64,000 nt of DNA from Candidatus Peregrinibacteria bacterium (lineage in GTDB: Bacteria > Patescibacteriota > Gracilibacteria > UBA1369 > LOWO2-01-FULL-3): positions 209,695 through 273,694 of the forward strand of contig JABILX010000001.1 of assembly GCA_018654255.1 (NCBI GenBank), written 5' to 3'. The notes below the pieces were generated by a model. The model did not search any database. It was not told the origin of the DNA and saw nothing but the letters and a program-made list of their open reading frames with translations. This document shows positions 1 to 64,000 of this stretch, piece after piece (position 1 is the first letter of the stretch; the number at the start of each line of letters is the position of its first letter). Both the position numbers and the translations under genes were made by a program.

Positions 1-3000
1 GAGAATCCCCAGCACCCAACTCGTAATCCCCAAGCAAAAGGGAAACCTTTGGAGTCTTCTCCATAGTAGTTTCAAAAGAAATAGTCCGAACACCATTAGC
101 AGGAACAGAAATTCCAGAGATAACTTTATTACGATGAAGAGGATTTGTATATTCCCAGTACAAATCATCACTACAACCCACATCCAAACACTTGAGAGTA
201 GTTTCATAAATCCTCTGATTACTAGGGGTGAGATCAGAAAGCTTCAAACCAGTAATGGTCGAGCCAGTATTATTTTTGAGAACAATGCTATGTTCAATAT
301 TGTCATATAGTTCGATAGGAGCTCCATTCAAATCAATAGCCGTCTTGGTAGATCCTTCCAATGCAGGGATATGATTAGGAAGTAAGAACTGCATGGTAGA
401 AGAAACAGTTTCAGGCAGATTACCCAAATAATCATCGAATTCAAAAATTTGATACTCATCTATATAAGCCTCCTCAGGCGATGGAGAAGGAAGTGGTCCA
501 GAATATCCAGGACGCACATAAAGTTTATCACCAACAATAAAGAAATCGTATTTCTCCTCCTTCACAGTCATCTCTACAAAATAAGGCCTAGACTCCGAAG
601 GCAATCCATTATAAGAAACCAATATATCATCGATCATCTCTATTCCATCCACATGAATACTAAAATTCCCGAGCTTATCACCAGCAGGATTGATCTCTCC
701 ATCCTCATTCCAGAAAACATAAACATTCCCACTACTATCAGACAGCGCAATGTCTGGAAGGTCATCATTATTCAAATCTCTCGCATACATCTCATAAATC
801 TTCGCAGCGGTATTCAGAGTTAAATTCTTTCTATCAAAACTTCCTTCATTATTTTCATAAATATAAAGACACTGCTCACCTTGGATACAGCTGTTATCTG
901 TTCCAATTATCAAGTCGTCAAATCCATCATTATTGATATCAATCTTCGACAAACTCAAAATTCCATTAACAACATTCAGCACAATTCCCTTATCTAAATA
1001 TTTCTTATTACTATTCTCATTTTGAAGCAATCGAAGCTTGCCATCACCATAAACAATCAACAAATCCTCCCGATCATCGCCATTATAATCAAAAGAAATC
1101 AATTCAGTTATTGTTCTATCTCCAGAATAAACAAGCGAACCAACATCCTTTGTATAGTAAGAAAGATCACTGACCAAATCTTCTTCAGCATTATCTATAG
1201 AAATAGTTGGATCTCCTAATAACACTCCAGTTTCGCCAGCATAAGCCAAATTCGATTCACCAACAGTATTTCCTGCGGCAAAAAGCAGCATGTTCTTATT
1301 CCCAGAGCCACTTCCAAACCCGACCCCAGCAGTCTCCCCAGCGCTCTCCAGTGACACATAAGGCAGCCCAGGAGCCATTGAAGAGTCCATCTCTTGATTT
1401 GTATCAACAACATAAACTCCCTTGTTAAAAGAAGTAGAATATCTAGAAAAACCAGAAACAAGTTGATAATTACTATCATCATCAAATAATTTCAGATAGA
1501 TTCCAGGCCAGAAATTCTCGAACTCATTTTCAGACGAAAGAACCTGAACATTGGCATCAAAATTTTGCTTGAACATGACCTGAGCCAAAGGCTGTCCCTT
1601 ATAATAAAGAAGTAAAGTGAAATAAGTTTGATCAACATCTTCTTCGGTAGGGAGCTTGTAAGTAAGAAGGCTGCTTGATACAGAAACACGTCCTTCCTTA
1701 GAAATAGAACCAACAGTCAGATCATTGTCAATAATCAAGATCTCACTCTCATCAGCATTGAACTTCAAAATAGGCAGGGTAGGGATGTCAGTTATCCTCT
1801 GTACTAAAATCCCTTCTTCATAGTCTGCAAAAGAAGCAGATTCAGGCTCAGCCAAAGCATCACCGCTACCTCCACCAAGTGCATCTGCGATACTCAACTC
1901 CTCTTCTCCAGTCGGTCCAACTATCTCGAGATCCAAACCATCCTTTGGCACAACAAACATCTCAGCCAACTGTCCGCCAGTCACACCATCAAAGAAATTA
2001 ACTTTTTGATAAGGGAACGAATCATTAGCCAAAACCAAATCCGCCATCACATTCTCACTATCAACCAAATCAACTTGTCCATAACCATCTACAAACACAG
2101 ATCTCAAATAATCGCCATCATCAGCGGTAGTTGAGAGTACCGCTTGTGACTGTCCCTTGAACAGCAACGAAGCGGCCAAGTCATCTTTCCCAAAATCACT
2201 AAACGCAGAACCAAGTAAATTAATATAAAGTGCTTTTGGATTAATCTCATCAAAATCAAATTTTTCAGAAATTCGTTTCTTGATCTGTAGACCAAGTTTA
2301 GCTTGCTCCACATCAGTCGCGGCAGCAGCCAAATTCGCAAATCCAGAAAGCCCACTTGAACGAACAGAAATCTCAGCCTTTCCTTCAACAGTCTGCACAA
2401 AAGTCTCACCAATAAACTCAACCATAGAAGCGGTTCCAGCACTTGCGCCAAAAGCAACAACCTTTTGATCCAAATACGCGAGATTGTCATATTCATCCAA
2501 CAGTTTTGCCTGCAAGATAGTCCCAGCAATAGAGTCAGTCAAAATCACATCATCCTCAGACACAAGCTCGATTTTCACTGCATCTCCAGGGAGAGTAGTC
2601 AAATCAACAGAACTACTAGCAAAGCCAGGAGCGCTAACTTCAATGTTAACGTCACCAGCCTTGGTAGTAGAAGAAATATACGCTCTCATCTCACCGTCTG
2701 TCATGTAAATAGGTGGAAGCTCACTAAACTCAGCAATACTGCCATCCATAATATTGAAAGAAACAGGGCCATTGTAACCACCGAGAACATCTCCACTTAC
2801 AGATGTTAGTGCCGCGCTCACATGAGCAGCTCCCTCACCATCAGCATCGATCTGAGACTGACTTAATAAAAGTTGCATCTTTGCCTCGCCAAGCACTTCA
2901 AATTTCTTGGAAGCTCCAATGGTTCCAAAAAAATCAATCTGTTCATTATTTTTCACAGCGACAGCAAGATCGTTGCTTAACTTATAATCAAGCAAGACAG

Positions 3001-6000
3001 CATACAAATTAGCATTTCCTATCTCGTCTTCAGACAAAACCTCAATACTCGCTCTTCCCTCCACAAAATTCATCTGCACCCCAGGAATCAAACCATCTAA
3101 ATCCTTCTCGTAATCAAGGGCAGCCTTTCCAAATATAAACACAGCGACCTTGGTGAAAGCATTGTAAGCTTGATTGTCATATTTATCATAAAGCTCAAAA
3201 GACACATTAGCTTTTGACTGATTGTTCGCGACTAGAACATCAGTATCGGTTATTATTCTGATCTTTGCAGGCTCCGCAGGAACTACTGAAAAATCTTTTA
3301 TTCCATCAGCATATACAGCTCCATCACTGACCCTCGCTACAATCTTCACTTCACCAGCCTTGGTAGCAGGCTTGATGTACACAGAAGCAAGTCCATTCTC
3401 TGCATCGACAACATAACCATCAACAAACTCAACGCTATCCTTCCCTTCAACAATATCAAAAGTAACTTCATTATTAGCAAACGGATCAAGCACACCCCCT
3501 CCATTCAATTGAGCGATAACCTCAATCTCTTCCTCATCACCAGCAACCATCACAGAAGACGACCCAAGTAAATCAATGCTTTTTGCAGAAGTTGATAATG
3601 TGATCTCCTCACTAGATAAATCTTCGATATCAGTATTATTTTTCTTAACTTCATCAGAAAACAAAGCCTCAACAAAAACCTTCACTTCACCAGGATTTGG
3701 CGTAGTGAGTAATTTGTAATACGCCTTCCCCTCAGGATCCAATGTTTTTTTGAAATCAGTCTTCTCGATCTCAAGGACAGGATTCAGATTGTCCTGAGAA
3801 ATATTTATTTGTAAAGAAGGATACTCTCCATTCTCGAAAGGCTTTTCATTCTGATCAAATCCTTCAACGGTCAACAATATACTAGAAACACCATCACTAT
3901 AAGCAGATACTCTATCAGTAGAAATCTCGATTTTGGTCAGCACACTACAATCCTGAACTGCATCAAAACATTTATCTCCACAGATTGGAACCATCCCAAT
4001 ATGTCCTGGTATATCGGCCATGAAATCCCAAATTTCAGTAAGCTTTGGGTACAGCTCATCGGTAATCCAGAGCACAAAAGGAATCCATTTCCAATTATCC
4101 TTGTCCTTTTCATTTCCATGCTCATCAACATCAGGGAACATTTCCTCAAAAGTATCACCCTCAGGAATATCTTCGTCATACTCATCTTCCTCAACAGCTC
4201 TATTGAAAGCCATATCGATGAAGTCGCCATCATCACTAGTTCCACCATCAAAAACCAAATAAGCAGCCTCATATCCCTCATAAGAATCGTTCACATATGC
4301 TTCCAAATCTTGATTGAGATAATATTTCAAAACATACTCATGCTTATCATCAACTGACAAGCTGTTCCAATAAAGAGCATCCATGATTACATCTTTGTCC
4401 GCGCTAAGCATCTTCAAAGAATGCTCCTCACTATCAAATATAGAAACTTCCTCATCAGAATGGGTAGAAACATCGAAGATCTCATTCTTCACATATTCCT
4501 TCACACTTCCCCCCGCTTCCTCTGCCAACTTCGATGACCCAGGAATACTCAAAAGGGTCTGCGCAAACAGATCTACATAAACATTCCACTGAGCAACTCC
4601 ATTGACGTCCACATCCTCCAAGTCCTCACCAAATTGTGTGACCGAAGCCGCATCAAACAAATTAGGATAATCCAATTTTTGGACATCCCCGTACTTATCA
4701 ACAAAAGCAACATACCTAGGATTATCGATCGGCAAACTCTGAGCAAACCCAGCGTTGAGCTGTTCTCCAATCGTGAAATTAGTCGGTTCGTTATGAATTA
4801 TCAAACTAGGAATAGTGAAAGCAATATCAGGCTTAACTTTCAAAACCAAATCAGTAGCAGGCTTAAAAGTAGCCGAAGACAAAGGTAGGGGATACCAATA
4901 TTCGCCAGCTTCAGGAGGATCAAGCTCCGATCCAAAAATCAAAGGATTCGTGTAAGAGTCAAACCTAGGCCCAAGCAAAAACCTACTAACCATATAAATA
5001 TTATCTGGATCAAGCCCATACTCAGCCTTCGCCTCCACCATATCGAAGACTAACTGATTTTCAGTATTGACCGAAAAATCCACGATACCATTTCCGTCAT
5101 CATCCTTTCCATTCCAAAGACCAAACCTCTCGGCAAACGTAGCAACGGTGATATCTACCCCTTCAGCCTCACCAAGATCAAACATCGTCGTTGAATCAAC
5201 GACAGTAACATTCCTGCCGCTACCACCATAAGGTATATTGTCATTTTTCTTACCTTCCTTTTTGGCGAAAAGATTCATCATCTGAATAACCTCGGTATAG
5301 TAGTCATAGTTGTGCCATCTGCTACCACTATTGCCATTAGAGTCACCAGTATTAGGAAATTGAGCAGGCAAGAAATTGAAACACGCATCCACATAGATAT
5401 CATCCACATCCTCGAATTCTCGTCCTGAAGGAAGTTGGAACATTTCATTATGAGTATCGAAATCTTCATATTCCCCAGGGTTATCCTCATCCTCAACCAT
5501 CAGCTTCTGCCCAGCAGGGAACTGATGTTCATAAGCGATCTCACCTGTAATCTGATCAGGGTCAGCAATTGCAAGTGAAGTATATTCACTATCGTAGTAC
5601 TGAGATCCACCCTCATATTCGACAACAAGCCCACGAGCGCCACGGCTAAAAGGCTCATAACTTCCAGCTACGTCGAGCACAGGATAGGTTGCAAGCATTG
5701 AGAAGCATCGATCGTCATGAAGCATCGCAGAGCTGTAGAAACAGCCTTTTAAGTCATTGCTCCTATAAGCCGCCGAACTGCTTTGCAAAGAATAGATCGG
5801 AGACAAATGGTCTAGCTTGATCTCATCAGTCGTGAGAATCTGCCCACTATCGCCAGAATCAGTATCAAAATATCTAACCTTAAAATAACTATATTTATCC
5901 CAATAATTTTTATCTTCATCCTTTCCACCACTTTTTTTGTTTCGAACATTCAAGTTGAAACTCTGCACAGCATCGTCTAACTCTTTTTGATTTCGAACCA

Positions 6001-8356
6001 AAGTTTGCCCACCACCTCCATGCTCCGAAGAAAGATAATAATACTTATCATCAATCTTGAAAAAGCCAGGAGCAAAAGGACTCAAGACAAAAGGATCTTC
6101 ACCAGGATCTTGGGGAAAACTCATCGCAGAAGCAACTCCAGCCTCAGGTGGTTCCTCACCAAGAATTTCTTTGTAAATAGAACATGGCTTACATTCGATC
6201 AAAGGTACCTCCGTCTCAAAAGAGAAATATTTTTTGTCAGGCCAAGGCCAAGGTTGATTGCTTCCTTTCAAAACCATCGGCACTTCATCAATAGGAACCG
6301 TAACAGTAATGTCATGATCCTTAACTAATTTTCTATTTATAACAGGCGCTTTGTTTTCGTCCTTCAAAGCATCAGGAATAATAGCAGGTCCACTGAATTT
6401 TTTTATACCCGTACTGATCCAGTAAGTCATGTCTTCAATCGAAAGAATGATGTCTCCCTCCTCCAGATCCGCTATAGAATCATCTACAGATTCATCAAGA
6501 GGACTGTCATTATAAAACGCTGGATATCCATGCTCAGAATTCCCCTCGATCAACATACCAAAATCAAAACCTTCCCCCATATTCATCCTGTTCTGAGCTT
6601 CAGCAGGCGACAAACCAACTCCATTCACAGCCAAGTGATAAGTAGTAGCTCCAGTCGAAGAATTATCCGACCTGATAGAACGAGTCAAAACAGAATACTC
6701 ATCCCCACCTTCATACATCGTTCCGAGATACGGAAAGCATTGTTTCGGACTATTCAACGCATCCTCTGAAACGCCATTGATATACATCTTGTCATCAGAA
6801 GCGGTGTAGTAGTTGTTGAAATAGATAGGACTAAGCTCCAGAGGCTTTGTTCCTCCAAGGAGATCAAAAGGATTCACAGTTCCCCAATCAAAAACCTTGA
6901 AAGGTGGATACTTCTTCCCACACCCAGCACCAAAGAAACCATTACATCTCGTCGACCTATTTTTATAACCCAACTCCAACGACAAACCCCCAACAGTCCC
7001 AGAAACCGCAGAGTTCGCAACTATCGGCAAGTCCACAGAAATCACACTCGCAAAATGATTTACTTTTTCTTCAATGGCATCATTCGCCGTCCGCAAGTAC
7101 TGCTTGGTAAACTCATCCTTCATCGCAATCAACGCAGGCACAGAATCGATCCCTCCAGTCTCAGCCGCATAACGGAAAGTATAACGCGCAAAGTCATTAG
7201 ATTGCGCAATCGCTTTGTAAACAACCTGAGTGAAAGGAACATGATATTTCTCAATAATTTGTTTCGAATAAATATCCGGCAACTGATCAAAGTAAGAATC
7301 TCCACTACCTCCTCCTTGCATCGCATCCATCAATCTCTGCCCAGGATCAGCAGCAACACCAGTCACCCCAGCAGCAGCTAGTCCCGCAGCCTCCTGATCA
7401 AGAATCTCATCAGATGGACCCCCCAACGTATCCAAAATCCCTCCCAAGTCATCAACCGCAGTCCCAGCGACATCTTCCGCCCAATGCTTATTAAATCTCA
7501 AATAAGCCAAATCATCCATGTTGGTCAAATAATTCTGATAAAGCTTGTAAGAGGTCTCATTAACCCTCTTATCCTCATCTATCAGATCTCCATAAAAGAT
7601 CTTCCGATTAAACTCAGCGTACTCATCCTCCCCAGTATGGTAGAGATGATTCTTATCAAAAAACTTCGCCAAGTCATTCAATTCCTCCAGACTCACGATG
7701 CTATCCCCATCAAAGCTCGGCGCTCTCAATATTCCGTGCCAAACCTCCATCTTTGGTTCCTTTACCAGATCATTCTTGTCAAAGGACTCAGTCAACGGAT
7801 TGAAAATATAATATTTATCATCAAAATCAGTCAGCGGAAACATCGAAACAAATCGATTCCCATTCTTATTCACAACAGGAAGCGGGATCTGCCCAACAAA
7901 AACAGCACCAACCAACCTAGAAGACACATTCTCGACACCATTCTTGTACAAGTTCTCCAAAGCAGTGATGACATCAAGCAAACTGTCTGTCTCCGGGTCA
8001 TAAGTCAAAGTCTTCACAATCGTTCTAGGCGAATTAACCTGCACATCCTCCGCATACCTCATTATTCTCTCAGAAATAGTATCCGTATCAATCAACTCAG
8101 AAGGATAATCCGCAATCAACCCTTCAAGCGCAATATTCTCTTCCAAAAGATCTTTCTCAACCACTAACACCATGATATCAAACACCTCCTCATCATCAGA
8201 CGCAGCAAAAGCTGTCTCCCCACCAATATCAAATCCCTCCCAAGCACTCGCCACATTCAAAAAAGCCAAATTCTGAGTGAACAAAAGGCAAAAGGACAAA
8301 GCCCAAATAATAGGTTTCTTAAGCTGTTTTCCTTGAATGAGGGAGAAAAACTTCAA
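1..8356 (-). CDS. giant secreted surface protein, >2,780 aa, C-terminus left of window; Ig-like (Big/invasin-type) repeats plus FG-GAP/VCBS-like repeats
   Basis: The reverse frame with codon starts = 1 mod 3 is open from 8356 to base 1. I spot-checked plus-strand triplets at positions = 2 mod 3 in 1-120, 1441-1500, 4381-4440, 5881-5940 and 6301-6360 and found no TTA/CTA/TCA. Every minus ORF the track lists here is in a different frame. In-frame TAA at 8362-8360, then TTG at 8356. The N-terminus MKFFSLIQGKQLKKPIIWALSFCLLFTQNLAFLNVASA is signal-peptide-like. Ig-like modules map to about 2290-3940 (GEVKVFVEA, AGEVKIVARV, AGDVNIEVSAPGF). FG-GAP-like repeats map to about 700-1110 (FDYNGDDREDLLIV, DINNDGFDDLIIG, RDLNNDDLPDIALSD). 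Confidence 0.8.
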   Translation of the reverse strand, partial: MKFFSLIQGKQLKKPIIWALSFCLLFTQNLAFLNVASAWEGFDIGGETAFAASDDEEVFDIMVLVVEKDLLEENIALEGLIADYPSELIDTDTISERIMRYAEDVQVNSPRTIVKTLTYDPETDSLLDVITALENLYKNGVENVSSRLVGAVFVGQIPLPVVNKNGNRFVSMFPLTDFDDKYYIFNPLTESFDKNDLVKEPKMEVWHGILRAPSFDGDSIVSLEELNDLAKFFDKNHLYHTGEDEYAEFNRKIFYGDLIDEDKRVNETSYKLYQNYLTNMDDLAYLRFNKHWAEDVAGTAVDDLGGILDTLGGPSDEILDQEAAGLAAAGVTGVAADPGQRLMDAMQGGGSGDSYFDQLPDIYSKQIIEKYHVPFTQVVYKAIAQSNDFARYTFRYAAETGGIDSVPALIAMKDEFTKQYLRTANDAIEEKVNHFASVISVDLPIVANSAVSGTVGGLSLELGYKNRSTRCNGFFGAGCGKKYPPFKVFDWGTVNPFDLLGGTKPLELSPIYFNNYYTASDDKMYINGVSEDALNSPKQCFPYLGTMYEGGDEYSVLTRSIRSDNSSTGATTYHLAVNGVGLSPAEAQNRMNMGEGFDFGMLIEGNSEHGYPAFYNDSPLDESVDDSIADLEEGDIILSIEDMTYWISTGIKKFSGPAIIPDALKDENKAPVINRKLVKDHDITVTVPIDEVPMVLKGSNQPWPWPDKKYFSFETEVPLIECKPCSIYKEILGEEPPEAGVASAMSFPQDPGEDPFVLSPFAPGFFKIDDKYYYLSSEHGGGGQTLVRNQKELDDAVQSFNLNVRNKKSGGKDEDKNYWDKYSYFKVRYFDTDSGDSGQILTTDEIKLDHLSPIYSLQSSSAAYRSNDLKGCFYSSAMLHDDRCFSMLATYPVLDVAGSYEPFSRGARGLVVEYEGGSQYYDSEYTSLAIADPDQITGEIAYEHQFPAGQKLMVEDEDNPGEYEDFDTHNEMFQLPSGREFEDVDDIYVDACFNFLPAQFPNTGDSNGNSGSRWHNYDYYTEVIQMMNLFAKKEGKKNDNIPYGGSGRNVTVVDSTTMFDLGEAEGVDITVATFAERFGLWNGKDDDGNGIVDFSVNTENQLVFDMVEAKAEYGLDPDNIYMVSRFLLGPRFDSYTNPLIFGSELDPPEAGEYWYPLPLSSATFKPATDLVLKVKPDIAFTIPSLIIHNEPTNFTIGEQLNAGFAQSLPIDNPRYVAFVDKYGDVQKLDYPNLFDAASVTQFGEDLEDVDVNGVAQWNVYVDLFAQTLLSIPGSSKLAEEAGGSVKEYVKNEIFDVSTHSDEEVSIFDSEEHSLKMLSADKDVIMDALYWNSLSVDDKHEYVLKYYLNQDLEAYVNDSYEGYEAAYLVFDGGTSDDGDFIDMAFNRAVEEDEYDEDIPEGDTFEEMFPDVDEHGNEKDKDNWKWIPFVLWITDELYPKLTEIWDFMADIPGHIGMVPICGDKCFDAVQDCSVLTKIEISTDRVSAYSDGVSSILLTVEGFDQNEKPFENGEYPSLQINISQDNLNPVLEIEKTDFKKTLDPEGKAYYKLLTTPNPGEVKVFVEALFSDEVKKNNTDIEDLSSEEITLSTSAKSIDLLGSSSVMVAGDEEEIEVIAQLNGGGVLDPFANNEVTFDIVEGKDSVEFVDGYVVDAENGLASVYIKPATKAGEVKIVARVSDGAVYADGIKDFSVVPAEPAKIRIITDTDVLVANNQSKANVSFELYDKYDNQAYNAFTKVAVFIFGKAALDYEKDLDGLIPGVQMNFVEGRASIEVLSEDEIGNANLYAVLLDYKLSNDLAVAVKNNEQIDFFGTIGASKKFEVLGEAKMQLLLSQSQIDADGEGAAHVSAALTSVSGDVLGGYNGPVSFNIMDGSIAEFSELPPIYMTDGEMRAYISSTTKAGDVNIEVSAPGFASSSVDLTTLPGDAVKIELVSEDDVILTDSIAGTILQAKLLDEYDNLAYLDQKVVAFGASAGTASMVEFIGETFVQTVEGKAEISVRSSGLSGFANLAAAATDVEQAKLGLQIKKRISEKFDFDEINPKALYINLLGSAFSDFGKDDLAASLLFKGQSQAVLSTTADDGDYLRSVFVDGYGQVDLVDSENVMADLVLANDSFPYQKVNFFDGVTGGQLAEMFVVPKDGLDLEIVGPTGEEELSIADALGGGSGDALAEPESASFADYEEGILVQRITDIPTLPILKFNADESEILIIDNDLTVGSISKEGRVSVSSSLLTYKLPTEEDVDQTYFTLLLYYKGQPLAQVMFKQNFDANVQVLSSENEFENFWPGIYLKLFDDDSNYQLVSGFSRYSTSFNKGVYVVDTNQEMDSSMAPGLPYVSLESAGETAGVGFGSGSGNKNMLLFAAGNTVGESNLAYAGETGVLLGDPTISIDNAEEDLVSDLSYYTKDVGSLVYSGDRTITELISFDYNGDDREDLLIVYGDGKLRLLQNENSNKKYLDKGIVLNVVNGILSLSKIDINNDGFDDLIIGTDNSCIQGEQCLYIYENNEGSFDRKNLTLNTAAKIYEMYARDLNNDDLPDIALSDSSGNVYVFWNEDGEINPAGDKLGNFSIHVDGIEMIDDILVSYNGLPSESRPYFVEMTVKEEKYDFFIVGDKLYVRPGYSGPLPSPSPEEAYIDEYQIFEFDDYLGNLPETVSSTMQFLLPNHIPALEGSTKTAIDLNGAPIELYDNIEHSIVLKNNTGSTITGLKLSDLTPSNQRIYETTLKCLDVGCSDDLYWEYTNPLHRNKVISGISVPANGVRTISFETTMEKTPKVSLLLGDYELGAGDS

Positions 8357-8428
8357 AGCTTATACATTAATATATCTATACAACTTCAAAATATACCACC
8401 CTTACCCACCCAAAAACAACAAATTAAA

Positions 8429-8441
8429 CCTGTTAAACAGG
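8429..8441. promoter_or_regulatory. 13-nt palindrome CCTGTTAAACAGG between the pilin gene and the giant gene
   Basis: Perfect 6-1-6 inverted repeat. It shares the AACCTGTTA core with repeats at 14820-14911, and the 11-mer GTTAAACAGGC recurs at 49553-49563. Confidence 0.35.
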
Positions 8442-8469
8442 CATTTGTGTTGACAGATGTGAAAGGAGT

Positions 8470-9000
8470 CTACTTGTAGCGGACACCGTAGCAGCAATTG
8501 TCTCCAGTCCCAGCACAGTTGTCTTGTATAAAGTGAGAATCAGGGAATTCATCAGGAAATTTAGGATCATTACTCTGAGTCTGGCCACATCTAACATTAG
8601 CCTCGTCAGGTCCTTCCATCTGAACAAAAACACCGTACTCATAGGTATAAGCAGTTGGATAAACTTTTATATAGTAGCCGCCTTTTTCAGCATCAACACA
8701 ACCCTTCGTAGGCAAACCAGAAGGATCGGTAGGGAAGCCAACGGTAGGAAAATATTGCTTATAAACATCAGATTGATCACTCAAACAACCGGTGACAAGC
8801 TTGTCACCGCCGGTATAAATATTGACACCGTCATTAGTGGCAGCCTGAAAGGTTTCAGCTATTGTTTGAACATCGGCTTTTCTTGCAGTATTTCTAGCAT
8901 CAAGAGAAGACCCAAACATTTTTGGTAAAAGCGTAACAGCCAAAATGCCGATTATCATAATAACAACCATTAACTCTATGAGTGTAAAACCTTTTTTCAT
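8470..9000 (-). CDS. type IV pilin-like protein (prepilin N-terminus)
   Basis: MKKG/FTLIELMVVIMIIGILA is a class III signal with Gly-1, Phe+1 and Glu+5. 176 aa, six Cys, C-terminal DNCCYGV motif. Confidence 0.85.
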   Translation of the reverse strand: MKKGFTLIELMVVIMIIGILAVTLLPKMFGSSLDARNTARKADVQTIAETFQAATNDGVNIYTGGDKLVTGCLSDQSDVYKQYFPTVGFPTDPSGLPTKGCVDAEKGGYYIKVYPTAYTYEYGVFVQMEGPDEANVRCGQTQSNDPKFPDEFPDSHFIQDNCAGTGDNCCYGVRYK

Positions 9001-9053
9001 AAGAACAAATTAAATTCTCCAACACATTGTATCAAATAAGAGAAAAAATGAAA

Positions 9054-9085
9054 CAAAAAAACCGCCCCAAAAAAATAGGGGCGGT
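9054..9085 (-). terminator. rho-independent terminator after pilin 9098..9628
   Basis: The minus strand reads ACCGCCCC-TATTTTTTT-GGGGCGGT followed by a T-run. Confidence 0.6.
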
Positions 9086-9097
9086 TTAAACAAAAAA

Positions 9098-9628
9098 TTA
9101 TTTTGAAGTAACTCCATAACAACAGTTGTCAAGAGCTTCACAAGCAGAAACATCGTCTTCGTTTATTTTTGGATCTTCAAACACAACATTGGCACATAAC
9201 ATATTTGCATTAGCCACCTTCTCAACTTTAGAAAAGATCCCATAGAGTTTTGTGGAATCAGCAGTTTTATAAATAGCAAAAGCATACTCACCAGCGCCAC
9301 AGCCACCAACAGTTTGGAGAGGGTCTGGGTCTCCAGGGATGGTTCCGCCACCAAAATATTCCTTGAAAGCCGTCAAAGCAGCAGGCAATGGTGATGAGAG
9401 ACACAAATTCTGCTGTGCAGCAAGTTTTGATAAACTTTTATTATCTAATCTTCCGGCCTCCATAGCTTGTACAGAATTACTCATATCCGCCTGCCTTGTA
9501 GCATCCCTCGCTTTCTCAGGCGCACCCATAATACTTGGCAAGAATACAACTGCCAAGATTCCAATGATCGTTATTACGATCAGGAGTTCTATTAGTGTGA
9601 ACCCCAGTTTACTGAACCGATTTCTCAT
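9098..9628 (-). CDS. type IV pilin-like protein (prepilin N-terminus)
   Basis: MRNRFSKLG/FTLIELLIVITIIGILA. 176 aa, C-terminal DNCCYGV motif shared with 8470..9000. Confidence 0.85.
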   Translation of the reverse strand: MRNRFSKLGFTLIELLIVITIIGILAVVFLPSIMGAPEKARDATRQADMSNSVQAMEAGRLDNKSLSKLAAQQNLCLSSPLPAALTAFKEYFGGGTIPGDPDPLQTVGGCGAGEYAFAIYKTADSTKLYGIFSKVEKVANANMLCANVVFEDPKINEDDVSACEALDNCCYGVTSK

Positions 9629-9717
9629 AGAAATAAGGTTAAAATATTTTGAATATATTAATAAGGTGAGGACCTTAACTAAAAGTATACATTTCAGAAC
9701 AAAAACCGCAAGGAAAA

Positions 9718-11016
9718 TTACATAGATATGTCCGACAACTGCATGATAGGCAACATCACAGCTGCCACGATCACACCCACAGAAACACCGATAAAAACCA
9801 AAATCATAGGCTCAAGGATTTTAGCGAGCCCATTGACAGTATCACTAACATTGTCCTCATAATAAGCCGCGACCTTTATCATAATCTCATCCAACTGTGC
9901 AGTCTTTTCTCCAACTTCAACCATATTAACCAACATAGGAGGGAACAACTTGCTATCCGACAAATTCTCCGCAAGAGGGATACCTTGCTTGATATCCTCA
10001 GAAGCCAGCATTATTCTCCTTTTATAAACTTCATTACCAATTGAATTAGCAGTGATCTCCATAGTCTTCACGACAGGAACACCACTACTCATCAAATTAG
10101 AAAGCGATCTCGCAAACCTAGCAAGGTAAGTCATCTGAAACAATTTTCCAAAAACCGGAGCCCCCAATTTAATTTTATCAATTATATATTTACCCTGCGG
10201 CCTTTTACTTCCAATCACCATGAACATAGCCAATATAATCAGCCCGATAAATAAATAAACTCCATACTCTATCAAAAAATCACTTATCCCAACGACGATC
10301 CTAGTAACGAGCGGTAGTTCAGCCGCTTGCCTTTCAAACAATTGCGACAACTTCGGAATGATGAAAACCATCATCACAATAAGCACAACAATCAAAAGCA
10401 CAATAATCGCAATCGGATACATCAACGCACTTTTTATTTTGTGTTTAATATCCTGGCGTCTCGCGATATCGACCGCCAAATTATCCAAAGTTTGATTCAA
10501 TTGTCCGGCAGCTTCACCAGACTCAATCATCCCAATTTCCATGTCAGAAAACTCTTTGTCATGAAAAGTCATCGCCTCAGAAAGACTCTTACCTTCCTCG
10601 ACTTTTTCCTGCAGATCTTTAATAATAATAAAAAGATGTGACTTCGCACTAACTTGTCCCATCAAAGATTTCAAAGATTTAATAACAGACACTCCTGCAT
10701 TAATCATAACAGACAAAAGGTGAAAAAAGTTAGCTTTCTCATCATCATCAATACCAGAATGTGAAAGCATATAACCATTCAATTTTTTGAACCATCTTGC
10801 CAAGAAAAACCCCTGATTATCAAACTCATACGTATTCTCTCCTCCTAGAAATTTCTTTCCTTTTTCACTAATAACCACACTGTCATCATCGATATTCAAA
10901 ACAATAGGGGGCTTGCCAGTTTTCCTAGACTTTGCCGGTCCATTTGCTTGTTTATTTTTTCCTAATTTGAAGATTTCTTTACCAGCGAATTCGAAACCTT
11001 TAGCTTGTTTCGGCAT
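9718..11016 (-). CDS. pilC: type IV pilus assembly platform protein PilC (GspF/T2SSF family)
   Basis: 432 aa polytopic membrane protein with two T2SSF-like halves. It overlaps the pilB stop by 17 nt. Confidence 0.85.
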   Translation of the reverse strand: MPKQAKGFEFAGKEIFKLGKNKQANGPAKSRKTGKPPIVLNIDDDSVVISEKGKKFLGGENTYEFDNQGFFLARWFKKLNGYMLSHSGIDDDEKANFFHLLSVMINAGVSVIKSLKSLMGQVSAKSHLFIIIKDLQEKVEEGKSLSEAMTFHDKEFSDMEIGMIESGEAAGQLNQTLDNLAVDIARRQDIKHKIKSALMYPIAIIVLLIVVLIVMMVFIIPKLSQLFERQAAELPLVTRIVVGISDFLIEYGVYLFIGLIILAMFMVIGSKRPQGKYIIDKIKLGAPVFGKLFQMTYLARFARSLSNLMSSGVPVVKTMEITANSIGNEVYKRRIMLASEDIKQGIPLAENLSDSKLFPPMLVNMVEVGEKTAQLDEIMIKVAAYYEDNVSDTVNGLAKILEPMILVFIGVSVGVIVAAVMLPIMQLSDISM

Positions 11017-12601
11017 TAGTATCTAAATTATTTTGATCTTTGTTTTGATTTTCAGTTGTCTCAGTCTCGACATCGGCAGGTACGACCTCGGCAGGCGCAG
11101 ACTCAGGTGCAGGCGCACCATCTGCGACAGGAGCTTCCTTAGTTTTTTTCGAAGCCTTAGCTTCTTCAAACTCACCTTTTTTCGAAACACGATAAACTTC
11201 CTCAAGACTAGTCTTGCCCTGAAGAGCTTTCAAAATACCATCTTGCTCAAGAGTCAACATCCCGTTCTTAAGAGCAATATCTTGGATATCCAAAGTGGAC
11301 ATTTGAGTAAAAATACCTTTTCTAATTTTATTATCAACTCTCAAAACTTCATAAAGACCAACTCGCCCATGATATCCAGTCTTATTACACTCTGCACACC
11401 CAGCTCCTTTCTGAAACTTCATTCCTTCGACCAACGCAGGATCGATCTCTCCTTCCAAATTAGCCTTACTCAAAATAAGTTTGATTCCATCGATAGTGTC
11501 AGCATCAACGGTGTCCTCAACTTTACAGTGCTCACAAATTTTTCTAACCAACCTCTGTGCGATCACAAGTTCCAAAGTTGATGATAGTAAGTACGGCGCG
11601 ATTCCCATATTCAAAATACGAGTAACCGTCTCAACCGCACTATTTGTATGCAAAGTAGAGAGTACCAAGTGACCTGTCAAAGCAGCTTCAATAGCAGTAT
11701 TACCAGTCTCTTTGTCACGGATTTCTCCGACCATTATGATGTCGGGATCCTGCCTCAAAGCTGACCTCATCCCAGAAGCAAAAGTATATTTGATGCTAGG
11801 ATGAACCTGACTTTGATTAAGACCATCTATTTGGATTTCGACCGGATCTTCGATAGTAAGGATATTCACTCCATCTGCATTCAGCCTACTCAAAGCCGAA
11901 TAAAGTGTAGTTGTTTTACCAGATCCAGTAGGCCCTGTATTTAAGATAATTCCATTTGGCGATTTCAATGCTTCTTCAATGTTTTTCAAAGCTCTTCCAC
12001 CAATTCCAAGCTCAGGAAGATCAGGAATATCTCTCGACTTATCTTGGATACGCATAACGATTTTTTCACCGTTCACAGTCGGCATAGTCGAGACACGGAG
12101 ATCCATCTCTCTTCCTTCTTTTGTAGTAACTTCAGTACGACCATCTTGCGGAACTCGTTGCTCATCGATCTTTAGATTCGACATGATCTTGATCCTAGAA
12201 ACAACGGCCGGATGCAAGTTGGTTGGATACTCAACGATGTGCTGAAGAACACCATCGATCCTGAAACGAAGTCGAACTTTATTCTCCTCAGGCTCCATGT
12301 GGATATCACTAGATCTCATGTCCAAAGCAAGACTTATCGACATCATCACAAGCTGCGGAATATTCGCAGAAATAATAGTTTCTTGTAGTTGTTTTAGTTT
12401 TGGATTTGCAAGTGCAGCCTTTGGCGCAACTTTTGCGGCAGTCGGCGCTGGAGCGGCAGGTTTTGCAACTGCTGGAGCAGCAGGTTTTGCGACAGCTGGA
12501 GCCGGCGCCGGAACAACTGCCGGAGCTTGTGCTGCCGGAGCAGCCGCAGGCTTTGCAGCTTTTTCATCTTGCGTCTGATTTTGAGTTCCTTCGTCTGCCA
12601 T
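11000..12601 (-). CDS. pilB: type IV pilus assembly ATPase PilB (GspE family) with Ala/Pro-rich N-terminal extension
   Basis: Walker A GPTGSGKTTT. Tetracysteine motif CEHC...CAEC. About 70 aa of AAPA/AKPA low complexity at the N-terminus. Confidence 0.9.
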   Translation of the reverse strand: MADEGTQNQTQDEKAAKPAAAPAAQAPAVVPAPAPAVAKPAAPAVAKPAAPAPTAAKVAPKAALANPKLKQLQETIISANIPQLVMMSISLALDMRSSDIHMEPEENKVRLRFRIDGVLQHIVEYPTNLHPAVVSRIKIMSNLKIDEQRVPQDGRTEVTTKEGREMDLRVSTMPTVNGEKIVMRIQDKSRDIPDLPELGIGGRALKNIEEALKSPNGIILNTGPTGSGKTTTLYSALSRLNADGVNILTIEDPVEIQIDGLNQSQVHPSIKYTFASGMRSALRQDPDIIMVGEIRDKETGNTAIEAALTGHLVLSTLHTNSAVETVTRILNMGIAPYLLSSTLELVIAQRLVRKICEHCKVEDTVDADTIDGIKLILSKANLEGEIDPALVEGMKFQKGAGCAECNKTGYHGRVGLYEVLRVDNKIRKGIFTQMSTLDIQDIALKNGMLTLEQDGILKALQGKTSLEEVYRVSKKGEFEEAKASKKTKEAPVADGAPAPESAPAEVVPADVETETTENQNKDQNNLDTNAETS

Positions 12602-12605
12602 TTAA

Positions 12606-13229
12606 TTAAATATTTTGGTAATAAGCATTAATCTTCACAGAAAAATTAATTGTATTGCTAGTCGTTGATTCGTCTTCACTAAAACTCATATGAATAGACT
12701 CAATGTCCATCAAACGAACCTCATCCACGAGCGATCCAGATTTTTCAATATACTGCAAAAACTTCGTGAAATTTTCCTCCGAACTCGAAATAGTCATCCT
12801 GAGTGGCAAATATTTATATGCTTCATCTTCAGTCATTTGAATATCTTGATACTCAATATTCGAAATCAAAAACGGACTGTTTTTACTATCAGTAGCATTT
12901 TCAAATTGATCAAAAGATCGAGTAAGCTCGGTATAATTATTCTGAGCAGGGAAGACTTCTTTCAAACTAGAGTCGATCTCATCAGTTAATTCATCAAACA
13001 CAACTTTTTGATTTTGATAGTTGCTGCTTTCATTTATTTTTTTCGATTTCAAAATCTCAACATTAGCCTCATTCGCAGCAACAGCCTCTCTATACAAACT
13101 GTAATCAACCCACTTGAAATATGAGTAAGCAACAATCAACCCACCAAAAACCACGCACAAAATTGCATAGAAGGTAATGCTCTTCTTCTGTCTATTTACA
13201 ACGTCTTTATAACTTTCTTTTTCTGGCAT
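12606..13229 (-). CDS. PilO-like bitopic membrane protein
   Basis: 207 aa with one N-terminal TM helix, a coiled segment, then a small alpha/beta domain. It lies directly upstream of pilB. Assigned by architecture and position only. Confidence 0.45.
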   Translation of the reverse strand: MPEKESYKDVVNRQKKSITFYAILCVVFGGLIVAYSYFKWVDYSLYREAVAANEANVEILKSKKINESSNYQNQKVVFDELTDEIDSSLKEVFPAQNNYTELTRSFDQFENATDSKNSPFLISNIEYQDIQMTEDEAYKYLPLRMTISSSEENFTKFLQYIEKSGSLVDEVRLMDIESIHMSFSEDESTTSNTINFSVKINAYYQNI

Positions 13230-13235
13230 AGTTTA

Positions 13236-14771
13236 TTAATTAGATTGGTTATCTTCACCAGCCTCAACTCCACTAATCGAAGGTCCGCTAACTGAAACAC
13301 CGGTTTCAATATTTAGGAAGTCGGGCAGAGCATCTGGATCAATTTGATCGTCAAGCTCCTCAAGATTCTCTTCTTGTAGGCCTACGTTTAGCCTAATAGT
13401 AGAAGTGTATCCCTCCCCAGGCTCGCCGCTCTTTGTGAACGAACTCATTTCCACTCCCTCGAAGTATGGGCTTCCGTTCAATTCATCTATTAAATTTGTA
13501 ATCATAGTAAAGTTAGTAGTGTCATATCTCTTCGTGACACCAGTGATCATTATCTCGTTTGTCGAAGCGTCAAAGTCATAACTTGTATATTGGATTCCTC
13601 CCACCGCATCGAAATATCCTGCGCTAAAGTATTCGTCAACAGAAGTTGTCTCAAGCTCGATTTGATTAATTACATCCGACCAACTTATTCGTTTATCCTT
13701 GATTCTCTGAATCAAACTAAGCTCATTTTCAACCAACATATTAATCTGTTTTATCAAAGCAACCATCTCGTGGTCAGTCAAAGCCGCAATGTCAGTCGAT
13801 ACCAGCAAAGCAATCAAATCAGGATTATCTATAAGTTGCATCGTTTGTTTGTAGAGCTTGTAATTTCTTTTGTCATCCAAAGATTCGCTATCCACCAATT
13901 CGTCTATTTTTTCCTCCAAAGAAGAAGTCAGCAACGAAGCGAAAATCGACTCAAATTCAGATTCATCCTCTATAGATAAATCCAACAGAACGATTCCAAG
14001 ATTTCCGCTGAGTTTCTCAGCAGCCTTCCCGAAAGCATCTTCGATTTTCAATCTTAAATCTGCCATTTTCTCAACAGAATTAATTTTATCTGCTTGAGAC
14101 ATGGTTGTGTTCCACTTGATATAGTAATTTCTTAGATATTCATCTCCATAGTAAGTGATCTGATTCAAATAAAATTTCCCTTGCAAAAATTTATAAACAT
14201 TCAATTCAGTCTGCAGCTCTTTGACTTCATCATTTGTCTCACCAAGCTGATTCAAAACAGACGGGATATTGAAAGCATTAGTCGCAAAATCCAGTTTGTT
14301 TGTGATCTGACTAGTAAAGAAAATCACCCCAATCAACCCAAGCGCTACCAAGAAAGCAAAAAGAGCCTTCAAAACATATAGAAGAATACTTTTTGGCGGC
14401 TCAATCGATTCGAGAAGAGACTCATCAAATTCAGGCGCTTCCTCTAGGATACGATCATCTTGAGGATTTGTTTGTGACTCAACAGTACTATCCAAAAGAC
14501 TCGAATAAGCCTTGTCTTTGCCTTTAGCCGATTTATCGCCTTTGATCTTCCCAAGAAGAGAGCCTACTAGATTTTTCTTTGGCTCTTCAGCGGTATCGGG
14601 AGTGAGTTCCTTCGGTGCGGCAACAGGTTTGTCAGCAACAGGCATAGCCGTTGCAGAATCTGCAGCAGCTCCATCGTCAGATTCGCCAACATGAAAAGGC
14701 AATTTATCCTTCAGCTTACCGAAGAAAGAGCTTTTTTCTTTTGGTTTTTGTAGTTGTTTTGCTGTTAACAC
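13236..14771 (-). CDS. PilN-like membrane protein with long disordered cytoplasmic N-terminus
   Basis: 511 aa with a GTG start and a single TM (LLYVLKALFAFLVALGLIGVIFF). The C-terminal segment IMITGVTKRYDTTNFTMITNLIDELNGSPYFEGVEM resembles the PilN core. First gene of the cluster. Confidence 0.4.
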   Translation of the reverse strand: MLTAKQLQKPKEKSSFFGKLKDKLPFHVGESDDGAAADSATAMPVADKPVAAPKELTPDTAEEPKKNLVGSLLGKIKGDKSAKGKDKAYSSLLDSTVESQTNPQDDRILEEAPEFDESLLESIEPPKSILLYVLKALFAFLVALGLIGVIFFTSQITNKLDFATNAFNIPSVLNQLGETNDEVKELQTELNVYKFLQGKFYLNQITYYGDEYLRNYYIKWNTTMSQADKINSVEKMADLRLKIEDAFGKAAEKLSGNLGIVLLDLSIEDESEFESIFASLLTSSLEEKIDELVDSESLDDKRNYKLYKQTMQLIDNPDLIALLVSTDIAALTDHEMVALIKQINMLVENELSLIQRIKDKRISWSDVINQIELETTSVDEYFSAGYFDAVGGIQYTSYDFDASTNEIMITGVTKRYDTTNFTMITNLIDELNGSPYFEGVEMSSFTKSGEPGEGYTSTIRLNVGLQEENLEELDDQIDPDALPDFLNIETGVSVSGPSISGVEAGEDNQSN

Positions 14772-14819
14772 TTTTTGTTTTAAATTTATTCGAATTTATC
14801 TAGATATTATATCAAATTT

Positions 14820-14928
14820 TAACCTGTTAGTAAAGGGTGGAATAGGAAAAAACTACAAGAATAGAAAATTAATCCGGATTAATTTTCTAACCTGTTAGCT
14901 CTAACCTGTTAATTTTAATCCGGATTAA
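14820..14928. promoter_or_regulatory. operator-like repeat cluster upstream of the pilus cluster
   Basis: TAACCTGTTA at 14820-14829, 14888-14897 and 14902-14911. Perfect 14-nt palindrome TTAATCCGGATTAA at 14869-14882 and 14915-14928. Confidence 0.45.
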
Positions 14929-14961
14929 AAGTAGAAAAGTAGACCAATCCACGCACAAAAA

Positions 14962-15004
14962 GCACAAAAAAGCCGATTCCAAGTGTACACACCTGGAACC
15001 GGCT
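14962..15004 (-). terminator. rho-independent terminator after rplL
   Basis: The minus strand reads AGCCGGTTCCA-loop-TGGAATCGGCT followed by TTTTTTGTGCTTTTTG. Confidence 0.65.
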
Positions 15005-15018
15005 CTACGAAATAAAAT

Positions 15019-15600
15019 CTATTGCAACTCAACACTTGCTCCAGATTCTTCGATCTTTTTCTTCAATTCTTCAGCTTCAGCAGCATCAACACCTTCTTTG
15101 ATAGCTTTAGGTGCTCCATCAACTAGATCTTTAGCCTCTTTTAGACCAAGACCAGTGATTTCTTTAACTACTTTGATAACTGCGATCTTGTTACCACCAG
15201 CGCCAGTAAGAACTACGTCCTTTTTACCTCCGCTAGCATCAGCTTCACCACCAGCGTCTCCACCAGCAGCACCTCCTGCCATCATCATTGGAGCAGCAGC
15301 AGATACACCGAATTTTTCTTCTAGAGCTTTTACTAGGTTAGCAAGCTCAAGAACTGGAAGTTTCTCAACAAGATCCATGATCTTTTGAGCATCTTTGCCA
15401 AGTTCTACTGTCTGTTCAGCCACCGGTTCTGGTGTCTTTTCAGCAGCAGGAGCAGCAGGAGCCTCTTCCTTAGGCTCTTCTTTTGGTTCCTCCTTTGCAG
15501 GTTCTTCTGCCGGAGCTTCCTCTTTTTTCTCCTCTGGAGCCGCTTCTTCAGCCTTAGTCTCTTCTTCCTTTACATCTTCTTTCTTTGCATCATCAGCCAT
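15019..15600 (-). CDS. rplL: 50S ribosomal protein L7/L12 with about 65-aa acidic/Pro-rich N-terminal extension
   Basis: Canonical core [24 protein letters not shown] ... [23 protein letters not shown]. It is 193 aa versus about 125 aa typically. Confidence 0.9.
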
Positions 15601-15625
15601 AATAATTTTGGTTAAATATATATGA

Positions 15626-16147
15626 TTATTTTTTAGCTATTGCATCAAGTGCACGAACAAATCCTCCAAGAGTATTGTTCAACGCACCATGGAAACCTGA
15701 TATAGGTGATTTCAATACATAAACAAGCTTTGTCAGAAGTTCTTCTTTCGACGGGATAGTCGCTAGAGTGTTGGCTTCCTCAAGACTCATAATACGTCCT
15801 TCCAAAAGTCCTCCAAGAAGTGCGAGTGCGTCATGCTTTTTAGCATAGTCGTAAACTTCTTTTGCTCCAGAAACGATATCGTCATAACTGAAAACCGCTC
15901 CAACAGCTCCGTCCATAAATTCACTAGGGATTTCTTGATCGTATCCAGCCTCTTTTGCAGCGATCTTCATCAAAGTTTTTTTCGCAACCTTCATATCCGC
16001 GTTCTTTTCTCGAAGGTTTCCTCTCAATTCTTGAACCTCATTTACAGTCAAACCTTTATTTTGTGCAAAAACAACAGATTCAGCTCTCTTGAACTTGTCA
16101 ATAAGTTCCTTCAGCATCTCTTCCTTTTTTTGTCTTGTAACTGGCAT
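15626..16147 (-). CDS. rplJ: 50S ribosomal protein L10
   Basis: 173 aa, immediately upstream of rplL, with typical L10 N-terminal sequence. Confidence 0.85.
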
Positions 16148-16323
16148 GTTTATTAAGTGTTAAAAAAATCTCATCGTGTGCACAGACAGATGAGATATAA
16201 GGATTCCCCAGATGGGGTGATCTATATTTATGTCTCGGCGGGACTTCTACTTCAGGTTAGACCTGTAGCTGCCTGCTGTCTGTGACAACACGGGTATTCT
16301 ACTCATACTCTTATAAAAGTCAA
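16148..16323 (-). promoter_or_regulatory. rplJ promoter plus structured leader with terminator-like hairpin (possible L10 leader)
   Basis: Minus strand TTGACT-N16-TAGAAT (16323-16296). Hairpin CTCATC...GATGAG plus T-run at 16197-16162, about 15 nt before the rplJ ATG. Confidence 0.35.
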
Positions 16324-16345
16324 CGAAAAATGCTAAAATCCAGCC

Positions 16346-17272
16346 ATGAATCTCACCAAACAACTAAAATCCTTTCTGAAATCAGCCAAAACCCCACTCG
16401 TAGTCATCCTCGGACCGACTGCCAGCGGGAAAACGGCTATTTCTCTGAAAATCGCCAAAGAAATCGACGGTGAAATCATCTCAACCGACTCTCGCCAGAT
16501 ATACCGCGGCCTTGAAATTGGATCAGACGCCCTACCAGAAGAAGATCAGGAAGAAGTACCACACCACATGATAGGAATTGTCGACCCAGATCGAGAATAC
16601 AGCCTCGCCGAATACAAGGACGACGCCGAAAAAATCATCAAAGAAATCCGCGAACGCGACCACGTCCCAATGTTAGTAGGCGGAACAGGTCTATATATAT
16701 CAGCTCTTATAGAAAATTATGACGTCCCTCGCGTTCCACCAGACAAAAAACTCAGAGAAAAACTGTACAAAGAAGCAGAAAAAAAAGGCCCAGAAGCCCT
16801 CCACAAACGCCTAGCCGAACTCGATCCTGAATCAGCAGACAAAATACACCCAAACAACCTGAGATATGTGGTAAGAGCACTCGAAATCAACCTGAAAACC
16901 GGCAAACCAAAACAAGACACAAAAGTCGGGCCAGCAGCAATAAAAAAGGACGTCTTCATGATCGGCATCGAACGACCACGCGAAGAAATCTACGAACGCA
17001 TCAACTCACGTGTCGACAAACAAGAATACAGAGGCCTCATCGACGAAGTCACGGCCCTCCTGGACAAAGGCTACGACGAAAACCTTCCCGCAATGTCCTC
17101 CCTCGGCGTCAAAGAAATCATTCCTTTCATTCGCAAAGAACAAACGCTCGACGAATGCAAAGAAACCCTCAAACAAAACACTCGCAACTACGCAAAAAGG
17201 CAGGGAACTTGGTTCAGACGCTATCCGCAGATTCACTGGATTAAAGCTGAAGATCTTCCCACAATACTTTAG
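16346..17272 (+). CDS. miaA: tRNA dimethylallyltransferase
   Basis: P-loop GPTASGKT, followed by STDSRQIYRGLEIGSD. Confidence 0.9.
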   Translation: MNLTKQLKSFLKSAKTPLVVILGPTASGKTAISLKIAKEIDGEIISTDSRQIYRGLEIGSDALPEEDQEEVPHHMIGIVDPDREYSLAEYKDDAEKIIKEIRERDHVPMLVGGTGLYISALIENYDVPRVPPDKKLREKLYKEAEKKGPEALHKRLAELDPESADKIHPNNLRYVVRALEINLKTGKPKQDTKVGPAAIKKDVFMIGIERPREEIYERINSRVDKQEYRGLIDEVTALLDKGYDENLPAMSSLGVKEIIPFIRKEQTLDECKETLKQNTRNYAKRQGTWFRRYPQIHWIKAEDLPTIL

Positions 17273-17345
17273 CCAACATCCGTAAAGAAGAAATACAAAG
17301 ATCACACTTCCGAGGTCTCAGGATTTTTGATATAAAATAACTTGT

Positions 17346-17735
17346 ATGACTTCATTCAAAACACTACAACGTCTCGCAAAAAAACTCCGCTCCCCAACAG
17401 GTTGCCCTTGGGATCGTTCACGGACGATAGAGGATATGGCGGAAAGTATGGAAGAGGAAGCAGAAGAGATCCAGGAAGCATTCAAGAAAAAAGATTGGAA
17501 AAATCTGAGAGAAGAACTCGGTGACGTGCTATTCAATATCGTACTCACATCCCAAATCGCAGAAGAAGAAGGAAAATTCACAATGAAAGATGTCCTCAAA
17601 GACATCGACGAAAAAATTCGCAGCAGACACACTTGGGTTTTTGGAAAAGATAAAGCAAACACACCAGAGGAAGCACTAGAAATGTGGAATCGCAACAAAA
17701 AAGCGCAAAAAGAAGAAAGCCAGGCGGAAGGCTAA
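17346..17735 (+). CDS. MazG-like nucleotide pyrophosphohydrolase
   Basis: CPWDRSRT ... EEAEEIQEA ... ELGDVLFNIV, the MazG EExxE/ExxD pattern. Confidence 0.75.
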   Translation: MTSFKTLQRLAKKLRSPTGCPWDRSRTIEDMAESMEEEAEEIQEAFKKKDWKNLREELGDVLFNIVLTSQIAEEEGKFTMKDVLKDIDEKIRSRHTWVFGKDKANTPEEALEMWNRNKKAQKEESQAEG

Positions 17736-17770
17736 AACAACCGCCCACCAACGTCTTAAAAAGTACAAAA

Positions 17771-19474
17771 ATGTCAGTCCTAGGAAAGAAATGGATTATC
17801 AAATCCAGAAGCGCTAACGCAACAATTTTCGATAAACTTCTGGAAAACAGATCTCTTACATCTGAAGAAATCTCAGATGAAGTGGCATTTCACGATCCTT
17901 TTCTCATGAAGGATATGCAGAAATCCGTCGATCGCATCATGAAAGCGATCGCGAACGAAGAACGCATAATCATTTTTGGAGACTATGACGTCGATGGCCT
18001 GACATCAACAGCGATTCTTTATCACGCATTAAAAAAACTCAACGCAAAACATTCAGCAAGACTTCCAAACAGAGAAAAAGATGGGTATGGACTATCAAAA
18101 CAATTTATAGACGAATTCAACCAGCTCAAAGTCAAACTAGTGATAACGGTGGACACAGGAATTTCATGCAAAAAAGAAATCGATTACGCGAACAAAAAAG
18201 GAATAGATATTATAGTCACCGACCATCACCAAGTCCCAGAAACTCCACCAAAAGCATACGCAATCAATCACCCAAAACAAAAAGACTGCAGCTATCCATA
18301 CGAAGAATTAACAGGGGCAGGAGTCGCATTCAAGCTCGCACACGCACTTCTCCTTCACAATCTTGGTGAAGACGGAGTAAATGAACATTTACCACCACTA
18401 GTAGAGCTCGCAGCACTTGGAACAATAGCCGACTTAGGAGAATTAAAAGATGAAAATCGCATGATTGTAAAAGAGGGGCTGAAGAATCTCTTCAAAACCT
18501 CATCACCAGGATTGAAAGTTTTAAAATCATTGGTAGGAGTAAAAGAAGGCGAAGTCACGACGACGACAGTAGGATTCCAACTCGCGCCAAGAATCAACGC
18601 AGCGGGAAGAATCGGCGATCCATATATCGCATTGAAGCTCCTAATTGGCGAAGATGAGCAACAACTTTTTAGCTACGGAAAAGAACTAGAAGAACTCAAC
18701 AAAAAAAGACAAGAAATGACAACTACAAGCTTCTTCGAAGCAATTAAGAAATTCGACAATTACGAAAAAATGGGCCAATTGCCATACATATTGATAGATT
18801 CGCATCCAGACTGGCATGTTGGGATCATCGGCCTCACCGCATCGAGGTTAGCGGACCGATTCGGCAGACCAGCCATCATCTTCCAAGACTTGGACGACAC
18901 GCTCGTGGCTTCTGCTCGCAGTATCGAAGCATTTAATATTATTGAAGCAATCGCAGCACATAAAGATCTACTTGTAACTTTCGGAGGACACAAAGAAGCT
19001 GCCGGACTCACCATCAAGAAGAAAAACTTTAAAAAATTCAAAGCACAAATAGAATCATACGCAAAAAAACTCCTCAAAAACCAAGATTTAAGATCCTCAA
19101 TTGAAATCGACTGCGAAATACAGTCAGATGATATCTCGGAGAAACTTGTGGACGAAATCAACAAACTCAAGCCATTTGGAATATCTAATAAAAGACCACT
19201 TTTTATAATAAAAGGGGCCAAGCCAGCATTCCTCGAAACAGTTGGCCGAAACAAAGATCACCTGAAATTTGAAGCAGAAATCGAAGGCAAGTCCATACCT
19301 GTTATTGGGTTCAGATTAGGGGATCATATGGGAAGCGCACGCAAACACAGGTCTCTCGATTTAGCCTGTCATGTAGATATAAACGAATGGAACGGAAAGA
19401 AGAAAATCCAGCTCGAATTAGTGGATTTCAGAGAAGGGAAAGCACCCATGTCTCCTACCTTTGACAGGGGTTGA
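17771..19474 (+). CDS. recJ: single-stranded-DNA-specific exonuclease RecJ
   Basis: DHH motifs GDYDVDG, DTGIS and VTDHH. I chose ATG 17771 over the track start 17684, which overlaps mazG. Confidence 0.85.
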   Translation: MSVLGKKWIIKSRSANATIFDKLLENRSLTSEEISDEVAFHDPFLMKDMQKSVDRIMKAIANEERIIIFGDYDVDGLTSTAILYHALKKLNAKHSARLPNREKDGYGLSKQFIDEFNQLKVKLVITVDTGISCKKEIDYANKKGIDIIVTDHHQVPETPPKAYAINHPKQKDCSYPYEELTGAGVAFKLAHALLLHNLGEDGVNEHLPPLVELAALGTIADLGELKDENRMIVKEGLKNLFKTSSPGLKVLKSLVGVKEGEVTTTTVGFQLAPRINAAGRIGDPYIALKLLIGEDEQQLFSYGKELEELNKKRQEMTTTSFFEAIKKFDNYEKMGQLPYILIDSHPDWHVGIIGLTASRLADRFGRPAIIFQDLDDTLVASARSIEAFNIIEAIAAHKDLLVTFGGHKEAAGLTIKKKNFKKFKAQIESYAKKLLKNQDLRSSIEIDCEIQSDDISEKLVDEINKLKPFGISNKRPLFIIKGAKPAFLETVGRNKDHLKFEAEIEGKSIPVIGFRLGDHMGSARKHRSLDLACHVDINEWNGKKKIQLELVDFREGKAPMSPTFDRG

Positions 19475-19500
19475 CAAAACAGGGTCAACATGGTTATAAT
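19471..19500 (+). promoter_or_regulatory. sigma70-type promoter TTGACA-N18-TATAAT
   Basis: ttgacaaaacagggtcaacatggttataat, overlapping the recJ stop. Confidence 0.5.
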
Positions 19501-19722
19501 ACGATCTTTATTGTAACTCAGGTCTTTGACATATTGGTATGTTTTCAAGCAGAGTATTGTCTGTTTCGATTCGTTAGTTTGAAGTGATTTTATTCCCTTA
19601 CAGACTCGCGACGGACAGGTACTCTGTTTGTAGCGAGATAACATAAATAGTGAAGGACAGGAGTATTGATAGTAGTTCTAGGTTTTTAGAAATACACAGG
19701 GCAATGCCCAAGGAGAACGACA

Positions 19723-20445
19723 GTGAAGGACATCCTTAAATCAGTCAATTGGAATCAGTGGGCGATCACGGCACTCCTCACCCTCTTCGCATTCGCCATC
19801 ATCAACGGCATCTGGCAGGGCAAGAAAAACACCGATGCCTATGTCGATGATGTGATCGCGGAGGCGGACGAGGTGCTGGCGCTGACGCCGCCGATCCTCA
19901 CTAGCCCGCCGGTCACCTGTGTTCCCTTCTGCGAAGGCAAGGAATGTGGCGATGACGGGTGTGGCGGAAATGCCTGTGGGGAATGCGCTGAAAACGAAGA
20001 GTGCATCGAGGGATGGTGCGAGGACGAGGAAGCCCTCATCCAGAGCCCCTGCATCCCTTCCTGCAAGTTCAAGGAATGCGGTCCCGACGGCTGCGGCGGA
20101 TTCTGCGGTCCCAACGACTGCGACTGGAAACACGGAGCGGCCTGCATCGACGGCGAATGTTGCATGCCGGCCTCCAAGCTCCCTACCATCCGCCTCAACG
20201 ACAGGACCCCTTTCTACTGGTCCATTAGGATCCTCTTCTTCTTCATCCCCGAGACGTTCGTGGAGAAGGGATGGAGGATCCCCACCCTGAACATCTCCCT
20301 TCCCCCTCCGCCCAAGCGCGGCATGGCTCACGGTGGCCCCTGGGTTCCCGACACGGTCGATTTCTCCCCCGAGGAGAAGGCCGTGTACATGGAGCAGATC
20401 CGAGCTGACCCCTTCTGGAACAGCCCGTTGAACTCGATCTGGTAG
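19723..20445 (+). CDS. Cys-rich repeat membrane protein on a GC-rich compositional island
   Basis: GTG start preceded by AAGGAG. TM helix WAITALLTLFAFAIINGIW. Two repeats of C..C.(G)KECG.DGCGG.CG..C. All six frames are open here because of the high GC. Confidence 0.6.
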   Translation: MKDILKSVNWNQWAITALLTLFAFAIINGIWQGKKNTDAYVDDVIAEADEVLALTPPILTSPPVTCVPFCEGKECGDDGCGGNACGECAENEECIEGWCEDEEALIQSPCIPSCKFKECGPDGCGGFCGPNDCDWKHGAACIDGECCMPASKLPTIRLNDRTPFYWSIRILFFFIPETFVEKGWRIPTLNISLPPPPKRGMAHGGPWVPDTVDFSPEEKAVYMEQIRADPFWNSPLNSIW

Positions 20446-20499
20446 CCCCTTCAAACTTCCCCCTTGATACCTACCTCAAATCCTCACACACCGCTACAA

Positions 20500-20555
20500 G
20501 CAGACCCATATGTCCCGGGACGTCCCTACCTTATACGTCCCGGGTCTGCTTTATA
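20500..20555 (+). terminator. GC-rich hairpin after the Cys-rich gene
   Basis: GCAGACCC...CCCGGGACG / CGTCCCGGGTCTGC arms followed by TTTATATA. Confidence 0.45.
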
Positions 20556-20644
20556 TACGCCAAAAAAATCGCTCTAGACAGAACGAAGCCAAAGCTGATA
20601 AACTGACCCCCTTTCTACTAAACAAAAACTAGGATTAACAGGAG

Positions 20645-20673
20645 TTGACACTTAACTTAAAAACAGGTATAAT
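20645..20673 (+). promoter_or_regulatory. sigma70-type promoter TTGACA-N17-TATAAT
   Basis: ttgacacttaacttaaaaacaggtataat. This means the track start at 20645 is not coding. Confidence 0.55.
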
Positions 20674-20686
20674 ACTTAGATTAAAT

Positions 20687-22090
20687 ATGTCAAACATGAA
20701 ATTTTCAGACATTCAAAAAAACATAATTGACCTGGTAAAAAGAAGCGAGAAGATCCTCGTACTTCCTTCGACTCCAATTGACGGAGACGCAATAGGAAGT
20801 GCCCTTTCAACATATCTAGTCCTCAAACGCCTAGGCAAGAGTGTAACTGTAGTTTGCGCGGAAGAAGTCCCTGATATATTAGAATTCCTCCCAGAAACAC
20901 AAGTAGTAGGGGACAAACTTGTATCATCAAAAGACTTCATCGTCACAATCGATACAAGGAAAATCAAAGTAGACGAAATCAAGAGCAACATCGAAGAAAA
21001 CAAGGTGAATATCATAATCACTCCAAAAGAAGGTCGTTACACAGAAGAAAACATCTCTTTCAATGAAGGTATCGACGAATTCGACCTGATTATCACAGTA
21101 GATACAGCAGAGCTTCAACAGCTCAGACACATATACGAAGAAAACCCACAAATGTTCCACGAGATCCCAGTCGTAAACATCGACCACCACATCTCAAACG
21201 AACATTATGGAAAAGTAAACTATGTCGACATAATGTCAGCATCAGCAACAGAACTCCTTCTCCCACTATTCGAAAAGATGGAAGAAGAATTTGAAGTAGA
21301 ACTGATCGACGAAGACGTAGCCACACTCCTTTTGACTGGAATAATCACAGACACAGGAAGTTTCCAAAATTCGAATACAACACCAAAAGCATTCGCACAC
21401 GCAGCACAATTAATTGCATACGGCGCTCGCCAACAAGAGATCATCCAACACATCTACAAAACCAAACAATTAAGCCAATTAAAACTTTGGGGACGCGTAC
21501 TTTCAAAGATCCAGACCGACGAAAAATACAAGATAGTCTGGTCGACAGTATCCAGAGAAGATTTCAAAGACACTCAAAGTAAAGAAGAAGAAACAGGTGA
21601 TATCATCGACGAATTAATGAGTAACGCTCCAGGCGCAGAAATAATCGTTCTTTTGAAAGAAAGAGAGGACGACACAATTTCAGGAAGTATAAGAACAACA
21701 AACCCTTCAGTCGACGCATCAGCAATCGCTGAAATATTTGGAGGAGGTGGACATGGCCAAGCCGCTGGTTTCAGAATTCCAGATGGCAATTTCCGCAAAC
21801 ACGAAGCTGAAATAATCGACAAGATGAGAGACTTCCAAAAAGAACGTCTCGGAGTCTTAGAGAATCCAGAAGAAGATGAAGAAAGAAAAGAAACTCCAAT
21901 CATCGATGTAGAAAAACTTCTTGCACAAGCAAAACAAGCCGAGAAAGCCCAAGAAGCGATCCAAAAAGTCTCAAACGACGAACCCGAAGACAAACCCAAC
22001 TTCAAACCTGCAGAACCAAAACACAAACCTTCAAAAAAAGAAACATCGAAAGAACTCAAGCCAGGAGTTCCATACAAATTCGAAGACTAA
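20687..22090 (+). CDS. DHH/DHHA1 phosphoesterase (NrnA-like) with Lys/Glu-rich C-terminal tail
   Basis: DGDAIGS, NIDHH and GGGHGQAAGF motifs. Start moved to ATG 20687, downstream of the promoter. Confidence 0.75.
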   Translation: MSNMKFSDIQKNIIDLVKRSEKILVLPSTPIDGDAIGSALSTYLVLKRLGKSVTVVCAEEVPDILEFLPETQVVGDKLVSSKDFIVTIDTRKIKVDEIKSNIEENKVNIIITPKEGRYTEENISFNEGIDEFDLIITVDTAELQQLRHIYEENPQMFHEIPVVNIDHHISNEHYGKVNYVDIMSASATELLLPLFEKMEEEFEVELIDEDVATLLLTGIITDTGSFQNSNTTPKAFAHAAQLIAYGARQQEIIQHIYKTKQLSQLKLWGRVLSKIQTDEKYKIVWSTVSREDFKDTQSKEEETGDIIDELMSNAPGAEIIVLLKEREDDTISGSIRTTNPSVDASAIAEIFGGGGHGQAAGFRIPDGNFRKHEAEIIDKMRDFQKERLGVLENPEEDEERKETPIIDVEKLLAQAKQAEKAQEAIQKVSNDEPEDKPNFKPAEPKHKPSKKETSKELKPGVPYKFED

Positions 22091-22151
22091 AAAGCCGTAT
22101 CGAGCACCGAGCGTACAGCACACTGCGCACCGCGATCTCCGCCCCCGACTT

Positions 22152-22904
22152 CTAAGAAGCCTTTTCCATCAATTCATCATCCATTTCAAAGTTACAGTAG
22201 ACCTCGGCAACGTCATCATTTTCTTCCAACAATTCAATCATTCCCAGGACTTTGCGAGCATCTTCTTCAGATTCTATTTTAACAGTCTGCTTAGGAATAT
22301 AAGTAATATCAGCCTCTTCAATCTTGATACCAGCGTCTTTCAAAGCATCGCGAACACGAGCCAAATCGGTAGCACCTGTATGGACTTCCAAAGCAGCTCC
22401 TTCACGAACAGTATCAGAAGCACCAGCATCAATCGCAGCTAATTCAACTTCATCTGCATCAACTCCCTCCTCAAGAGGCACAGCAATAAGACCTTTCCTT
22501 TCAAACATCCACGCAACGCTTCCAGCAGCACCCATCCCTCCACCTTTTTTTGTCAGAGCAGATTTGACCTCAGACAAAGTCCGATTTTTATTATCAGTCA
22601 AAACTTGGACATAGAGAGCAGTTCCAGCAGGACCAAATCCCTCGTAATAAATTTCTTCATAAGTTACAGCATTTTTATCTTGGCCAGAGCCTTTCTTGAT
22701 TGCGCGCTCGATATTCATATTAGGCACATTAGCGGACTTAGCTCCATCAATAGCCGAACGCAACGAAGGATTCATATCTGGGTCACCCCCATTTTTTGCA
22801 GCTATAGTAATTAATTTTGCATGCTTAGTGAAAATCTTTCCACGCTTAGCATCAGCTGCCCCTTTCTTATGTTTAATCGAAGCCCATTTTGAATGTCCAG
22901 ACAT
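22152..22904 (-). CDS. yebC: YebC/PmpR family DNA-binding regulator
   Basis: MSGHSKWASIKHKKGAADAKRGKIFTK N-terminus, 250 aa. Confidence 0.9.
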   Translation of the reverse strand: MSGHSKWASIKHKKGAADAKRGKIFTKHAKLITIAAKNGGDPDMNPSLRSAIDGAKSANVPNMNIERAIKKGSGQDKNAVTYEEIYYEGFGPAGTALYVQVLTDNKNRTLSEVKSALTKKGGGMGAAGSVAWMFERKGLIAVPLEEGVDADEVELAAIDAGASDTVREGAALEVHTGATDLARVRDALKDAGIKIEEADITYIPKQTVKIESEEDARKVLGMIELLEENDDVAEVYCNFEMDDELMEKAS

Positions 22905-22981
22905 AGTTTGTTAGGTTAAATTGCCCAAATTGCCTAAAAAGCAGTGGAATTATAATGCCAAACTAAGACTTAATCAAATTC

Positions 22982-24130
22982 TTAAGAGTTGTCGCTGACA
23001 GATTTTGCAATTACTTTTGCAACTCTCTTATCAAAAACATCAGGAATAATCTTGGCAGGAGTAGGTTTTGGAATCAATCCAGCCAAAGCCTCGGCTGCCG
23101 ACAATTTCATCTTGTCAGTTATTTTACGTGCTCTTGAATCTAGAGCGCCACGAAATATCCCAGGGAAAACAAGGACATTATTTATTTGATTAGGAAAATC
23201 AGATCTTCCAGTAGCAACAACCCGAGCGCCACCATCAATAGCATCACTAGGCAAGATCTCAGGATCAGGATTAGACATCGCAAAAACCACAGGATCACTC
23301 GCCATAGTAGAAACCATTTCCGAACTCAAAACGCCAGGCTTAGAAACACCAATAAAAACATCTGCACCAACAATAACTTCCTTCAGCCCAGCAATAAAAG
23401 AACAACCCTCATCGTCTTGAGCAAAAACTTTTTTATATTTATTCAAATCTTTTCTGCAGGAAGAAATTTCCCCCTTACTATCAACCAAAACTAGATTTTT
23501 AAAACCATATTTCAAAAGTAATAAACCAATAGCAATGCCAGCAGCTCCAGCTCCGCTTATCACAATACGTACAGAATCAACAGATTTTCCAACAACCTTC
23601 AACGCATTTATAAGACCTGCCAAAACAACAACAGCAGTCCCATGTTGATCATCATGAAAAACAGGAATATCCAAATCATTAATTAATCTCTCCTCAATTT
23701 CAAAACAACGAGGAGCGCTAATGTCTTCAAGATTGATCCCTCCAAAGCCAGGAGCAATAGCCTTCACAGTTCGAACAATCTCGTCAACGTCCTGAGTGTC
23801 CAAACAAATAGGGACAGCATCAACTCCACCAAAAGATTTAAACAAAGCAGCCTTTCCCTCCATAACAGGCAACCCGGCAGTAGGCCCAATATTACCAAGT
23901 CCAAGAACAGCAGAACCATCAGTCACGACAGCGATTGTATTCCACTTTGAAGTCATCTCATATGCAGCCGCAGGATTGCGAGAAATTTCGCGACACGGCT
24001 CAGCAACACCAGGTGTATAAAAAATATTCATACCACGCTGATTACTCACAGAAACCTTTAGCCCAGTCTCCAATTTGCCACGCGCTTTTTTGTGAGCCGC
24101 CAAAGCAGCCTTTTTTAAATCAGTCATCAA
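22982..24130 (-). CDS. NAD(P)-dependent malic enzyme (short form)
   Basis: LGLGNIGPTAGLPVMEGKAALFK and the ISGAGAAGIA Rossmann motif. Confidence 0.8.
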   Translation of the reverse strand: MMTDLKKAALAAHKKARGKLETGLKVSVSNQRGMNIFYTPGVAEPCREISRNPAAAYEMTSKWNTIAVVTDGSAVLGLGNIGPTAGLPVMEGKAALFKSFGGVDAVPICLDTQDVDEIVRTVKAIAPGFGGINLEDISAPRCFEIEERLINDLDIPVFHDDQHGTAVVVLAGLINALKVVGKSVDSVRIVISGAGAAGIAIGLLLLKYGFKNLVLVDSKGEISSCRKDLNKYKKVFAQDDEGCSFIAGLKEVIVGADVFIGVSKPGVLSSEMVSTMASDPVVFAMSNPDPEILPSDAIDGGARVVATGRSDFPNQINNVLVFPGIFRGALDSRARKITDKMKLSAAEALAGLIPKPTPAKIIPDVFDKRVAKVIAKSVSDNS

Positions 24131-24139
24131 GGTAAGTTT

Positions 24140-24355
24140 TTAGTTCCCAGGCGGCGGATACGTAGGAGGTTCAGCACTAGGAGGAGAAGTTGGCAAAGTT
24201 GTGTAAGGTTCACCGATAATCTCGCCTTGTGGCTCACCAGAATCTCCAGGAACGTCCTGAGAAACAAACCATTGTGACCCCGCGAAAACAGCAGCAGCCA
24301 AAGCAACCAAGATACCAAGGATCCCCAATACATATTTTTTAGAATAAACTCCCAT
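24140..24355 (-). CDS. small membrane-anchored Pro-rich protein
   Basis: 71 aa with one TM helix and a PPSAEPPTYPPPGN tail. Tightly spaced between neighbouring genes. Confidence 0.5.
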   Translation of the reverse strand: MGVYSKKYVLGILGILVALAAAVFAGSQWFVSQDVPGDSGEPQGEIIGEPYTTLPTSPPSAEPPTYPPPGN

Positions 24356-24377
24356 ATTATTTTTTTAAAACATGAAA

Positions 24378-25751
24378 TTAAAAAGCAGTTGTTTGCCCAT
24401 CACGATAATCCAAAATGACGTCTCCAGCTCGCTCATACTTCAGAGTCAAATCAACTTCCGAGCTATAGTAATAATCAATAGGACCCGTTCCAACTCCAAT
24501 TGAATCAGTCTCAACAATAATCTCATCCGACAACAAATCGAGCATATCTTGCCCAGCACCTTCAACCAAAATATTCTCAAAAATTTCATCTTTAACTTCA
24601 ACAGAACCAGAATCCCCGCCACCAATAAATCCAAGTCCTTCAACATATTTGAATGTCGCCATCATAGTATCCAAAACCTTTCTATCTTGAGCAGACAAAA
24701 CACCCGTTCCATTCTGAGTGTAAACCATCAAAACCTTTCCTTCAAAAGAACCTTGATCAATATAAACATACCAATCCTTAATAAATTGATTAGGATAACC
24801 AACTTCCAACACATCAAAGTCGCCAATCTCAAATTCATTGAATTGTGCTCCGCCAAAAACCATTCTTACATTTGAGAAATATTCATCCAAACTCAACCCC
24901 TCAGCATTGTCATCCAAGCTCACCACAAACTTAGCAGTGTTAGGATAAATCCTCTCAGGAGAAGATTGGAAATAAGCAACATCTGGCTTCCAAAAAACAA
25001 CTTCATCATCAGTCTCTCCATAGAAAAACTTTTCAAAATTTCCAGGGACCGAAACTTCAAAAGGCAAAACGCCAGAAGAATAAGAATTCCAATATTCCTG
25101 GATAGGGAACGCAGCTCCATCTTCGGAAACCCTAATGTATCGATACATTATTTCAGCAAATTCAGCACGAGTCATAGAATCGCCAGGGTGAACCTCCCCG
25201 TAACCATCCATAAATAGAATATTATTTTCTCTGGCAAAAAGTGCATACTGCGCAAACCAATCGTCTACAGAAACATCTCCAAAAATATCTTGATCACCAC
25301 CCAAAGATGCCAGATCAGGAAGATCAACGCTAAGGGCCTCAGAAATAATCTTCAAAGACTCAGCCAAATTTATAGTATCAATAGGTCTAAAAAGCCCATT
25401 ACTATCGCCCTTAATGACATCAGCTTCATAAGCTCCCATCACAAAAGGAAAAAACCAATCAGCCTCAACAACATCCCCAAAAAGCACAAGAGAAGTATCA
25501 GACTGATCTATGTCCAAAGCTCCAACAAGAATCTTCACTGCTTCAGCACGATTGATATCATTTTCCGGTTTGAATGTCAGGTCAGCATAACCACCAATAT
25601 ACCCATTGTCTTTCAAAAATTGGATAGCTTGATAATTCTCGTGGTCCTCAGAAACATCAGGAAAAGATCCAGCGAAAGCCATTCCAGAAAAGCTGAAACA
25701 CGATAACAAAAAGACAACAAATAATATAATTTTTTTAACGGGCATTTTCAT
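24378..25751 (-). CDS. secreted protein with three N-terminal SLH (S-layer homology) repeats
   Basis: Signal peptide MKMPVKKIILFVVFLLSCFSFSGMAFA. The pattern FPDV/FGDV...(R/A)AE... occurs three times. Start set at ATG 25751 to clear the hisS stop. Confidence 0.7.
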   Translation of the reverse strand: MKMPVKKIILFVVFLLSCFSFSGMAFAGSFPDVSEDHENYQAIQFLKDNGYIGGYADLTFKPENDINRAEAVKILVGALDIDQSDTSLVLFGDVVEADWFFPFVMGAYEADVIKGDSNGLFRPIDTINLAESLKIISEALSVDLPDLASLGGDQDIFGDVSVDDWFAQYALFARENNILFMDGYGEVHPGDSMTRAEFAEIMYRYIRVSEDGAAFPIQEYWNSYSSGVLPFEVSVPGNFEKFFYGETDDEVVFWKPDVAYFQSSPERIYPNTAKFVVSLDDNAEGLSLDEYFSNVRMVFGGAQFNEFEIGDFDVLEVGYPNQFIKDWYVYIDQGSFEGKVLMVYTQNGTGVLSAQDRKVLDTMMATFKYVEGLGFIGGGDSGSVEVKDEIFENILVEGAGQDMLDLLSDEIIVETDSIGVGTGPIDYYYSSEVDLTLKYERAGDVILDYRDGQTTAF

Positions 25752-25758
25752 GAGGGGT

Positions 25759-27090
25759 TTAAGAGTAGAGCAATTCACCAGGACTGTAAGTGTCCAAGTT
25801 TTTAGCTCCGATTTTTTTCTTCAAAGTAGAAACAACCTTTTCCATTGGAACAGTCTCCTGAGTACCTTTTTCCATATTTCTAATTATAGCAGTTCCATCA
25901 CGAACTTCCGTGATACCAATGAGGACAGTCCAAGGAACGCCATGCTTGTCCGCAAGTCTAAGTTGATTTTTGATAGCGCCTTTACCAAGAGCTCCCATGG
26001 TTTTTATACCAGCTTCACGTAAATCTTGAATAAGAGGCAAACATTTTTTCTTAGCTTCTGTACCAAGCTGTGCAACAAACACATGTAGATTGTCTTTGCT
26101 TGGAACACGAACTTTACTGATCTTCATATTAGCAATCATTCTCTCAATTCCAGCAGCATATCCAACGGCAGGAGTTGGATTACCACCTAGCAATTCAACC
26201 AAGCCATCATATCTTCCTCCTCCTCCAATTGCATTTTGTGCTCCCTCATGTTTGTCCCAGAATTCGAAGACAGTCTTTGAATAATAATCCAATCCACGAA
26301 CTAATCTCTCATTTTCTTTATACTCAATACCCATCTCATCCAAATAACTCTTCAGCTCCTCGTGAAATTCAACAGATTCCTTGTCCAAGTAATCGGACAT
26401 TTTTGGTGCAAGATCTGCAAGGATTTGGCAATCCTCAGCTTTACAATCCAAAAGTCTCAAAGGATTTTTGTCTCTTCTTCTTAGACAATCCTCACAAAGA
26501 GAACGATCTTTCCCAACATAATAATCTGAAAGAACTTGCGAATACTCAGCGCGAGCTTCAGGGGTACCGATTGTATTTAATTGTAATTCAAATCTATCTG
26601 CTATTCCGAGATCTTTATTTATTAAATGAGCGAGCTGGATACATTGAGCATCTAACGCTGGGTCAGATTCACCAATTAGTTCCAATCCAATCTGCCAAAA
26701 CTGTCTGTATCGTCCCTTTTGAGGCCTATCGTATCTAAAATGTGGCTCAATATAATAAAGTTCAACTGGTTGTGGCCACTCTTGCATATTATTTTGAATG
26801 TACGCTCTCACAACTCCAGCGGTACTTTCAGGCTTCAGGGTCAAGCTACGTCCTTTCTTATCTTCAAAAGTATACATTTCCTTGCTAACAATATCCGTCT
26901 CATCCCCAATACTTCTCTTGAAAACATCAGTAAATTCAAATATTGGAGTAGTGATACGCTTGAAACCCGCTTGTCTGCATCGATGCCTAACAACTTTTTT
27001 TATGAATGTATGATACTCATGGTCTTTTGGAAGAATATCGTGGACGCCTTTTGGGGTTTGGAATCGCTTTGGACCCTGATTGTCAGACAT
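25759..27090 (-). CDS. hisS: histidine--tRNA ligase
   Basis: FRYDRPQKGRYRQFWQ and GGGRYDGL class II motifs. Confidence 0.9.
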   Translation of the reverse strand: MSDNQGPKRFQTPKGVHDILPKDHEYHTFIKKVVRHRCRQAGFKRITTPIFEFTDVFKRSIGDETDIVSKEMYTFEDKKGRSLTLKPESTAGVVRAYIQNNMQEWPQPVELYYIEPHFRYDRPQKGRYRQFWQIGLELIGESDPALDAQCIQLAHLINKDLGIADRFELQLNTIGTPEARAEYSQVLSDYYVGKDRSLCEDCLRRRDKNPLRLLDCKAEDCQILADLAPKMSDYLDKESVEFHEELKSYLDEMGIEYKENERLVRGLDYYSKTVFEFWDKHEGAQNAIGGGGRYDGLVELLGGNPTPAVGYAAGIERMIANMKISKVRVPSKDNLHVFVAQLGTEAKKKCLPLIQDLREAGIKTMGALGKGAIKNQLRLADKHGVPWTVLIGITEVRDGTAIIRNMEKGTQETVPMEKVVSTLKKKIGAKNLDTYSPGELLYS

Positions 27091-27145
27091 AAGAAAAGAT
27101 TAAGGGGTAACTATAGCCCTCACTATACCATTTTATTTGGTTAAA

Positions 27146-28192
27146 TCAACCAAACAACTTCCAATATTTTTTCCTAAGCCAACTCTTCCCTAATTTATCA
27201 CCAAAATACCTCCTCAAAGCAGTAATCCCAGTTCCAGAAAGATGAGATAACCCAAGGAATACATTGATAAGATCCCTGATTCTTATAACCATCGCAAAAA
27301 CAAAGGCATTAAAAGGCAACCCAAGCAACGAAACGACCGCTGCAATACTTCCTTCATACACACCAAGCGCAGCAGGGATAGGAACCAAGAAAGCTAAACA
27401 AGGAAGACTTCGGAGCAAGAACGTCTCCGAGAAACTCATGTTGTATCCCAAGAAATGAGCAATCAACCAGAACTCAAGCATCTCGTATGCCTCAAACAAA
27501 ACTGACAAGAAAAGCAACCAAGTAAACTTTAACCAATGTCCCTTATAAAAATCTCTCAGAGCCTCTTCAACAATCAACATTTTATTATAAGCTTTCTTAA
27601 AACGTTTAACCTTATGAAGCCTCAAAACTTTGAGAATAGAAGAGAAGAAGCCAATATCTTTGATCGACGCATAATAAAACCAACCCAGAAGCCCAATAAA
27701 GAAAACTAATGAAAGGAAAATTGTCCAAAAAACATCTCCGCTCACCAAATGTCTAGACAACAAAAACAAAAATCCAAGCAAAACAAAAATAATCAAACCA
27801 CTCAGTTGCAAAACCTTATCAACTACAACAGAAAAAACAGCATCTCTCTTCCTGACACCATCCTTGCCCAAAAGCATCACCCGAACAGGTTCCCCTCCAA
27901 TCTGTGCAGAAGGCGTCAAAAAACTCACAGTCCACCCAGACATACGATGCAAAATTAGACTAAAAAAATGAGGGGAATGATCAAAATGCTTCAAAATAAC
28001 CTTCCATCTCCAGGTAAGAAAAATAAAATTAATAAATTGAACGACATAATAAACTCCAAAATAAAGAATAGAAAAATTCCGCAAAGTCGAGATGATATTA
28101 TCAACTCCAGTCTCCAAGATAACATTAACAAAGAGAATGACCCCAGCTCCTAATAAAAACAGATAAACGAAAGATTTTTTTGCGAATTTCAT
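27146..28192 (-). CDS. polytopic membrane protein, flippase-like / LPG-synthase-TM-like (UPF0104)
   Basis: 348 aa with about 8 TM helices. Family assignment is by general resemblance only. Confidence 0.4.
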   Translation of the reverse strand: MKFAKKSFVYLFLLGAGVILFVNVILETGVDNIISTLRNFSILYFGVYYVVQFINFIFLTWRWKVILKHFDHSPHFFSLILHRMSGWTVSFLTPSAQIGGEPVRVMLLGKDGVRKRDAVFSVVVDKVLQLSGLIIFVLLGFLFLLSRHLVSGDVFWTIFLSLVFFIGLLGWFYYASIKDIGFFSSILKVLRLHKVKRFKKAYNKMLIVEEALRDFYKGHWLKFTWLLFLSVLFEAYEMLEFWLIAHFLGYNMSFSETFLLRSLPCLAFLVPIPAALGVYEGSIAAVVSLLGLPFNAFVFAMVIRIRDLINVFLGLSHLSGTGITALRRYFGDKLGKSWLRKKYWKLFG

Positions 28193-28213
28193 GCCCCCAT
28201 CTTATTCAATACG

Positions 28214-29335
28214 TCAGAACAAGTCAAAATTTGTCGTCGGTGCAATATTGGAAGGGGCTTTCTCAAGCCTCTTTCCACTGTCCGAAACAAAATATGCAGC
28301 ACCCGCAATCATCGCCGCATTGTCAGTGCAGTACTCGAGTGATTTCGGAAAACGCAAAAGCGGCGCAATCACAGGCGCATCATCTGATACATGAGCTCCT
28401 AGCTTTGCGATCTTTGCAGTCATAACCTCTCTCAATCTAGAATTTGCAGAAACACCTCCAGCCAAGTGAATTTCCTTGGCATGAGTTCCTTCCTCCTGCA
28501 GGTTCAAATAAGCCTGAATCAATTTGTCAGACAAAACATCACAAACAGCCTCTTGAAAAGAAGCGGCCAAGTCGGCCTTGAATTTATCAGGCAAAAGTTT
28601 TCCGATCTGAGAATAATTCCCAAATTCTTTGTCAGGATTATTTTCGCGAACGTAACGCTTAACTTCATTCAGCACGGCAGTTTTCAACCCAGAAAAACTA
28701 AAATCCAAACTCCCAGCCTCCAAATACGAACGAGGCAATTTGAAAGCCTCGCGATCTCCATCAATAGCAACTTTTGAGATAACAGGTCCACCCGGATAAC
28801 CAAGATCCAAAATTCGAGCAACCTTATCAAAAGCTTCTCCAGCAGCATCGTCACGAGTTTCACCAAGAATCACGAAGTCATGATAGCCCCGCATCAAAAT
28901 AATTTCATTATGTCCCCCAGAAACAGTGAGGACCAAGGAAGGAAACTCCAAACCATCAGCCGAACCAGCATCCAGAGCATTCGCATAAACATGTCCAACG
29001 ATATGATGAACCGGAATCACAGGCTTATCCATCACGTAAGAAATAGCAGACGCATTACAAGTCCCAATAATCAACGAACTTATCAGCCCAGGCCCTTTTG
29101 TGACGGCAATAGCATCAATATCACCCCACTCGCCTCCAGCCTCAGCTAGGGCCCTCTCAATCACAGGAACGACCTTTAAAATATGCTCACGAGCAGCAAC
29201 TTCGGGCACAACGCCGCCAGTCGCAGCATGCAACTCGACCTGCGAAGCAATAACATTCGACAAAACCTTCACCCCGTCCTCAACGACGGAACAAGCAGTC
29301 TCATCACAAGATGTTTCAATGCCTAGAATTTTCAT
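28214..29335 (-). CDS. tsaD: tRNA N6-adenosine threonylcarbamoyltransferase
   Basis: MKILGIETSCDETA ... HHIVGH ... GGVSAN. Confidence 0.9.
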   Translation of the reverse strand: MKILGIETSCDETACSVVEDGVKVLSNVIASQVELHAATGGVVPEVAAREHILKVVPVIERALAEAGGEWGDIDAIAVTKGPGLISSLIIGTCNASAISYVMDKPVIPVHHIVGHVYANALDAGSADGLEFPSLVLTVSGGHNEIILMRGYHDFVILGETRDDAAGEAFDKVARILDLGYPGGPVISKVAIDGDREAFKLPRSYLEAGSLDFSFSGLKTAVLNEVKRYVRENNPDKEFGNYSQIGKLLPDKFKADLAASFQEAVCDVLSDKLIQAYLNLQEEGTHAKEIHLAGGVSANSRLREVMTAKIAKLGAHVSDDAPVIAPLLRFPKSLEYCTDNAAMIAGAAYFVSDSGKRLEKAPSNIAPTTNFDLF

Positions 29336-29350
29336 GGTAGAAGACTACAA

Positions 29351-30436
29351 TTAACGACCAGAAAAGACAACATCTATGGCTTCTTGATTCACTCCCATGA
29401 CAATAGCTTTTCTAATAGCTGGTCTCTCAAGCGGCAAGTCCTCACTATAAAAAGAACTGAAATGTCCACCAGGAATACACAGATCCTTAGCGTCAGCACC
29501 ATGTTTCTTTAAATAGGCCGCAGTGACAGCCGATGCATAAGTTGTGACTATCGGATCATGAGTAGCAGTTACGATTCTAACAGTCTTCTCATCCAAATCA
29601 GCCACAACAGCTCTAGAAGAATTAGAAATCAAAGTTTGTAAGAAATAAATGGCAGAATCTCCAAACAATCTGTCCAAAACCTCTTCTTGGCCATAATGGT
29701 CAACGCCCTCAAAAAAGAAGTCCTCAGCTGCACTCTCAGAGAATTGGACTCCTCTACCAGTAACCAATGATTTCACAACAGGAATAGTCCCAGTTTTCAC
29801 GGGACCTGTAACTAAATTGATATTAGGTCGAATAAGTCCGCGAGATCTTATCATGCCAGAATAAGGGACAGGAATTGGCGAAAACGCCAAAGCTCCATCA
29901 AAAGCGTCGGGCTCAAACTCATAATGTTCAGGATCACCAATAAAAGAAAGAGCAGTCTGCCCACCAAGACTATGTCCTCCGACAATCCTTCTTTCAGGAT
30001 CTTGATTTAGGTTTTCATTAGCTAATATTGCTTTCAAACATCTAGCAGATTCTTGCCTAATATCTTCTGCAGTAACTCGTCCAATTCGCTCATTTGGATG
30101 CTCACTACCACGGCCATAAGGCGCCCGAAAAACAGCTGCACCACGGTATTCTTTTAGTTTTCTTGAAAGAGGCTCAATAAATCTATCTCCAAACAAGGAA
30201 GTAGGTGGCATTTTATATCCATTTTCAAAAATTGCAGTTAATTTCTCCTTACCAGGTTCAATATCTGTAGGACGCATCATTACAGCACGAATGTCATCAG
30301 CGACTTCGATCACGGTATATTCAACCCCCTGGTGTGTAATACACGCTCCAGGAGCCAAAACTCGGGGTTCATCATCTTTATACAACTGAGGCGTGATTCC
30401 TTGAGCGGCAACGTCTCTGACTATTCCTTCTGACAT
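29351..30436 (-). CDS. alpha/beta hydrolase fold protein
   Basis: GGHSLGG nucleophile elbow, 361 aa. Confidence 0.5.
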   Translation of the reverse strand: MSEGIVRDVAAQGITPQLYKDDEPRVLAPGACITHQGVEYTVIEVADDIRAVMMRPTDIEPGKEKLTAIFENGYKMPPTSLFGDRFIEPLSRKLKEYRGAAVFRAPYGRGSEHPNERIGRVTAEDIRQESARCLKAILANENLNQDPERRIVGGHSLGGQTALSFIGDPEHYEFEPDAFDGALAFSPIPVPYSGMIRSRGLIRPNINLVTGPVKTGTIPVVKSLVTGRGVQFSESAAEDFFFEGVDHYGQEEVLDRLFGDSAIYFLQTLISNSSRAVVADLDEKTVRIVTATHDPIVTTYASAVTAAYLKKHGADAKDLCIPGGHFSSFYSEDLPLERPAIRKAIVMGVNQEAIDVVFSGR

Positions 30437-30554
30437 CTGTTAATGTTTATAGATTACAGACGAGAATAGTACGTTAAAAAAGCTAGGCTGTCAACCCTTC
30501 TGAACCCACCTCGATCCAAGTCACAGAAACGCTAAAGAAACCACCTCCAGGCAA

Positions 30555-30583
30555 TTGAAAATTGGCTTAAAATATGGTAGAAT
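30555..30583 (+). promoter_or_regulatory. promoter TTGAAA-N17-TAGAAT, -10 box 6 nt before the ATG (leaderless geometry)
   Basis: ttgaaaattggcttaaaatatggtagaat, then agacgg, then ATG at 30590. Confidence 0.5.
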
Positions 30584-30589
30584 AGACGG

Positions 30590-30853
30590 ATGGACTTGAA
30601 AAAACTTATAGAAAATTCGACGCTAATCTCTAAAGAACAAAAAGAGAAACTTCTCGTAAATTTTGACAAATTAACGGAAGAACAAAAACAAGGAATCATA
30701 GAAGCATTAGATGTAAGAAAAATTTACGAACAAGCTCGAAAACAAATAGAAAAAGAAGAAAAAAAATTTGTAAAGAATGTTACGTACGAAATAGAGGAAA
30801 AAGAAGACGTAAGGGCGGAAAAAAACTTAAATACATCATTATCTAACCTATAA
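30590..30853 (+). CDS. small Lys/Glu-rich helical protein
   Basis: 87 aa, stop 2 nt before the next start. Confidence 0.5.
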   Translation: MDLKKLIENSTLISKEQKEKLLVNFDKLTEEQKQGIIEALDVRKIYEQARKQIEKEEKKFVKNVTYEIEEKEDVRAEKNLNTSLSNL

Positions 30854-30855
30854 AA

Positions 30856-33800
30856 ATGTCTTTAGAAAAACACGAAAAAAAATTAGTAGAAACTGTAGAA
30901 AAAGCAGAAAAACCACACGAAAAAGCGGAAAAAGGTGGTACTGAATTAAACTGGAATGAAAGAGTGAAAGAAGCTGTGAAAAAAGGCAAAAAGAACATCA
31001 AAGAAGTATCTTCATTCATGGAGGAATTTGAGTCTTCAGGAGAAAAAGGACAATACGGCAAAAGAAAAACACAGGAGTTCCAAAAGAAAGTAGAAGATAT
31101 CTCAAGACAACTAGAAGGACGATTAAAAATGAAAAAGGAAGAAGCTGCAACTTTCGTAGAATTGGTCATTTTCGACCTAGAAGCCGAATCAGAATTAAAA
31201 GCTCCAGCGTTAGAAGAAGCACTCGAGGTTGATATTGATATGAAAAAAGCAAAACACCTCAGCAAGAACAAAAAAATCGTAGAAAAAGTAAGCCTTTCAT
31301 TAAAAAACAAATTAAAGTTGGATTTCGCACTCGCACTAGCAGATAAAAAACTGGGTGATTTTATTAAGAAGAATAGAAACATGATAAGGGGAAGAATGAA
31401 TCTCCCGAAATTGCCAGAGAAGTATGACGAGGTTGAGATGACAGCAACCATAGAGGGATTATTTGAAGTATTAGGGGTGAGTGATAAAAAAACCAAAAAA
31501 TCCCTAACAGAGAATCTGACAGCAGAGAACCTTTTTGATAACGAAGAATTGAATTGTATAACAGAGATAGATGGGAAAAGGGCACACGAAACAACGATAG
31601 ATGGCAAAAAGGTATACGAAATAAAGCCTATAAAAAACAAAATATCCGAAAAAACAGTAATAAAATTTAAAAGACAATTGTCAGTCGAGGAAGTCAATCA
31701 ATCTGAAACAAGTGAAGCTATAGGTACATATACAGACGAAGCAAGCGCACTGAAAACACTAAACAGCAGAAGAACCTTTGAGGGAAAATCAGGAGGGGAT
31801 ATTCTTGAAAATATTGCATTCAATTTTCCAAAAGTGGTGATAGAAAATGCACGAAGAAAAAAGATCCCCACATATCAAGAAGGAATAAGAGCAATGAAAA
31901 TAGCAGTCAAAAAAGACCCAGGAACAGCATTGAAAAAGATTAGAGACTTATCACCAAAATACATAAAGCTTGCACTAGAAGAAGCTTCGGAAAACAATCC
32001 GCAGGCGATAATTGACAATCTCAACACACTCGTGGGACGTGCAAGTGTATCAGCAAGCTTTATAGCAAGAGTTGTCGAGAAACATCCAGAGACAGTGCTG
32101 GAAAACCACAAACATCTGATTGAGAATTGTGGGATTGTTGGGAAAGGCATGATAATCCAAGCATTAAAAAAGACAAATAAATACAATGAAGCAGAAAAAT
32201 ATTTAGGACAAAAAAGCTTGAAATTAGTAGAAGCTCCAAAAGTGGAAGTAGCAGAGAAAGAAACCACAAAAACCAAAAAAACCACTAAACCCACAGCCAA
32301 AGTAGAAACAAAGGACCAAGCCAAGGCTGAAACAAAGGACCAGCCCGAAAGTAAAGAGTCCTTGCATGGGATAGTGGACATAATCGAGATCAAAGAAGCG
32401 GAAATTAAAGTCCAAGTTGAAACTGGAAAAGTGTTTGCAGAAATTGAAGAGACACCAGGTAGTGAGAAAAAAATAATTTACGAAATAAATACATTAACCG
32501 GTGGGTTGAGAGAACTCACAGACATAGACGAACACGAAGGATACTCAAACTATAACTTAGCTAGTGCAGGGACGATAAAAGCAGGGAAATACATGACGGA
32601 ATTAAAAGATGTTGAGGCAGCACTAGGTGGAAGTTTCCCAACAGCAATGAAATCCATTACTGAACTTAACAATAACTTTGGTGAAATAGTAGAAAAAGAA
32701 TCAGAGCCCAAAAAAGATGAGGGAACAGTAGAAAAAACAGAAGAAAAAGCACCAGAATCCGAAGAAGATGAGGGAACAGTAGAAAAGGTTGATGAAAAAC
32801 CAAAAGCAAGACCAGTCCTTGGTGAAAAAGTAGAAACAGATGAAGGAGTAACAGACCTAGTCCAAGCACCAGATGGTACATTCTGGAGGTTTAGAAAGGT
32901 CGGTGATAAAAAATATAATCCTGAATTCTCAGAAAAAAAAGAAGGTCCTTGGTACTCATTAAAGGAATACCAAGAAGGCGTAGGTGGATATAAAGAAAGC
33001 GAAAAGAGCTCAGCACTAGAATTTTACAATAAAAACGACCAAATGCTGTACAAAGTTCACGGAAGCAATGGAGATATAGACTTTATAGGATCTGCAAGTA
33101 TTAAGAAAAAAAGAGGATCCATAGAAGACCCAGCATATGCAAAAAATCTGCTACAAAAAAAAGAAGAAAAGCCTGAAAAGAAAGAAAAGGTTGCAGAAAA
33201 ACCAAAATCAAGACCGAGATTAGGGGAAAAAGTTGAAACTGATGAAGGACTTGTATCAATAGTCGAAGCAGGAGATGGTACTTTTTGGAGGGTTAGATCA
33301 ACAGAAAAAGATGTTGGCTCTTTAGAATTTGGAGAAACGAAAGAGGGTCCATGGTACAAACTGACAGGCTACACTGAAGGAAAAGGCGGATTTAAAGGAG
33401 GTTGGACGGAAGGTCCCAACGCACCTTACGAGTTTTATGATAAAGACGACAAGTTAGTATACAGCCTGAAATTTGATAGTAATGGTATAAAATTCATTGG
33501 AACCTCAAATGTAGACGAGGAATCACAAGGATCCATAGAAAACCCAATAACAACTCCAAGAAATTTAGTTGAGGAAAAGCAAGATAAACCAGAAGCGATC
33601 GCACAAACAGTAGCTGCAGAGCCAGAACCAGCTGAGTCGGAGCCTAAATCTCTTGCCCTCACAACCAAAGAATTTGAAGCCTTCGACAAAGCAGTAAAAG
33701 CCAATACAACATTGCCAAAAGAAATCCCAAAAGAATATCAGGAAGCGTGCAAAACCGCGTTAGTGTTAATATTACGACAAAAAGGATACGACAAAGACAC

Positions 33801-34227
33801 AAAAGTAGATGTCGAAATTACTGAAGTGAAAGGAGAAATCTTCGCGCTCATCTCCATAGACGGAAGTGAACCAGTGAAAGGAGGGGCCTACAGTCCGCAC
33901 AAGGCATTTTTTACAGCACTGTCTAATATTGAAAACAAAGACGATTCGTTTGATAGAAAAAAATTCGAAGAAATATTCGCCAGCCTAAATCCCAAGGACA
34001 AATTCTTGAAAAGCAAAAGCGTCAGACGAAAATTTGCGCGTATGCTTCTGGACAAAGGATACACTAAGAATCCAATAAAAAGCGCAAAACCAGAAGAGGT
34101 TAAGGGGAAGAGGAAGGGGCGCTTTGTGACTCTGACTCTTGAAGACGGTACTAAAATAAAAGGCGGGGATTACAGTTACGAAAAAGCGTTTCTAAATGCG
34201 GTCGGGAAAATTGTAGAAATGAGCTAA
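30856..34227 (+). CDS. large (1,123 aa) Lys/Glu-rich orphan protein with internal duplications
   Basis: A 134-aa unit is repeated in tandem (32797-33198 and 33199-33600). A C-terminal module of about 85 aa occurs twice (KGGAYSPHKAFFTALSNI and KGGDYSYEKAFLNAVGKI). Confidence 0.7.
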   Translation: MSLEKHEKKLVETVEKAEKPHEKAEKGGTELNWNERVKEAVKKGKKNIKEVSSFMEEFESSGEKGQYGKRKTQEFQKKVEDISRQLEGRLKMKKEEAATFVELVIFDLEAESELKAPALEEALEVDIDMKKAKHLSKNKKIVEKVSLSLKNKLKLDFALALADKKLGDFIKKNRNMIRGRMNLPKLPEKYDEVEMTATIEGLFEVLGVSDKKTKKSLTENLTAENLFDNEELNCITEIDGKRAHETTIDGKKVYEIKPIKNKISEKTVIKFKRQLSVEEVNQSETSEAIGTYTDEASALKTLNSRRTFEGKSGGDILENIAFNFPKVVIENARRKKIPTYQEGIRAMKIAVKKDPGTALKKIRDLSPKYIKLALEEASENNPQAIIDNLNTLVGRASVSASFIARVVEKHPETVLENHKHLIENCGIVGKGMIIQALKKTNKYNEAEKYLGQKSLKLVEAPKVEVAEKETTKTKKTTKPTAKVETKDQAKAETKDQPESKESLHGIVDIIEIKEAEIKVQVETGKVFAEIEETPGSEKKIIYEINTLTGGLRELTDIDEHEGYSNYNLASAGTIKAGKYMTELKDVEAALGGSFPTAMKSITELNNNFGEIVEKESEPKKDEGTVEKTEEKAPESEEDEGTVEKVDEKPKARPVLGEKVETDEGVTDLVQAPDGTFWRFRKVGDKKYNPEFSEKKEGPWYSLKEYQEGVGGYKESEKSSALEFYNKNDQMLYKVHGSNGDIDFIGSASIKKKRGSIEDPAYAKNLLQKKEEKPEKKEKVAEKPKSRPRLGEKVETDEGLVSIVEAGDGTFWRVRSTEKDVGSLEFGETKEGPWYKLTGYTEGKGGFKGGWTEGPNAPYEFYDKDDKLVYSLKFDSNGIKFIGTSNVDEESQGSIENPITTPRNLVEEKQDKPEAIAQTVAAEPEPAESEPKSLALTTKEFEAFDKAVKANTTLPKEIPKEYQEACKTALVLILRQKGYDKDTKVDVEITEVKGEIFALISIDGSEPVKGGAYSPHKAFFTALSNIENKDDSFDRKKFEEIFASLNPKDKFLKSKSVRRKFARMLLDKGYTKNPIKSAKPEEVKGKRKGRFVTLTLEDGTKIKGGDYSYEKAFLNAVGKIVEMS

Positions 34228-34268
34228 TATAAGTAGCACTCCACACAACAACCCTTTACAATGTCTCC

Positions 34269-35615
34269 GTGAAACCTACCTCAATCCAAATCATAGAAAT
34301 ACTAAAGAAGGCCGGCCATGAAGCCTACTGGGCAGGCGGCTGTGTTCGCGATATGTTGCTCGGAGTTGAGCCAAAAGACTTCGACATCGTAACCTCGGCA
34401 AAACCAGACGAGATCGAAGACCTGCTCGAACACACGATCCCTATCGGAAAAGAATTTGGAGTGATCCTCGCCGTCCAAAACGGACACAATTTCGAGGTAG
34501 CAACCTTCCGTTCAGACAGCGGATACTCAGACGGTCGCAGACCAGACGCGATCGAATACACAAACGCAGAAGAAGACGCAAAACGCAGAGACTTTACGAT
34601 CAATTCAATGTTTTACGACCCCCAAGAAGACAAAGTCATCGACTACTTAGACGGCCAAAAAGACATGAAGGAAAAACTAGTACGTTTCATCGGTGATCCA
34701 GAAGAAAGAATTAAAGAAGACCACCTAAGACTTCTCCGTGCAGTTCGATTCAAAAACAATTTCGATTTCCAATATCACCCAGACACCTACAAAGCGATTC
34801 ACAAAAACGCACACTTAATCTCAAAAATCTCAAAAGAACGGATCCGCGACGAACTGAACAAAATGATCATGGGCGATAACGCAGAAAAAGGATTCGAAGA
34901 ACTCTACGAACTCGGACTATTAGAGCACATTCTGCCAGAAGCTTGCAAAATGAAAGGAGTCGCACAGCCATCGATCTACCACCACGAAGGTGACGTCTGG
35001 GAGCATTCATTGCTCGCACTCAAAAACTTAACAGACGAAGATTTCGATCCAGATCCACTTCCGGAAGAGATCAGTCTCAACCTACGATGGGCGACTTTCC
35101 TCCACGACGTTGGGAAACCAGACACATTCAAATATGACGAAGAACGAATACGATTCGATCACCACGCAGAACACGGCGCAGAGCTAGCAACACAAATCCT
35201 AAAACGCCTCAAATTTCCAAAAAAAGGCATCGAAAGAGTAGCTTGGCTAATCGAACATCACATGATGGTCGTGCCATTGATGGAAATGCCAGAAAATCGC
35301 AAAAAACACTGGTTCCTACTCGACGGATTCCCTGAACTTCTAGAGATATACAGAGCCGATGCACTAGGTATCGATCCACCAGACCTATCCGCATACCACA
35401 CATTGAAACGCCTATACAAACACCAAATCGCAGAGCTCAAACTTCTTCCAAAAAAATTAATCTCTGGCACAGAGATAATGAAAATCCTCGACATCAAAGC
35501 CGGTGAAAAAATCGGCCAAATATTAGAACAAGTCTGGGAAGAGCAATTGGATGGAAAAATCAAAACCAAAAAAGACGCGATAGACTTCGTCACTAAACTA
35601 AAAGGAAAAAATTAA
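34269..35615 (+). CDS. cca: CCA-adding tRNA nucleotidyltransferase with HD domain
   Basis: GGCVRDMLLG..DFDIVT and the FLHDVGKP HD motif. GTG start. Confidence 0.85.
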   Translation: MKPTSIQIIEILKKAGHEAYWAGGCVRDMLLGVEPKDFDIVTSAKPDEIEDLLEHTIPIGKEFGVILAVQNGHNFEVATFRSDSGYSDGRRPDAIEYTNAEEDAKRRDFTINSMFYDPQEDKVIDYLDGQKDMKEKLVRFIGDPEERIKEDHLRLLRAVRFKNNFDFQYHPDTYKAIHKNAHLISKISKERIRDELNKMIMGDNAEKGFEELYELGLLEHILPEACKMKGVAQPSIYHHEGDVWEHSLLALKNLTDEDFDPDPLPEEISLNLRWATFLHDVGKPDTFKYDEERIRFDHHAEHGAELATQILKRLKFPKKGIERVAWLIEHHMMVVPLMEMPENRKKHWFLLDGFPELLEIYRADALGIDPPDLSAYHTLKRLYKHQIAELKLLPKKLISGTEIMKILDIKAGEKIGQILEQVWEEQLDGKIKTKKDAIDFVTKLKGKN

Positions 35616-36523
35616 TCTTCAGTTCCATCTTCCGAACCTTCCGTAGGAGCTTCTTCGACCGCATCACCACCATCCACGGACCCAGCAGGCCTAGCAGCCC
35701 TTTCTTCATCAACCTCTTCCTCAACATCCTCACAAAGCTCTTCATCTTCAACCCACTGTCCTCCATCATCAAATTTCAATTCAGGAAACGCTAAATGCCA
35801 AACCTTCTCAGCAGCATCTGGGTTTTTTGCCAAAGCTTCTTGCCCCTCAGCAGAAGCATGATAAGCCTCAACAAATTTAGGATAAAGACCTCCTTCACCA
35901 TCATATTTCCTTGCGGTATAAAGGTCCAAAACCTCTGTCAAAGCTGCATTCCTATCTCCACTATGAAAATGTGCTCCGATAAATCCAACAACATGAGCAA
36001 CTCTATTAACTTCTGAATGATAATCCTGGATCTTGTCCAAAGCCGCTCGACTAGAAGCAAGTTCAACCAATCCCTCATTATCAATATCTTTTTCCATATG
36101 AAATAGTTCATGCAATAAAGCATGTCTAACCATAACCATGTTATCGGCAGTCAAAGCATTGTTGTCGAACAAAACAGGATCAATCTTAATTGTAGTTTCA
36201 CCAGCTTCACCGACCTCATTTCCAGGCAATTTAACCAATTTAATTTTCTCAGGATCAACCTCAACGAATCTACTTACATAGAGAAGTAGGCGACGAATTT
36301 TCCGAACCTTTTCAATAGAGGTAAGATTTCTTTCTGTTTCAAGATCTGCAATGAAATCAGCCAAACTCCCGAGCATCTCATCCTCAGGAACCCTGCCGTC
36401 CATAGCTTCTTCGGCCCCAAATTGGGCATTATCCAAAGTAGCAGCAATTTCAGGATCTAATCCCTCGCGAGCCTCGCGGGTTTCTGGGCCGAAAACCTTA
36501 TTGTTTTTTGGATCATCAGTCAT
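35612..36523 (-). CDS. hypothetical protein with HExxH motif and acidic C-terminus
   Basis: VRHALLHELFHMEKD. 303 aa with no TM helix. Confidence 0.55.
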   Translation of the reverse strand: MTDDPKNNKVFGPETREAREGLDPEIAATLDNAQFGAEEAMDGRVPEDEMLGSLADFIADLETERNLTSIEKVRKIRRLLLYVSRFVEVDPEKIKLVKLPGNEVGEAGETTIKIDPVLFDNNALTADNMVMVRHALLHELFHMEKDIDNEGLVELASSRAALDKIQDYHSEVNRVAHVVGFIGAHFHSGDRNAALTEVLDLYTARKYDGEGGLYPKFVEAYHASAEGQEALAKNPDAAEKVWHLAFPELKFDDGGQWVEDEELCEDVEEEVDEERAARPAGSVDGGDAVEEAPTEGSEDGTED

Positions 36524-36563
36524 CGAATAATTATATCATAAATTACACCTTTTTTAAAGGACT

Positions 36564-37499
36564 GTGGTAAAATATTCGCAAATAAACTCACATCCTATGC
36601 AAATTGCAATATTAGCAACGATTTCAGTTCTTCCAGCATTATTCCTACTCTGGTTTTTTGAAAAACAAGATCACGGCGAAAAAGAACCAATCCGACTCAA
36701 AAACAAAGTTTTTTTCTGGGGAGTTTTCTCAACAATAATAGCAGGAGGGATCGAAATAAACGTGGATTCTTGGATTCCAGAGAGTTTCAACTTCTGGGTA
36801 TATATTTTCATAATGTCATTTATTACGACAGCCTTGGTAGAAGAGGGGATCAAACTCTGGATCGTAAAAAAAGTCGCTTGGCCACACAAAAAATTCAATG
36901 AAGTCATGGATGGAATCACATACGCGGTGATAGCAGGGCTTGGATTTGCGATGCTGGAGAATTTACTTTTTGTGCTTTCAACAAATATAGAGGTAGGGAT
37001 CGCAAGAGGATTACTAGCAGTTCCTGCACACGCGTTATTCTCAGGACTTCTCGGCTATTACATCGGAGAAGCAAAATTCCAAAACACACCATGGGACGCA
37101 CGCAACAAATTGTGGAAAGGATTTTTGATAGCAGTTTTCTACCACGGACTATATGACTTCTTACTCTTTTCACAGACTTCGCTCTGGATACTCATACTCC
37201 CTTTGCTAGTCATAATGGCATTCCACCTAACTCATTTGATATCCAAAGCACGCCACCTCGACAAACACCACAAAAAAAATCCAAGACTTTTCCGTCTGCA
37301 CATTGGGATCAGAATAATCGCAGCGACAGCAATGACGGCAGCAGGAATACTTTCATTATCAGGGACAATCCTCGCGGTATACAAAGAAATGCCTGGCTAT
37401 ACATATTTAGAAATCCTATTCAGCGCGATTTTTGCGCTAATAATGCTCACAGTCTCATACCTTCTAATTAGGAAAGGAGCCTTGCGAAAAAAGAAGTAG
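36564..37499 (+). CDS. PrsW-family intramembrane protease
   Basis: ALVEEGIKLW and FYHGLYDF motifs in a polytopic protein. The start may instead be ATG 36597. Confidence 0.7.
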   Translation: MVKYSQINSHPMQIAILATISVLPALFLLWFFEKQDHGEKEPIRLKNKVFFWGVFSTIIAGGIEINVDSWIPESFNFWVYIFIMSFITTALVEEGIKLWIVKKVAWPHKKFNEVMDGITYAVIAGLGFAMLENLLFVLSTNIEVGIARGLLAVPAHALFSGLLGYYIGEAKFQNTPWDARNKLWKGFLIAVFYHGLYDFLLFSQTSLWILILPLLVIMAFHLTHLISKARHLDKHHKKNPRLFRLHIGIRIIAATAMTAAGILSLSGTILAVYKEMPGYTYLEILFSAIFALIMLTVSYLLIRKGALRKKK

Positions 37500-37529
37500 G
37501 TGCCTTAGAGAAACCCAAGCCACCCAATC

Positions 37530-38396
37530 CTAAAACCCGCCCTCTTCAAAAACCTTTCTGAAATACCATTTTATCAAATCCCAATTTCCATCAGCAGGAA
37601 CTAATGTGTAAGCTTGAAGTTTATTTTCACAATCAGGTCGTGGGGAATCGGCCAGAGGAACTCCAACACCAGAATCACCCACAGAAACTTCCTCGACACT
37701 AACACTAGCGGTCCACTCATCAATCATCTTCGTGCATTCCTCCTTGGCTATATATTCTGGTACAGACAAAATATTTCCAGTCGACAAAACATATCCAGAA
37801 TTGATATCAAAATTTTGATATTTGAAGTAGTAGGCCATCGCCTCAGAAATAGAAATATCAGTTTCAGTCTTATTCAACACAGTCCGAATGATGTCATACA
37901 AAGTTCCAGCATCTCCAAACCCAAACTCACGAGCCTTTTTTTGAATAGCCCCCAGGATCATGTGCTGCCTCTCTGCGCGAGCAAAATCAGAACTAGTGTG
38001 ACGAGAACGCGCAAGACGCAAAGACTCCTTACCCATCAGATGATAATCCCCAGGGGCATAGTTCAGCGTGCCCCAAACACCATTGTCCAAAGTCTTGTAA
38101 GTTGGATCAATCACAGCACTGTCCAGATGAACATCAATTCCACCAATAATATCAACCACATCTATGAAAGCGTACATATCGATCAGAATATATTTATCCA
38201 ATTCATATCCAGTAATTTCTCCCAAAACTCTTTTGAATTCCTCCATCCCAAAATTCATCACATAATGATTGATTTTCCGGCCGTTATAATACAGGTCACG
38301 TGGAATAGAAATCATATCGACTGTGCGATCATTCTCATCAATATGAGCAAAAATCATAGTATCAATTAGGCTCCCATGTTTCCCTGCAATTAACAC
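37530..38396 (-). CDS. LytR-CpsA-Psr (LCP) domain ORF with no start of its own; probably expressed as a frameshift fusion with 38459..39748
   Basis: DTMIFAHID....MISIPRDLYY LCP core. The first strand FNVLIAG begins upstream of the annotated GTG. The frame is open to 38531 with no ATG, GTG or TTG. Confidence 0.6.
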   Translation of the reverse strand: MLIAGKHGSLIDTMIFAHIDENDRTVDMISIPRDLYYNGRKINHYVMNFGMEEFKRVLGEITGYELDKYILIDMYAFIDVVDIIGGIDVHLDSAVIDPTYKTLDNGVWGTLNYAPGDYHLMGKESLRLARSRHTSSDFARAERQHMILGAIQKKAREFGFGDAGTLYDIIRTVLNKTETDISISEAMAYYFKYQNFDINSGYVLSTGNILSVPEYIAKEECTKMIDEWTASVSVEEVSVGDSGVGVPLADSPRPDCENKLQAYTLVPADGNWDLIKWYFRKVFEEGGF

Positions 38397-38458
38397 ATTG
38401 AAGGTTCCCTCCTGATGAGAAGGCGTGTCTGAGAAGGCAGGAACGCTAGAAGGTAAAT

Positions 38459-39748
38459 TTAAAGTTTTTTTTTGAGCCCTTCTTCGAAGAAAAGCAAATT
38501 CATCGTATCGGCCCCCTCTGGCCCAACAACCTCAACAAGCCCAGAGCTTTTTTCTATTACAATCGACCCAAGCAAAACCCCACTCGCATCTCCATAAAAA
38601 ATATCATAATAAAATCTGTATTCATCTTCACGAGCCAAATTGTTAACATACAAAGAATTCTCTTCCAAAAGCAATTTGAATCCATTGTCTTCAAAAGTCT
38701 CTGCTAGCACCAATTGCGCTTCGATTATATTTTTCTGCACAGCAGGTAAAACATCTAATTTTTCGATAAAAGGCGGTAGAGAAGTCGCAAGGTCAGTGAC
38801 TTGCAAAACAATATTTTCATCATCCCTAGAATCATGCAGCGTGATAGAAAAATCTTCCAAACTCAAGATAACCTGAGCCACAACCTCGGTCGCTATATTC
38901 TGAATATCAAATGTCAAAGCCGAATCAGTTTGAGTAGGCTCGGCAACAAAAGTTAATTGTTCAGCAGCAAGCAGATCAACCATCTCCTGCTTAACAAAAG
39001 ACTCAACGATATAAATATTTGAAGCTTCAATCTTTTTGATATTAGTCAAAATAGTACTCAGATTATCACGAAGATAAATCAAGACATCGCCAGCAAACTC
39101 ATCAGTATCAGTTGATACAACAGACGTCGAGTCAGAAGCAGCCTCAAGAACCATATCTCCAGTCTCCTTATTGAGAGTAAAACTCAAAACCTTGCCAACT
39201 TCGCTGTCCATAATTTCCAAATAATAATTTTCTGCTTTATCAGAAATTTGGCCAAGAATAAGGCCCTTATCTTCCAAGAAATAAGAAAGTTCAGAGTTAG
39301 AAGCCAAGCCTCCCAAGAAAGCATAATTCTTATCAAAAGCTGCTTTTTTGCGTTCAATGTCTCCTAGATACCCAACATATTTGAAGAGGGAAATTTGCAA
39401 TTCATTTTCATTCTCATCACTAACAGAAGGACTCTCGTTAGAATCAGATGAAGACGAATACTGGCGAGTTGGAAGAAGTAAATAACCTCTCACTTCATTC
39501 AAATCCTCACCAATCATCTGAGAAACCTCAGTCAGCTTCCCAACTTCATCAACCAAACTAGAACCTCTCAAAGACAAACTAGTTAACCCACCGGTCATTC
39601 GAGCAACCTGGAAATATTGGATGAGAAAAAACGCAACAATAACACCAATAATTATGTTTTTCCTGGTTAAATGGGGCTGCCAGTTCTCTGGTACCTTATT
39701 TTTTGCCCCCGTGGTCAATTTCGAAATTTGCTTTTTAATTTTCTTCAC
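38459..39748 (-). CDS. membrane-anchored extracytoplasmic protein (likely N-terminal part of the LCP protein)
   Basis: 429 aa with N-terminal TM IIIGVIVAFFLIQYF. It ends ...GLKKKL* across an A9 tract (plus-strand T9 at 38465-38473). Confidence 0.65.
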   Translation of the reverse strand: MKKIKKQISKLTTGAKNKVPENWQPHLTRKNIIIGVIVAFFLIQYFQVARMTGGLTSLSLRGSSLVDEVGKLTEVSQMIGEDLNEVRGYLLLPTRQYSSSSDSNESPSVSDENENELQISLFKYVGYLGDIERKKAAFDKNYAFLGGLASNSELSYFLEDKGLILGQISDKAENYYLEIMDSEVGKVLSFTLNKETGDMVLEAASDSTSVVSTDTDEFAGDVLIYLRDNLSTILTNIKKIEASNIYIVESFVKQEMVDLLAAEQLTFVAEPTQTDSALTFDIQNIATEVVAQVILSLEDFSITLHDSRDDENIVLQVTDLATSLPPFIEKLDVLPAVQKNIIEAQLVLAETFEDNGFKLLLEENSLYVNNLAREDEYRFYYDIFYGDASGVLLGSIVIEKSSGLVEVVGPEGADTMNLLFFEEGLKKKL

Positions 39749-39858
39749 CAGAGAATCTTATAAAAAATCTTGTCTTTATGCAAATTTTTGTATAGAATCC
39801 CGTTTGCATCGTGACTGATTTATTCAATCACTCATATGCAAAGTTTCATTGAAAACTA

Positions 39859-39933
39859 GCGGGTGTCGTATAAAGGCTATTACCACAGCCTTCCAAGCTG
39901 TTGATACGGGTTCGATTCCCGTCACCCGCTCCA
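39859..39933 (+). tRNA. tRNA-Gly (anticodon UCC), CCA encoded
   Basis: Acceptor GCGGGTG/CACCCGC. Anticodon arm ACAGC-CTTCCAA-GCTGT. T-arm ACGGG-TTCGATT-CCCGT. 75 nt. Confidence 0.9.
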
Positions 39934-39941
39934 ATCTTTTT

Positions 39942-39966
39942 ACAGGTTCAATTCGCCCCACCCCAC
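39942..39966 (+). repeat. decayed copy of the tRNA-Gly 3-prime half
   Basis: ACAGGTTCAATTCGCCCCACCCCAC versus tRNA ACGGGTTCGATTCCCGTCACCCGC, about 20 of 25 positions matching. Confidence 0.6.
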
Positions 39967-39970
39967 GAGG

Positions 39971-39990
39971 AGGTTCGAACTAGAATTCAA
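39971..39990 (+). repeat. GTTCGAAC-core element, upstream type
   Basis: AGGTTCGAACTAGAATTCAA, closely similar to 40916-40935 (AGGTTCGAACTGGATTTCAC). Confidence 0.55.
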
Positions 39991-39999
39991 ACAGGAGGG

Positions 40000-40028
40000 T
40001 TGACTTCAGGGGGGGGGTATGTTATAAT
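40000..40028 (+). promoter_or_regulatory. promoter TTGACT-N17-TATAAT with a G9 tract in the spacer
   Basis: ttgacttcagggggggggtatgttataat, with the G-run at 40009-40017. Confidence 0.5.
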
Positions 40029-40065
40029 TACAGTGTTGGTCAAATAAAAAATAACCAAAACAAAA

Positions 40066-40599
40066 ATGGAAAACCTAAGGAATGATCCTCCAAAAGATCC
40101 TCCAAAAGATCCAAAGAAAAAACCAGATAACGTTGAAGACTATCCATACATAATCACAGGGACTGGTATTCAGAGAAAGGAACTTCAGGAGTCGGTTGGT
40201 AAGCCAAAACATGTGCCGGAAAAGAAATCCTGGAAAGTTAAAGAAGTTGGAGAAATTACACCAGAGGTTGCTGCGTTAGAGGATAAACTAGTGAAAGAAG
40301 AGTATAATAAGTGGGCCGCTGATCCAGAATCACTCAAAAATACAAGATTGGTTTTTGGACCTGATGCCAAAATCCTGCCATATGAAAAATGGATCTCATC
40401 CCAAAGAATGTCGCAATTAAAATTCGAACCCGAAAATGAAGGGGTTGAGGATGCAGAAGAAGACCAATTACCCAAAAATTACTTGAGAGTGGAATATCAG
40501 TCTTACTACGGAGAAAAGAAGAAGATCAATGAAACTCCAGATAGTTATTTTGAATGGCTGAAAGCAAGGGAACGAAAACTGGGAACTTCAGAAGAATAA
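40066..40599 (+). CDS. hypothetical protein (177 aa, charged, no TM)
   Basis: Clean ORF with a promoter upstream, a repeat element and a hairpin downstream. Confidence 0.6.
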   Translation: MENLRNDPPKDPPKDPKKKPDNVEDYPYIITGTGIQRKELQESVGKPKHVPEKKSWKVKEVGEITPEVAALEDKLVKEEYNKWAADPESLKNTRLVFGPDAKILPYEKWISSQRMSQLKFEPENEGVEDAEEDQLPKNYLRVEYQSYYGEKKKINETPDSYFEWLKARERKLGTSEE

Positions 40600-40609
40600 T
40601 TTTCATAAA

Positions 40610-40640
40610 CAGTTCGAACGTCCTCCACGCTGCGGCTCCA
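40610..40640 (+). repeat. post-ORF element CAGTTCGAAC...GGCTCCA
   Basis: CAGTTCGAACGTCCTCCACGCTGCGGCTCCA, starting 11 nt after the stop. Confidence 0.55.
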
Positions 40641-40642
40641 TG

Positions 40643-40677
40643 AAAAAATCACCCCGCCGCAAGGTGGGTTATTTTTT
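40643..40677 (+). terminator. imperfect hairpin flanked by A- and T-runs
   Basis: aaaaaatcaccccgccgcaaggtgggttattttttt. Confidence 0.4.
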
Positions 40678-40704
40678 TATCTAGGGGTCGGCAGAAACGA
40701 AGCC

Positions 40705-40788
40705 TCGGGTGAGAATTCCCGTTGCTTGAATATGCGTATGAGTGAAACGAATCGGATAGTCAAGTACGACGAAGTGCACCCGCTCCAA
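40705..40788 (+). repeat. decayed tRNA-Gly 3-prime region (T-arm-like hairpin, about 53-nt insert, exact acceptor end)
   Basis: TCGGGTGAGAATTCCCGT resembles the T-arm. CACCCGCTCCAAT at 40776-40788 is identical to 39923-39935. Confidence 0.55.
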
Positions 40789-40915
40789 TGAAGACCTCCA
40801 GGAACACTCAAACCTCCTTTTCCCGCTACACCAAGCCAAGAACTCGGTTCTAACCATAATTTTAGTTAAATTACTCTGATTTAACTTTTACTAAACCTTC
40901 CATTCCTATGAACAA

Positions 40916-40935
40916 AGGTTCGAACTGGATTTCAC
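40916..40935 (+). repeat. GTTCGAAC-core element, upstream type
   Basis: AGGTTCGAACTGGATTTCAC. Confidence 0.5.
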
Positions 40936-41018
40936 AATTAATAAAGTGAATCGGTCACTGTAAGATCATAGCTTTTACACACAAAATACGGTATAATTAA
41001 CAGATAAACAAAAACAAA

Positions 41019-42122
41019 ATGACAGACCCAGAAGACACAGAAAAAGACGGACCGCAAGAAGTCCGACAAGAAAACGAACTTCCAGAAGCTCCTCTTTACG
41101 GAGATAAAAGAATCGTACAAACAGTTAATGCCACAAGAAAATCTCTATCACTTTCTCTTTCAGGAACAGAAGAAGTAGAAGAAAGGGATACAGAGAAAGT
41201 TTTCAGAATAAACGAAAGAATAATAACGAACATGATAGTAGATAGTTCAAATACGATAAAATCTTTCCAAATCACAGTAACAACAGAACAAGGTCACAAA
41301 ACAATAAATCTAATGGGTTATATCCCACAAAATATAAAAATAGAACTAGCCATTGGGCCCCACTTTATTCCAGAAGGGAAAGATGGCAGAAAGACAATTC
41401 AAATATCAGAATTAGATTTGAAACACATCCCAGAAAAAGGTCTGATAAGTGCCTTCCACGAAATAGGACATGCAATAGACGAAGCAAAACACCCAGAAAA
41501 GTATCCAAAAGATAACGATAGAACATTGCAAATAATCGAAGCAGGAGAAAAAGGCGCGAACGAGGAAATGTCAAAAATGCTAGACCAAATAAGAGAGGAA
41601 GAAGAAGTTGAAATAATCCCAAAAGTTCGATTAGAATCTCTAAACAAACTTCAGCTTCTATCATGCCAAGTAGACAGTATTTTTAGAGACAAACATCCAG
41701 AAAAACCCAATTTTCTCCCACTCCAATACGACGAAGCCCAATGGGAAAGAAGATTTAATATACACAAAGAAACCAGGGAAGAATTAAATGTGCAAATAAG
41801 AGCTTCAGCAGATTCGTTGTTCTCAAGACTAGGAGAAAAAGGCGTGAACAACTTAACCGCAAATGAAATCCTGCAAATTCTGAAAGAAGAATTCCCAAGC
41901 ATTTACATTGAAGAAGCAATATTTTTCAACGATTTAGAATCATTTGCAGTACAAATATTTTTAGCAAGATTCAACCCAAAAACAGGTAAAAGTAGAATGA
42001 AAAAATCATTTCAAAGAAAACTTAGTCGGATAATGTTGGATGAAGAACTAGGATTGATAAACTATGTCGCGCATCAAAAACTTTTAACAGACGAATACAG
42101 AGCTGAAGCAAAAGTCTTCTGA
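41019..42122 (+). CDS. hypothetical protein with HExxH motif (AFHEIGHAIDE)
   Basis: 367 aa with no TM or signal peptide. The zinc-metallopeptidase-like motif is the only recognisable feature. Confidence 0.6.
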   Translation: MTDPEDTEKDGPQEVRQENELPEAPLYGDKRIVQTVNATRKSLSLSLSGTEEVEERDTEKVFRINERIITNMIVDSSNTIKSFQITVTTEQGHKTINLMGYIPQNIKIELAIGPHFIPEGKDGRKTIQISELDLKHIPEKGLISAFHEIGHAIDEAKHPEKYPKDNDRTLQIIEAGEKGANEEMSKMLDQIREEEEVEIIPKVRLESLNKLQLLSCQVDSIFRDKHPEKPNFLPLQYDEAQWERRFNIHKETREELNVQIRASADSLFSRLGEKGVNNLTANEILQILKEEFPSIYIEEAIFFNDLESFAVQIFLARFNPKTGKSRMKKSFQRKLSRIMLDEELGLINYVAHQKLLTDEYRAEAKVF

Positions 42123-42127
42123 TTTTC

Positions 42128-42155
42128 CAGTTCGAACATCCTCTTTTGCCAGGGT
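42128..42155 (+). repeat. post-ORF element CAGTTCGAACATCCTC...
   Basis: Starts 6 nt after the stop. Confidence 0.5.
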
Positions 42156-42220
42156 TTTATACTTTACAATTATCTTAATATGGCATATACTCAAAACAGA
42201 GCTAAACCATATTAAGCCCC

Positions 42221-43168
42221 ATGACGTATTTACCTGAAAATCTTCGGAAACAAATAGAGAAAAAACTCAAGAAACTAAACAAGCTTCGTCCGCTACCGAA
42301 AACAGCTGTAGCAAAACTTCGCGAGCAATTTGAGCTGGAGATGACGTATAACTCCAACGCAATTGAGGGGAATTCCCTTACTCTTAAAGAAACATTCTGG
42401 GTTGTTAAGGAAGGGCTAACAATCAAAGGGAAACCTCTAAAAGATCATCTGGAGGCAACCAATCACCAGGATGCTCTGGAGTATCTATACGAGCTGGTCG
42501 AGCACGAGAAAAAAGCTACAATCTCTGAGTTTTTAATAAGAAATATTCATCAACTTATAACTCAAAACATTGAAAAAGAATGGGCTGGTAAATACAGAAC
42601 AATGCCAGTAATGATTACGGGGACCAAGCACATGCCACCGAGCGCTGGAGAGGTCCCAAGTCTAATGCACCAGCTCATTGAATGGCTAAACAGAGAGGGC
42701 AAAAAGATGCCCATAATCGAAACCGCCTCCATACTCCATCACAAATTTGTACACATCCACCCATTTCTAGATGGGAATGGGCGTACAGGACGTCTTGTCA
42801 TGAATTTGTTGCTATTAAAAGCCGGTTACCCATTGGTAATTATTTTAAAAAATGATCGCAAGAAGTATTACAAAGCATTAAGAGAAGCAGATGAAGGAAA
42901 TTATGCCCCATTAGTTTTATTGATTGCACAATCAATTGACCGTTCTTTAACCATTTATTTAAAGACATTAACACCTGACAGGAAGGAAGACAGAAAAAAA
43001 TATATGTCATTGGCAGAGGCGAGCCAGATTTGTAGGTATTCTGCAAAATATTTAAACTTACTTGCGAGACAAGGTAAATTGGAAGCTTACAAAGAAGGTC
43101 GAAATTGGGTGACCACCAAAGAATCCATAGAGAAATACATCAAAGAAAGGGAAAGAAAACGAAAGTAA
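42221..43168 (+). CDS. Fic-domain protein with C-terminal excisionase-type HTH
   Basis: Fic motif HPFLDGNGRTGR. N-terminal SNAIEG inhibitory-helix motif. C-terminus MSLAEASQICRYSAKYLNLLARQGKLEAYKEGRNW. Confidence 0.85.
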   Translation: MTYLPENLRKQIEKKLKKLNKLRPLPKTAVAKLREQFELEMTYNSNAIEGNSLTLKETFWVVKEGLTIKGKPLKDHLEATNHQDALEYLYELVEHEKKATISEFLIRNIHQLITQNIEKEWAGKYRTMPVMITGTKHMPPSAGEVPSLMHQLIEWLNREGKKMPIIETASILHHKFVHIHPFLDGNGRTGRLVMNLLLLKAGYPLVIILKNDRKKYYKALREADEGNYAPLVLLIAQSIDRSLTIYLKTLTPDRKEDRKKYMSLAEASQICRYSAKYLNLLARQGKLEAYKEGRNWVTTKESIEKYIKERERKRK

Positions 43169-43184
43169 TACTATGAGACACCCC

Positions 43185-43216
43185 CAGTCCGAACATCCTT
43201 TAGCGGTGGAGCTCCA
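43185..43216 (+). repeat. post-ORF element CAGTCCGAAC...GGAGCTCCA
   Basis: CAGTCCGAACATCCTTTAGCGGTGGAGCTCCA. Confidence 0.55.
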
Positions 43217-43276
43217 AGAGTATAACCTATAGAAAAGAAGGTTTTTTGTAGGTTTACGAAAACATTGACAAAAACC

Positions 43277-43305
43277 TTTACAATTAATTGAGGTAGGGAT
43301 ATAAT
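43277..43305 (+). promoter_or_regulatory. promoter TTTACA-N17-TATAAT, leaderless geometry
   Basis: The -10 box ends 6 nt before ATG 43312. Confidence 0.5.
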
Positions 43306-43311
43306 GAAAAC

Positions 43312-44331
43312 ATGTTTAATCCAAAATATAAACTATCGGCTACTCTTCTTAAGGCTATTACAGAATGTGAGCGCTTATATGGGCAGATTGAATCATTAAA
43401 GATTCCTCATGAAATTGAACTTAATCTTGAAAGGAGTAATGAAATCAATTCTTCTTACTTTTCCAATAGTATTGAAGGGAATCCACTTTCTCTACCGGAA
43501 GTAACTAACTTGCTCTTAGACGAAAGGGTTCCAGCAAACAGAGATGAAAAGGAAATAGTTAATTATTTTAAAATTCTTAGAACTCTCCAAAAACATACTG
43601 AGGGTCAATTAACTTTACAAAAAGTCTTACAAATCCATAAAGAATTAATGTCAGGTGTGAATGATAAAATAGCTGGAGATATAAGAAATAAAACTATCGT
43701 TGTGGGGAAATATAAAAACAATAGCGGAAAAGTTGAACTTGAAATAAAGCATAATCCTCCAACCCATAAAAAAAAGGAGATTGAGCAGTTATTAAACAAA
43801 TTGATAGAATGGATAAACAAGAGCAAGGATCCGATTTTAATTAAAGCCGGAGTATTCCATCATGAATTTGTACGTATACATCCATTTGAAGATGGGAATG
43901 GACGTACTTGTCGATTGTTAACCGCATTACTCTTTATCAAAGAGGAGTACTTTATAAATAAATATTTCGTACTTGATGATTATTATGATGTGGATAGACC
44001 AGCTTATTCAGATGCTCTCCATTCCGCAGATAAAGGCAACAAAACAGAGTGGTTGGAATATTTCAGTATAGGGTGCAAATATTCACTCCAAAGCGCATTA
44101 GCTAGAGTTAAAAATGCATTAAAAACACTAAAAATAAGTGAAAGACCTACCAATAGAGAACAAGATGTAATCGATATATTGCAACAATATAAAGAAGTTA
44201 CATCCTCTGATGTAGCGAAGAATCTCAGTATTTCAAGACAGCAAGCTCATAATTTACTCAAAGGATTGAAAAACAAAGGTTTAATTGAAAAAAAAGGAAC
44301 TACAAAATCAAGTTATTATAGATTGAAATAG
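43312..44331 (+). CDS. Fic-domain protein with C-terminal winged-helix domain
   Basis: HPFEDGNGRTCR. N-terminal SNSIEG motif. C-terminal DVAKNLSISRQQAHNLLKGLKNKGLIEKKG. Confidence 0.85.
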   Translation: MFNPKYKLSATLLKAITECERLYGQIESLKIPHEIELNLERSNEINSSYFSNSIEGNPLSLPEVTNLLLDERVPANRDEKEIVNYFKILRTLQKHTEGQLTLQKVLQIHKELMSGVNDKIAGDIRNKTIVVGKYKNNSGKVELEIKHNPPTHKKKEIEQLLNKLIEWINKSKDPILIKAGVFHHEFVRIHPFEDGNGRTCRLLTALLFIKEEYFINKYFVLDDYYDVDRPAYSDALHSADKGNKTEWLEYFSIGCKYSLQSALARVKNALKTLKISERPTNREQDVIDILQQYKEVTSSDVAKNLSISRQQAHNLLKGLKNKGLIEKKGTTKSSYYRLK

Positions 44332-44388
44332 AGATCCAAGCAGAAAAACACCCAGAATCAGGACTTATTCCATTCCCCAAGCCAACAA

Positions 44389-44422
44389 TACAGGTTCGAT
44401 TAGCATCCAGCCAGGAGCTCCA
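44389..44422 (+). repeat. tRNA-T-arm-like / GGAGCTCCA element
   Basis: TACAGGTTCGATTAGCATCCAGCCAGGAGCTCCA. ACAGGTTCGATT matches the tRNA-Gly ACGGGTTCGATT. Confidence 0.5.
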
Positions 44423-44483
44423 CAAAGATTCCCATTGAGAAGCCAGAGATGAAAGGGTATCCTCTTTGCATCAAATTTATTGA

Positions 44484-46262
44484 ATGAATTTTATGGCGAC
44501 CTTGTTGCAAATTAATGGATTATCCAAGTCCTACGGGGCACAAACAATCTTAGAGGATGCTGGATTGGTTATTAATGAAAGGCAAAAAATTGGTGTGATT
44601 GGCAGGAATGGGGCGGGTAAGTCGACTTTATTTAAAATAATTGTTGGAAATGAAGAACTTGATGAAGGAACAGTTAATGTGCACGAAGGCACGAGAATTG
44701 GCTATTTAACCCAACATAGTGAATACGAAGAAGACGAAAGTGTAATTGATTATTTGATGAGATCTAGTGGAAAGAAAGATTGGGAATGCGGGAAAATGGC
44801 AGGAAGCTTTCAAATAAAAGGAGAGCAGTTAGATGCGAAAGTAGTTTCGCTAGCAGGTGGATATCAAATGAGGGTTAAGTTGATTGCAACACTTCTAAAG
44901 GATCCAAATTTACTGCTTTTGGACGAGCCTACTAATTACTTGGATCTATCTACTCAGCTTTTGTTGGAACATTTTTTGAGAAATTATAAGGGAAGTGTTT
45001 TGCTAATTTCCCACGATCGCGAGTTTATCAAGAGAACATGCAATGAAACTGTAGAAATCGAGCATGGAAAGATAACCTTGTATCCACGTTCCATAGAAGA
45101 ATATCTAGTATACAAAGAAGAACAATTGTCGAGGATAGAGGGTCTTAATATAAAGACAGAACAAAAGAAGAAACATTTGCAGAGCTTTGTTGATAGGTTT
45201 GGGGCAAAGGCCAGTAAAGCATCTCAAGCTCAGTCCAAAATGAAACAAATTGAAAAGCTGAAGACGATTGAAGTGAATCATCCTCTGAGTACAACAACGA
45301 TAGTGATTCCACCTGCGGAAGATAAAAAGGGGATTGCTTTGAAAACAGAAAATTTGGAAATTGGCTATAGTGATAAATCGATAGCCCAGGAAATCAACCT
45401 GGAGATAGAAAGAGGCCAAAAAATCGCAGTACTAGGGGATAACGGCCAGGGAAAAACGACTTTATTGAAAACTCTTGCCGGAGAAATCGACAAACTTTCC
45501 GGAAATTACAAATGGGGGCACAATATTAAAATTGCTTATTATGCGCAGCATATACCCGCAACATTAAATTCCAATGAAACGGTAAAAGCCTACCTGAAAA
45601 GGATAGCTCCACCCGACATTTCAGAGCAGGACATTTTCAAAATGGCAGGAAATTTTCTGTTCAAAGATGAAGCGTTGAAAAAAAAGCTTCCCGTATTGAG
45701 TGGAGGCGAGAAGGCTAGGCTTTGTTTAGCAAAAATATTATTACAAAAAAATCAGGTGATTTTACTTGATGAGCCGACCAATCATTTGGATTTTGAAACT
45801 GTCGAGGCACTGGCGCAAGCGTTGAGAGATTCCAATGTGACAATAATATTTGTGAGTCATAATCGTACATTTGTGGAGATTGTGGCCAACGGTATTGTTG
45901 AAGTGAAAAATGCGAGGGTTACGCGCTACCATCATAATTACGAAGAATATGTCTATCATCTGCAAAAAAATATTGAGGAAGATCTGGGCATAATTGAGGA
46001 ACCACCTTTGAATTTAGAAAAGGAGGAGAGGAAGGCCTTGATAAAGAAGGTAAAGGAAGTGAAAAAACGATTAAAATATTTAGAAAAGGAGATCATTGGT
46101 TTAGAAGAAGAAAAAACGATTTTATTGGAGTGGTTTGAAGAAAATCCCACAGAGTATTCTGAGGAAAAAACCAAACGTTTAGCAGAAATTGAAAAGAAAA
46201 TAATTGAAAAGGAACAAGAGTGGATGGAGGCAGAGATTGATCTTGAGGTAAAGCAGGGCTGA
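44484..46262 (+). CDS. ABC-F family ATPase (two ABC cassettes, no TM domain)
   Basis: GRNGAGKST and GDNGQGKTT Walker A motifs. LSGGEKARL signature. Charged C-terminal extension. Confidence 0.85.
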   Translation: MNFMATLLQINGLSKSYGAQTILEDAGLVINERQKIGVIGRNGAGKSTLFKIIVGNEELDEGTVNVHEGTRIGYLTQHSEYEEDESVIDYLMRSSGKKDWECGKMAGSFQIKGEQLDAKVVSLAGGYQMRVKLIATLLKDPNLLLLDEPTNYLDLSTQLLLEHFLRNYKGSVLLISHDREFIKRTCNETVEIEHGKITLYPRSIEEYLVYKEEQLSRIEGLNIKTEQKKKHLQSFVDRFGAKASKASQAQSKMKQIEKLKTIEVNHPLSTTTIVIPPAEDKKGIALKTENLEIGYSDKSIAQEINLEIERGQKIAVLGDNGQGKTTLLKTLAGEIDKLSGNYKWGHNIKIAYYAQHIPATLNSNETVKAYLKRIAPPDISEQDIFKMAGNFLFKDEALKKKLPVLSGGEKARLCLAKILLQKNQVILLDEPTNHLDFETVEALAQALRDSNVTIIFVSHNRTFVEIVANGIVEVKNARVTRYHHNYEEYVYHLQKNIEEDLGIIEEPPLNLEKEERKALIKKVKEVKKRLKYLEKEIIGLEEEKTILLEWFEENPTEYSEEKTKRLAEIEKKIIEKEQEWMEAEIDLEVKQG

Positions 46263-46286
46263 CATCGTCCAAATAAAGGAGCTCCA
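46263..46286 (+). repeat. degenerate post-ORF element ending in GGAGCTCCA
   Basis: CATCGTCCAAATAAAGGAGCTCCA, immediately after the stop. Confidence 0.45.
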
Positions 46287-46333
46287 AAACTTCCACTTCC
46301 TTTTTTTCGCAAAAAAAGTAAAGTGTTCACAAC

Positions 46334-47515
46334 ATGGAATACAAAATAGACAAAATACTTTTAAATAAAATAACAGGGATCCCCATATTTTTTCTCATAA
46401 TATGGTTCATATTCCAAGCAGTTTTCACAATAGGGCAGATTCCCATGGACCTCATCGACGCAAGCATTTCAAACCTGCAAAATTGGCTCACAACAATCCT
46501 GCCTGCGAGCTTCTGGAGTTCACTTTTGATAGATGGTGTAATAGGGGGCGTCGGAGCGATGGTCGTATTCCTTCCATTAATAATAATTTTATTCTTTTTC
46601 ATATCAATTCTTCGGCAAAGCGGATACTTGGATCGTACTGCCTTCCTTTTTGAAAAAAGTTTACGGAAAATAGGCTTGAGTGGGAAAGCGATAGTTCCTC
46701 TATCTATGGGATTCGGCTGCAACGTCCCCGCGATAATGGCTCTAAAGACCCTGGAAACAAGAAGACAAAGAATCATAACAGCAATGATGATCCCATTCCT
46801 GAGTTGTAGTGCAACCCTACCTATTTACACACTTCTCATCGCGGCTTTTTTTGAAGAACGATGGAGAGGAACAATATTATTCGCACTATATGCATCAGGA
46901 ATAATTCTCTCATTCCTCACAGGATTAATCTTCCATAAATTCTTGAAGACAGAAAGGATTACAAGTCTCTCAGTCCTACCAAAATACAAAATTCCCAAAC
47001 TCAAAAACATCATTGTCTCAATTTGGGGAACAACAAAATCATTTCTAACCAAAGCCGGCAAAATAATTCTTCCTTTCTCAATAATCATGTGGCTTTTATT
47101 CACATTCCCGCAGGTGGAAGGGGTGCCTCCACAAATAGAAGACTCTTACGCCGCACAAATAGGCATGGCAGTCGAGCCGATCTTTGAACCAATCGGATTC
47201 GACTGGAGGATAAACACGGCATTGTTTGGAGCATTAGGCGCAAAAGAAATATTCATTTCAACTCTTGGGATTTTCTATTCATTGGAAACAAACACAGACG
47301 ATGGATTGATACAGGCATTGCAAAACGATCCCAATATCACCTCTTTGACTGCGGTCCTCATTTTGATATTCATGCTCATATATTCCCCGTGCATACCTGT
47401 CATAGCAACAATAAAACAGCAATTTAACACGAGGTGGTCAGTCATAGCATTTGCATACCCAACAATCCTTGCGTGGTTGGTATGTTTTGTGATTTATCAG
47501 GTTGCGACATTGTGA
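46334..47515 (+). CDS. FeoB-like membrane (gate) domain protein lacking the N-terminal GTPase domain
   Basis: The GFGCNVPAIMA motif and polytopic layout match the FeoB C-terminal region. The ORF begins at the first TM segment and no G1-G4 motifs are present. Confidence 0.65.
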   Translation: MEYKIDKILLNKITGIPIFFLIIWFIFQAVFTIGQIPMDLIDASISNLQNWLTTILPASFWSSLLIDGVIGGVGAMVVFLPLIIILFFFISILRQSGYLDRTAFLFEKSLRKIGLSGKAIVPLSMGFGCNVPAIMALKTLETRRQRIITAMMIPFLSCSATLPIYTLLIAAFFEERWRGTILFALYASGIILSFLTGLIFHKFLKTERITSLSVLPKYKIPKLKNIIVSIWGTTKSFLTKAGKIILPFSIIMWLLFTFPQVEGVPPQIEDSYAAQIGMAVEPIFEPIGFDWRINTALFGALGAKEIFISTLGIFYSLETNTDDGLIQALQNDPNITSLTAVLILIFMLIYSPCIPVIATIKQQFNTRWSVIAFAYPTILAWLVCFVIYQVATL

Positions 47516-47573
47516 AGCTCACATTTGCGAATATCCTTGCCCCAACACCGTCCAACAAAGGTATAATATCAAC

Positions 47574-48755
47574 ATGCGCACGTTGCACTCAAAAATAGAA
47601 GCAAACATCAAAAAGTTGTATCTTCACAACTTCTTTTTCGAAATGATGTTTTTCATTCCTATTTTAGTGCCTTTCTGGAGTGGTCTTGGGTTTTCTATGC
47701 AAGAAATATTATTGCTAGAGGCAGGGTTCGCCATGACATTGATGATACTGGAAATCCCATCAGGCTATTTTGCAGATATGTATGGAAGGAAAACAAGCAT
47801 GATGATTGGAGCAGTCCTAGAATTTATTGGGCTCTTGATATTCATTTTCGCAGGTAGTTTCGCGGGGTTTTTACTAGGAGAAATTGTAATAGGAATCGGA
47901 GCAAGTTTCCAATCTGGTGCAAATGAAGCATTAATGTATGACTCTTTGGTACAGCTTAAAAGAGAAAAAGAGTATAAGAAAAAACAAGGAAACTATTATT
48001 TTGCAGGGAGAATGTCTGCAGTGCTATCAAAAATACCTGGAGCACTTTTTGCTGGGATTTTCATTAAACTGCCATTCTATCTAACAATGATCCCGTGGTT
48101 TATTGCAGTAATAGTTGTGTTTAGTCTCGTAGAACCAACCATAAAGAGACAAAAATTTGAAACATGGAAGCATTTCACAAGCATATGCAAAGAAGCTTTA
48201 TTCAAGAATAAAAAATTACAAAGTTTACTTCTATACGGAGCAATCCCTCCAGGATTCTTTCTAATAACTTTCTGGTTATATCAAAAATATATGGAGACTA
48301 CACAAGTACCAATTATTTTCTTTGGCATAATTATTTCTCTCATGAACCTGACTTCTGGATTAGGGGGGAAATATGCAAAAGAAATTGAAGAAAAAATTAC
48401 ACCCAAATTAACAATCATATTAATTCCAATTACAGCAGCGTTAGTATGGGCATCACTAGCAATCTTCAGTAGTCCATATTTGATTTGGATTTTTGCAGTA
48501 GCAGCTTTTGTATGGGGCCTTCACTTGCCAATCACACAAGACTACATCCAAAAAATCACCACAAGCGACAAAAGAGCCACAATTTTATCAATTAGAAGTT
48601 TCCTAACAAGAGTTGTGTACGTAATCTTTGCCCCATTGCTAGGATGGGTGACCGACTGTTATTCAATCCAAAGCGCCTTCGGTTTTTCTGCAGGCCTCAT
48701 AATACTTTTTGGAGGAATAAGCCTCCTCCTATTGAAAAGGGGCCGTGTGATCTAA
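47574..48755 (+). CDS. MFS transporter
   Basis: About 12 TM helices. I chose ATG 47574 because TATAAT at 47562-47567 gives the same 12-nt leaderless geometry. The track start 47502 (GTG) overlaps the previous gene. Confidence 0.7.
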   Translation: MRTLHSKIEANIKKLYLHNFFFEMMFFIPILVPFWSGLGFSMQEILLLEAGFAMTLMILEIPSGYFADMYGRKTSMMIGAVLEFIGLLIFIFAGSFAGFLLGEIVIGIGASFQSGANEALMYDSLVQLKREKEYKKKQGNYYFAGRMSAVLSKIPGALFAGIFIKLPFYLTMIPWFIAVIVVFSLVEPTIKRQKFETWKHFTSICKEALFKNKKLQSLLLYGAIPPGFFLITFWLYQKYMETTQVPIIFFGIIISLMNLTSGLGGKYAKEIEEKITPKLTIILIPITAALVWASLAIFSSPYLIWIFAVAAFVWGLHLPITQDYIQKITTSDKRATILSIRSFLTRVVYVIFAPLLGWVTDCYSIQSAFGFSAGLIILFGGISLLLLKRGRVI

Positions 48756-48760
48756 ATCAC

Positions 48761-48786
48761 ACGGTTCAAACATCCTCTAGCGGAGC
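48761..48786 (+). repeat. post-ORF element ACGGTTCAAACATCCTCTAGCGGAGC
   Basis: Starts 6 nt after the MFS stop. It matches the consensus CAGTTCGAACATCCTCTAGCGG. Confidence 0.5.
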
Positions 48787-48788
48787 AA

Positions 48789-49457
48789 CTACTTCTTAGC
48801 CGCTGCTTTCTTCTTAGCCGGTGCTTTTTTCTTCGCAGGAGCCTTCTTTACAGCCGCCTTCTTAGCAACCGCTTTCTTCTTTGGCTCAGCCGTTTTCTTC
48901 TCAGCAGGGGCTTTTTTCACAACCTCTTTTTTCTTTGGTGCATCTGCCTTCTCAGGACTCAGGCGCTGTAAAAGAAATATAATTTTATCTAACTTAGCAT
49001 TCATATCGTCACCGCCCTTGTTAGATTTAGCAGGTTTTCTTGGACCTGAATCATTTCCTTTTTCAAAACAACTACTGCAATAAACAGGTTTGTCTCCACT
49101 TGGTCTGAAAGGAACCTCACAACCATTACCACAATCAGCACAAGTTGCTCTGTGCATAGTTGGGCGTCCTCGGTCATTGCCACCTCGTCCACCTCCACGA
49201 CTGTCTCGTCCGCCTCCACGACTGTCTCGTCCACCTCCACGACTATCTCGTCCACGGTCATTGCCACTGAAGTCATCATCTCTTTTGAAACAACTACTGC
49301 AATAAACAGGTTTGTCTCCACTTGGTCTGAAAGGAACCTCACAACTATTGCCGCAATCAGCACAAGTTGCTCTGTGCATAGTTGGGCGTCCTCGGTCATT
49401 GCCACCTCGTCCACCTCCACGACTATCTCGTCCTCCTCCTCTGTTGAAATCTCCCAT
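48789..49457 (-). CDS. RGG-repeat / double CxxC-x17-CxxC zinc-ribbon protein with histone-H1-like Lys/Ala tail
   Basis: The module RPTMHRATCADCGN.CEVPFRPSGDKPVYCSSCF occurs twice. RDSRGGG repeats. C-terminal KKAVAKKAAVKKAPAKKKAPAKKKAAAKK. Confidence 0.75.
   Translation of the reverse strand: MGDFNRGGGRDSRGGGRGGNDRGRPTMHRATCADCGNSCEVPFRPSGDKPVYCSSCFKRDDDFSGNDRGRDSRGGGRDSRGGGRDSRGGGRGGNDRGRPTMHRATCADCGNGCEVPFRPSGDKPVYCSSCFEKGNDSGPRKPAKSNKGGDDMNAKLDKIIFLLQRLSPEKADAPKKKEVVKKAPAEKKTAEPKKKAVAKKAAVKKAPAKKKAPAKKKAAAKK
49066..49433. repeat. intragenic 222-nt-period duplication (146-nt cores 49066-49211 and 49288-49433, 4 mismatches) plus 3 x 21-nt tandem repeat 49192-49254
   Basis: Direct comparison of the two segments. 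Confidence 0.85.
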
Positions 49458-49567
49458 ATTATTATTGTTATTATTATTAATACGTTACAGAAAAAGACTC
49501 TAGCCTTATTACTCCTGAAACACAAGGAGGAATGAGCAATTTTGGAATTTCAGTTAAACAGGCTCTT

Positions 49568-50074
49568 CTAAGCTGTCGTTTCTTCTTCAGCACCTCTTTC
49601 CATAAGCTCTCTATCAAGCATATAAAGTCCAGGACCTTTTTCACCAGCGATTTTCAGCCGTTCAATGACATCTGAAGCACTAGCTTCCTCTTCAACCTGC
49701 TCATCGATGAACCATTTTAGAAACGATTGCAGAGCATAATCCTTTTCCTCCAACGCCAACTCATACAAACCATTGATCAAAGAAGTGACATGTTTCTCAT
49801 GCTCCAATGCTTTCTCGAAAATATCCAAAGCCGAAGCAAAGTCAGAAGGTGGTTGGTCAATTTTGTCCAAAACAACAGAACCATCACGCTCATAAACGTA
49901 ATCATAAATTTTGAAAGCATGAACCATCTCTTCCTCAGCTTGTTTTTTCATCCAGTGTGCAAAGCCATTCAAACCTTTGCCATCAAAATAAGTAGCCATC
50001 GAAAGATACAAGTAAGCTGAATACATCTCAGCATTGATTTGCTCATTTAGAGCTTTTTCTACATTTTTTTTCAT
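49568..50074 (-). CDS. ftn: ferritin (non-haem, bacterial type)
   Basis: EQINAEMYSAYLYLSMATYF ... EEMVHA ... EHEKHVT ferroxidase-centre pattern. Confidence 0.85.
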   Translation of the reverse strand: MKKNVEKALNEQINAEMYSAYLYLSMATYFDGKGLNGFAHWMKKQAEEEMVHAFKIYDYVYERDGSVVLDKIDQPPSDFASALDIFEKALEHEKHVTSLINGLYELALEEKDYALQSFLKWFIDEQVEEEASASDVIERLKIAGEKGPGLYMLDRELMERGAEEETTA

Positions 50075-50102
50075 AATATTTTTGGTTAAACATTTTATTT
50101 AA

Positions 50103-50117
50103 TGAGAATGATTCTCA
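50103..50117. promoter_or_regulatory. Fur-family 7-1-7 box TGAGAATGATTCTCA upstream of ferritin
   Basis: A perfect 7-1-7 inverted repeat. It differs from the TGATAATNATTATCA consensus at one symmetric position. It lies 29-43 nt upstream of the ferritin ATG. Confidence 0.55.
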
Positions 50118-50172
50118 ATAAAAATATATAGCACATCAAAATAGAACACAAGGGGAAAGTCTAAAAGAAGAA

Positions 50173-50790
50173 CTATTTTCTATTCTTCCGAGCCCTTGGT
50201 CTAATTGGATAAACCGTATTGTGGGTCTTTACAGCAAAATCTGCAGGGGCTCCTGTTTGAGCAATCCCTAATTTTTTCAATTCAACATCTAAACCAACAA
50301 GTCCACTACGAACAGCTTGTTTAACTTCACCTACCTCTCCTGTGCCAGGAGCAACAGTCTCACCAAAGAAAGTTTTTCCTCCAAGCTCATCCTTCAGTGC
50401 AAAAAAGACTTTGTCATACAAAGAATCAAGAGCCTTCTGAGCCTTTCTCTTATCACCATTCAAAGCAGCCTTATAAGCTACATCTAGCTCTTTCAAACCA
50501 GTAGTAGTCAAATACCCATACATCATTTGTTTAAACAAGGCGATCTTGGTTTCATCAGAAGTAGCGTGATTACTGAACAAATTTGTCAGAAGATTCACAG
50601 TTTCCTCAATAAGAAGATGTCGCCTAGCCTTATTCTCCTCATAAGCAGCCTTACCTTTATTCTTATCGCCACCAACCAAATTTACACTATCCACATCATC
50701 CTCAAATTGAATAAGAGAAGCAGCCTCACCAAAGGCAGAAGTAGCCTCTTCCAATAGGGCATCCCTAGATTTTCCATTTTTTTCAACCAT
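50173..50790 (-). CDS. hypothetical protein (205 aa)
   Basis: Clean ORF with no recognisable motif. Confidence 0.55.
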   Translation of the reverse strand: MVEKNGKSRDALLEEATSAFGEAASLIQFEDDVDSVNLVGGDKNKGKAAYEENKARRHLLIEETVNLLTNLFSNHATSDETKIALFKQMMYGYLTTTGLKELDVAYKAALNGDKRKAQKALDSLYDKVFFALKDELGGKTFFGETVAPGTGEVGEVKQAVRSGLVGLDVELKKLGIAQTGAPADFAVKTHNTVYPIRPRARKNRK

Positions 50791-50846
50791 ATAATTCTGT
50801 TATTTATTTATATATCATTATACAATAAAACGAGAGAGAAAGCAAC

Positions 50847-50896
50847 TCCTCGTTACAACCCCTCGTCACGAACCCTCGTTACAACCCTCGTAGTGG
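50847..50896 (+). promoter_or_regulatory. four tandem ~12-14-nt direct repeats CCTCGT(T/C)AC(A/G)A(A)C upstream of a promoter
   Basis: cctcgttacaac / ccctcgtcacgaac / cctcgttacaac / cctcgtagtgg. TTTACA-N16-TATAAT follows, ending at 50940. Confidence 0.45.
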
Positions 50897-50963
50897 ATCT
50901 TCTGGTTGACCCTTTACAAAAAAGAGAAAGTAAGTATAATAATTTCCTTGTGTAAACAAACTT

Positions 50964-51329
50964 ATGCGCACAAAAGAAAATCTAGTCAGCTTTCTTCAAG
51001 ACTTCGCAAGACCCGAAGATCTTACTCCTGAAAATCAGGAGGTTACTGACATAAGAAATCGAACGCGATTGAGTTTTTTACGGGGAGACTTTGTTCCTAG
51101 TGAAGATAGCCCAATGTCACAAAGTTTATATCAATATGAAAGAGGGGAGGCAGAAGCTTTCGAGCAGGATATTAGGGAAATTGAACGACAAGTAGGACTT
51201 CAAATTGAGATGAGACTTGACCCCCTTATAGAAGGACCCATCACAAGAATCGTAAAAGAAATAATCCTAATAGGAAAAGAAAAAGTCCTCTTAACATTTC
51301 TTGAAGTCCCAAACCCAAATGTCACATAA
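50964..51329 (+). CDS. hypothetical protein (121 aa)
   Basis: ORF downstream of the repeat and promoter region. Confidence 0.5.
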   Translation: MRTKENLVSFLQDFARPEDLTPENQEVTDIRNRTRLSFLRGDFVPSEDSPMSQSLYQYERGEAEAFEQDIREIERQVGLQIEMRLDPLIEGPITRIVKEIILIGKEKVLLTFLEVPNPNVT

Positions 51330-51428
51330 AATCACCCTAGCTAGCGATCTCTCAGATCCAGCCAGCGCAGAGAGGATAATCCTCTAGTCCGCCAACCCCA
51401 CATCGTGCACATGCTCATGTGCAAAACA

Positions 51429-52289
51429 TCACCCTAGCATCAACAAGCTCGCAGCCATAACAGCCATGCCAGCAACAGTCCCATAAGCAGCAAGGTGGTG
51501 TTCACCGTACTCTTCAGCCGCAGGTAGCAATTGATCCAAAGAAATAAAAACCATTATTCCCGCGACACCACCTAACAAAGATCCGAACAAAAAACCATCC
51601 AATACGCTACTCAATACCAAGTATCCGACAAGAGCCCCGACAGGCTCAGCCAGACCACTTAAAAAAGAAAACCAAAAAGCTTTGCTTCTCTTCCCAGTAG
51701 CACAAAAAATTGGGACGGCTATCGAAATTCCCTCAGGGATATTATGTATAGCAATAGCAATAGCAATAGGGATACCCAATCTAATGTCTTTCAAAGAAGT
51801 GAAAAATGTAGCAAGACCTTCAGGGAAATTATGAAGAGCAATTACAAAAGCAGTCATGACGCCAACTCGAAACAACCTTCTGCATTTATTTCGTCTGCCC
51901 AGCCCAGTCCCCATCCCCTTGCCCAGCCCTTGTCCACACCCACGCTTGCAACCTTTTATCTCTTCAATTCTATGAATCTCATGAGGATTTTCAAAAGAAG
52001 GGATAAGTCTATCCAAAATCAAGACAGAAATGACACCAACGAAAAAACTCAAAACTGCATACAAAGAAGCATTTCCTCCACTACCAGCTTCAGCAAAACT
52101 AGAGACTGATTCAGGCAAAATTTCAACAAAAGAAACATAAATCATCACCCCGGCAGAAAACCCCATCGACAACGATAATAACTTCGTATTTGTATGCTTA
52201 GCAAAAAACACAACAGCTCCTCCGATCCCAGTAGAGAGTCCGGCAAACAATGTCAGCCCAAAAGCCAAAACTATATTATTAATTTCCAT
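51429..52289 (-). CDS. zupT: ZIP-family metal transporter, ZupT-like, with Gly/Cys-rich cytoplasmic loop
   Basis: ALHNFPEGLA and AIHNIPEG motifs. Loop GCKRGCGQGLGKGMGTGLGRRNKC. Start set at ATG 52289, 1 nt after the upstream stop. Confidence 0.8.
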   Translation of the reverse strand: MEINNIVLAFGLTLFAGLSTGIGGAVVFFAKHTNTKLLSLSMGFSAGVMIYVSFVEILPESVSSFAEAGSGGNASLYAVLSFFVGVISVLILDRLIPSFENPHEIHRIEEIKGCKRGCGQGLGKGMGTGLGRRNKCRRLFRVGVMTAFVIALHNFPEGLATFFTSLKDIRLGIPIAIAIAIHNIPEGISIAVPIFCATGKRSKAFWFSFLSGLAEPVGALVGYLVLSSVLDGFLFGSLLGGVAGIMVFISLDQLLPAAEEYGEHHLAAYGTVAGMAVMAASLLMLG

Positions 52290-52290
52290 A

Positions 52291-53130
52291 TCAATTAATG
52301 TCATGTTGATCGAATACATCACCGTGCAAGTGCCCCTGATCCTCGCCGTGCGCATGCTCATGTCCAGGCATATAAATCATCAAAAGCATCAATAGAATCC
52401 CAAGTGCAAAAGTGGCAAATTGACCTAGAGATCTTCCAATTCCAACTTCCTTATGCATCTCCGGAATCAAATCAGCGACAGCTATATAAATGAATCCACC
52501 AGCCGCAAACGGAACTAGGAAATCCATACCAATATCAGAAAAAGAACTCATAGAAAAAACAACAAATACACCCAATAAAGAGGTCAAAGCTGTAGCAAAA
52601 TTCAATAACAAAGCCTTCTTTTTTGTCATTCCACCATGTAGGAGAACTCCAAAATCACCGATTTCCTGAGGAATTTCATGCATCACAACAGCAACTGTTG
52701 TTGCGAACCCAACGGGAATACTGACCATATAAGCCGCTCCAATTATAAGTCCATCAATAAAATTATGAACCCCATCGCCGAACAAATTCATCCAAGCAAG
52801 AGGATGAGGATGATCATCACAAGTCACATGATGACAATGCCTCCATCTAATAACTTTCTCCAGAACAAAAGATATTGAGACTCCAAGCAAAACATACAAA
52901 GCAGTCTCAGTCCCAAACCCACTATTCGCAGCAGCCTCAGGCAAAAGGTGCAAAAAGGCATCACCAAGTAACCCTCCGGCAGCAAAACTAATCATATATA
53001 CCAACATCTTCCCCAAAACTTTTGTACTCATTGAAATAGTCAGAAGTCCCACCAAAGAAACCAAGCTGACGACCGCAACACTCCCTAATGAATATAAAAA
53101 TGCATCACTCATGACCGCAATATTATACAA
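52291..53130 (-). CDS. ZIP-family metal transporter with HEIPQEIGD motif and His-rich C-terminus
   Basis: VMHEIPQEIGDFGVLL, and the tail PGHEHAHGEDQGHLHGD. Confidence 0.8.
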   Translation of the reverse strand: MYNIAVMSDAFLYSLGSVAVVSLVSLVGLLTISMSTKVLGKMLVYMISFAAGGLLGDAFLHLLPEAAANSGFGTETALYVLLGVSISFVLEKVIRWRHCHHVTCDDHPHPLAWMNLFGDGVHNFIDGLIIGAAYMVSIPVGFATTVAVVMHEIPQEIGDFGVLLHGGMTKKKALLLNFATALTSLLGVFVVFSMSSFSDIGMDFLVPFAAGGFIYIAVADLIPEMHKEVGIGRSLGQFATFALGILLMLLMIYMPGHEHAHGEDQGHLHGDVFDQHDIN

Positions 53131-53168
53131 GAATCTCTCTCAACCCAACACCAGATAAGCCTTCCCTG

Positions 53169-53196
53169 TTGACAAACTTCCCCGTCGTGTTATTCT
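53169..53196 (+). promoter_or_regulatory. promoter TTGACA-N16-TATTCT
   Basis: ttgacaaacttccccgtcgtgttattct, upstream of the 1,525-aa ORF. Confidence 0.4.
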
Positions 53197-53226
53197 ATCC
53201 GCCAATATTCAAGAAACAACTGAATA

Positions 53227-56200
53227 ATGAAAGGCCCAGAACATAACAGCGAAAAAGATCGTGAATGGGAAGACCATTTCGGAGATCCGCCAGATCCAAG
53301 AGATCCGGATGCTTTGAGGAAGAAGTTCGACCCCACAGACAGCTATACAAGCAACTGGCTAAGAAGTAACAACTTAATCAAAAGTGACTTTATCTGGCCA
53401 GGCCATGAAAGTCCTTTCGGAAAATCAGATCCCGAAGACGAAGAATTAGACGAGGATCTTCCAGTAGAAAGTTTGATAAAACGAGCTAGAAGAACAGGCG
53501 CAAGAATGCTTGGTATGAGAGGATATCAATCATCAGATTGGGGCTATTCAGCAGGTAAATATGAATTTGAAGAGCCAACGTTATACTCAGGAACAGTAAG
53601 AGGAAGTGACGAATCAATTAGTTTAAGATTGCCTAGAGGCATTAGCAATAGACGAGGCGGATGGAGCTTTGATGGCGATCCATATATCATGGAACATAGT
53701 GAAGCTCCGAAAGCATTTGATGTTGCTGAAGATTTGAAAATCCCAGAAATAGAAAAACACCAAGGATCAGTAGAAAAAAGCGAAGAATCCATAAGGATAA
53801 AATGCGGTAAAAGAAGAAGAGTGGAAATTACAGAGGACGAAATATCAGCGATGTTTTTTGACGCCACGACGAACAAGCGATTTGGGGTGTGGCAAGGATC
53901 ATATTTCAGTCCAGCTTTTTATAGAGAATTAATTTTAAGACAACTCGACGACCCGGAAGTAGACAAGGATAATCCATTCGAATGGGCACTAAAAAGAGCA
54001 GAAAAAGCGATCGCGTTTGTTGTGGCCAAAGGATTTGGAGACGAATTTTATATGGAATCAATCACAGGACCATTCAAATATCTCGCAAAAGATATTTGTA
54101 ATCTGCATCAACCAGAACTAGATATGCCAAGAGAATTTCCAAACACAGAAAAAACAAGAGAAATTTTTGAAAAACTTAAATTCAATGGCAAGGACCCAAC
54201 GCCAGAAACGTTAATATTTATATTATCAATACAAAAAGACCTTTTAATAGAAACACTTAGCAGAACATCAATAAGAGACAGCCTCAAAAAAATGCCAACC
54301 TGGTTGGAAAATGGGCTGGTAATAGACAGGGCAATTGAGTTATTTCAACTTCTCAAAACGAAAACGGGTAACAGCACAGGGAAAGCATTACTAAACGCCC
54401 TTCAAATAATAGATGGTATATACGGATCAAAAGGAGAAACGCCTTGGTATTTCCGGGAAAATCTGAATTTCAAAAATATTTTCTACGGCACAAAAATATT
54501 AGTAATGGATCCAGAAGAAGCCGTCAAATTAATGACAGATATAGGTAAAGAATCAGGGCCTGCATTCGAAAACACAATCAAAAACTATTTTTATGAAAAT
54601 ACAGGTGCAAAACTGGAAGAATTTATAGACAGAAAACAGGCGATAAAATTAGTGGCAAAAGTAACAAGACAGTACGGAATCAAAACCCCAAAAAGAGTAA
54701 AAAACATAATGCAAACTCTAGTAGAAAATTTAGCAGAAGTAAAAAGAGGAGAAAGAGAGAGCTTTATAGAAACATACATGAATCATATACTCAGCGAAGG
54801 TTTCGCGGACGAGATTGAATCATATCTACAGGGAGATGAATGCAAAATAAATCTGCCGGGCTTTAGTGTGTTGATGAAAGTTTTGTACGCGGGAGACCCT
54901 GAGGCGACAAAAGACTGCTTCGACATTACGGCAGACAGAGCTCAACTAAACTTACTTCAAGAAGGAGTAAATGCTCCATTAGAAAAAAGGGCAAACAGTA
55001 AGCCGGTCTTAAGAGACCAACGGTATTTAGAAACGCCACTGTTCAAGACAGGGGATGTTAGGCTTATGCTACCAGCTCCAACAGTCGAGGAAACAAAACA
55101 AATAGAAAAACACAGCCCTGAGCAGAGAAATATAATGCAAAGAATCCTAGAATTTTACGAAAACACAAGAAAAGAGCTTGGACACAGAAACATAAGCGAC
55201 GCTGTATACGCATATTTCACATTTTTTGCAGCAAAAATGCCTGATCCTTTTGCGCCACCAGAAGGATTAATGAAACTGGTGGAAAAGATAAGGCATATGC
55301 CTGAAACGGACAGGGTAAATGCAATGTTATTCGGCAACCCATTCAATGGGGAGAAGGAAAGAAAAACAAGGGAAATAATCCCAAGAAAAGTGATAAGGTT
55401 TGGTGCTTTGATGAATCTAGTGAATGCATGGTTGGAAGGATCAATAGAAGAAGAATATTTCATGGGAATAATAAAATTTTTGTTGTCTAAAGACTTTACA
55501 GTTAGAAACGAGGAAACTTTTGAAGAATATTTAGAAAGGCATTTGCAACTATCACTGAGAAGTTTTGAGCGTGAACAAGAATATTTGAGAGAACACCCCG
55601 AAGATAGACACTCTTCAGACGATGAAAGCGAGAAGGATGTGATTAAAAGATTTGCAGAAGAAACAGACCATTACAGAGAAAGATATGATGACAAAACCTA
55701 CAAGTTGAAAAACGGTGAGCAAGAAAGAAGAGTAAATAATTTCGTAAGATACATGAGTGCATACGCTGAGTTCAAAGAAGTATTAGACATGATTGATATA
55801 GAAGCAATAACTAGAGGAGATTTCCTCAAAGGGCTTATGGAAAAAATGTTAGAACAACACCCGGATGAAAGAATATTGCCAAACAAAACTTTATTGGAAG
55901 AACTTAGGCTGTATAGCGAAGAAATGGCAGAGCAAGAGAAAAAAGAACAGGCCATCGACACAGAGGAGAATGTAGAATTCAGTGTGATTTTTGGAGAGCA
56001 AGAAGAAGGAGAATTTGATGCAAAAGATTATGAAGAATTCGTGAAACAAAAAGTATCGGATTGGTCTGGTCTACTCGGAGAAAGAGAGGTGAGTTTTGCA
56101 AAATATTTGGAATCAATAATCGGCAAACACGGAATACCAGAAGCGATAGAAAAACTAAAAAGCGATTTAGCTAAAGAGTCTTCTCAAAAAGAAAGACAGA

Positions 56201-57804
56201 ACATGATCTTTCAATTTTTTGGTGAATTAAAAATGTTACAAACACTTCAATCATTGGCAGAAGCTGTATTGAAAGAAATCACAGACAGATTAAATGACGA
56301 AGGTGAAGAAGGAATTGATATTGAGAACATAGACAATTTAGCAATAGAAGACCTGATTGCAGCACACAAATTGACAGAATTGGAAAGGGAAAAAATGGGA
56401 AGAATGCATAGACAATTGGAAGCTTTGGAGGGTGTACTAGAAACAACATGGGATAAAGGATTGCCAGAAAAACAAATAAAAGGATTCGAATACGTGCCTA
56501 AATCACTCGCTGAAAGCCTTTTAAGACCAATAACCAGGGTGAAAGAAATGCTTGCAATTATAGCGGCAATATCAGACATAAGAACAATGGTAGGTGAACA
56601 TATCGATCAGAAAAGAGCTGGGGCTGAAGTTAAAAAAGAAGATGAGAAAATGGTAAGGCAAATACAAGAAGCTACCAGAACAACGATGAGCGTGATCTCG
56701 ACCATCTCGGCAATGTTCTATCACGATCAACTGCAAAATTTGATGGATCAAAAGGCACTACCAGATAACGTAATAGTATTTCCTGGAGCCAATTCATTAG
56801 TGGCGACAGACTCGGCAAGATTAGGAGAAGAAGCTTTGATGACAGCTCAACAAATAAGAGAAAAGGTTGTAAAAAGGGCAAGCCAAGATATGCCTAGAAT
56901 CGATAGTTGGATAGAAAATATAAGAACGGAAGAAATAGGATTATTTCCAGTTGGAGCAAAAATACACGTGATACACCCAGTGAATCAAAGAGTATTCGAA
57001 AAAATAAAAAGATTACTGGGACTGAATTCAACACCATTCAGACTGATCCACGCAGGGGAATCAATAGTAATCCCACCAACAGTAACAGCAAAAGAATTAT
57101 CTGTATTTTTATTCAGTCTACAACAACTAGGATTGATAGACCCAGAATATCCAGAACTGCAAATATGCGGGCCAGGAAGAATATCAAACGATAATGCAGC
57201 GATAACAGGTAGTGCAATACTTCTTTCAACAGAAGTTGGAAAACACTATCCAAGAGACGCTTTTGTCACAACACACAGTCAAACTGGCACAAGAATGATG
57301 GCATACGACGCGGGAATTTATGACACGAATTTCCCATATATGACAAAACCAGACGGCGAAAAAGTAGAAGGAAGAACGGACATACAAGGAAGAAGATCAA
57401 TTAAAGATATAGACACATACAGACTGCTTCATACAGTAGTAGCACATACCGAATTCGACATGGTTTTTGCAGACATTGGTAGATGGTTCATACCAGCTTA
57501 TAGAAGGTTGCTGATAAAATACGACATGGCAGACGTACTGGACGCAAAATGGATAATGGATCCGCGCACATATGAAGACTACAGTACAAAAAACGCAGAC
57601 CAAAATCGCCACTATGAAGTGATACAAAAATGTACGAACGCATATTTTGAATGTGCTGACGGGGAAAATGATATAGTATATGCGGTACGAGATCTAATCC
57701 AAGAGCTAGCAGAAAAAGTAAGAGAAAGACAAGAAGAGATAAAAGCAAATCCAGACAAATACGAACACCTTATCAAAGACTGGAAACTAGCAAAAAATTT
57801 CTAA
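53227..57804 (+). CDS. very large (1,525 aa) cytoplasmic orphan protein
   Basis: Uninterrupted ORF with no TM helix, no signal peptide and no motif I recognise. Confidence 0.75.
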   Translation: MKGPEHNSEKDREWEDHFGDPPDPRDPDALRKKFDPTDSYTSNWLRSNNLIKSDFIWPGHESPFGKSDPEDEELDEDLPVESLIKRARRTGARMLGMRGYQSSDWGYSAGKYEFEEPTLYSGTVRGSDESISLRLPRGISNRRGGWSFDGDPYIMEHSEAPKAFDVAEDLKIPEIEKHQGSVEKSEESIRIKCGKRRRVEITEDEISAMFFDATTNKRFGVWQGSYFSPAFYRELILRQLDDPEVDKDNPFEWALKRAEKAIAFVVAKGFGDEFYMESITGPFKYLAKDICNLHQPELDMPREFPNTEKTREIFEKLKFNGKDPTPETLIFILSIQKDLLIETLSRTSIRDSLKKMPTWLENGLVIDRAIELFQLLKTKTGNSTGKALLNALQIIDGIYGSKGETPWYFRENLNFKNIFYGTKILVMDPEEAVKLMTDIGKESGPAFENTIKNYFYENTGAKLEEFIDRKQAIKLVAKVTRQYGIKTPKRVKNIMQTLVENLAEVKRGERESFIETYMNHILSEGFADEIESYLQGDECKINLPGFSVLMKVLYAGDPEATKDCFDITADRAQLNLLQEGVNAPLEKRANSKPVLRDQRYLETPLFKTGDVRLMLPAPTVEETKQIEKHSPEQRNIMQRILEFYENTRKELGHRNISDAVYAYFTFFAAKMPDPFAPPEGLMKLVEKIRHMPETDRVNAMLFGNPFNGEKERKTREIIPRKVIRFGALMNLVNAWLEGSIEEEYFMGIIKFLLSKDFTVRNEETFEEYLERHLQLSLRSFEREQEYLREHPEDRHSSDDESEKDVIKRFAEETDHYRERYDDKTYKLKNGEQERRVNNFVRYMSAYAEFKEVLDMIDIEAITRGDFLKGLMEKMLEQHPDERILPNKTLLEELRLYSEEMAEQEKKEQAIDTEENVEFSVIFGEQEEGEFDAKDYEEFVKQKVSDWSGLLGEREVSFAKYLESIIGKHGIPEAIEKLKSDLAKESSQKERQNMIFQFFGELKMLQTLQSLAEAVLKEITDRLNDEGEEGIDIENIDNLAIEDLIAAHKLTELEREKMGRMHRQLEALEGVLETTWDKGLPEKQIKGFEYVPKSLAESLLRPITRVKEMLAIIAAISDIRTMVGEHIDQKRAGAEVKKEDEKMVRQIQEATRTTMSVISTISAMFYHDQLQNLMDQKALPDNVIVFPGANSLVATDSARLGEEALMTAQQIREKVVKRASQDMPRIDSWIENIRTEEIGLFPVGAKIHVIHPVNQRVFEKIKRLLGLNSTPFRLIHAGESIVIPPTVTAKELSVFLFSLQQLGLIDPEYPELQICGPGRISNDNAAITGSAILLSTEVGKHYPRDAFVTTHSQTGTRMMAYDAGIYDTNFPYMTKPDGEKVEGRTDIQGRRSIKDIDTYRLLHTVVAHTEFDMVFADIGRWFIPAYRRLLIKYDMADVLDAKWIMDPRTYEDYSTKNADQNRHYEVIQKCTNAYFECADGENDIVYAVRDLIQELAEKVRERQEEIKANPDKYEHLIKDWKLAKNF

Positions 57805-57823
57805 AACATATAACCAACTTAAT

Positions 57824-58090
57824 ATGACATCACTACACAAACACCTCGATGAGACTGGCGAAAATGCTGGGAAGGAGGTGATGGTCGATGGAGGAGAAGC
57901 AACAGCAAATCTCCACGCCCACGACGCCATGCCTTTCCCAATCGCTGCAACAGGCGGTCAAATGAGAACCCAAACTGCGGCTGCTCTAGGACTCCCTATC
58001 AGACCAGAATCTGATGAAAATACAACAGAAACTAACGACGGGGCATTGCCTGTAAATCGAGAAGAAGATAAAATCGCTTCCAAAGGATAA
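57824..58090 (+). CDS. hypothetical protein (88 aa)
   Basis: Small ORF 19 nt after the previous stop. Confidence 0.45.
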   Translation: MTSLHKHLDETGENAGKEVMVDGGEATANLHAHDAMPFPIAATGGQMRTQTAAALGLPIRPESDENTTETNDGALPVNREEDKIASKG

Positions 58091-58123
58091 ATCCTTTAGG
58101 TAAGAAATTAATCTAAATTAAAC

Positions 58124-59752
58124 ATGGTTTGCGGAGGACACAGACATCTAGGCGGAGCGGAAGCCAGGACAATACCAGAGCGCCAAATCCCAAGAACTAG
58201 GCAGAAGAGAACTGGAAAAGGGAAAAAACATCCTCAACTTACTGCTAGCGCAGGTGCTACAGCAGAAGTAGCGACCCCAGCTCCACAAGCTCCAGAAGCA
58301 AAGCCAGATAAAAAGGCTGGAGGAATAATTCAATCTGCTCGAGAAAAAGCCGGACAAGTCCTCAGAGCAGTTACAGGCAACACAGGAACACAACAACCAC
58401 CAAGAAAAGCGGAGGTTATTTCTTTGCCACCTCCAAGCCTTACAGAACCGCAAAAATCACTAGTAACAAGATACTTAAACAAAGAAATCCAAGACGAAGT
58501 CGAAGCAAACAACGGAAGAATGCTCCCCGAAACAGCAGTAGCAGCTCTAAAGAGACAAGCAAGAGACCGCTTCAACGATTGTAAAAACTTCAGCGAAGAA
58601 GATGAGCGATATCTAGATTCACACATTGTCACAACGATCCTGAAAGAAGTAGAAGCGCAGAAACCACTAAACCCACTATCAGAACCGCAAAAGAAAAAAC
58701 TACTACCTGCAATTACAAAACGTATAAATCAAGCACTATGTCGACACATAAGCAAGGTATCAAAATTAAGAGAACTTGGAATAGAAGGAGCTCTCATAGA
58801 TTGTGATATAGCAGAAGTCACAGAAGCAGACATGCAATGGCTCCAAGGCCAAGCAACAAGGATCCATAAAGAACTCACGGCAGAAAGAGGCCCTGTCAAA
58901 AAACCACTAACAAAAGCAAAGAGAGCAAGAATTCAAGCAGAAAATAGAGAGAATTTAGAAACAAAACTAAGAGTATTAAAAAGACCATTAACAGACAAAG
59001 AACTAGTAAATCATGTTGATGCGATGCTTAGAAGAGTGAAACTGGAGAGAAAGGACGTTGACGACAAAGACATAGTATGGCTCGAAGAATTGGCCAAAAC
59101 AACTCACTCGGAATTCGCGAAAGCATTCTTGCCACAAGAGCCAGAAGCAGTCGCAACAGAGATCAGGGAAGAGGTAACAGCCACAGTTGAAATTCCGCCA
59201 AAACCAACGCCACCACCAAAACCAATGCCACAACCACGTCGCGAATCTCCACAACCGAAACCAACACCACAACCACGTCGCGAATCTCCACAACCGAAAC
59301 CAACACCACGACCACCTCGTGAACAACCACGCCAACACAGAGCTCCAGCCCCACAACAACCAGTAGTTAAAACAGCTAGCCCAGAAGCTTCAAGACAGGC
59401 CTACATGAACAGAATAAAAGAAGATCTTTTAAGAGGCCAGGAAGCAAGAGAAGCAAGAAAAACAGGAGTAGCACAACCACAACTAGAATCTCGCGAATCT
59501 ATCCATCCAGCACTAGCGGCATTGAAAGAAGTACAAACAGAAGAACCACGATACAGAGGAAAACAGCCATCACAGAGAAGAGTGAGACAAAAGTGGCAGG
59601 CAAAGTCACTAAACTTCATAGGCAGTAAAATGAATTACTTTCCTAGTGGAAGAAACATCGAAGAGAAAAAAATAGATTTACGAAGAACCTTGATAGAAAG
59701 ATTCAGCAGAGATGAATTCATGAAACACGCTCCAAACTTCTTGAGAAGCTAA
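58124..59752 (+). CDS. basic, Pro-rich hypothetical protein (542 aa) with tandem PQPRRESPQPKPT repeat
   Basis: A perfect 39-nt tandem duplication at 59228-59266 and 59267-59305 lies inside the ORF. Confidence 0.6.
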   Translation: MVCGGHRHLGGAEARTIPERQIPRTRQKRTGKGKKHPQLTASAGATAEVATPAPQAPEAKPDKKAGGIIQSAREKAGQVLRAVTGNTGTQQPPRKAEVISLPPPSLTEPQKSLVTRYLNKEIQDEVEANNGRMLPETAVAALKRQARDRFNDCKNFSEEDERYLDSHIVTTILKEVEAQKPLNPLSEPQKKKLLPAITKRINQALCRHISKVSKLRELGIEGALIDCDIAEVTEADMQWLQGQATRIHKELTAERGPVKKPLTKAKRARIQAENRENLETKLRVLKRPLTDKELVNHVDAMLRRVKLERKDVDDKDIVWLEELAKTTHSEFAKAFLPQEPEAVATEIREEVTATVEIPPKPTPPPKPMPQPRRESPQPKPTPQPRRESPQPKPTPRPPREQPRQHRAPAPQQPVVKTASPEASRQAYMNRIKEDLLRGQEAREARKTGVAQPQLESRESIHPALAALKEVQTEEPRYRGKQPSQRRVRQKWQAKSLNFIGSKMNYFPSGRNIEEKKIDLRRTLIERFSRDEFMKHAPNFLRS

Positions 59753-59818
59753 AAATTGCCTTCTTAAAACTTTTTGCTACAATAGAAAAAAGCAAAAATC
59801 TTTTTAACGCACGTAAAC

Positions 59819-60796
59819 TTGAAATACCTCAAAGTCCGCATCCCAGGTGAGACAATTGAAATTCCATATTTGAAAATAAAAGGCAAAAAAGGTGATCAAA
59901 GATGCATTATCGCAGGAGGTATGCACGGAGACGAAGTGAATGGAATTGCATTAGTTCAACGATTTCTCGAATACTGCAAAAAAAAGGACATCGAAAATCA
60001 TCTCAGAGGAGAATTAATAATCTTCCCAATTCTCAACGAAAGTGGATTTAAAAACCATCAAAGAAATGTTGCATACGACAACAAAGATTTGAACCGTTGC
60101 TTCAACAAAAAAGGGAAAACTGCAAGTATAAAAATAGCTAACGCCCTCGAAAAACAATTCTTTTCAAAATGCGACATTGCAATCGACTGCCACGACTCAG
60201 GCAAACGAAACATCCTCATCCCGCACACACGTGTACACGGATATGAGAAACGAACTTGCGCCGAATGCACGAAAGAAATGGCAAAAGCATTCGGATCAAA
60301 ATTGATTATCGAACGCGACGGTAAACGCGGAATGCTAGCTGTTGAAATGATGAAGCAACACGGAATACCAGTCCTCACCATAGAAATTGGAGGCGCACTC
60401 AAAGTCGCAGACAAATTTCTAGACAAGGGCCTAGAAGGAATTATCAATGTTTTAAAATACGTTCGCATGTTGCCTGGCAATCCAAAAATCCCTCAAAAGC
60501 AGTATTATCTTCGAGACAGATACGGTGTGTTAGCAAAAGATTCAGGCCTAATCAGATTCAAGAAGAAACTCGGACAACGTGTTCACAGAGGTGATTTTAT
60601 AGGGGATATTTATGTCCCAACAAAAGCAAAATCATACAATTTGATTTCTCCAGTCTGCGGACTTCTTTTCTCACTCCAACACTCAGACCAAATAGCCAAA
60701 GGCGAGATCATGTATTCAATATTGGAAGACAAAAAATGCCACGTCAGACGTCAGACAGTACAACACTTCGAAGAGATCAAGAATATTGAGATGTAG
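59819..60796 (+). CDS. succinylglutamate desuccinylase/aspartoacylase (AstE/AspA, M14-like) family protein
   Basis: IIAGGMHGDEVNG zinc-binding motif. TTG start as given by the track. Confidence 0.7.
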   Translation: MKYLKVRIPGETIEIPYLKIKGKKGDQRCIIAGGMHGDEVNGIALVQRFLEYCKKKDIENHLRGELIIFPILNESGFKNHQRNVAYDNKDLNRCFNKKGKTASIKIANALEKQFFSKCDIAIDCHDSGKRNILIPHTRVHGYEKRTCAECTKEMAKAFGSKLIIERDGKRGMLAVEMMKQHGIPVLTIEIGGALKVADKFLDKGLEGIINVLKYVRMLPGNPKIPQKQYYLRDRYGVLAKDSGLIRFKKKLGQRVHRGDFIGDIYVPTKAKSYNLISPVCGLLFSLQHSDQIAKGEIMYSILEDKKCHVRRQTVQHFEEIKNIEM

Positions 60797-60930
60797 TGGG
60801 TGAGATGGTATAATATAAACGGTATAAATCTTAGTTGATTGAATACCAGTGGTGGAGCTGTAAAATTAAAAGGTATCAACTCTCGGAAAGAGACTGCCGA
60901 GTAAAAAACCCCGCATTGCGCGGGGTTTTT
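60786..60930 (+). ncRNA. candidate ~110-nt small RNA (promoter to terminator)
   Basis: TTGAGA-N17-TATAAT (60786-60814, with TG at 60806-60807). Terminator at 60903-60930. No ORF lies between them. Confidence 0.3.
60903..60930. terminator. bidirectional rho-independent terminator
   Basis: aaaaaaCCCCGCattgcGCGGGGttttt, with an A-run and a T-run on either side. Confidence 0.7.
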
Positions 60931-60942
60931 AGTTGTCAATAA

Positions 60943-61016
60943 GTGGTGGAACCGTCGGGAATCGAACCTGGACCCGGAGAGGTATTAACTCTCGGGGCAG
61001 ACCACTGCCAACCCCA
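60943..61016 (-). other. tRNA-like / tmRNA-3-prime-like fragment ending ...GGTTCGATTCCCGACGGTTCCACCA
   Basis: The minus strand has a T-loop GGTTCGATT and terminal CCACCA, followed by the terminator. I could not fold a canonical cloverleaf: the T-stem is imperfect and the acceptor would need four G-U pairs. A second partial copy ends ACAGCTCCACCA at 60852-60863. Confidence 0.3.
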
Positions 61017-61218
61017 CATTATTGACGCATAAAAATTAGCATTCGAAACTTACAAACTTCTCAATTTAAACTTAAATTTTTCTTAAAAAAACATTACATA
61101 ATCATTACCTCCAGCTCTCAACCCCAAACTACCCCAATAATTTGACATACAACTTACGAAAAGAGAAAATAACCTCCAAACAAAATTTATCAAACAAAAA
61201 CCTTAACCCTTCTTCCCA

Positions 61219-61626
61219 ATGACAATCTTAAACGCTGTAACAGAAAAACTCGCAACTCGACCATTCCAATCTCCAGAATCACAAGAAAAAATCGGTGAAA
61301 TTATTCAAGCATTGGGTGTCATCAAAGAAAAAATTAAATCAAGATTGTCACGGGCCATTAATCCAAAGAGTACAAGGCATTTAGTACACGAAGAGAGCGG
61401 GGAGTTTTTATGCCAGGGCTGTAATGGGACAGCAATGGAAGCGATGAGATGTTTGAGCGATACTCTGCCTCTTTACGAATTTTTACACAAAAAAGGAGAC
61501 CCAATTTGGCACGACCAAAGGTTAATAGTGGATGCAGTCAAGGAATGTGCAGGAGGCATAATTAAAGAGACTGTTACAGACAAAGATGGGGATAGGAAAG
61601 TAGTTGGGGGGATGATCACTACATAG
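61219..61626 (+). CDS. hypothetical protein (135 aa)
   Basis: Clean ORF with a CQGC motif only. Confidence 0.5.
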   Translation: MTILNAVTEKLATRPFQSPESQEKIGEIIQALGVIKEKIKSRLSRAINPKSTRHLVHEESGEFLCQGCNGTAMEAMRCLSDTLPLYEFLHKKGDPIWHDQRLIVDAVKECAGGIIKETVTDKDGDRKVVGGMITT

Positions 61627-61692
61627 AGTGCTTCCACAAAAACGGGGTCAAGTAGTATTCACTTCTCATGAAACAAGTGGTATAAAGCACAC

Positions 61693-62397
61693 ATGCCACC
61701 AAAACCACCAAAGACACTATTCGAAGACGATCACCTACTCGCAATCAGTAAACCGCGAGGCCTATTAACAGTTGGTAGTAAACCTGGCCAAAAAAACCTC
61801 CTAGATCAACTCAAAACTCACTACCAGAAACAAAGCATTCGTATAAGACCCTTAAACCGCCTCGATCGCGGAACTTCGGGCATCGTACTCTTCGCAAAAA
61901 CGAGAGAATGCTTCGAGAAAGCCCTTATAGGTTTCAATTCAACTCAAACTCAAAAAACATACATAGCATTAGTAAAAGGAGTTCCAAAACGTCGTTCAGG
62001 GTCAATAACTTTCCCCTTACAATCACGCCAAGACAAAAGAAAACTCCTCAAAGCAAAAACCAAATATTCAGTATTGGACTCAAAACGCATTGGCAAAGGG
62101 GCATTATCTCTAGTAGAAGCAAGAATATCGTCAGGTAGATACCACCAAATCCGCATCCACTTTACGAAAATCCACCACCCACTCCTGATGGATCGCGATT
62201 ACATGGAACGCAGAGACTACAAATACTGGGCACAAGTCGTATCATTCCGACACTTCTTCCTCCATTCAGCAAAACTCACGTTTACTCACTTCATAACAGG
62301 TGAAGAAATAACAATAGAAGACACTCTTCCAAAGGAATTCAGGAAGACTTTGAAGCTTTTTGACCTGAATTCTAAGCCTAAAAAAAACCGAACTTAA
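61693..62397 (+). CDS. RluA-family pseudouridine synthase
   Basis: LNRLDRGTSGIVLFAK and GRYHQIRIH motifs. Confidence 0.85.
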   Translation: MPPKPPKTLFEDDHLLAISKPRGLLTVGSKPGQKNLLDQLKTHYQKQSIRIRPLNRLDRGTSGIVLFAKTRECFEKALIGFNSTQTQKTYIALVKGVPKRRSGSITFPLQSRQDKRKLLKAKTKYSVLDSKRIGKGALSLVEARISSGRYHQIRIHFTKIHHPLLMDRDYMERRDYKYWAQVVSFRHFFLHSAKLTFTHFITGEEITIEDTLPKEFRKTLKLFDLNSKPKKNRT

Positions 62398-62407
62398 GTG
62401 GGGCCTT

Positions 62408-62792
<385 letters not shown>

Positions 62793-62877
62793 CAGCGAAA
62801 AGTTGCCAAAGGCAACCTTTTCGCGCGAACCCTGCCTCAAGCAGGGTGAGCCGAATACCCACTAAACCATTATATTA

Positions 62878-63384
62878 ATGGACCTAATAGATAAACTAGG
62901 TATAGACCTAAAGTTGCTTATAGCTCAGGCTGTCAACTTCCTGATCTTACTCGCAATCCTTACAAAGCTAGTCTACAAGCCAATCCTGAAGGTTCTCGAC
63001 AAAAGAAAAAAGATGATCGAGGACAACGTCAAGAATACAGAAGAAATAGATAAGAGACTTGAGAAAATTGAACAAGAAAAAGACAAAATCATGGCAGAAG
63101 CATCTGAAGCAGCGATGGCAGCCGTAGAAAAAGCTAAAAAGGAAGCAGAAGAAGAGAAACAAAAGATCCTCATTAATGCTAAGAAGGAGATTTCAAGCTT
63201 AGCAGAAAGATACAGAGGTCAGCTTCAAGAAGAAAAGAAGCAAATGTTTCAGGAAATAAAGGAAGAAGTAGCCGCACTAATCGTTCAAAGTAGTGAAAAA
63301 ATCATCAGAAAAGAATTCAAAAAAGATGATCAATCACGACTAGAAGAGGCGATCAAAGACGAGCTTAAATCAACAAAGTTATAA
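62878..63384 (+). CDS. atpF: F0F1 ATP synthase subunit b
   Basis: N-terminal TM helix followed by a long charged helix. Position in the operon. Confidence 0.8.
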   Translation: MDLIDKLGIDLKLLIAQAVNFLILLAILTKLVYKPILKVLDKRKKMIEDNVKNTEEIDKRLEKIEQEKDKIMAEASEAAMAAVEKAKKEAEEEKQKILINAKKEISSLAERYRGQLQEEKKQMFQEIKEEVAALIVQSSEKIIRKEFKKDDQSRLEEAIKDELKSTKL

Positions 63385-63409
63385 ACCGCGGCTTTAGCCG
63401 CACACATAA

Positions 63410-63814
63410 ATGAAAGTCACAACCGCAAAATACGCGCAGGCGTTGGCTGAAGTCCTAAAGGACGAAAAAGACGCAAAAGAAATTGAGCAAAAAATTCAAA
63501 ATTTGCTCAAACTTTTGACCAAAAGAAAACAAGGGAAATTGATAAAAGAACTTCCTGAAGTTTTCAAAAAAGCTTGGTTAAGCCAAAAAGGGCAGCTTGA
63601 AGTAAATGTTACTCTTCCATACAAGCCAACCGACCAAGACAAACTGAAAATTGTAAGACTACTGACAGAAGCTCTAAATAAAGAGGTGATTATATCGATA
63701 AAAGTAGACGAAGAAATTCTAGGAGGAATGAAGATTGAATTTGGAGACTATATAATAGACGGAACTGTGCTCAAGAATTTGGAAATGCTCAAAAACTCAA
63801 TTGCTAATAAATAA
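63410..63814 (+). CDS. atpH: F0F1 ATP synthase subunit delta (short, 134 aa)
   Basis: Position between atpF and atpA. C-terminal ILGGMKIEFGDYIIDGTV is typical of delta/OSCP. Confidence 0.7.
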   Translation: MKVTTAKYAQALAEVLKDEKDAKEIEQKIQNLLKLLTKRKQGKLIKELPEVFKKAWLSQKGQLEVNVTLPYKPTDQDKLKIVRLLTEALNKEVIISIKVDEEILGGMKIEFGDYIIDGTVLKNLEMLKNSIANK

Positions 63815-63833
63815 ATAATTAAACTTAAAAATT

Positions 63834-64000
63834 ATGGCTGAAGTAAAAGATCAAATATTGGACTCCCTAAAGGAGCAAATAAACAAATTTCAATCAAGCG
63901 CCAAGGTAGAAAAAGTTGGTCGCGTACTAGAAGTTGGTGACAAAATTGCACGTGTCTCAGGACTTTCTGACGTTGCATCACAAGAAATGGTAGAGTTCTC
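63834..64000 (+). CDS. atpA: F0F1 ATP synthase subunit alpha, N-terminal fragment (runs off the window)
   Basis: [19 protein letters not shown]...[17 protein letters not shown]. Not in the track because there is no stop in the window. Confidence 0.8.

Follow-up and report, generated by a model that had tools for sequence, protein, structure and literature searches.

Integrons, both the sedentary chromosomal ones and the attC clusters lacking integrase (CALINs), are among the closest described systems to the gene array analysed here, which lies in a 64-kb window (the whole stretch of DNA under analysis, 64,000 nucleotides) from an ultra-small bacterium of the Peregrinibacteria type, a CPR lineage. 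As in integrons, mostly single-gene accessory cassettes stand in a one-directional row, their ends belong to one family of imperfectly palindromic sites, the array has a single fixed docking point at its head, and cassette content varies between close strains; arrays without an adjacent integrase are a feature shared with CALINs. By analogy, the array may be called integron-like in layout. It is unlike integrons in that IntI is missing, that a tRNA 3′ end and not an attI next to intI serves as docking point, that the sites misfit the R and L boxes of attC (GTTCGAAC versus GTTRRRY) and fold weakly, that the likely crossover lies at the centre of the joint (GCTCCA) and not at its base, and that the cassettes carry their own promoters.

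The ssrA genomic islands of Dehalococcoides are tandem integrative elements at the tmRNA gene. In Prochlorococcus, tycheposons and island remnants form tandem integrative elements at tRNA genes, with partial tRNAs between them (10.1101/2020.12.28.424599). The present locus resembles these islands in integration at the 3′ end of a small-RNA gene, in successive arrivals that form a stack with partial copies of the RNA 3′ end between them, and in a strain-variable island adjoining conserved genes. However, the islands are multi-gene elements with an integrase of their own, whereas single genes without integrase are found here; the islands' repeats copy the tRNA end faithfully, whereas those of the array are a conserved imitation, 5-6 nt longer, and are paired with an inverted partner.

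Two further groups share single features with the array. In the Xer-dependent pdif modules of Acinetobacter plasmids and in IMEX at dif, modules are moved in trans by a host-encoded tyrosine recombinase; they too are small gene modules without recombinase, bounded by short inverted recombination sites, but the sites of the array are not 11-6-11 dif-like sequences, and a tRNA end instead of dif is targeted here. Repeats of the REP/BIME and MITE types, Correia elements for example, are likewise short and partly palindromic and sit between genes, at gene ends and often beside terminators; they are species-specific and dispersed over the genome. In contrast, the elements described here are confined, in the window and the fetched outside loci, to variable regions linked to tRNA-Gly and are conserved across lineages. 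No published description of such arrays was found.

The Array Behind the tRNA-Gly Gene

The sole tRNA gene detected in the window by ARAGORN and Rfam is a tRNA-Gly gene, and the array extends behind it from 39934 to about 48790 (Table 1). It comprises seven genes (gene 1, gene 2, Fic1, Fic2, ABC-F, FeoB-like and MFS) and six elements. Every cassette in the window has its own promoter, that ahead of gene 1 being near-consensus (40000-40028; promoter scan, score 11/12). An earlier note on this DNA had described the elements but drew no connection between them and the tRNA-Gly gene, which precedes the motif by 700 nt.

Table 1. Features of the tRNA-Gly-linked array (positions in the window)
Feature	Position	Strand	Remarks and basis
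tRNA-Gly(TCC) gene	39859..39933	+	array anchor; ARAGORN; Rfam tRNA 62.4 bits
Spacer ATCTTTTT and F2 module (TACAGGTTCAATTCGCCCCACCCCACGAGGAGGTTCGAACT...)	39934..39990	+	F2 HMM E = 2e-10
Cassette gene 1	40066..40599	+	177 aa, no Pfam family; ORF list, Pfam
F1 copy	40605..40640	+	full length, mutated (GCGGCTCCA; CAGTTCGAACGTCCTCCACGCTGCGGCTCCA); F1 HMM E = 0.002
Bidirectional intrinsic terminator hairpin	40641..40680	.	directly after F1; terminator scan, both strands
X2 element	40681..40789	+	about 95 nt conserved, possibly structured
F2 3′-end remnant (AAAGGTTCGAACTGGATTTCA)	40912..40936	+	upstream of cassette gene 2; inverted pair I11 with 40597-40619
Cassette gene 2	41019..42122	+	367 aa, no Pfam family; ORF list, Pfam
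F1 copy	42123..42147	+	5′ half only (CAGTTCGAACATCCTC...); repeat family D4; F1 HMM E = 0.07
Cassette gene Fic1	42221..43168	+	Fic + HTH_17; Pfam
F1 copy	43180..43216	+	only full-length copy besides the mutated one at 40605 (CCCAGTCCGAACATCCTTTAGCGGTGGAGCTCCA); F1 HMM E = 0.02
Cassette gene Fic2	43312..44331	+	Fic + winged helix; Pfam
tRNA-Gly 3′-half look-alike (ATACAGGTTCGATTAGCATCCAGCCAGGAGCTCCA)	44384..44422	+	right boundary of strain-specific 4.49-kb block
ABC-F unit	44425..46262 (gene 44484-46262)	+	discrete unit; comparison with L100
F1 copy	46263..46286	+	3′ part only (CATCGTCCAAATAAAGGAGCTCCA), fused to ABC-F stop codon; F1 HMM E = 4.6
Last unit	46334..48755	+	FeoB-like permease without G domain, plus MFS transporter; Pfam
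F1 copy	48756..48790	+	5′ two-thirds (CGGTTCAAACATCCTCTAGCGG); array end; repeats D4, D18

All the element copies listed in the earlier note are present where it had placed them, and the post-stop position that it had reported holds, with starts 1-58 nt past the stop codons of gene 1, gene 2, Fic1, Fic2, ABC-F and MFS. Its six consecutive genes are in fact a run of seven, the FeoB-like gene included; beside this gene, a remnant of an element at most (CACCGTCCAACAAAGG, 47546-47561) can be made out by eye. Nor are the six copies equivalent: apart from the mutated one at 40610, only that at 43185 is full length, and the others are partial or, in the case of 44389, of a class separate from F1 (ATACAGGTTCGATT...GCTCCA). 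The copy at 48756..48790 is overrun at its 3′ end by a convergent zinc-ribbon gene. The array in the window is old; its copies are partly decayed, most sites being truncated, and all lie inside the 9 kb past tRNA-Gly.

A Site Family That Copies the tRNA End

The principal module, F1 (consensus aaaaaGTTCkAAC-rTC-N9-GGAGCTCCA), consists of an A-run, GTTCkAAC, rTC, about 9 variable bases and GGAGCTCCA in this order. It copies the 3′ end of tRNA-Gly, T-loop and CCA included, but is 5-6 bases longer, GTTCGA...GCTCCA being common to both, and the final six bases of the tRNA gene (GCTCCA, 39928-39933) recur at the F1 ends. The likeness to a T-loop pointed out in the earlier note is genuine and meaningful, and its distinction of the copies from pieces of tRNA genes was right, but the two 8-bp palindromes that it named are by-products of copying the T-loop and the acceptor/CCA end, not the functional unit. 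Its count of six GTYCGAAC octamers, all intergenic, is wrong: there are eight sites, and coding ORFs contain two of them (84 and 23769); another outside the array, at 62415, is intergenic and does not belong to the F1/F2 family. GGAGCTCCA does occur three times in spacers of the array, as had been stated, but a fourth time at 318 in a giant gene.

The motif is non-random, though not one uniform two-palindrome element. GTYCGAAC gives 13 strand-matches (the eight sites) against 2.3 expected, a number reached in 0/100 shuffles, and GGAGCTCCA gives 5 strand-matches (4 sites) against 0.46; the 20-mer consensus has 2 matches at three mismatches or fewer, with 0 expected. A repeat search places the copies at 40610, 42128, 43185 and 48762 in one family (D4). 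With an F1 HMM built from 70 copies outside the window and an F2 HMM, every match in the window falls at 39.9-46.3 kb, past the sole tRNA gene. The F1 copy and terminator at 40610-40680 are 91.5% identical to positions 2621-2691 of the outside locus L085, the flanks of which are unrelated, and F1 is followed by a terminator at many other outside loci as well.

The second module, F2, is an F1-type module on the opposite strand. At 39934..39990 its 5′ half resembles the T-arm and acceptor of tRNA-Gly and its 3′ end is an inverted GTTCGAAC box; this copy is 89% complementary to that at 42125-42143 (inverted pair I14). The second flavour of the motif which had been noted at 39971 and 40916 is the reverse complement of the first. 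The F2 element also follows tRNA-Gly in L004, L008/L037 and L013. The tRNA-Gly stretch ATACGGGTTCGATT is matched both by the 5′ half of F2 and by the look-alike at 44384-44422, which is 72% identical to F2 at 39941-39969 (D16). Exact copies of the tRNA-Gly 3′ end, 13-18 nt long, also recur within arrays, and one of them forms the 13-nt tail of X2 (CACCCGCTCCAAT, 40777-40789). X2 has relatives in L073, L045 and L083, with changes on both sides in 4/13 predicted pairs; in L083, an F1-like sequence replaces the tRNA end as its tail. In better-preserved relatives, the cassette joint consists of F1...GCTCCA followed by ATCTTTTT-F2, an imperfect palindrome of about 85 nt, the outer ends of which form a 13-nt terminal inverted repeat (AAAAAGTTCkAAC / GTTCGAACTTTTT). 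As single-stranded DNA, one copy of the joint folds weakly (-12.6 kcal/mol, z = -2.1) and a second folds no better than shuffles.

A metagenome scan returned 86 loci, and in low-GC contigs it yielded 70 distinct 47-nt F1 contexts; the consensus is sharp and holds for about 70 copies, which come from many lineages and a range of environments. A tRNA-Gly gene is present in 18 of the 55 non-redundant F1 loci, and Gly accounts for 19 of the 27 tRNAs found at them. F1 and tRNA-Gly are on the same strand in 24/24 pairs, with F1 downstream in 22.

Strain Differences and Breakpoints

Relatives whose neighbouring protein is 93%, 80%, 56% or 50% identical keep the LCP/TrmB/PrsW side and have different genes past tRNA-Gly. 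In the commonest sister strain, L100, positions 39935-44424 of the window are replaced by 1,368 unrelated nt: similarity ends directly past 39934, just after tRNA-Gly, and restarts at 44425; the breakpoints are exactly the CCA end of the tRNA and the GGAGCTCCA end at 44422. In L100, the core at the right breakpoint is no more than a degenerate one (CCCTAC), and the two strains differ by a replacement and not by a clean insertion or deletion. The same breakpoints are found in contigs from 8/16 public runs, the best of which show them 5-10 times as deep as the strain of the window; the X14 and X16 contigs reach 1,399 nt left of 44425, a length equal to the 1,368 nt plus 31 nt of tRNA. When the ends of the 4.49-kb block are joined, ...GGAGCTCCA runs into ATCTTTTTACAGGTTCAATTCG..., which is a real cassette joint in L004, L064 and L067.

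Further boundaries fall on the elements. At the place of the 46263 copy, L100 has the complementary 5′ part of F1 (AAAAACTTCTAACATCC). The abundant sister strain lacks the last unit (depth about 9 versus about 100), and its contigs have a loose end at 46262. The ABC-F unit was exchanged recently: it is 93.7% identical to that of L100 and differs at 13% of third codon positions versus 52-56% in the flanking core genes. In L101, the unit has an identical left edge at a different locus, and a cassette common to L008 and L035 (85%) begins right after F2. No empty site or circular junction was seen in Logan contigs, where rare forms stay invisible. The hypervariable region, the breakpoints on elements and the tie to tRNA-Gly over many contigs are in line with the cassette and recombination-site options of the earlier note.

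A Cassette Model and Its Alternatives

We read the elements as left and right halves of att-type recombination sites in a cassette array anchored at tRNA-Gly without a local recombinase, and put the probability of this reading at about 0.6. F1 would be the distal end of a cassette and F2 the proximal end, preceded by a short spacer and a second tRNA-3′-like stretch; each joint would imitate the 3′ end of tRNA-Gly, and the joints would bound swappable accessory genes. Cassettes would be moved by a site-specific recombinase, in the simplest case one of the tyrosine type, whose own gene lies at another place in the genome. This enzyme could pair the GCTCCA core in the F1-F2 joint of a putative circular cassette with the GCTCCA that ends tRNA-Gly or, alternatively, with that ending a resident F1. 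Strand exchange at or just past this core would allow cassettes to be inserted, deleted or swapped without harm to the tRNA. Neither an IntI-seeded jackhmmer search nor a motif scan turned up a tyrosine recombinase, whether in the window or at any of the low-GC F1 loci, and the 25 Pfam families listed, of the 118 found near the arrays, include none of recombinases. The statements of the earlier note that the sites are not attC and that intI is absent from the window were both correct.

A less likely explanation is that conventional islands with an integrase, of the tycheposon or ssrA kind, entered the 3′ end of tRNA-Gly one after another and that the elements are their decayed scars: each island would have left a partial tRNA copy, the integrases and most other genes would have been deleted later, and the repeats would be relics and not working sites. 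Tandem integrations separated by partial tRNAs are known from Prochlorococcus islands (10.1101/2020.12.28.424599), the copies in the window are visibly decayed, and the exact 13-18-nt copies of the tRNA-Gly 3′ end stand at the far ends of blocks. X elements beside these copies hold direct repeats such as GCGAGCGAGCG, like the arm sites of integrases. However, F1 is not a decayed tRNA end: it has a sharp consensus of its own over about 70 copies, 5-6 nt longer than the tRNA end, and F2 accompanies it as an inverted partner. Most units consist of a single gene, and no integrase remnant was found in the 55 F1 loci.

It is improbable that the elements act as RNA, F1 being a tRNA-like 3′-UTR module ending in CCA that serves in processing, mRNA stability or as a partner of terminators. 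Of the 66 evaluable F1 copies, 34 lie within 120 nt past a same-strand stop codon, and many copies are followed by an intrinsic terminator; but 15 of the 66 adjoin the start side of a gene on the opposite strand, and an obligatory post-stop or RNA role is not supported. The F1 tail reads ...GC-U-CCA as in tRNA-Gly, and C/T at two stem positions opposite G leaves the sense strand 70% paired versus 56% for the other strand. Nevertheless, the small hairpin within F1 is poorly supported: 70% of its cells are paired versus 51-54% in three of four shifted registers and 33% in the fourth, an alternative CATC/GATG register pairs equally often (70%), and there is neither convincing covariation nor an Rfam match. 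An RNA role would also leave aside that within the window and the fetched outside loci the family is confined to DNA past tRNA-Gly and is not found at gene ends generally, that its inverted partner F2 lies upstream of genes, and that the elements coincide with strain breakpoints.

Equally doubtful are portable homology arms without a dedicated enzyme, by which RecA would swap genes between F1, F2 and the tRNA after DNA uptake, the conserved 35-50-nt F1 and F2 and the tRNA serving as short homologous stretches. The lack of a recombinase near any array fits this, as do blocks that look recently transferred, the ABC-F unit among them. The island of L002 is 100% identical and its flanks 93%, but this pattern could come from a chimeric assembly, with the 185 identical bases around the tRNA as the point of joining. 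Moreover, the tRNA and F1 have 6 identical bases at the breakpoint, too short for RecA, and homology arms need not copy the T-loop and CCA, hold a fixed orientation to the tRNA or form inverted pairs.

Least probable are selfish or regulatory intergenic repeats, either REP/BIME- or MITE-like or operator palindromes (GTTCGAAC, GGAGCTCC) recognised by a dimeric DNA-binding protein, with no part in gene mobility, because the elements, although short, intergenic, present in both orientations, partly palindromic and provided with the terminal inverted repeat of the F1-F2 joint, are not dispersed (no F1/F2 HMM match in the remaining ~55 kb of the window), are strongly tied to tRNA-Gly, coincide with strain breakpoints and keep their sequence across distant lineages, unlike species-specific REPs.

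Gene Content

The gene content of the array is of the accessory type. Fic is the most frequent among the Pfam families around F1 loci; a homologue of Fic1 is present in the array of the L004/L056 lineage, and in L036 the end of a homologue of Fic2 directly abuts an F1 copy.

tRNA-Gly and the genes that follow it

The tRNA-Gly(TCC) gene is the only tRNA gene of the window found by ARAGORN and the Rfam tRNA model. It is followed on the plus strand by seven genes, which encode two unknown proteins, two Fic-HTH proteins (Fic1 and Fic2), an ABC-F protein, a FeoB-like permease and an MFS transporter. The most economical reading of this row is a gene-cassette array anchored on tRNA-Gly, whose cassettes are bounded distally by F1, a module imitating the tRNA-Gly 3′-end, and proximally by F2, the same kind of module in inverted orientation.

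The repeats listed in the earlier note are present at their places far above chance; in the window, GTYCGAAC gives 13 strand-matches vs 2.3 expected, GGAGCTCCA gives 5 vs 0.46, and the 20-mer consensus gives 2 vs 0. GTYCGAAC, described there as entirely intergenic, also occurs at two sites within coding sequence (84 and 23769), and GGAGCTCCA does lie in the spacers of the array but has one further site in coding sequence (318). The proposed second flavour of the element is not a type of its own but the first flavour on the opposite strand (89% complementary, pair I14). The six copies taken as one element do exist, although they differ in completeness; only that at 43185 is full length, and that at 44389 belongs to another class. 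As a whole, the earlier observation is partly confirmed. The array in the window is old and worn: half-sites occur, the stop codon at 46262 is fused to a site, and the convergent gene has overrun the last F1 at 48789. Behind the FeoB-like gene, CACCGTCCAACAAAGG resembles by eye the middle part of an F1, CATCGTCCAAATAAAGG, at a level below the HMM threshold, and may be a seventh, heavily decayed copy. Outside the F1/F2 family, two plus-strand ORFs flank a local direct repeat (CCGAACTTAAGT ... TCCGAACTTAACT) that includes GTCCGAAC.

Coordinates of the array, its modules and related features in the window and in other loci
Feature	Locus	Coordinates	Remark
tRNA-Gly(TCC)	Window	39859-39933	anchor of the array
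Array	Window	39934 to ~48790	
Spacer ATCTTTTT and F2	Window	39934-39990	directly behind tRNA-Gly
X2-type element	Window	40681-40789	
X2-type element	L073	1265-1376	
X2-type element	L045	3289-3376	minus strand
X2-type element	L083	401-467	minus strand
X1-type element	L004	1664-1806	minus strand
X1-type element	L037	6619-6761	
Exact 13-nt copy of tRNA-Gly end	Window	40777	CACCCGCTCCAAT
tRNA-3′-like copy	Window	44384-44422	ATACAGGTTCGATT...GGAGCTCCA; at boundary of strain-specific block
ABC-F unit	Window	44425-46262	
ABC-F unit	L100	9364-11201	
ABC-F unit	L101	10001-11782	
F1 middle part	Window	46263-46279	CATCGTCCAAATAAAGG
Possible decayed F1 copy	Window	47546-47561	CACCGTCCAACAAAGG
Zinc-ribbon gene	Window	48789-49457	minus strand
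Lys/Ala-rich tail of zinc-ribbon gene	Window	48808-48849	
Skipped segment in zinc-ribbon gene	Window	49131->49354	222 nt
Local direct repeat	Window	62380-62440	GTCCGAAC at 62415

Modules imitating the tRNA 3′-end

The 3′-end of tRNA-Gly reads ...ATACGGGTTCGATTCCCGTCACCCGCTCCA. F1 is laid out as (A-run)GTTCkAAC-rTC-N9-GGAGCTCCA; its start is the T-loop motif and its end the last six bases of tRNA-Gly, with 5–6 extra bases between them. F2, which in the window stands behind tRNA-Gly after the spacer ATCTTTTT, starts with TACAGGTTCAATTCGCCCCACCCC, in which the T-arm and acceptor of the tRNA are copied in degenerate form, and ends with GGAGGTTCGAACT. Exact copies of the tRNA-Gly end are found as well, one of 13 nt in the window and others of 16–18 nt in the related loci L004 and L008. 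The modules match tRNA in the T-loop and the 3′-terminal bases only, do not form the cloverleaf of a tRNA gene or pseudogene, and gave neither a tRNA gene with ARAGORN nor a family match with Rfam (tRNA model at E ≤ 10). Pieces of tRNA genes, already doubted in the earlier note for their spacing, and of tmRNA genes are out, because a single tRNA-Gly is found by these programs and F1 is 5–6 nt longer than either 3′-end.

The half-sites of the window show no fold. An attC-like folded hairpin is rejected because the F1-F2 joints of relatives fold weakly and inconsistently as single-stranded DNA (-12.6 kcal/mol, z = -2.1, for one; another no better than shuffles) and because complementarity between F1 and F2 beyond their 13-nt ends is not conserved, being absent in L013, L035 and L008. 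A small hairpin within F1 was also discarded; 70% of its cells are paired, as are 70% in an alternative register, and of four shifted registers three give 51–54% and one gives 33%. Since the search pattern fixed one strand, the F1 copies offer no usable covariation for this hairpin.

Relatives of the locus and strain breakpoints

Relatives of the locus were fetched via the 429-aa protein encoded next to tRNA-Gly, which is 93% (L002), 80% (L004), 56% (L012/L100) and 50% (L008) identical. All of them keep tRNA-Gly and the side with the LCP, TrmB, PrsW and CCA-enzyme genes, and the genes after tRNA-Gly differ in each; co-oriented cassettes with sites of one family at their ends and strain-variable content are found. 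The grammar is best preserved in L004, where tRNA, spacer and F2 are followed by a PRK gene with F1, ATCTTTTT and F2; by an inverted 336-aa gene with F1, terminator and an X element; by a 16-nt tRNA-end copy with ATCTTTTT and F2; and by a 358-aa gene with F1. Joints of F1, spacer and F2 also occur in L064, L067, L013 and L035, and L008 holds six F1 and three F2 copies in 8 kb.

The DNA of the window is present in public marine metagenomes, and strains were compared on Logan contigs, in which rare forms are hidden. Contigs of 8 of the 16 runs connect 44425 with the 3′-end of the tRNA (as far as 39934). Their depth in the best cases is 5–10x that of the strain of the window; depth is low for the four cassettes and the last unit. 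An empty site, with tRNA-Gly joined straight to ABC-F, was withdrawn as an interpretation, because contigs of two runs (X14 and X16) reach 1,399 nt left of 44425 and in L100 the same breakpoints enclose 1,368 nt made up of other cassettes, with a DUF6036 gene, an F1 and a gene for 191 aa, which indicates replacement by 1,368 nt. Both breakpoints are exact, the left one just after the CCA of the tRNA and the right one just after GGAGCTCCA(CA) at 44422. If the ends of the window's 4.49-kb block are joined, the resulting GGAGCTCCA/ATCTTTTTACAGGTTCAATTCG joint is that found between cassettes in L004 and L067, which is the expected outcome if a circular unit with this joint recombined with the GCTCCA of the tRNA.

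Elements targeting tRNA genes insert at the tRNA 3′-end and carry their own integrase, usually together with replication or excision genes. As in such islands, the 3′-part of the tRNA is directly repeated at the far boundary, namely in the 13-nt copy, the L004 and L008 copies and the tRNA-3′-like copy at the edge of the strain-specific block. An element-encoded integrase was found neither by Pfam in the window nor by motif and jackhmmer searches in the window and the low-GC F1 loci. No recombinase adjoining the arrays came to light; a motif scan and jackhmmer from an IntI-like seed, run on the 64-kb window and the low-GC F1 loci, gave no tyrosine recombinase, and no recombinase was among the 25 families listed of the 118 Pfam families in 150 array-side ORFs. 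In tycheposons, stacked elements are separated by partial tRNA copies (10.1101/2020.12.28.424599). Targeting in the present array is similar to that of tycheposons and other tRNA islands, but each unit here is a single gene lacking an integrase, and the boundary is a conserved imitation rather than a true tRNA fragment. Scars of ordinary integrase-bearing islands explain part of the data.

Distribution of F1 outside the window

With the pattern GTTCKAACRTC-N(9-13)-GGAGCTCCA, one match was obtained in GTDB species genomes, in a Ca. Peribacteria MAG, 86 loci in metagenomes, and none among IMG/VR viral contigs; phages or plasmids as carriers were rejected on the grounds of the IMG/VR result and this single GTDB match. 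In low-GC contigs, 70 distinct 47-nt F1 contexts give the consensus aaaaaAGTTCtAACaTCct..A.tatGGAGCTCCA, and the few high-GC matches are chance occurrences inside genes. A terminator hairpin follows many F1 copies, and in some an inverted F2 comes next. tRNA-Gly (TCC or GCC) is present in 18 of 55 non-redundant F1 loci (308 kb) and makes up 19 of the 27 tRNAs found there; F1 has the strand of tRNA-Gly in all 24 pairs and lies 0.4–4.6 kb downstream in 22 of them. Fic is the commonest Pfam family, with 7 members among 150 ORFs within 2.5 kb of F1 copies (loci L014-L099). At loci with tRNA-Gly(GCC), PNPase is the conserved gene flanking the tRNA on the side away from the array.

A module acting at RNA 3′-ends explains part of the data as well, and the association with gene ends and strand proposed as a test in the earlier note holds for 34 of 66 evaluable copies, which follow a stop codon on their own strand by no more than 120 nt. 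A further 15, however, face the start side of an opposite-strand gene, so F1 marks the boundaries of units rather than mRNA ends as such. The window sequence is absent from the metatranscriptomes of the same study.

Exchange of units between lineages

The ABC-F unit of the window is 93.7% identical in DNA to its counterpart in L100, whereas the flanking core genes are about 70% identical; third codon positions differ by 13% in the unit and by 52–56% in the core genes. In a third genome (L101), the unit is in an unrelated locus, where it adjoins PNPase, and its start is identical within ~3 nt. ABC-F is normally a core translation factor; judged from these alignments, it behaves here like a mobile unit.

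Compared with window positions 37523-44887, the tRNA region and island of L002 (5.1 kb) are 100% identical, with no mismatch in 5,139 nt from 39749 on, whereas the flanking core genes (LCP and 429-aa genes) are 93% identical. This pattern may reflect transfer of the whole island in the very recent past or, alternatively, an assembly that is chimeric across the 185 identical bases next to the tRNA. In L085, the F1 of cassette 1 and its terminator are found again at 91.5%, between unrelated genes, and a cassette common to L008 and L035 at 85% has its start immediately behind F2 in L008. Other arrays contain homologues of Fic1 and Fic2, and that of Fic2 ends directly at F1. A further candidate breakpoint, the common edge of L035, L036, L042 and L065, proved to be no more than the point where a conserved coding region begins. 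Swapping by RecA on short homologies also accounts for part of the data, but not for the full combination considered below.

Comparison with known systems

Integrons are marked by intI, a tyrosine recombinase with an IntI-specific extra domain, adjoining the array; their attC sites are folded imperfect palindromes of 57–141 nt with R″/L″-L′/R′ boxes (RYYYAAC ... GTTRRRY), and their promoterless cassettes are expressed from a common Pc promoter. The likeness to integron cassettes drawn in the earlier note stands for the layout of co-oriented variable cassettes but fails for intI, attC structure and promoterless cassettes. As had been noted from the sequence, the sites are unlike attC: they fold weakly or not at all, and GTTCGAAC does not fit GTTRRRY; intI is likewise absent, with no tyrosine recombinase in the window or the low-GC F1 loci. 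By consensus matches, candidate -35/-10 pairs directly precede gene 1 (11/12 positions), Fic1 (10/12) and Fic2 (11/12). Xer/dif modules (pdif, IMEX) have 28-bp dif-like sites (11-6-11) recognised by host XerC/XerD, and on inspection no 11-6-11 symmetry is evident around the junction of GCTCCA with ATCTTTTT. REP/BIME or MITE-like repeats, dispersed intergenically in many copies across a genome, would explain part of the data. Within the window and fetched loci, the F1/F2 copies are confined to variable DNA after tRNA-Gly. None of the four rivals (island scars, an RNA 3′-end module, RecA-mediated swapping and REP/MITE-like repeats) covers the conserved non-tRNA consensus, the tRNA-Gly link, both gene orientations and the exact breakpoints together.

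The view of the repeats as recombination sites, one option in the earlier note, is supported by the strain breakpoints, the variable gene content and the tRNA-Gly link; the mechanism is partly inferred. Boundary sites imitating the tRNA-Gly 3′-end (F1) and paired with an inverted partner (F2) would be acted on by a recombinase supplied in trans, with strand exchange at or next to the shared GCTCCA. We put at roughly one in three the probability that CPR bacteria of the Peregrinibacteria/Peribacteria type have their own gene-capture platform, evolved independently of integrons, in which the tRNA-Gly 3′-end serves as dock, F1/F2 tag the cassettes, and a recombinase encoded elsewhere inserts and removes single genes and transfers them between lineages. 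A full-text literature search found no description of such arrays in CPR bacteria. These bacteria have very small genomes with few recognisable mobile elements, and yet accessory genes vary from strain to strain; with a dedicated cassette site behind tRNA-Gly, the gain and shuffling of such genes (here Fic, transporters, ABC-F and many unknowns) would be explained. The motif GTTCkAAC-rTC-N9-GGAGCTCCA downstream of tRNA-Gly could serve as a signature for mapping this pool of accessory genes across metagenomes. The array also defines a biochemical question, that of an enzyme recognising both a tRNA 3′-end and its imitation; if a trans-acting recombinase were confirmed, the system would represent a second platform, integron-like but differing in the logic of its sites.

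Other conserved elements and repeats

Two families of conserved elements, X1 and X2, of ~100–145 nt, lie behind F1 and its terminator. They terminate in the tRNA-Gly 3′-end, copied exactly, except in L083, which has an F1-like sequence instead. X2 has changes on both sides in 4 of 13 predicted pairs, and X1 holds the direct repeats GCGAGCGAGCG; the elements may serve as arm sites for an integrase or encode a small RNA.

In the runs where the window is best represented, contigs skip 222 nt of the zinc-ribbon gene at the end of the array, and other contigs differ by 33-nt steps in the Lys/Ala-rich tail. Hence either strains differ in the copy number of the gene's internal repeats, or these repeats collapse in assembly.
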